Origin: Paraflavisolibacter caeni
Lineage (GTDB): Bacteria; Bacteroidota; Bacteroidia; Chitinophagales; Chitinophagaceae
Direction: 5' to 3'
DNA: 24,000 nt
Assembly (NCBI RefSeq): GCF_025628885.1
Contig: NZ_JAOTIF010000001.1
Coordinates: 763,751-787,750, forward strand
Shown: positions 1-24,000 of the stretch, piece after piece
How positions within the stretch are numbered: position 1 is the stretch's first letter
Layout of the letters: the number at the start of each line of letters is the position of its first letter
Translations under genes and position numbers: made by a program
Notes under the pieces: model-generated
Database searches by the model: none
The model's input: the letters and a program-made list of their open reading frames with translations, nothing else
Told to the model about the DNA's origin: nothing

Positions 1-1
1 T

Positions 2-106
2 TTACCCAAAGGGATTGCACTTGTTGCGGCCGGATTGCAGGGATCGCCTGTGATGAGTTGGGGAGAGTGGGGGAAAATCGATGGAATGACGAATGGGGGA
101 GAATAG
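2..106 (+). CDS. 3' end (34 codons plus stop) of a CDS truncated by the window edge. Its position upstream of nuoH would fit nuoG, but this cannot be shown from so few residues.
   Basis: Frame 2 is open from the window edge to TAG at 104-106 and reads LPKGIALVAAGLQGSPVMSWGEWGKIDGMTNGGE*. Frame 3 stops near 51 and frame 1 runs to 118-120. The frame choice rests only on protein-like composition and operon context. Confidence 0.3.
   Translation, partial: LPKGIALVAAGLQGSPVMSWGEWGKIDGMTNGGE
83..97 (+). repeat. Copy 1 of an exact 15-nt intercistronic repeat, GGAATGACGAATGGG
   Basis: Identical 15-mer at 83-97 and 1254-1268. Both copies sit at a gene 3' end and are followed 6-7 nt later by TAGATG. 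Confidence 0.85.
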
Positions 107-154
107 ATGATAGATGGTAGAGGAGATTTGGGGTTTGGAGTTTGGAGTTTGGGG
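104..154 (+). repeat. Degenerate heptanucleotide tandem array: TAGAKGR x3 followed by TTTGGRG x4
   Basis: Read directly: tagatga/tagatgg/tagagga at 104-124, then tttgggg/tttggag/tttggag/tttgggg at 127-154. TAG-initial heptamers recur in the same 7-nt phase at 160 and 181. I counted only 5 C in 61-180. Confidence 0.85.
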
Positions 155-217
155 GCTGTTAGAGGGCTGTATGTACGGAGTAGATATAGAGTTCCTATGG
201 AGTTAGACCGCAGTAAG

Positions 218-250
218 GTCTCTATAAAGTCTCTATAAGGTCTCTATATG
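218..250 (+). repeat. Three tandem 11-nt direct repeats, GTCTCTATA(AA/AG/TG), immediately upstream of nuoH
   Basis: gtctctataaa (218-228), gtctctataag (229-239), gtctctatatg (240-250). The last unit overlaps the ATG at 248. Confidence 0.85.
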
Positions 251-295
251 GTCGGGAGGGGAAAGGTAAAAATTAGAATATTAAACATACGAAAC

Positions 296-1252
296 ATGAC
301 CGTAACACAACATGTTCTCATTGTAGTAGGGGTTCTGTTTGTGATGCTGAATATTGCCGCCGGGTTGATCTGGGTGGAACGGAGAATGCTGGCGCTTTGG
401 CAGGACCGGCTAGGACCCAACAGGGCTGGACCCCTGGGAATTTTTATTGTAGTGGCGGATACTTTAAAACTGTTTTTTAAGGAAGACTGGATCCCTCCTT
501 TTGCAGATAAGAAAGTGTTTGTCCTGGCGCCGGCCATTGTTGTGGGCAGCGCTTTGTTAAGTTTCGTCATTATCCCCTTTGCTCCGGGCATTGTGGTTGC
601 GGATCTCAATGTAGGATTGCTTTTCTTCCTGGCTATGTCGTCGATAGGTGTTTACAGCATCGTATTGGGTGGTTGGGCGTCGAACAATAAGTATTCACTG
701 TTAGGAGCATTGCGTGGCGCATCACAGATGATCGCATATGAAGTGTTTATGGGATTGAGCCTGATGGGTGTGGTGATGCTAACAGGTTCGTTTAAGCTAT
801 CAGACATTGTAGCTGCACAGCAGGATATGTGGTTTATTATCAAGCAACCTGTGGCCGCCATTATTTTCTTTATTGCTGGTATAGCCGAAACGCACCGCCT
901 GCCTTTTGATATTCCTGAAGCTGAAAGTGAATTGATTGCTGGTTTCCATGCTGAATATTCGGGTATGAAGTTCGGGATGTTCTTCGTAGGGGAATATATC
1001 GGGATTACACTGATTTCGTCTATGATGACTACCATGTTTTTTGGTGGTTGGCTGGGACCAGCCTTTCTGCCACCATGGGCCTGGTTCTTTATTAAAACTT
1101 TTGCTTTCATCTTGTTTTTCATTCTGCTCCGCGCATCATTGCCAAGGCCACGTTATGATCAATTGATGGAAACGGGATGGAAGATATTGCTGCCTCTTGT
1201 ATTGGTGAATCTGCTAGTGACGGGGGCAGTGGCCTTGTGGACCAGGGGATGA
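296..1252 (+). CDS. nuoH: NADH-quinone oxidoreductase subunit H
   Basis: Multi-TM protein with NuoH/ND1 blocks: GPNRAGPLG, FFKEDWIP, VADLNVGLLFFL, SNNKYSLLGALR, EYSGMKFGMFFVGEY, LRASLPRPRYDQ. I prefer the ATG at 296 (MTVTQHVLIVV...). The track start at 248 adds a basic 16-aa extension lying inside the 11-mer repeats. Confidence 0.93.
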   Translation: MTVTQHVLIVVGVLFVMLNIAAGLIWVERRMLALWQDRLGPNRAGPLGIFIVVADTLKLFFKEDWIPPFADKKVFVLAPAIVVGSALLSFVIIPFAPGIVVADLNVGLLFFLAMSSIGVYSIVLGGWASNNKYSLLGALRGASQMIAYEVFMGLSLMGVVMLTGSFKLSDIVAAQQDMWFIIKQPVAAIIFFIAGIAETHRLPFDIPEAESELIAGFHAEYSGMKFGMFFVGEYIGITLISSMMTTMFFGGWLGPAFLPPWAWFFIKTFAFILFFILLRASLPRPRYDQLMETGWKILLPLVLVNLLVTGAVALWTRG

Positions 1253-1253
1253 C

Positions 1254-1268
1254 GGAATGACGAATGGG
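1254..1268 (+). repeat. Copy 2 of the exact 15-nt repeat GGAATGACGAATGGG
   Basis: Starts 2 nt after the nuoH stop (1250-1252) and is identical to 83-97. Confidence 0.85.
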
Positions 1269-1276
1269 AAATGTAG

Positions 1277-1828
1277 ATGTTATTATATACGGTTGACTTT
1301 AAAACTATTTCTATGTTTAGTCACATTCGCACGATCTGGTTGACGTTTTTACACCTTTTCAAGAAAAAGGTCACAATAGAGTATCCTGAGGAAAAAGTAA
1401 AACTACATCCGCGTTGGAGGGGAAGGATCGTATTAACCAAAGATCCTGATGGCGGTGAGCGCTGTGTCGGGTGTTATTTGTGTGCTGCGGCCTGCCCGGT
1501 TGACTGCATTGCATTGCAGGCAACTGAAGATGAAAATGGACGCCGTTACCCGGAGTTTTTCCGCATTAACTTTTCCCGGTGCATCTTTTGTGGCTTTTGT
1601 GAAGAGGCCTGTCCTACCTATGCCATCCAGTTGATACCGGACTTTGAAATGGGCGAATACAAGCGCCAGAATTTGGTATTTGAAAAGGAAGACTTACTGA
1701 TCAATAGCCAGGGCAAATACCCGGGATATAATTTTTACCAGGTAGCAGGCATCCAGGCCGGCGTTAAGGGGAAAGGAGAAGGGGATAATGAAGAGCCGCC
1801 TGTTGACGTGCATAGTTTGTTGCCCTAA
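1277..1828 (+). CDS. nuoI: NADH-quinone oxidoreductase subunit I (2x[4Fe-4S] ferredoxin-type)
   Basis: Two CxxCxxCxxxCP motifs ([24 protein letters not shown]) and the block [16 protein letters not shown]...[11 protein letters not shown]. The start is uncertain between 1277 and the internal ATG at 1313. Confidence 0.93.
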
Positions 1829-1915
1829 ACCCTAACCCTCCCGTAATGACGGGACAAACTCTGCTTTGGTGGTACCAGCTCTAAAGGGGAGTGTTAGAAA
1901 ACAGAAACTAAAAAA

Positions 1916-2515
1916 ATGAATGTCTTATTTTATTTATCATCAGCTATCGCTATTGCAGCGACAATTATGGTTATTACGCGTTATAAACCGATCCATGCGC
2001 TGTTGTACCTGGTCGTTTCGTTTATGGCTGTAGCCATGATCTTTCTTTCGCTCGGTGCGCCGTTTGTTGCTGTCCTTGAAATCATCTTGTATGCAGGTGC
2101 GATCATCGTATTGATGATTTTCGTTGTGATGATGCTGAACCTGGGCTCAGAAACCGCACAACAGGAAAAAGAATGGCTACTGCCAAAAGTGTGGTTAGGT
2201 CCATCCATACTGTCATTGGTATTATTGGGAGAGATCATTTACCTGCTGCTTCGTTCAGGAACGGGTAATGCATCTTTTATCTTCATCGATTCAAAAAAAG
2301 TGGCCCTGTCACTATATGGTGAATACATCATCGCCGTAGAGTTAACGGGCTTCCTGTTGATGGCTGGTATCGTTGGTGCTGCCCATATTGGTAAGCATAA
2401 GAAGAAACATTTGCACCGGTTCTTGCAGGAAGAGGAAGTTAGTACCAAGATAGAGGTAAGAAGCACGAAACCTGAAGATGAGAAACAGACTAAACCAGTG
2501 GCGTATAAGCCATGA
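1916..2515 (+). CDS. nuoJ: NADH-quinone oxidoreductase subunit J
   Basis: Hydrophobic protein with PIHALLYLVVSF and LEIILYAGAIIVLMIFVVMMLN blocks, in operon position between nuoI and nuoK. It has a charged C-terminal tail. Confidence 0.9.
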   Translation: MNVLFYLSSAIAIAATIMVITRYKPIHALLYLVVSFMAVAMIFLSLGAPFVAVLEIILYAGAIIVLMIFVVMMLNLGSETAQQEKEWLLPKVWLGPSILSLVLLGEIIYLLLRSGTGNASFIFIDSKKVALSLYGEYIIAVELTGFLLMAGIVGAAHIGKHKKKHLHRFLQEEEVSTKIEVRSTKPEDEKQTKPVAYKP

Positions 2516-2588
2516 AATAGTAAAGATCTCATGCTCTGAAACACCGTTGAACCAGACGTATATACTTTGAACTCCAAACCATATAATC

Positions 2589-2918
2589 ATGCCCTTTAAC
2601 CCTCAGGCTGTATTGATTGTTGCCGCTATACTTTTTGTGTTGGGATTGGTTGGTGTGCTGACAAGAAAGAACATCATTTTCATCCTGGTTTCAGTTGAGA
2701 TCATGCTGAATGCCGCGGGACTTGCTTTTGTAGCCGCCGGAGCGAGGTGGGGACAGCCTGATGGACAGGTGATGTTTTTGTTCATCCTTGCAATGGCTGC
2801 TTCCGAAGTTTCTGTTGGACTGGCATTGGTAATGCAAACTCACAGGCAACACAAGACATTGGATGTTCAGGAGCTTAGGGAATTGAGAGATAAGACGGAA
2901 GAATACTCATCAATATAA
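2589..2918 (+). CDS. nuoK: NADH-quinone oxidoreductase subunit K
   Basis: 109 aa with three TM segments. Blocks: ILFVLGLVGVLTRKN, VEIMLNAAGLAFVAAG, GQVMFLFILAMAASEVSVGLAL. Confidence 0.9.
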   Translation: MPFNPQAVLIVAAILFVLGLVGVLTRKNIIFILVSVEIMLNAAGLAFVAAGARWGQPDGQVMFLFILAMAASEVSVGLALVMQTHRQHKTLDVQELRELRDKTEEYSSI

Positions 2919-2936
2919 CAAGACAAATTATGCAAT

Positions 2937-4826
2937 ATGAATAACCTGCTTGCATTAATTCCTGCTTTGCCATTGGCTGGATTTTTAATACTATCTCTTA
3001 CGGGCAGGCATTTGCCTAAAAGCATTATTGCAGGAATTGGAGCCGGTTCTGTAAGCGCTGCAGCCCTGATCACCATTTTCATTGGTATGCAGTTTTTACA
3101 ATCACCGCCTACCGGGAATGCCTATACTCAAACGTTGTGGCAATGGATGCAAACGGAAAACTTTTCCGCGGGCATTGATCTCCGGATGGATGCATTGACA
3201 CTTGTATTTGTGTTCATCATCACTTTTGTCGGGGCCTTGATTCACATTTATTCAACCGCTTTCATGCGTCACGACCGTGACTATGCACGCTTTTTTGCCA
3301 GCATGAATTTGTTTGTCTGTTCCATGCTGCTGCTGGTAATGGCAGATAACCTGGTGCTGATGTATTTAGGATGGGAAGGGGTAGGTTTGTGCAGCTTCCT
3401 GCTTATTGGCTTCTGGTATGAAACACCGGCTAATGTGGCTGCAGCTAATAAAGCCTTTTACATTACACGCATTGGTGATACAGCAATGGCTATTGGCCTC
3501 TTCCTGCTGTTCCGTGAATTAGGAACGCTGAACATTCCTGAAATCATGACGCAAGCGCCCGCTCACTTCCAGCCCGGTGCTTCTAATGTTACATGGATTG
3601 CTTTATTACTACTGGCAGGAGGAATGGGTAAATCTGCCCAGTTGCCTTTGCAAACCTGGTTGCCGGATGCCATGGCAGGCCCATCGCCAGTGAGTGCGTT
3701 GATTCATGCAGCAACCATGGTGACTGCCGGTGTATACCTCATTGCCCGTATGCATGTGGTGTTTCAATTGTCGCCCGTGGCTATGGCTGCAACAGCAGCT
3801 ATAGGTGCCATTACTTTGTTTGTGGCTGGCTGTAGTGCAATGGCGCAAACTGACATCAAACGCATCCTGGCTTATTCAACTATCAGCCAGATCGGTTATA
3901 TGTTCCTGGCCTTAGGTGTAGGAGCATGGAGTGCAGGCATCTTCCATTTCTTTACCCATGCCTTCTTTAAAGCCCTTTTATTCCTTGCTGCGGGCGCTGT
4001 TATAGAGTCGTTGCACCACGAACACAACATCTTTAGAATGGGAGGGTTGAAAGACAGGATGCCTGTTGTATTCTGGACTTTCCTGGCAGGTGCAGCAGCA
4101 TTGGCGGCATTGCCTTTGATCAGTGCCGGCTTTTACAGTAAAGACCAGATCTTGTGGTATGCCTGGAGTGCTCAAAATGGAAATCCTATGCTATGGTTGG
4201 TTGCCATTGCCGGTGCTTTAATTACTGCTTTTTATACAACCCGCCTGATGATTGTGGTATTCTGGGGCGATATGAAGACCCATATTGGTGAGCGTCCTGG
4301 TAAAGCGATGACCATCCCGCTTATGATCCTGGCCGTTTTAAGTATTGTTGCAGGGTTTATTGAGTGGCCACACAACCTGGTACATCTTTCTTTATTCTCT
4401 GACCTTGTTCAGAGGTATCTGCCCGAAACATTGTTACAGGAAGGGCACCCTCCTGAAATTATCTTTCAACTGGTAGCAGCTGCTGTTACACTTTTAGGGG
4501 TGTATGCCGGTTATGTTTTGTATTACAAGAATACTTCGATTCTTGAACAATGGAAGGCATCTCCTGCGATGTTGAGTTTGCGGAATTTCTTTTATAAGGG
4601 CTGGGGATTCGATGACTTATATGACACTGTATTTGTAAGACCGTTTTACTTTCTAACCCGTATCAATAAAAGTGATGTTTTTGACCTGTTGAACAAGGGT
4701 ATTGCCACTACCAGCCAGCGCTTGAATGAATGGTTCTCGTTTTCTCAAAACGGTTCATTGCGCTGGTATGTAGTGGGTGTGCTGATTGGGATCATTTTCG
4801 TTTTGGGGCTGCAGATATGGGGGTGA
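2937..4826 (+). CDS. nuoL: NADH-quinone oxidoreductase subunit L (antiporter-like)
   Basis: 629 aa. Blocks: LMYLGWEGVGLCSFLLIGFWY, GKSAQLPLQTWLPDAMAGPSPVSALIHAATMVTAGVYL, DIKRILAYSTISQIGYMF, HAFFKALLFL, and the long C-terminal lateral-helix region. Confidence 0.95.
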   Translation: MNNLLALIPALPLAGFLILSLTGRHLPKSIIAGIGAGSVSAAALITIFIGMQFLQSPPTGNAYTQTLWQWMQTENFSAGIDLRMDALTLVFVFIITFVGALIHIYSTAFMRHDRDYARFFASMNLFVCSMLLLVMADNLVLMYLGWEGVGLCSFLLIGFWYETPANVAAANKAFYITRIGDTAMAIGLFLLFRELGTLNIPEIMTQAPAHFQPGASNVTWIALLLLAGGMGKSAQLPLQTWLPDAMAGPSPVSALIHAATMVTAGVYLIARMHVVFQLSPVAMAATAAIGAITLFVAGCSAMAQTDIKRILAYSTISQIGYMFLALGVGAWSAGIFHFFTHAFFKALLFLAAGAVIESLHHEHNIFRMGGLKDRMPVVFWTFLAGAAALAALPLISAGFYSKDQILWYAWSAQNGNPMLWLVAIAGALITAFYTTRLMIVVFWGDMKTHIGERPGKAMTIPLMILAVLSIVAGFIEWPHNLVHLSLFSDLVQRYLPETLLQEGHPPEIIFQLVAAAVTLLGVYAGYVLYYKNTSILEQWKASPAMLSLRNFFYKGWGFDDLYDTVFVRPFYFLTRINKSDVFDLLNKGIATTSQRLNEWFSFSQNGSLRWYVVGVLIGIIFVLGLQIWG

Positions 4827-4859
4827 TATATGGCACTTTAACTAAACAAATCTTTTTTT

Positions 4860-6374
4860 ATGATACTTGCCTGGATGATCATCATATTAATGGCTGGGGG
4901 GCTTATTTGCTGGTTGTTGGCTCGATGGAACAAAGAGGTAGTGAAATGGGTGGCGCTACTGGCTGTACTGCTCGATCTTATATTGGCTTGCAGCATCTGG
5001 TGGCAACATGGTGGCGTTCCAACAAGTGGCGCCAATGCATGGCTGATCGATTATAAGGCGGCATGGGTGCCTACATATGGCATCAGTTTTCACATGGCTG
5101 CGGATGGGCTGAGCCTGGTGATGTTATTGCTTACTTACTTTTTGGGTACACTGTCTGTACTCTGTTCGTGGAATGAGGTGAAAGGGAGAATAGGATTTTA
5201 TTATTTCAACCTCTTATTTACACTGACAGGTATCAGTGGCGTATTTGTTGCCTTGGACCTTTTCTTATTCTACTTCTTCTGGGAAGTAATGCTGGTACCA
5301 ATGTTCTTTTTGATTGCCATTTGGGGCGACAGCAACCGGCGTTATGCTGCCTACAAGTTTTTCATCTTTACACAGGCTGGTGGTCTGCTTATGCTGATCT
5401 CTATATTGGCTTTGTATTTTATTGCATCGGCTCAAAACGGCGCTTTTTCTTTTGATTATACCGACCTGTTGGGTACCACCATGCAGGCTTCTACTGCCCG
5501 TTGGATCATGCTGGGATTCCTGCTGGCCTTTGTTATTAAGTTGCCAATGGTCCCATTCCACAACTGGCTTCCTGATGCCCATAGTGAAGCACCTACGGCA
5601 GGTAGTTTGATCCTTGCCGGTTTGTTGTTGAAAACCGGTGCATATGGAATCATCCGTTTTGTATTGCCCCTCTTTCCACAGGTAACGGCTGATGTTGCCT
5701 GGTGGGCAATGCTGTTAGGAGTTGTTGGTATCATTTATGGAGCGCTGCTGGCCTTTGCACAAACCGATATCAAGCGGTTAATTGCTTACACTTCTGTCAG
5801 TCACATGGGCTTTGTCCTGGTAGGCATATTTGCTTTCAGGGAGATGGCGATGCAGGGCGTGGTGATGCAAATGGTCACACATGGTATCAGTACGGGCGCC
5901 TTGTTCGTATTAGCGGGCATGTTGAAAGAACGTTTACACACGAGAGATATTGGCAGGATGGGTGGTTTGTGGACCTCTATGCCGGCAATGGGAGGTGTCG
6001 CAATGTTGTTTACTATGGCTTCGCTGGGCTTGCCGTTCCTGGGCAACTTCATTGCGGAGTTTCTGATCCTGATGGGCAGTTTCGGAAGCAACGTGGTCAT
6101 CACTGTCCTGGCAACCTTGGGACTGGTATTTTCGGCACTCTACTCCCTGCGACTATTGCAGAAAGTTTTCCTGGGGCAACCATCATCACATATAAGTCTG
6201 CCTGATTTAAGTATGCGCGAAATGTTGATAATGGCTTCGCTTACTATTGCCATTGTGTTGCTTGGATTGTATCCACAACCTGTAATGAACCTTGTTTCTC
6301 CGGTCATTAAAGGAATGGAGAAAAGCGTCAGTTTTGAAATGAACAATCATCAATCTGTAATCTCAATCCCATGA
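4860..6374 (+). CDS. nuoM: NADH-quinone oxidoreductase subunit M (antiporter-like)
   Basis: 504 aa. Blocks: FYFFWEVMLVPMFFLI, KLPMVPFHNWLPDAHSEAPTAGSLILAGLLLKTGAYG, DIKRLIAYTSVSHMGFV. Confidence 0.95.
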   Translation: MILAWMIIILMAGGLICWLLARWNKEVVKWVALLAVLLDLILACSIWWQHGGVPTSGANAWLIDYKAAWVPTYGISFHMAADGLSLVMLLLTYFLGTLSVLCSWNEVKGRIGFYYFNLLFTLTGISGVFVALDLFLFYFFWEVMLVPMFFLIAIWGDSNRRYAAYKFFIFTQAGGLLMLISILALYFIASAQNGAFSFDYTDLLGTTMQASTARWIMLGFLLAFVIKLPMVPFHNWLPDAHSEAPTAGSLILAGLLLKTGAYGIIRFVLPLFPQVTADVAWWAMLLGVVGIIYGALLAFAQTDIKRLIAYTSVSHMGFVLVGIFAFREMAMQGVVMQMVTHGISTGALFVLAGMLKERLHTRDIGRMGGLWTSMPAMGGVAMLFTMASLGLPFLGNFIAEFLILMGSFGSNVVITVLATLGLVFSALYSLRLLQKVFLGQPSSHISLPDLSMREMLIMASLTIAIVLLGLYPQPVMNLVSPVIKGMEKSVSFEMNNHQSVISIP

Positions 6375-7813
6375 CCTCAGTCCAACTCCTTGCCTTACTT
6401 CCCTTTATGCTGTTAGCAACAGCATCCATCATTGTGATCCTGCTGATCGCTTTCAAGCAGTCTCATACTGTTATCCAGGTAACTGGTTTTTTAATGATGT
6501 GCAGTGTCATCCTGGCCATGTGGTATGTGCGTGATGTGTTGCCTGTTGCTGTGCTTCCTTTGCTGGTAGTAGATGGCTTTGCCGCCATATTTACGGGTAT
6601 GATCATTTTCTCCGTGCTGGTGGTTGGTTTGTTTTCCTTCATCTATTTCGAAGAGCGGGAAGAAAATCCTAAAGAGTATTATATCCTGCTTTTCCTGAGT
6701 ACACTTGGAGCCGCTGTATTGACCATCAGCCGGCATTTCATTTCACTCTTTATCGGTCTGGAGCTGTTGAGTGTCAGTTTATATGCATTGATCGCTTACT
6801 TGCGTACCCGCAACAATGCTGTTGAAGCGGGTTTGAAATATCTTGTATTGGCGGCTGTATCTTCGGCCTTTTTGCTCTTTGGGATGGCATTGATCTATAT
6901 GGAAACAGGCAGTATGGAATTCAATGCAATAGCCCAGAAAACAGGTACAACTCTTTCTCCTTTATTTGTGACAGGGGTAGGATTGATGGTTGTAGCCATT
7001 GGCTTTAAACTGGCCATAGTGCCGTTTCATTTGTGGGCCGCTGATGTGTACCAGGGCGCACCTGCACCCGTGACTTCATTTATCGCTACTGTTTCAAAGA
7101 TTGGTGTATTTGCTGTTCTGCTCCGTTTTGGACAGGCTGTTCATTTGCAGGCCAATTCCCTGGCCTTTACCATTTTTGCCGCACTGGCAATACTTTCCAT
7201 GATTGCTGGTAACATCCTGGCCCTGCGGCAGGATAATATCAAGCGGTTGCTTGCTTATTCGTCTATTGCTCACTTTGGTTATCTGATCGTTGCATTCCTG
7301 CCCGGCAATGAGGCAGGTGTTGAAGCCTCGATGTTTTACCTCCTGGCTTATTCCATTACTACACTGGTAGCTTTTGGAATCATCACACTCTTATCTACAC
7401 GAGAAAGGGATGCAGAAAAATTAGAAGGTTACCGGGGGTTATTCTGGCGTCATCCTATACTTGCCGCAGTTTTAACTGTTGCCTTATTATCCCTCGCAGG
7501 TATACCACTTACGGGTGGTTTTATCGGTAAGTTTGCTGTGCTGACTTCCGGCGTACAGCAGGGTTTATGGGCGCCGGTTATTGTGTTGGTTCTTACCAGC
7601 GTTGTGGGGATCTATTACTACCTGCGTATACTGACTACATTGTTTGCGGAAGCGCCATCAATTGCTAAAAAAGAAAAAGTGCTGCATCCATTTTTTTACA
7701 ATGCCATGTACGCAGCACTGATTGTTCTTGCCGTCATACTCTTAGGCATTGGTGTTTTCCCAAGTGGCGTAATGAATGGAATTAAAGAGTTCCTGGCTAT
7801 TGGTGGTCAGTAA
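6371..7813 (+). CDS. nuoN: NADH-quinone oxidoreductase subunit N (antiporter-like)
   Basis: 480 aa. Blocks: KLAIVPFHLWAADVYQGAPAPVTSFIATVSKIG, NIKRLLAYSSIAHFGY. Its start overlaps the nuoM stop (ATGA at 6371-6374). Confidence 0.93.
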   Translation: MTSVQLLALLPFMLLATASIIVILLIAFKQSHTVIQVTGFLMMCSVILAMWYVRDVLPVAVLPLLVVDGFAAIFTGMIIFSVLVVGLFSFIYFEEREENPKEYYILLFLSTLGAAVLTISRHFISLFIGLELLSVSLYALIAYLRTRNNAVEAGLKYLVLAAVSSAFLLFGMALIYMETGSMEFNAIAQKTGTTLSPLFVTGVGLMVVAIGFKLAIVPFHLWAADVYQGAPAPVTSFIATVSKIGVFAVLLRFGQAVHLQANSLAFTIFAALAILSMIAGNILALRQDNIKRLLAYSSIAHFGYLIVAFLPGNEAGVEASMFYLLAYSITTLVAFGIITLLSTRERDAEKLEGYRGLFWRHPILAAVLTVALLSLAGIPLTGGFIGKFAVLTSGVQQGLWAPVIVLVLTSVVGIYYYLRILTTLFAEAPSIAKKEKVLHPFFYNAMYAALIVLAVILLGIGVFPSGVMNGIKEFLAIGGQ

Positions 7814-7863
7814 GGTTGGTATGAAAGTTTTAAGGAATTTTATGCAAGAAAAAATACTTTATT

Positions 7864-8436
7864 ATGAAAAGATTATTTGTAATCAAACTATTATTTGTTC
7901 TATTGTGTTCTCAATTTGTGTTGCTTGCTTGCAGTAATGAAAAGAAAACAAGCAGCAGCAACAAAGAAAGCAGTATGCAGGGTGGAGCTATAGCTACACT
8001 TGCAGGCACAAAACCTGATACTGCTGTAACAGGAACTGTTCAGTTTGAACAGATGCAGGGCGGCAAAGTGAAAATGAAACTGGATATATCTGTTCCCACC
8101 AAAGCCAATCAAAGTGTGGCGGTGCACATTCACGAACATGCAGATTGTGGCGAAATGGGAAAACATGCCGGGGGACACTGGAATCCCACCAACAGTAACC
8201 ATGGCAAGTGGGGCAGCAGTTCCTTTCATTCAGGTGATATAGGGAACATAAATTTAGATGCCAGTGGCAAAGCAAGCATGGAGCTGGAATCAGACTTGTG
8301 GTCAATTGGCGGAGATCCTAAAACGGACATCCTCAACAAGACCATTATTGTACATAGTGGTGTAGATGATTATACTTCCCAGCCTTCAGGTAATTCAGGG
8401 GAAAGGATTGGCTGTGGGGTGATTCAAAAACAATAA
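7864..8436 (+). CDS. sodC: Cu/Zn superoxide dismutase, predicted lipoprotein
   Basis: Signal peptide with a lipobox-like VLLAC (Cys23). Cu/Zn-SOD blocks: VHIHEHADCG, GGHWNP, HSGDIGNI, IVHSGVDDY...GNSGERIGCGVI. Confidence 0.9.
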   Translation: MKRLFVIKLLFVLLCSQFVLLACSNEKKTSSSNKESSMQGGAIATLAGTKPDTAVTGTVQFEQMQGGKVKMKLDISVPTKANQSVAVHIHEHADCGEMGKHAGGHWNPTNSNHGKWGSSSFHSGDIGNINLDASGKASMELESDLWSIGGDPKTDILNKTIIVHSGVDDYTSQPSGNSGERIGCGVIQKQ

Positions 8437-8453
8437 GGATGCAGCAGTAGAAT

Positions 8454-8489
8454 AACAATAAAGCCCACTTTCCGGTGGGCTTTATTGTT
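8454..8489. terminator. Bidirectional intrinsic terminator between convergent sodC and tonB
   Basis: Perfect 15-bp inverted repeat: aacaataaagcccac (8454-8468), loop tttccg, gtgggctttattgtt (8475-8489). The stem bases are A/T-rich, so the RNA on either strand carries a U-rich tail. Confidence 0.8.
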
Positions 8490-8507
8490 ACCTGTTTCAA
8501 TGAATGA

Positions 8508-9332
8508 TCATTCAGCAACAATGAATGTAATGGGTTGTTTCCGGTAAGCATTTACGTTACGTCCGTTTTGAATGGCAGGCGTCCATTGTGGTCCTCTTTT
8601 GATGACCCGTATAGCTTCTTCTTCCATTCCATAACCATGGTTCGTTAATGCTTTTACATCACTGATATTTCCTTGCTTATCTACGATGAATTGAACAACA
8701 ACGGTATAAGATCCGTTAGGTGCTCCGTTTTCAGCCGGCGTATTGCTATTCAGTTTGTTTTGCAGGTAGCGTGACCAGGCACTTAAACCACCTGGGAATT
8801 CAGCTTCTATCTCAACTTTGTCGAAAATTTCTGGTTCATTTTCTTTTGCTTTGGGAACTTCCACTACATTCTTATTATCGTCTATAACTGGTGGCGTTGC
8901 AAGACCCGGATCTTTAGTACCTTTTATATTTACTACGTCAATCTTTGTATCAGCCAGTGTTGTGACATCAGGTGGAAGATCTTCTTTCTTCACCTGATCG
9001 TCTTCTACAATTTTAATATTTGTAAGCTTAGTATGTTCCACTTGCGGTACTTCTTGTTTTGGTGGTGTAATAGGAGGGGGATCCGGTTTCTTATCATCTG
9101 TTTTAATTTCTTCTATCACAACATCTCTTATATCAATTTTTGCATCATTTTTCTCTATCGGTTTAGCAAAAGATGCAATAAACAGAAATGCAGCAAGACT
9201 GCCAGTAATGGCCAAAGCAGTAATAATGCGGCTGTTGTATGTCTTTCTTAAATTGTAAGCTCCGTAATCTTTGTTCCTGTTCTCAAAGAGAATGTCAAGA
9301 ATGTCGGCTTTTAAAATTTTGGTTGCGTCCAT
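8508..9332 (-). CDS. tonB: Energy transducer TonB family protein
   Basis: N-terminal cytoplasmic segment plus one TM (IITALAITGSLAAFLFI), a Pro/Lys-rich spacer (KKPDPPPITPPKQEVPQ), and a C-terminal TonB domain (AEFPGGLSAWSRYL..., GSYTVVVQFIVDKQGNISDVKAL..., EEAIRVIK...W.PA.QNGR.V). Confidence 0.85.
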   Translation of the reverse strand: MDATKILKADILDILFENRNKDYGAYNLRKTYNSRIITALAITGSLAAFLFIASFAKPIEKNDAKIDIRDVVIEEIKTDDKKPDPPPITPPKQEVPQVEHTKLTNIKIVEDDQVKKEDLPPDVTTLADTKIDVVNIKGTKDPGLATPPVIDDNKNVVEVPKAKENEPEIFDKVEIEAEFPGGLSAWSRYLQNKLNSNTPAENGAPNGSYTVVVQFIVDKQGNISDVKALTNHGYGMEEEAIRVIKRGPQWTPAIQNGRNVNAYRKQPITFIVAE

Positions 9333-9466
9333 ATGTTAAGTTTATTATTGAGATATAACTTTTGTTTTTTTCCATAAACCTTTCAAGAATTTTTTTAATT
9401 ACTGCATGTGCAATCAACGGTTATACAAGCCAGTTTTCGCTTAGCTGTTTATAATAGACTATTGTG

Positions 9467-9474
9467 TAATTTTG
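9467..9474 (+). promoter_or_regulatory. Candidate Bacteroidota sigma-A -7 box (TAnnTTTG) for the bio operon
   Basis: TAATTTTG is an exact match to the TAnnTTTG consensus, about 125 nt upstream of the bioB ATG. I found no clear -33 TTG at the canonical spacing. Confidence 0.35.
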
Positions 9475-9598
9475 ACACAGCTGGAATTAGTAATTTATTT
9501 TTTCTACCTGCCATTGATTTATACATGTACTTTTTCTTCATGCGTTTAAGTTGCCAGGAATCCCTTTACTTTTGCTCCCTTTAAAATATCCTGAAACG

Positions 9599-10597
9599 AT
9601 GACCATACGCAATAACTGGACGCTCCAGGAAGTATCCGAAATTTATAACCGGCCTTTATTGGACCTGGTTTTCCAGGCAGCACAGGTGCACAGAGAAAAT
9701 AATGCTTATAGTGAAGTGCAGGTGAGCAGCCTTATTTCAATAAAAACAGGTGGATGCACGGAAGATTGTGCCTACTGTCCACAGGCTGCCCGGTATAATA
9801 CTGATGTCCATGTACATGCGCTGATGCCGCTGGAAAAAGTAGTAGCGCATGCACAGAATGCAAAAGCCAATGGTGCCTCCAGGATCTGTATGGGCGCATC
9901 ATGGAGAGAAGTACGGGACAACCGTGATTTTGACAGGGTACTTGAAATGGTAACCGCTGTCAATGAAATGGGCGTTGAAGTATGCTGCACGCTGGGTATG
10001 TTGACGTATGAACAGGCGGAAAAATTAAAGGCTGCAGGTTGTTTTGCTTACAACCATAATGTAGATACCTCGGAAGATTATTACACAGAAATCATCTCCA
10101 CCCGTACCTATGATGACAGGCTGCATACATTAGAGAACGTACGTAAGGCTAAACTGACTGTATGCAGTGGTGGTATTATCGGGTTGGGTGAAACCAATGA
10201 AGACCGGATCAAGATGTTGCACACACTAGCCACCTTACCGGTACATCCGGATTCAGTTCCCATCAATGCATTGGTACCAGTAAAAGGGACTCCATTGGAA
10301 CACAACAAGCGGGTAGGTATCGATGAAATGCTCCGCATGATCGCGACTGCAAGAATCATCATGCCCAAAAGTGTTGTGCGCCTTTCCGCAGGCAGAAATG
10401 AAATGAGCCTGGCGGAGCAAGCACTTTGCTTTATGGCGGGTGCCAATTCGATCTTTTCTGGCGAAAAGTTGCTCACGACTCCGAACCCCGACGTCAACGA
10501 AGACAGGCTGATGTTCCAGTTGTTGGGGCTAACACCCAGGGCTCCGTTTAAGGATGTACAGCAGGAACATGCTCATTTGGTGTCAGAAAAGGGATGA
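9599..10597 (+). CDS. bioB: Biotin synthase (radical SAM)
   Basis: [10 protein letters not shown] is a CxxxCxxC radical-SAM motif. Further Cys/Arg positions ([26 protein letters not shown]) fit an auxiliary-cluster-type BioB. I prefer the ATG at 9599 ([12 protein letters not shown]) over the track's TTG at 9551. Confidence 0.93.
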
Positions 10598-10604
10598 GCG
10601 CGCC

Positions 10605-11738
10605 ATGATCCACACTCATTTGATAGATGAATACCTGTCTCAATCTTTGCAGAAAAGAGAGCAGGAAGGATTGCTGCGTCAATTAGCCTGCAATGAGGGG
10701 CTGATTGATTTTTGTTCCAATGATTATTTGGGATTGGCACAATCAAACTTATTGAGCCTGGATGGTACCGGATCACAAGAAGAGATGGCCTCCGGATCAA
10801 CAGGTTCCAGGCTTGTTTCCGGCAACTCTCCGTTAGCTGAAAAAACAGAACGCATAGTTGCCGGCTTTCACCATGCAGAAGCTGCACTTTTGTTCAATAC
10901 AGGTTATATGGCCAACCTGGGTTTGTGTTCCTGCATTGCCGATAAGCATAGCGTATTTATCTACGATGAACATATTCATGCAAGCATTATTGATGGCATG
11001 CGCCTAAGCCTGGCAAAACGCTTTAAGTTCAAACACAATGATGTGGATGATCTTCGCAAGAAGTTGAAGCAGGCGGAAGGAAAAGTATATGTTGTTATTG
11101 AATCGCTCTACTCAATGGATGGTGACCTGGCGCCTTTGCAGGAAATTTCAGATGTATGCAAAGAGCATAAGGCTGCATTGATCGTAGACGAAGCTCATGC
11201 TGTTGGTATCTATGGTGATCAGGGCAGGGGCTTGGTATGTCATCATCAGTTGGAAAACGATGTATGGGCACGCATCATCACCTTTGGCAAAGCACTTGGT
11301 TGTCATGGGGCCGCAGTGGTGGGTAGTTCCCTGCTGCGTGATTATTTGATCAATCATGCCCGCTCGTTTATTTACACAACTGCTATGCCTCCACATGCCT
11401 TTATAGTGATTCAAAGGTCATACCAGGAAATGGCAGTTGCACAAAGGGAAAAGCTGTTTGGGCTCATTCATCATTTTCAAAAAGTTGCCAGGGAGACATC
11501 AATAGAAGATGTACGCTTCCTGCTCAATCCTTCTCCGATACAGGGTGTTATCGTGCCGGGTAATGAACGGGTGAAACGGCTGGCCGAGTACGTAAGGCAA
11601 CAGGGTTTTTTTATGAAAGCTATTTTGTCGCCTACTGTGCCGGCAGGTTCCGAAAGGTTACGCATTTGCCTGCATGCTTTTAATTCTTGCAGGCAAATTG
11701 ATCAATTATTGACAGCCATAAAATTATTTTTAACATGA
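10605..11738 (+). CDS. bioF: 8-amino-7-oxononanoate synthase
   Basis: PLP alpha-oxoamine synthase blocks: FCSNDYLGL, GSTGSRLVSGN, SMDGD, VDEAHAVG, TFGKALG (Lys). I prefer the ATG at 10605 (MIHTHLIDEYL), because the track start at 10554 overlaps the bioB 3' end. Confidence 0.9.
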   Translation: MIHTHLIDEYLSQSLQKREQEGLLRQLACNEGLIDFCSNDYLGLAQSNLLSLDGTGSQEEMASGSTGSRLVSGNSPLAEKTERIVAGFHHAEAALLFNTGYMANLGLCSCIADKHSVFIYDEHIHASIIDGMRLSLAKRFKFKHNDVDDLRKKLKQAEGKVYVVIESLYSMDGDLAPLQEISDVCKEHKAALIVDEAHAVGIYGDQGRGLVCHHQLENDVWARIITFGKALGCHGAAVVGSSLLRDYLINHARSFIYTTAMPPHAFIVIQRSYQEMAVAQREKLFGLIHHFQKVARETSIEDVRFLLNPSPIQGVIVPGNERVKRLAEYVRQQGFFMKAILSPTVPAGSERLRICLHAFNSCRQIDQLLTAIKLFLT

Positions 11739-12379
11739 ACCTGGTAGTTGCAGGCATCCATACAGGTATAGGTAAAACTGTTTGTTCTGCAGTCATGGTC
11801 CAGGCACTTGGATATGATTATTGGAAACCAGTGCAGGCCGGAGACCTTGATGCATCTGATAGTTTGTTTATCAAAAAGAATGTTGTCAATAATGATATCA
11901 ATATTCACCAGGAAGCATTTTGCCTGACACAAGCAGCATCTCCGCATTATGCTGCAAAAGAGGATCAGGTTTCTATTACGCTGGAAGGGATTACGATACC
12001 CTCTTCGGATCTTCCTATTATTGTAGAAACAGCTGGTGGTGTGATGACACCTTTGAGTGAATCTTTATTGAATATTGATTTGATCAGACATTTAAATCTT
12101 CCTGTAGTATTGGTTTCCAACAATTACTTAGGAAGCATCAATCATACTTTACTGAGTGTACAGGCATTGAGTCTTGCAGGTGCACGCCCACTGGGCATTG
12201 TGTTTAGTGGTGAAGAGGTTTTGTCTACAAGAGAATTTATTCTTCAATATACAGGTTTGCCTTTGCTCTTTTCCATCCCGCAGTTTGAACAATTGAACAA
12301 GGAAACCATTGCTGAATTTGCTACATCTATTTCTGGCGATCTAAAAACAAAGCTTTATGAACTGGGCAGAGAAAGATAA
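11735..12379 (+). CDS. bioD: Dethiobiotin synthase
   Basis: N-terminal P-loop VAGIHTGIGKT, internal ETAGG, about 214 aa. The ATGA overlaps the bioF stop. Confidence 0.88.
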   Translation: MNLVVAGIHTGIGKTVCSAVMVQALGYDYWKPVQAGDLDASDSLFIKKNVVNNDINIHQEAFCLTQAASPHYAAKEDQVSITLEGITIPSSDLPIIVETAGGVMTPLSESLLNIDLIRHLNLPVVLVSNNYLGSINHTLLSVQALSLAGARPLGIVFSGEEVLSTREFILQYTGLPLLFSIPQFEQLNKETIAEFATSISGDLKTKLYELGRER

Positions 12380-13646
12380 AGCGTACATATGGCATCCATT
12401 CACACAGATGAAGTTAGCCGGTGAGGCTATTCATATCGAAAGAGCAGAAGGTTGTTACCTGTATAGCTCTAATGGAGATCAATACCTGGACGGCATTTCA
12501 TCCTGGTGGGTCAACATACATGGACATGCCCATCCTTACATAGCAGAGAAGATTGCACAGCAATGTCTTCAGTTAGAGCATGTGATCTTTGCGGGGTTTA
12601 CCCATACGCCTGCTATTAAACTTGCTGAAAAATTATTAGCACTATTACCAGGAAGTTTTTCCAAAGTATTTTATTCTGATAATGGTTCCACTGCAGTTGA
12701 GGTGGCCTTGAAAATGGCGTTGCAGTACTGGTATAATAAGGGTGAGATTGGAAAGACTAAGATCATCGCGTTTGAAGATGCTTATCATGGAGATACATTC
12801 GGCGCTATGTCTGTAGGGGCAAGAAGTGTATTTACTGCAGCCTTCCAGGAGTTGTTGTTTGATGTAGTGCATATCCCTCTTCCTTCTGATGACAATATTG
12901 ATCAATGCACAGAAATGCTGCAGCAAATGACTTCGAAAGGAGATGTGGCTGCTTTTATTTTTGAACCCCTGGTATTGGGGGCAGCAGGCATGAAGATGTA
13001 CAAGCCGGAACATTTGGATATGCTACTTGCTGTGGCCAAAAGAAATGGTGTTTTATGTATTGCAGATGAAGTGATGACAGGCTTCGGGCGTAGCGGGAAG
13101 AACTTTGCTATTGAACACCTGGTTCATAGACCGGATATTATTTGTTTATCCAAAGGGATTACCGGTGGCTTTTTGCCTTTGTCTGTAACTATATGCACTG
13201 AAGATATTTATCAGGCTTTTTATTCCGATGAAGCAACGAAGGCATTGTTTCATGGGCACTCTTATACTGCTAATCCGGTAGCCTGTGCAGCAGCCCTGGC
13301 GAGTATGGAAATATTGACGCAGCCGGAGACGCAGCAACAAATCAGGCTGATTGCGCAGGAGCATCATTCCTTTCTTCAAAATATCAAGGATCATCCTTTC
13401 ATTAAAGGTGCGCGGCAGACAGGAACTATACTGGCACTGGAAATCAAGACGACAGAAAATACTTCTTACTTTAATTTGATCAGGGATGATGCTTACAACT
13501 TTTGCCTTGGTAAAGGCGTGTTGTTACGTCCGCTGGGAAACATCATTTATTTCATGCCGCCATATTGTATTACACAAACTGAATTGCAACTTGTATATGG
13601 TGTAATCATAGACATGTTGCATTATTTACAAGAAAAATATACTTAA
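12357..13646 (+). CDS. bioA: Adenosylmethionine-8-amino-7-oxononanoate aminotransferase
   Basis: Class-III aminotransferase blocks: IWHPFTQMK, SSWWVNIHGH, YHGDTFGAMSVG, ADEVMTGFGRSGK, LSKGITGG, HGHSYTANP. It overlaps bioD by 23 nt. Confidence 0.92.
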   Translation: MNWAEKDKAYIWHPFTQMKLAGEAIHIERAEGCYLYSSNGDQYLDGISSWWVNIHGHAHPYIAEKIAQQCLQLEHVIFAGFTHTPAIKLAEKLLALLPGSFSKVFYSDNGSTAVEVALKMALQYWYNKGEIGKTKIIAFEDAYHGDTFGAMSVGARSVFTAAFQELLFDVVHIPLPSDDNIDQCTEMLQQMTSKGDVAAFIFEPLVLGAAGMKMYKPEHLDMLLAVAKRNGVLCIADEVMTGFGRSGKNFAIEHLVHRPDIICLSKGITGGFLPLSVTICTEDIYQAFYSDEATKALFHGHSYTANPVACAAALASMEILTQPETQQQIRLIAQEHHSFLQNIKDHPFIKGARQTGTILALEIKTTENTSYFNLIRDDAYNFCLGKGVLLRPLGNIIYFMPPYCITQTELQLVYGVIIDMLHYLQEKYT

Positions 13647-13663
13647 GTTTTAAAACACTAATC

Positions 13664-14272
13664 ATGCAAGCACTATTACATAAAATCATTGAGCAGCCTG
13701 AACTTCATGCTTATTGGCTGAATACATTGTCCATGATGGAAAATGTAGGAGCCAAAAAGATCAAGAAGTGTGAGCACCCGATTTTCGTTAATGAAGTGAT
13801 CTTAAAACATGCATCAGAAGAAGCCAGGCATGCTTTTTACTTGAAAAAGCAAATACAAAAGATCCGCAAAGATGCATGTCCTACTTATGAATGGCAGTAC
13901 CTGTTAGCTCCTAAATCAAGTTATGCTTATTTGAATCAATTGGACATTGATGTTTGTCGCTATTTAAAATCGAAGCATGAGTTGAAGCATGAGCGTTTAA
14001 AATATGCAGCTTACCTGTTGGTGACCTATGCCATTGAAGTAAGAGCCGATGAATTATATCCCATTTACCAGGATGTGTTACGTGCATATAAGAGTCCTGT
14101 AAGTGTGCGCAACATCATTGCTGAAGAACAGAATCACCTGGAAGAAATGGAAAAGCAACTGAAAGCTTTTTCAAGTGAGTGGGAAGAAATGTGCCGTGTA
14201 GTTCGTGAAATTGAAAGCAAGTTACATAGTGTGTGGATCGAGAATTTACATCAAGAGCTCGGGTTGTCGTAG
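13664..14272 (+). CDS. Ferritin-like diiron-carboxylate protein of unknown function; fifth and last cistron of the bio operon
   Basis: 202 aa and predicted to be helical. Signature: E26 (MMENVGA), E53xxH56 (SEEARHAF), E125 (YAIEVRA), E155xxH158 (AEEQNHLE). It starts 17 nt after the bioA stop and is followed by a terminator hairpin. Confidence 0.7.
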   Translation: MQALLHKIIEQPELHAYWLNTLSMMENVGAKKIKKCEHPIFVNEVILKHASEEARHAFYLKKQIQKIRKDACPTYEWQYLLAPKSSYAYLNQLDIDVCRYLKSKHELKHERLKYAAYLLVTYAIEVRADELYPIYQDVLRAYKSPVSVRNIIAEEQNHLEEMEKQLKAFSSEWEEMCRVVREIESKLHSVWIENLHQELGLS

Positions 14273-14297
14273 TAATGCTTCCCAATCCGGATAAAGT

Positions 14298-14333
14298 ACA
14301 ACCCTGGCCTCCGGGAACAGATGCCAGGGTTGT
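14298..14333. terminator. Hairpin between the convergent bio and thi operons (probable bidirectional terminator)
   Basis: acaaccctggc (14298-14308) and gccagggttgt (14323-14333) form a perfect 11-bp stem with a 14-nt loop. It lies between the stops at 14272 (+) and 14339 (-). Confidence 0.6.
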
Positions 14334-14338
14334 TACAT

Positions 14339-15469
14339 TCAGGAAAAGAGTTTATTGGACTGGAAGTTTTTATCCCAATCTTTCCATATTGGTTCATAAC
14401 CTTGCTTTTCAATGATTGTAGCCATTTCTGCGGCAGATCGCTCGTCGCTGATCTCGAACTGTTCCAGAGTGTCGGGGTCAACAGAATAGCCACCAGGATT
14501 GGTTTTAGAGCCTGCACTTATAGTGGTTGTTCCCAGTTTTAATATATGGTTCCTGAATTTTTCAGTCTCTCTTGTTGATATAGATATTTCTACATCTTCA
14601 TTGAGTAATCTGTAGGCACAGATCAACTGTACCAGCTCCCTGTCTTTGATCAGGTGGTCTGTAATATCAACACCTTCTGCAGGCCTGATCCGCGGGAAAG
14701 AAATGGAATATTTTGTCTGCCAGTATCTCTTCTGCAAGTAATCCAGGTGCAAAGCACAAAAGAAGCTATCCGTGCGCCAGTCTTCAAGTCCCAGCAACAC
14801 ACCAAGGCCAATTTTATGCATGCCTGCCCGGCCTATACGGTCTGGTGTTTCCAGTCGGTAATAGAAGTTAGACTTCTTGCCTTTCAAATGGTAATTCCTG
14901 TATGCTTCTTTGTGGTAGGTTTCCTGGTACACCAGCACAGAGTAAACACCTGCTTCATGAAGGGTTTTATATTCATCCTGCTCCAGTGGTTGCACTTCGA
15001 TGGATATGTTGGCAAAATGAGGCTTGATGATGTCTATCGCTTTTAGAAAATAATCCACATGCACGGTATGGTTGGCTTCGCCTGTGACCAGTAAGATATG
15101 CTGAAAGCCGTGCTTTTTGATCTCATTGATCTCCTGTAAGATCTCTGCGGCAGAAAGGGTTTTGCGTTTGATCTTATTGTTAAAGCTAAAGCCACAGTAG
15201 GTGCAAATGTTATTACATTCATTACTCAGGTACATGGGTGCGAAGAGCTGAATGGTATTGCCAAAACGTTTTTGGGTTGTTTGGTGGCTTATTTGGGCCA
15301 TTCGCTCCAGGTAGGGTTCAGCGGCAGGGGAGATCAAGGCTTTGAAGTCTTCCAGTGTACGCCTGGGGGCAGCTAAAGCAGCTTCCACATCTGCTTCCGT
15401 TTTCAGCAAAATAGATGAAGCAACTTCATCCCAGTTATAGCGGTCGAAATGCTCTTTAAAGGTCATCAT
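14339..15469 (-). CDS. thiH: 2-iminoacetate synthase (tyrosine lyase, radical SAM)
   Basis: [10 protein letters not shown] radical-SAM motif, 376 aa, adjacent to and overlapping thiG. Confidence 0.9.
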
Positions 15470-16232
15470 ATAAGAATTCAGTTAATGGACTTGAGGCAAT
15501 GGCACCTTTTATTGCTTTAGACAGTTTGGCCTCATAGGCCATTCTGCCGGCTTCTACAGCCAGTTTAAAAGCTGAAGCCATTTGTACAGGGTTGCCTGCC
15601 ACAGCTATGGCCGTATTAACCAGCACTGCATCAGCTCCCATTTCCATTGCTTTAGCCGCATGGGAAGGTGCGCCAATACCCGCATCAATAATTACAGGTA
15701 CATTACTTTGTTCAATGATGATCTCTAAAAAATCAAATGTTTTTAACCCTTTGTTACTGCCAATAGGTGAGCCCAATGGCATCACTGCAGCTGTTCCTGC
15801 TTCTTCCAACCTTTTACACAAAACCGGGTCGGCATGTATATAAGGGAGAACAATAAATCCCAGTTTTGCCAATTCTTCAGTGGCTTTTAAAGTTTCGATG
15901 GGATCAGGCAATAGGTATTTAGGGTCTGGATGGATCTCCAGCTTTACCAAGTTTGTTTCCAATGCTTCCCTGGCCAGTTGGGCAGCAAATACTGCTTCTT
16001 TAGCATTGCGTACTCCGGAAGTATTGGGCAGTAAGTTGATGTGCGGATGATGCAGATGTGCCAACAGAGAATCTGTTTCTGTTTCGAAATCGATCCGTTT
16101 CATGGCCACAGTAACCAGTTCTGTTCCTGAAGCCAGTACAGCTTCTTCCATTCTTTGTGGAGAGCCGAATTTGCCGGTGCCTAAAAAAAGCCGTGAATTG
16201 AACTGGCAATTACCTATTGTAAGCTTTTGCAT
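15456..16232 (-). CDS. thiG: Thiazole synthase
   Basis: Blocks: [63 protein letters not shown]. Confidence 0.93.
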
Positions 16233-16851
16233 ACAAGGAAGAATTTAGTTGTTGAACAATTTGTTTTTTATGGTCGTGATGAGTGATGGCTCCTGAAATG
16301 GCTATGCCGTAGAGGCCTGTTTGCATGATGGACTCAACATCTTCAGGCAGTATGCCGCCAATTGCATAAAGAGGTATACTGATACCCTCTGCGTTCATTT
16401 TATTGATCAATATTTCATAACCTGGTAACCCTAAAACAGGACTTAGCTTTTCCTTGGTCTTCGTAAAACGGAAAGGCCCTACACCTACATAATGACAGCC
16501 TTCCCGGTAGCGCTGCAGCACATCTTCAAAAGTATTGGCAGTGCCTCCGATGATCATTTGATCACCAACGATCTTTTTTGCTTCCGCTACAGGCATATCC
16601 TGCAAACCCAGGTGTACGCCATCTGCATGCACAGCCTTTGCAATGTCGGCGTGGTCATTTACGATGAAAGTGGCTTCGAGATCATAACATAATTTTCTTG
16701 CAATTGCTGCTACTTTCAGGAGTTCTGATGGTTGGGCCTTTTTAAAGCGCAACTGAATCCAGGTGCAGCCACCATCCAGTGCTTCCTGGATATTTTTTAT
16801 TTGCTCATTGGCTGTATTACCTTGCGATATGTATTGAAGTTTAGAAAACAT
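16210..16851 (-). CDS. thiE: Thiamine-phosphate synthase
   Basis: Blocks: [62 protein letters not shown]. Confidence 0.88.
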
Positions 16852-17596
16852 GATAACTTAAGAGTGAAGAGTTACTTAATAAAACTTTTTCCGTATAACT
16901 TTTTGCTTTTCTGCAGGCAGTGATCAAATCATTGCCTCTGGCTAGTTGTGCCGCGATCGCTGAAGAAAGAATGCAGCCAGACCCATGTTTTGGAAATATT
17001 TTCGAAGTGCCGGGATATAGCCTGGTCACTTCTGTTTTCATAAAAAGGTAATCAACGCCGGGTTCATCTTCATTATGGCCACCCTTTAATAAAACATTGC
17101 AGTATTGAGACAGTTTTTTTGCCGCTTCTATGGCGTCTGTCTCATTTACCAATTGAACGATTTCTTTGTAGTTTGGCGTGATCAATTCCAAATTCTGTAA
17201 TAGCTGGTACAATAGGATTTCATCAACCCCCTGCTGCCAAAAGCTGAATTCAGTTGTTGAGCGAATGACAGGATCCACAATGATCTTGATGTTGCTGCTT
17301 TTTTGATGAATCACAGAAACTAACTGGTGTAGTGATCCAAGGTTTTGTACGATACCGATCTTCACAGCGGCAACCTCGTAATGGGAAAGCATCCTGGATA
17401 CTGCATCCAGGATGTTTATATCTTTTTCCCATCGTATCGAGTAAAAAGCATTTTCTGTTTGCACAGTTTGGGCCGTTGATATGCCTAAGCCATACACTTC
17501 ATGTTGCTCGAAGACCTTGATGTCGGCAAGCAGACCTGCACCCCCACAGGGATCCAGGCCTGCAATACTCAACACTATAGGACGATTGAATTCCAT
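16841..17596 (-). CDS. thiD: Hydroxymethylpyrimidine/phosphomethylpyrimidine kinase
   Basis: Blocks: VLSIAGLDPCGGAGLLADIKVF, AVKIGIV, ITPNYKE, LLKGGH, and the GSGCILSSAIAAQLA anion-hole region. Confidence 0.9.
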   Translation of the reverse strand: MEFNRPIVLSIAGLDPCGGAGLLADIKVFEQHEVYGLGISTAQTVQTENAFYSIRWEKDINILDAVSRMLSHYEVAAVKIGIVQNLGSLHQLVSVIHQKSSNIKIIVDPVIRSTTEFSFWQQGVDEILLYQLLQNLELITPNYKEIVQLVNETDAIEAAKKLSQYCNVLLKGGHNEDEPGVDYLFMKTEVTRLYPGTSKIFPKHGSGCILSSAIAAQLARGNDLITACRKAKSYTEKVLLSNSSLLSYHVF

Positions 17597-18174
17597 GTTT
17601 TTTTTATTTTTCGGAAACTTTTAACCGGATCATTGTTTTGCCAGACTGAACCTAATATTGCCACACCATGAAAGCCCATTTGCAAGGCATCCTCCAGGTT
17701 GTTTTCCCGGATTCCTCCAATCGCTATCAACTTTGTTCCTGGTGAAGGAAGCTTTGTTTCTTTTGAGATCGTGGATTCATATCCTTGCTTTGATATGCTG
17801 TTAAATACAGGGCCCAAAAAAGCATACGCAAAACAGCAGGATAAATTATCTGCTTCCTCTACCTGGTGGATAGAAGTCGTTAAGAGAAAACCACCCTGTT
17901 GTAATGCCTGCCATTCCACCTGGGTACTGCATCTTCTTTTTGACTCAGTATAGTGTAAGCGCATCGTCCCCAACATGCTTGCCAGATGATGATGCGCATG
18001 CAAGGATATTTTGCTCCGATGTTCAGGATCTACCTGTTCCACTAATTGTTGCAATGCTGATGCAGTTGCTTCCGGTTTGCGCAAATGGAAGATTTCCATG
18101 CCTTCATTAAATAAGGCATTGATCATCTCTGCTTCATTTTGGATCATTGCTGCATCAGAAATTACAATCAACAT
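17575..18174 (-). CDS. ThiE/TenI-family protein (second thiamine-phosphate-synthase-like paralogue)
   Basis: The 200-aa form starts at the ATG at 18174, 1 nt after the thiC stop (tga c atg). Blocks: IFHLRKPE, MRLHY, FLGPVFNSISKQGY, LIAIGGI, GVAILGSVW. The track's longer form (to 18342) would overlap 167 nt of thiC. Confidence 0.7.
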   Translation of the reverse strand: MLIVISDAAMIQNEAEMINALFNEGMEIFHLRKPEATASALQQLVEQVDPEHRSKISLHAHHHLASMLGTMRLHYTESKRRCSTQVEWQALQQGGFLLTTSIHQVEEADNLSCCFAYAFLGPVFNSISKQGYESTISKETKLPSPGTKLIAIGGIRENNLEDALQMGFHGVAILGSVWQNNDPVKSFRKIKKTWNSIVL

Positions 18175-18175
18175 G

Positions 18176-20264
<2,089 letters not shown>

Positions 20265-20323
20265 TCCGGTATAAGGTTAAAAATTGACACTTTAGGAATG
20301 GACGAAACGAAGTAATATGGATC

Positions 20324-20395
20324 ACTTTTCCCTTCGCTGGCATTATCCAGATCAGGTTCGAGGGTATCATCTCAGCCTTTCGGCACCCCTAAAGT
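20324..20395 (-). promoter_or_regulatory. TPP (THI-box) riboswitch aptamer
   Basis: The minus-strand RNA reads ACUUUAGGGGUGCCGAAAGGCUGAGAUGAUACCCUCGAACCUGAUCUGGAUAAUGCCAGCGAAGGGAAAAGU. It has the canonical GGGGUGC, CUGAGA, ACCCU, AACCUGAUCUGGAUAAUGCCAGCG and AGGGA elements. P1 is ACUUU/AAAGU. Confidence 0.95.
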
Positions 20396-20400
20396 TGGCA

Positions 20401-20408
20401 CAAATGTA
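20401..20408 (-). promoter_or_regulatory. Candidate -7 box (TAnnTTTG) driving the riboswitch and thi operon
   Basis: The minus strand reads TACATTTG, an exact match, ending 5 nt upstream of the riboswitch P1 strand. A TTG lies 21 nt further upstream (gTTGctgag). Confidence 0.55.
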
Positions 20409-20489
20409 GGGGTAATGGATAAAACTCAGCAACAGGCCGCTTAAATTTTTATTTCATAAACTTGCAGGCTACAAGAAAATAAAATCAAT

Positions 20490-21338
20490 ATGAAGGCATT
20501 TTTAGGCATGGGATTGTTAGGTTCCAACTTTGTAAAAGCCATGATTAACAGGGGTGAACAAGTGCAGGTTTGGAACCGTACAACATCCAAAGCATTGGAG
20601 CTTGAAAAATTTGGAGCGAAGGCATTCAGTGATGTAAAGGATGCCGTGAAAGGGGCAAGCCTGGTTCATCTCACATTGAAAGATGATGCCTCAGTTGACG
20701 AAGTGTTGGAAGCTGCCAGTGAAGGATTTGCACCGGGTGTTATTATTTTAGACCATACGACTACCTCAAAAGAAGGAGCGATCAGGAGAACAAGGGAATG
20801 GAGGGAAAAAGGTTTCATTTATCAACATGCACCAGTATTCATGGGTCCTGTGAATGCATTGGAAGGTACAGGCTTTATTCTGTTGTCAGGTGACCAGGAT
20901 ATCATTGGTCAACTGGAGCCAGTATTATCCAAAATGACGGGCAAGCTGCTTCATTATGGACCCGAAGTGGGAAAAGCAGCGGCCATCAAACTTGTTGGCA
21001 ATGCATTCCTGGTGTGTTTGACAATTGGTTTAAGAGACACGCTTGCGTTGACAAAAGCGCTTGGCATTGCTACAGATGATTTGATGTCCCTCTTAGAATC
21101 CTGGAATCCGGGTACCCAGGTGCAGGCCAGGTTGAAAAGAATGACCGTTGGGGATGATACAAAGCCTTCCTGGGAGTTGGCTATGGCCAGAAAAGATACG
21201 CAATTGTTCCTGGAAGCTGCGCAACAAGGCGGGACGGATCTTGCGATCATTCCTGCAATTGCGGCCCTGATGGATCAATGGATCGCAAAAGGTTATGGAA
21301 ACCATGACTGGACCGTGGTAGGGAAGGAGTTTGCTTAA
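20490..21338 (+). CDS. NAD(P)-dependent oxidoreductase, beta-hydroxyacid / 6-phosphogluconate dehydrogenase-like
   Basis: N-terminal Rossmann motif FLGMGLLGSNF..VWNRT, then a central KLVGNAF block and a helical C-terminal domain. 282 aa. The substrate cannot be assigned. Confidence 0.7.
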   Translation: MKAFLGMGLLGSNFVKAMINRGEQVQVWNRTTSKALELEKFGAKAFSDVKDAVKGASLVHLTLKDDASVDEVLEAASEGFAPGVIILDHTTTSKEGAIRRTREWREKGFIYQHAPVFMGPVNALEGTGFILLSGDQDIIGQLEPVLSKMTGKLLHYGPEVGKAAAIKLVGNAFLVCLTIGLRDTLALTKALGIATDDLMSLLESWNPGTQVQARLKRMTVGDDTKPSWELAMARKDTQLFLEAAQQGGTDLAIIPAIAALMDQWIAKGYGNHDWTVVGKEFA

Positions 21339-21395
21339 CACCATTCGTCAATAGTAAAGGTGATTTTTAAATTCGTTATGAGCTTTTGCGATTTT

Positions 21396-22427
21396 ATGAA
21401 ACAGATTGTAGCAACTGTGCTTTCCCTTTTTATGTTTTCAACAGGGTTTTCTCAAATGGCTTTTCGAAAAGTGAGTGAAGAGATCATTGTGAATGATGGT
21501 CCATTTAAGGCATGTCATGCATCAAGTATTGTAGAACCATCGCCTGGTGAAATCCTGGTGTCCTTTTTCGCTGGTTCAAGGGAAGGAGACAAGGATGTTT
21601 GTATCTGGTTAACCGCTAAGCAAAACAACCAATGGACAAAACCCTATATCATTGCAGATGGTGTGATCAATGATACACTAAGGTATCCATGCTGGAATCC
21701 AGTGCTGTTCAAAGCAAAACAGGATCAATTATTTCTTTTTTATAAAGTAGGGCCTAATCCCCGGGAATGGTGGGGCATGGTGCGCACCTCGAAAGACAAT
21801 GGGAAAACCTGGAATCAACCCGAGCGGCTTCCTGCGGGCGTTTTGGGCCCTATCAAAAATAAGCCTGTCCAACTGGCGGATGGTACGATACTGAGCCCTT
21901 CAAGTGTGGAAACTGATAATACCTGGAAGGTGCATATTGAGAAATCTTCAGATTTAGGTAAAACCTGGAAAATCATTCCAGTAGATAGTAATAGTAAGTT
22001 TAAAGTAATTCAACCGAGCATTCTACAATATCCAAACAAGCGCTTGCAGATCGTTTGCAGGAGTGACCAGGATAGAGTCGTTTATGCATGGTCGCAGGAT
22101 AATGGTAATCAGTGGACGGCCTTATCCCGGTCAGAATTGCCAAATCCAAATTCCGGGACAGATGCTGTTACATTAAAAAACGGAATACAGCTGATTGTTT
22201 ACAATCCAACGGTCAAGGGTAAGGACTGGTGGAATAATCGCCAAAAACTGAATGTGGCTGTTTCTAAAGATGGCTTGAACTGGAAAGATGTATGCATTTT
22301 GGAAAACGGTTCGGATGAAGAATTTAGCTATCCGGCTGTAATCCAGGCAAAAGATGGGAAAATTCATATTACGTATACTTACAATAGAAAGAATATCAAA
22401 CATGTAGTGCTTGAAGCAGGTAAGTAA
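21396..22427 (+). CDS. Secreted BNR/Asp-box repeat protein, sialidase-like (exo-alpha-sialidase superfamily)
   Basis: Signal peptide MKQIVATVLSLFMFSTGFSQ. Four Asp-box SxDxGxxW repeats: SKDNGKTW, SSDLGKTW, SQDNGNQW, SKDGLNW. I prefer the ATG at 21396 over the track's GTG at 21360. Confidence 0.75.
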   Translation: MKQIVATVLSLFMFSTGFSQMAFRKVSEEIIVNDGPFKACHASSIVEPSPGEILVSFFAGSREGDKDVCIWLTAKQNNQWTKPYIIADGVINDTLRYPCWNPVLFKAKQDQLFLFYKVGPNPREWWGMVRTSKDNGKTWNQPERLPAGVLGPIKNKPVQLADGTILSPSSVETDNTWKVHIEKSSDLGKTWKIIPVDSNSKFKVIQPSILQYPNKRLQIVCRSDQDRVVYAWSQDNGNQWTALSRSELPNPNSGTDAVTLKNGIQLIVYNPTVKGKDWWNNRQKLNVAVSKDGLNWKDVCILENGSDEEFSYPAVIQAKDGKIHITYTYNRKNIKHVVLEAGK

Positions 22428-22459
22428 CTTATCCACCATCATTCCACAAACTCATCTTT

Positions 22460-22468
22460 TTATCCACA
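22460..22468 (+). promoter_or_regulatory. Perfect DnaA-box consensus (TTATCCACA) in the leader of the JetA-like gene
   Basis: Exact 9/9 match. There are 8/9 matches at 22429-22437 (TTATCCACC) and, in inverted orientation, at 22526-22534 (tttggataa, read as TTATCCAAA on the minus strand). Confidence 0.45.
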
Positions 22469-22540
22469 CAATTGGCGCAAATACCATTTCGCAATGTCTT
22501 AAACTGTATTTTGCCCGCCCAAAATTTTGGATAAAATACC

Positions 22541-24000
22541 ATGAAAGGCTCCGACATCAGCTTTTTGTTCGATACCGCCCCGGCATTGCACATGTTGCGC
22601 TTGCGCAATGCGCATTGGGTACTGCCTTTTTTGTACAAGGTGTTCAAGGAAAAATCTGTTTTCTCCCTGCCTGAATTTTCATTGACTACACTTCTAGCCG
22701 AAGCCCTTAGTTCTCAAAATGAAGGCGTAGAAGACTGGGAAGAAGCGAAGATCGAGTTTGGTGAGGATGAGGAAAGCCGCGCCCGCAAATACCTGCTCAA
22801 CTGGGTGCAAAAACGACTGTTGCAGGACTTTCCCGCAGCTGACGGCACAACCATGTACCAGCTGAGTGCACATACGGAAAAGGTGTTCCAGTGGTTGCAA
22901 ACCCTTAGCCGTCGCGACTTCGTGGGAACGGAGAGCCGGTTTAAAATGCTGTTCAACTCACTCCATGATATAGTTGAAAAAACTGAAGACGACCGTTTCA
23001 AACGCCTGGAAGAATTAAAGAGCAAGCGTGCCGACATCGACAGGGAAATCAACGCCCTGGAGCATGGTGCTTCCGTGGAAGTATACAGCAATGCCCAGGT
23101 AGCAGAACGCCTTGAAATGTTTACCCGCCTCTGTTACGAGCTGCTGGGCGACTTCCGCGAAGTAGAAGACAACTTCAGGCAGATCCACCGCAACATCGTT
23201 GAACAACACACGAAAGCCGAAGTGAATAAGGGCGCTATTGTTGGCTATGCCTTCGACGCCTATGATGCCCTGCGCAACAGCAACCAGGGACGCAGTTTCT
23301 ATGCTTTCTGGGACTTCCTGATTTCAAGAGCAGGGCAGGTGGAATGGCGGCAACTGACCAGCCAGTTATTGGAATTGCTCCAATTGAGGAATATTGATTC
23401 TGATTACTACTTCCTGGACAACATCAAATCCATGTTGCTGGAGCAGGGACGTGTGGTGTATGAGGCCAATGATAAAATGGCAGAAAAATTAAGCCGTATT
23501 ATCACGGAAAAGGAAATGGCGCAACACAAAAGACTGCGGCAGCAAATTGGAGGGATCAAGGAACTGGTGCTGCAATTAATGGACAACGATAGCGTTCCCT
23601 GCAGTATTCAGGTGGAAGGAGCTGCAGAAATCAGGTTGTCCATGGACAGGAGGCTGCAGCAGGAACCTAAAAACATGCCTTCAATGGTAAGGCAACCGGT
23701 AAGCGGTAGCGAGACGATTGAAGATATGGCTCGTTTCAGCCGCTTATTGAATGCTCCTTTTGTGGATAAGAAAAAATTGTGGCAGAACGTAGAAGATATA
23801 TTAAAAGATAAGCATACAGCTACTTTAAGAGAGATCATCGAAATCACCGGACTGGAATATGGCGTGGCAGAAGTGGTTGCCTACTTCTCTTTTGTTAAAG
23901 ACAAAGGAGGCAAGGCGCAGATCATGAGTAGCATGAGCGAACATATTGCCTTGAACAGCGAGAGTAACAAGTTTATAGAAGTACCCTATTTGTTGTTCAA
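22541..24000 (+). CDS. jetA: DUF3375/JetA-like protein (kleisin-like subunit of Wadjet/Mks-type SMC defence complexes), 3' end beyond the window
   Basis: I translated this frame by hand from the ATG at 22541 (in-frame TAA at 22532-22534 upstream) to base 24000. There are 486 codons with no stop, so the ORF is missing from the track. Blocks I recognise as DUF3375-like: LRNAHWVLPFLYKVF, RDFVGTESRFKMLF, LLGDFREVEDNFRQIHRNI, SNQGRSFYAFWDFLIS. Four minus-strand track ORFs here are its shadows. Confidence 0.75.
   Translation, partial: MKGSDISFLFDTAPALHMLRLRNAHWVLPFLYKVFKEKSVFSLPEFSLTTLLAEALSSQNEGVEDWEEAKIEFGEDEESRARKYLLNWVQKRLLQDFPAADGTTMYQLSAHTEKVFQWLQTLSRRDFVGTESRFKMLFNSLHDIVEKTEDDRFKRLEELKSKRADIDREINALEHGASVEVYSNAQVAERLEMFTRLCYELLGDFREVEDNFRQIHRNIVEQHTKAEVNKGAIVGYAFDAYDALRNSNQGRSFYAFWDFLISRAGQVEWRQLTSQLLELLQLRNIDSDYYFLDNIKSMLLEQGRVVYEANDKMAEKLSRIITEKEMAQHKRLRQQIGGIKELVLQLMDNDSVPCSIQVEGAAEIRLSMDRRLQQEPKNMPSMVRQPVSGSETIEDMARFSRLLNAPFVDKKKLWQNVEDILKDKHTATLREIIEITGLEYGVAEVVAYFSFVKDKGGKAQIMSSMSEHIALNSESNKFIEVPYLLF

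Follow-up and report, generated by a model that had tools for sequence, protein, structure and literature searches.

The gene following bioBFDA in Paraflavisolibacter caeni encodes a probable orthologue of the diiron oxygenase BioE

The gene that follows bioB, bioF, bioD, and bioA in Paraflavisolibacter caeni very probably encodes a clear orthologue of BioE, as judged from its sequence, and its product would then supply the pimeloyl thioester used by BioF. The gene was found in a 24-kb stretch of the genome (24,000 nucleotides, referred to here as the window). The initial annotation of this DNA suggested that the protein could provide an O2-dependent route to the pimeloyl moiety analogous to that of BioI. 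This suggestion is supported by analogy: the function has been demonstrated in orthologues, and the window protein shares 51% identity with the BioE of Elizabethkingia meningoseptica (EmBioE). The initial annotation also held that the protein was not recognizable as any named Bio protein. This view has to be revised, as the family already carries the name BioE (PMC12704756, PMC12915131). The BioE reading is not new for this lineage either: homologues have been described in Weeksellaceae, Flavobacteriaceae, Chitinophagaceae, Sphingobacteriaceae, and other families, so that Chitinophagaceae is already among the published BioE families (PMC12915131).

BioE was reported in December 2025 from E. 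meningoseptica and Chryseobacterium indologenes as a ferritin-like non-heme diiron oxygenase that binds ~2 Fe per monomer (PMC12704756). Its substrates are C14, C16, and C18 acyl thioesters of CoA or ACP, which are cleaved to pimeloyl-CoA/ACP and a Cn-7 acid; stearoyl substrates, for example, yield pimeloyl-CoA/ACP and undecanoate in vitro (PMC12704756). The reaction depends on O2 and on a reductant. BioE complements bioC, bioH, and bioC/H deletions of E. coli, and it does so only with oxygen (PMC12704756). In EmBioE, the replacement of any one of six residues (E26, E53, H56, E125, E155, and H158) abolishes activity (PMC12704756). The function was extended to a protein of Chlamydia psittaci (CpBioE), which carries an N-terminal extension and shares ~40% identity with EmBioE (PMC12915131).

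The sequence of EmBioE was recovered by way of a homologue in Empedobacter falsenii, from which a homologue search led to 209-residue proteins of E. meningoseptica. One of these (P0289) has all of the residues named in the paper, namely F24, E26, R31, K32, E53, H56, R87, E125, E155, and H158. The contigs encoding it carry a divergent 495-residue gene with GntR and aminotransferase domains (BioL), then bioE-bioF-bioD, and then bioB-bioA. Because both the named residues and the published gene layout match, P0289 is either EmBioE itself or the version of another strain, at 90% identity or more. The window protein (202 aa, compared to 209 aa for EmBioE) aligns with it over residues 1-199 with 51% identity and zero gaps (E 2e-70). 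Since the alignment is gapless from residue 1, the six ligands have identical numbers in the two proteins. The pairing of residue 1 with residue 1 also backs the start codon called for the window gene. In the published work, a BioE is recognized by >40% identity and >85% coverage to EmBioE (PMC12915131), and the window protein, with 51% over 199 of 202/209 residues, lies above both values. It is also closer to EmBioE than is the validated CpBioE (~40%).

The putative diiron ligands of the window protein are E26, E53-A-R-H56, E125, and E155-Q-N-H158. Their codons, calculated as 13664 + 3(n-1), lie at 13739, 13820/13829, 14036, and 14126/14135, and both the diiron-carboxylate pattern and the codon positions given in the initial annotation are reproduced by translation and arithmetic. 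Conservation was examined in 138 full-length representatives of clusters formed at 50% identity. The six ligands are kept in 135-138 of the 138 relatives, so the loss of ExxH ligands in orthologues, which had been named as an outcome that would speak against the proposal, is not what is observed. Ten further residues are near-invariant in this sample (H15, G29, H49, E52, R55, Y117, R127, Y132, Y135, and E184).

The residues of the acyl channel are largely shared as well. In CpBioE, this channel is formed by W33, L37, L40, I48, L105, V135, I139, L146, Y147, Y150, and L205 (PMC12915131). These positions were mapped from the published numbering, without a CpBioE alignment, by a constant 15-residue offset that is seen at all six ligands. 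By this mapping, nine of the 11 residues recur unchanged in the window protein (W18, L22, I33, L90, V120, I124, L131, Y132, and Y135), M25 is a conservative replacement, and the last position (L205) maps unreliably. A search for the CpBioE residue pattern among the cluster representatives gave no exact match.

The residues of EmBioE that have been tied to phosphopantetheine contact are F24, R31, K32, and R87 (PMC12704756). The corresponding residues of the window protein are M24, K31, K32, and Y87; only K32 is identical, and the other three represent the differences F24M, R31K, and R87Y. These positions vary across the family, with Y, L, F, or M at position 24, R, K, Y, or E at position 87, and R31 in 104 of the 138 relatives. 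The differences at positions 24, 31, and 87 imply that the carrier preference of the window protein may differ from that of EmBioE. It is possible, though not the reading we favor, that the specificity of the window protein has diverged within the BioE family. Like CpBioE, it might be restricted to acyl-ACP, or it might favor another chain length; it would still feed biotin synthesis, but with a substrate range and an oligomeric state unlike those of EmBioE. The three substitutions are consistent with such divergence, as is the lack of BioL in the window. However, no sequence feature decides carrier preference, and a diverged specificity would refine the BioE explanation rather than contradict it.

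The genomic setting of the window gene, designated bioE, is summarized in Table 1.

Table 1. Coordinates of the biotin genes and adjoining features in the window.
Feature	Coordinates	Strand	Description
Region upstream of bioB, intergenic	9333..9598	+	contains TACTTTTG at 9567-9574
bioB, biotin synthase, first cistron	9551..10597	+	Pfam Radical_SAM and BATS
bioF, 8-amino-7-oxononanoate synthase	10554..11738	+	Pfam Aminotran_1_2, 1e-41; position conserved in related loci
bioD, dethiobiotin synthetase	11735..12379	+	Pfam AAA_26, 2.5e-50
bioA, adenosylmethionine-8-amino-7-oxononanoate aminotransferase	12357..13646	+	Pfam Aminotran_3, 8.7e-105
bioE	13664..14272	+	202 aa, ATG start; ferritin-like diiron oxygenase, predicted pimeloyl-ACP/CoA producer
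GC-rich hairpin	14296..14338	unspecified	free energy -27 kcal/mol; z-score -3.1 vs shuffles
thiH, convergent neighbour	14339..15469	-	

The ORF calls of bioB, bioF, bioD, and bioA overlap by 4 to 44 nt (4 nt between bioF and bioD), and the only gap is found at the bioA-bioE junction, where 17 nt separate the end of the bioA ORF (13646) from the start of bioE. The ORF calls and the Pfam matches of the four upstream ORFs agree with the initial annotation, which had described a 202-aa ORF 17 nt past bioA as the fifth same-strand cistron of a bioB-bioF-bioD-bioA series. The true start of bioB is likely to be the ATG at 9599 (MTIRNNW...). We propose that one transcript covers bioB-F-D-A-E, with bioE as its last gene. 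It had also been stated that the window encodes no known pimeloyl-forming family. The Pfam matches confirm this: BioC, a BioH-type esterase, BioW, BioZ, and BioI are all missing from the called ORFs of at least 100 aa in the 24-kb window.

Is the association with biotin genes a general property of the family? Homologues of the window protein fall into 3,054 clusters at 90% identity (E <= 0.001) and 555 clusters at 50% identity, and in a collection with one genome per species at least 594 stretches encode a relative. The neighborhoods of the best 80 of these loci, with flanks of up to 10 kb, were compared. In 70 of the 80 loci, which represent several Bacteroidota families, the homologue adjoins bio genes. 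The bioA gene is located directly upstream on the same strand in 69/80 loci, usually 0-5 nt away (median gap 3 nt). The most common arrangement is bioA-bioE only (53/80), followed by the arrangement of the window, with the full bioB-F-D-A-E series on one strand (11/80), bioA-bioE with further bio genes nearby (5/80), and bioE-F-D-B-A in an Empedobacter of the Weeksellaceae (1/80). Loci with the full operon come from Chitinophagaceae, Ferruginibacter, Saprospiraceae, and unclassified Bacteroidota. In the remaining 10/80 loci, most of which belong to Larkinella and Flavihumibacter, no bio gene was called at a distance of up to 6 kb from the homologue, and flanks of up to 10 kb gave no bio match either. 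The linkage is therefore strong, yet not universal.

Some of the related loci display other recurring genes. In Mucilaginibacter, a cation-efflux gene, a NUDIX gene, bioA, and bioE form a conserved unit. Genes located upstream of bioB in related loci were considered as hidden BioC or BioH candidates and rejected; they comprise panB, a nitronate monooxygenase-like gene, a gene with a Fib_succ_major domain, and two genes without a Pfam match. Likewise, a Pfam search of nine ORFs adjoining bio genes in related loci returned no methyltransferase or alpha/beta-hydrolase family.

The window protein goes unrecognized by the curated family libraries. The exact sequence of the window protein is already present in public records under the label "hypothetical". 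Among the matches listed, nearly all homologues named by their source are hypothetical, and a few are called rubrerythrin or bacterioferritin. Neither the 2025 copy of Pfam nor the June 2026 release of NCBIfam contains a BioE model. For the window protein, no Pfam family is matched at or above its cutoff, with Rubrerythrin and COQ7 appearing below threshold only, and NCBIfam (June 2026) gives nothing relevant. The Rubrerythrin match (PF02915; E 0.0055) scores 17.5 bits, where 22.8 would be needed, and is confined to residues 41-89. Even at E <= 10, MiaE (PF06175) is not among the matches of the window protein, and the aldehyde-deformylating oxygenase family (PF11266) gives no Pfam match. When 50 family members were searched at E <= 0.01, Rubrerythrin was found in 17/50, MiaE in 1/50 (E 0.0041), and PF11266 in 1/50 (E 0.0011). 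Rubrerythrin and bacterioferritin, the labels attached to some relatives, and MiaE were rejected as identities of the protein, as no such family is matched at its cutoff and the match to EmBioE is far stronger.

An AlphaFold2 model of the window protein, built with 58 homologues, is all-helical with seven helices (pLDDT 94.5, pTM 0.90). A comparison of the model to the PDB with Foldseek gave no significant E-value. The best TM-score (query) of 0.60, with a probability of 0.97, was obtained for the ADO-like structures 5ux2_A and 8fhc_A, followed by MiaE (2itb, 6zma, and 8afj; 0.58-0.59) and AetD (8ji5; 0.58). All matched structures share only 12-16% sequence identity with the window protein. 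Searches of PDB sequences with phmmer and with a family profile returned no match above threshold for the window protein; in the profile search, ADO chains appeared at E 0.36-0.63. The model thus predicts a ferritin-like helical-bundle fold that is most similar to ADO-like proteins by TM-score, in agreement with the BioE authors, who named cADO as the closest known structure (PMC12704756).

The structural similarity raises the question of whether the window protein belongs to another ferritin-like diiron family, such as MiaE, aldehyde-deformylating oxygenase, COQ7, or AurF, with its position next to bio genes being coincidental. MiaE fits the model about as well as the ADO-like proteins do, and isolated sub-threshold Pfam matches to MiaE, Ald_deCOase, COQ7, and AurF occur among the relatives. 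However, the suggested check for a confident match to a family that has an established role elsewhere, such as MiaE, gave none at the cutoffs of Pfam and NCBIfam. No curated cutoff is attained, and the matched structures have little sequence identity to the window protein, which instead aligns without gaps to EmBioE over nearly its whole length. A linkage to bio genes that is retained in 70/80 loci across several Bacteroidota families also argues against coincidence. Membership of another diiron family is accordingly extremely improbable.

A second alternative concerns the step of the pathway. The window protein could be a ferritin-like accessory factor for a late biotin step, for example one that delivers iron to BioB or repairs its cluster in the manner of BsaP, which is a mycobacterial BioB helper. 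Presumed co-transcription with bioB, the weak sub-threshold similarity to Rubrerythrin in the window protein and in 17/50 members, and the observation that bioA rather than bioF is the closest and most frequent neighbor are all compatible with such a role. Nevertheless, the 51%-identical orthologue makes pimeloyl-CoA/ACP in vitro and replaces BioC/BioH, which act before BioF. The conserved residues of the acyl channel also speak against an accessory factor, and a late-step role is described in neither PMC12704756 nor PMC12915131. An accessory function is thus very unlikely, and production of a pimeloyl thioester by a BioE orthologue remains the preferred reading.

How would a BioE orthologue feed biotin synthesis? 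The pimeloyl thioester is the substrate of BioF. In the proposed mechanism, two iron ions would be held between four core helices by E26, E53, H56, E125, E155, and H158, and the tail of a long-chain (C14-C18) acyl-ACP and/or acyl-CoA would be bound in a hydrophobic channel over the diiron site. With O2 and an external cellular reductant, several cycles would functionalize C7/C8 and cleave the C7-C8 bond, releasing pimeloyl-ACP/CoA and a Cn-7 fatty acid. The pimeloyl thioester would then be passed to BioF, which is encoded three genes upstream of bioE. We infer the chemistry, oxygen dependence, and substrate range of the window protein from its orthologues. If the BioE reading is true, bioB-F-D-A-E can be read as a full dedicated pathway from a fatty acyl thioester to biotin, with the first step filled.

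Comparison with known systems places the window protein among the BioE enzymes. It resembles the BioE proteins of E. meningoseptica and C. indologenes in its location in a biotin cluster and its predicted ferritin-like helical fold, and it shares the six ligand numbers with EmBioE. The gene order is different: in Elizabethkingia, bioE is the first gene of bioEFD and bioBA is separate, whereas bioE of the window comes last, after bioBFDA. EmBioE has been characterized experimentally, whereas the window protein is known from its sequence and a model. With C. psittaci BioE, which was compared via published residue numbers, it shares the six ligands at an offset of 15 residues, nine of 11 channel residues, and a locus without BioL; the differences include the N-terminal extension of CpBioE, a protein with ~40% identity to EmBioE.

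Functionally, the closest counterpart outside the family is BioI (CYP107H1) of Bacillus subtilis, a heme-thiolate cytochrome P450 that carries out the O2-dependent C7-C8 cleavage of long-chain acyl-ACP to pimeloyl-ACP. BioI works like BioE, but the two are unrelated in sequence and fold, and BioI is an analogue rather than a homologue. Both enzymes replace BioC/BioH in E. coli (PMC12704756). The cyanobacterial aldehyde-deformylating oxygenases (cADO, PF11266) share with BioE the ferritin-like diiron fold, the E...ExxH...E...ExxH site, and a channel for a fatty chain; however, cADO removes the aldehyde C1, while BioE cleaves in mid-chain and produces two carboxylates. MiaE, the tRNA-(ms2io6A) hydroxylase, is a ferritin-like diiron protein of similar size that acts on a different substrate and is not known to be linked to biotin genes. 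With BioE, the known routes to the pimeloyl precursor number four, and the enzyme is a rare case of a diiron protein that performs a ten-electron mid-chain cleavage. Biotin auxotrophy will be wrongly predicted for Bacteroidota if metabolic reconstructions leave BioE out of account.

In Elizabethkingia, bioE has BioL as a divergent neighbor. BioL is a MocR-type repressor with a GntR helix-turn-helix and an aminotransferase domain. With EmBioL as the query, tblastn found no BioL in the window, even at E <= 1, and none of the 80 related loci gave a match over the full length. The weak matches that were obtained all lay in one unrelated gene of 397 aa and covered only its aminotransferase domain. 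Since BioL is missing from all 80 loci, the BioE-BioL module as published may be peculiar to Elizabethkingia and Chryseobacterium, and control without BioL seems to prevail in the relatives that were examined. The BioE locus of Chlamydia is also without BioL (PMC12915131), so the presence of BioL does not define BioE. As a tentative and rather doubtful extension, most BioE-bearing Bacteroidota may control a potentially toxic BioE without BioL, through another regulator or through its last place in the operon, and the homologues of Larkinella and Flavihumibacter that are not linked to bio genes may cleave acyl chains for a purpose other than biotin synthesis.

The operon promoter presumably lies within 9333..9598. 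This placement is based on the Bacteroidota -7 promoter motif, TAnnTTTG, and on the element listed for this region in Table 1. No inverted repeat that could serve as an operator candidate was detected in 9320-9610, upstream of bioB. The window and the other loci for which the region upstream of bioB was available share no common 8-mer except the AT-rich words ATTTTAAA and AATTAAAA.

At the other end of the cluster, a hairpin occupies the space that separates the stop codons of bioE (14272) and the convergent thiH (14339). Its core stem of 11 bp is formed by ACAACCCTGGC and GCCAGGGTTGT at 14298-14308 and 14323-14333, as had been noted earlier for the 3' side of the ORF, and the folding energy and z-score corroborate it. 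The stem extends to about 14296-14338, is 11-13 bp long, and is GC-rich. The hairpin lacks a T-run, and a scan for consensus terminators did not pick it up. Its position suggests that it probably functions as a shared, bidirectional terminator of bioE and thiH.

Apart from one 125-aa ORF without a Pfam match, the other ORFs of at least 100 aa in the window were assigned by Pfam. They include nuoH-N, sodC (Cu/Zn superoxide dismutase), a tonB-like gene, an NAD-binding oxidoreductase of the 6-phosphogluconate-dehydrogenase type, a BNR-repeat protein, and the start of jetA. The window also contains a thiamine operon, extending from thiC to thiH, which lies behind a TPP riboswitch.

Gene neighbourhoods were compared across the 80 best-matching loci that encode a homologue of the window protein (L001-L080), out of at least 594 stretches encoding a relative. 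A same-strand block consisting of a cation-efflux (CDF) transporter, a NUDIX hydrolase, bioA, and bioE was conserved in about 47 of these loci. Most of the ~47 lacked bioB, bioF, and bioD near the block. Ten loci, namely L013, L015, L021, L036, L037, L051, L059, L064, L066, and L074, had no bio gene anywhere in their fetched flanks, which extend at most 10 kb to either side of the bioE homologue. These loci come from Larkinella, Flavihumibacter, and related MAGs, and their BioE homologues are 57-61% identical to the window protein. In Flavihumibacter, the gene sits after genes that, judging from their ORF translations, are dTDP-rhamnose-type sugar genes.

The published MocR-type repressor of BioE, BioL, whose gene adjoins bioE in Elizabethkingia, had no homologue in the window or in the fetched flanks of any of the 80 loci (0/80), including that of the Weeksellaceae member Empedobacter falsenii. 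The region upstream of bioB in the window revealed neither an inverted repeat nor a conserved operator. The probable start codon of bioB is the ATG at 9599. About 25 nt ahead of it, at 9567-9574 (+), the sequence TACTTTTG matches TAnnTTTG, the -7 promoter motif of Bacteroidota.

A BioE model is absent from both Pfam (2025 copy) and NCBIfam release 20.0 (June 2026). Relatives of the window protein are named in their source records as "hypothetical protein", "Ferritin-like domain-containing protein", "rubrerythrin", or "bacterioferritin". Among the proteins of the representative library (50%-identity cluster representatives), P0133, a predicted protein of 1,911 aa, carries a BioE-like domain at its N-terminus. 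Over residues 4-169, this domain shares 55% identity with the window protein. P0133 could be a real fusion, or it could be an artefact of gene calling or assembly. Two of the 80 loci, L039 and L050, carry Bacteroidota-type bioBFDA-bioE or bioA-bioE arrangements on contigs whose source labels are a Bifidobacteriaceae MAG and a Janthinobacterium lividum MAG. It seems likely that these taxon labels reflect misbinning, a point of possible relevance to the reported occurrence of BioE in Burkholderiaceae.

Features in the window and in a representative homologous locus
Feature	Position	Strand	Evidence or remark
CDF-NUDIX-bioA-bioE block (example)	L016, 6933-10597		similar loci in Mucilaginibacter and relatives
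Thiamine operon: thiC, TMP-TENI-like ORF, thiD, thiE, thiG, thiH	window, 14339-20023	-	
TPP riboswitch	window, 20312-20400	-	Rfam RF00059, 69.1 bits
jetA-like open frame, at least 486 aa	window, 22541-24000, runs past window end	+	DUF3375 and PADLOC JetA

In the window, the bio operon faces a thiamine operon that is preceded by a TPP riboswitch on the same strand. The two operons converge, and the hairpin at 14296-14338 is common to both. The open frame at the window end has a DUF3375 match with E 1.6e-92, and its match to the PADLOC JetA model reaches E 2.7e-180. This frame probably opens a Wadjet anti-plasmid system extending past the window.
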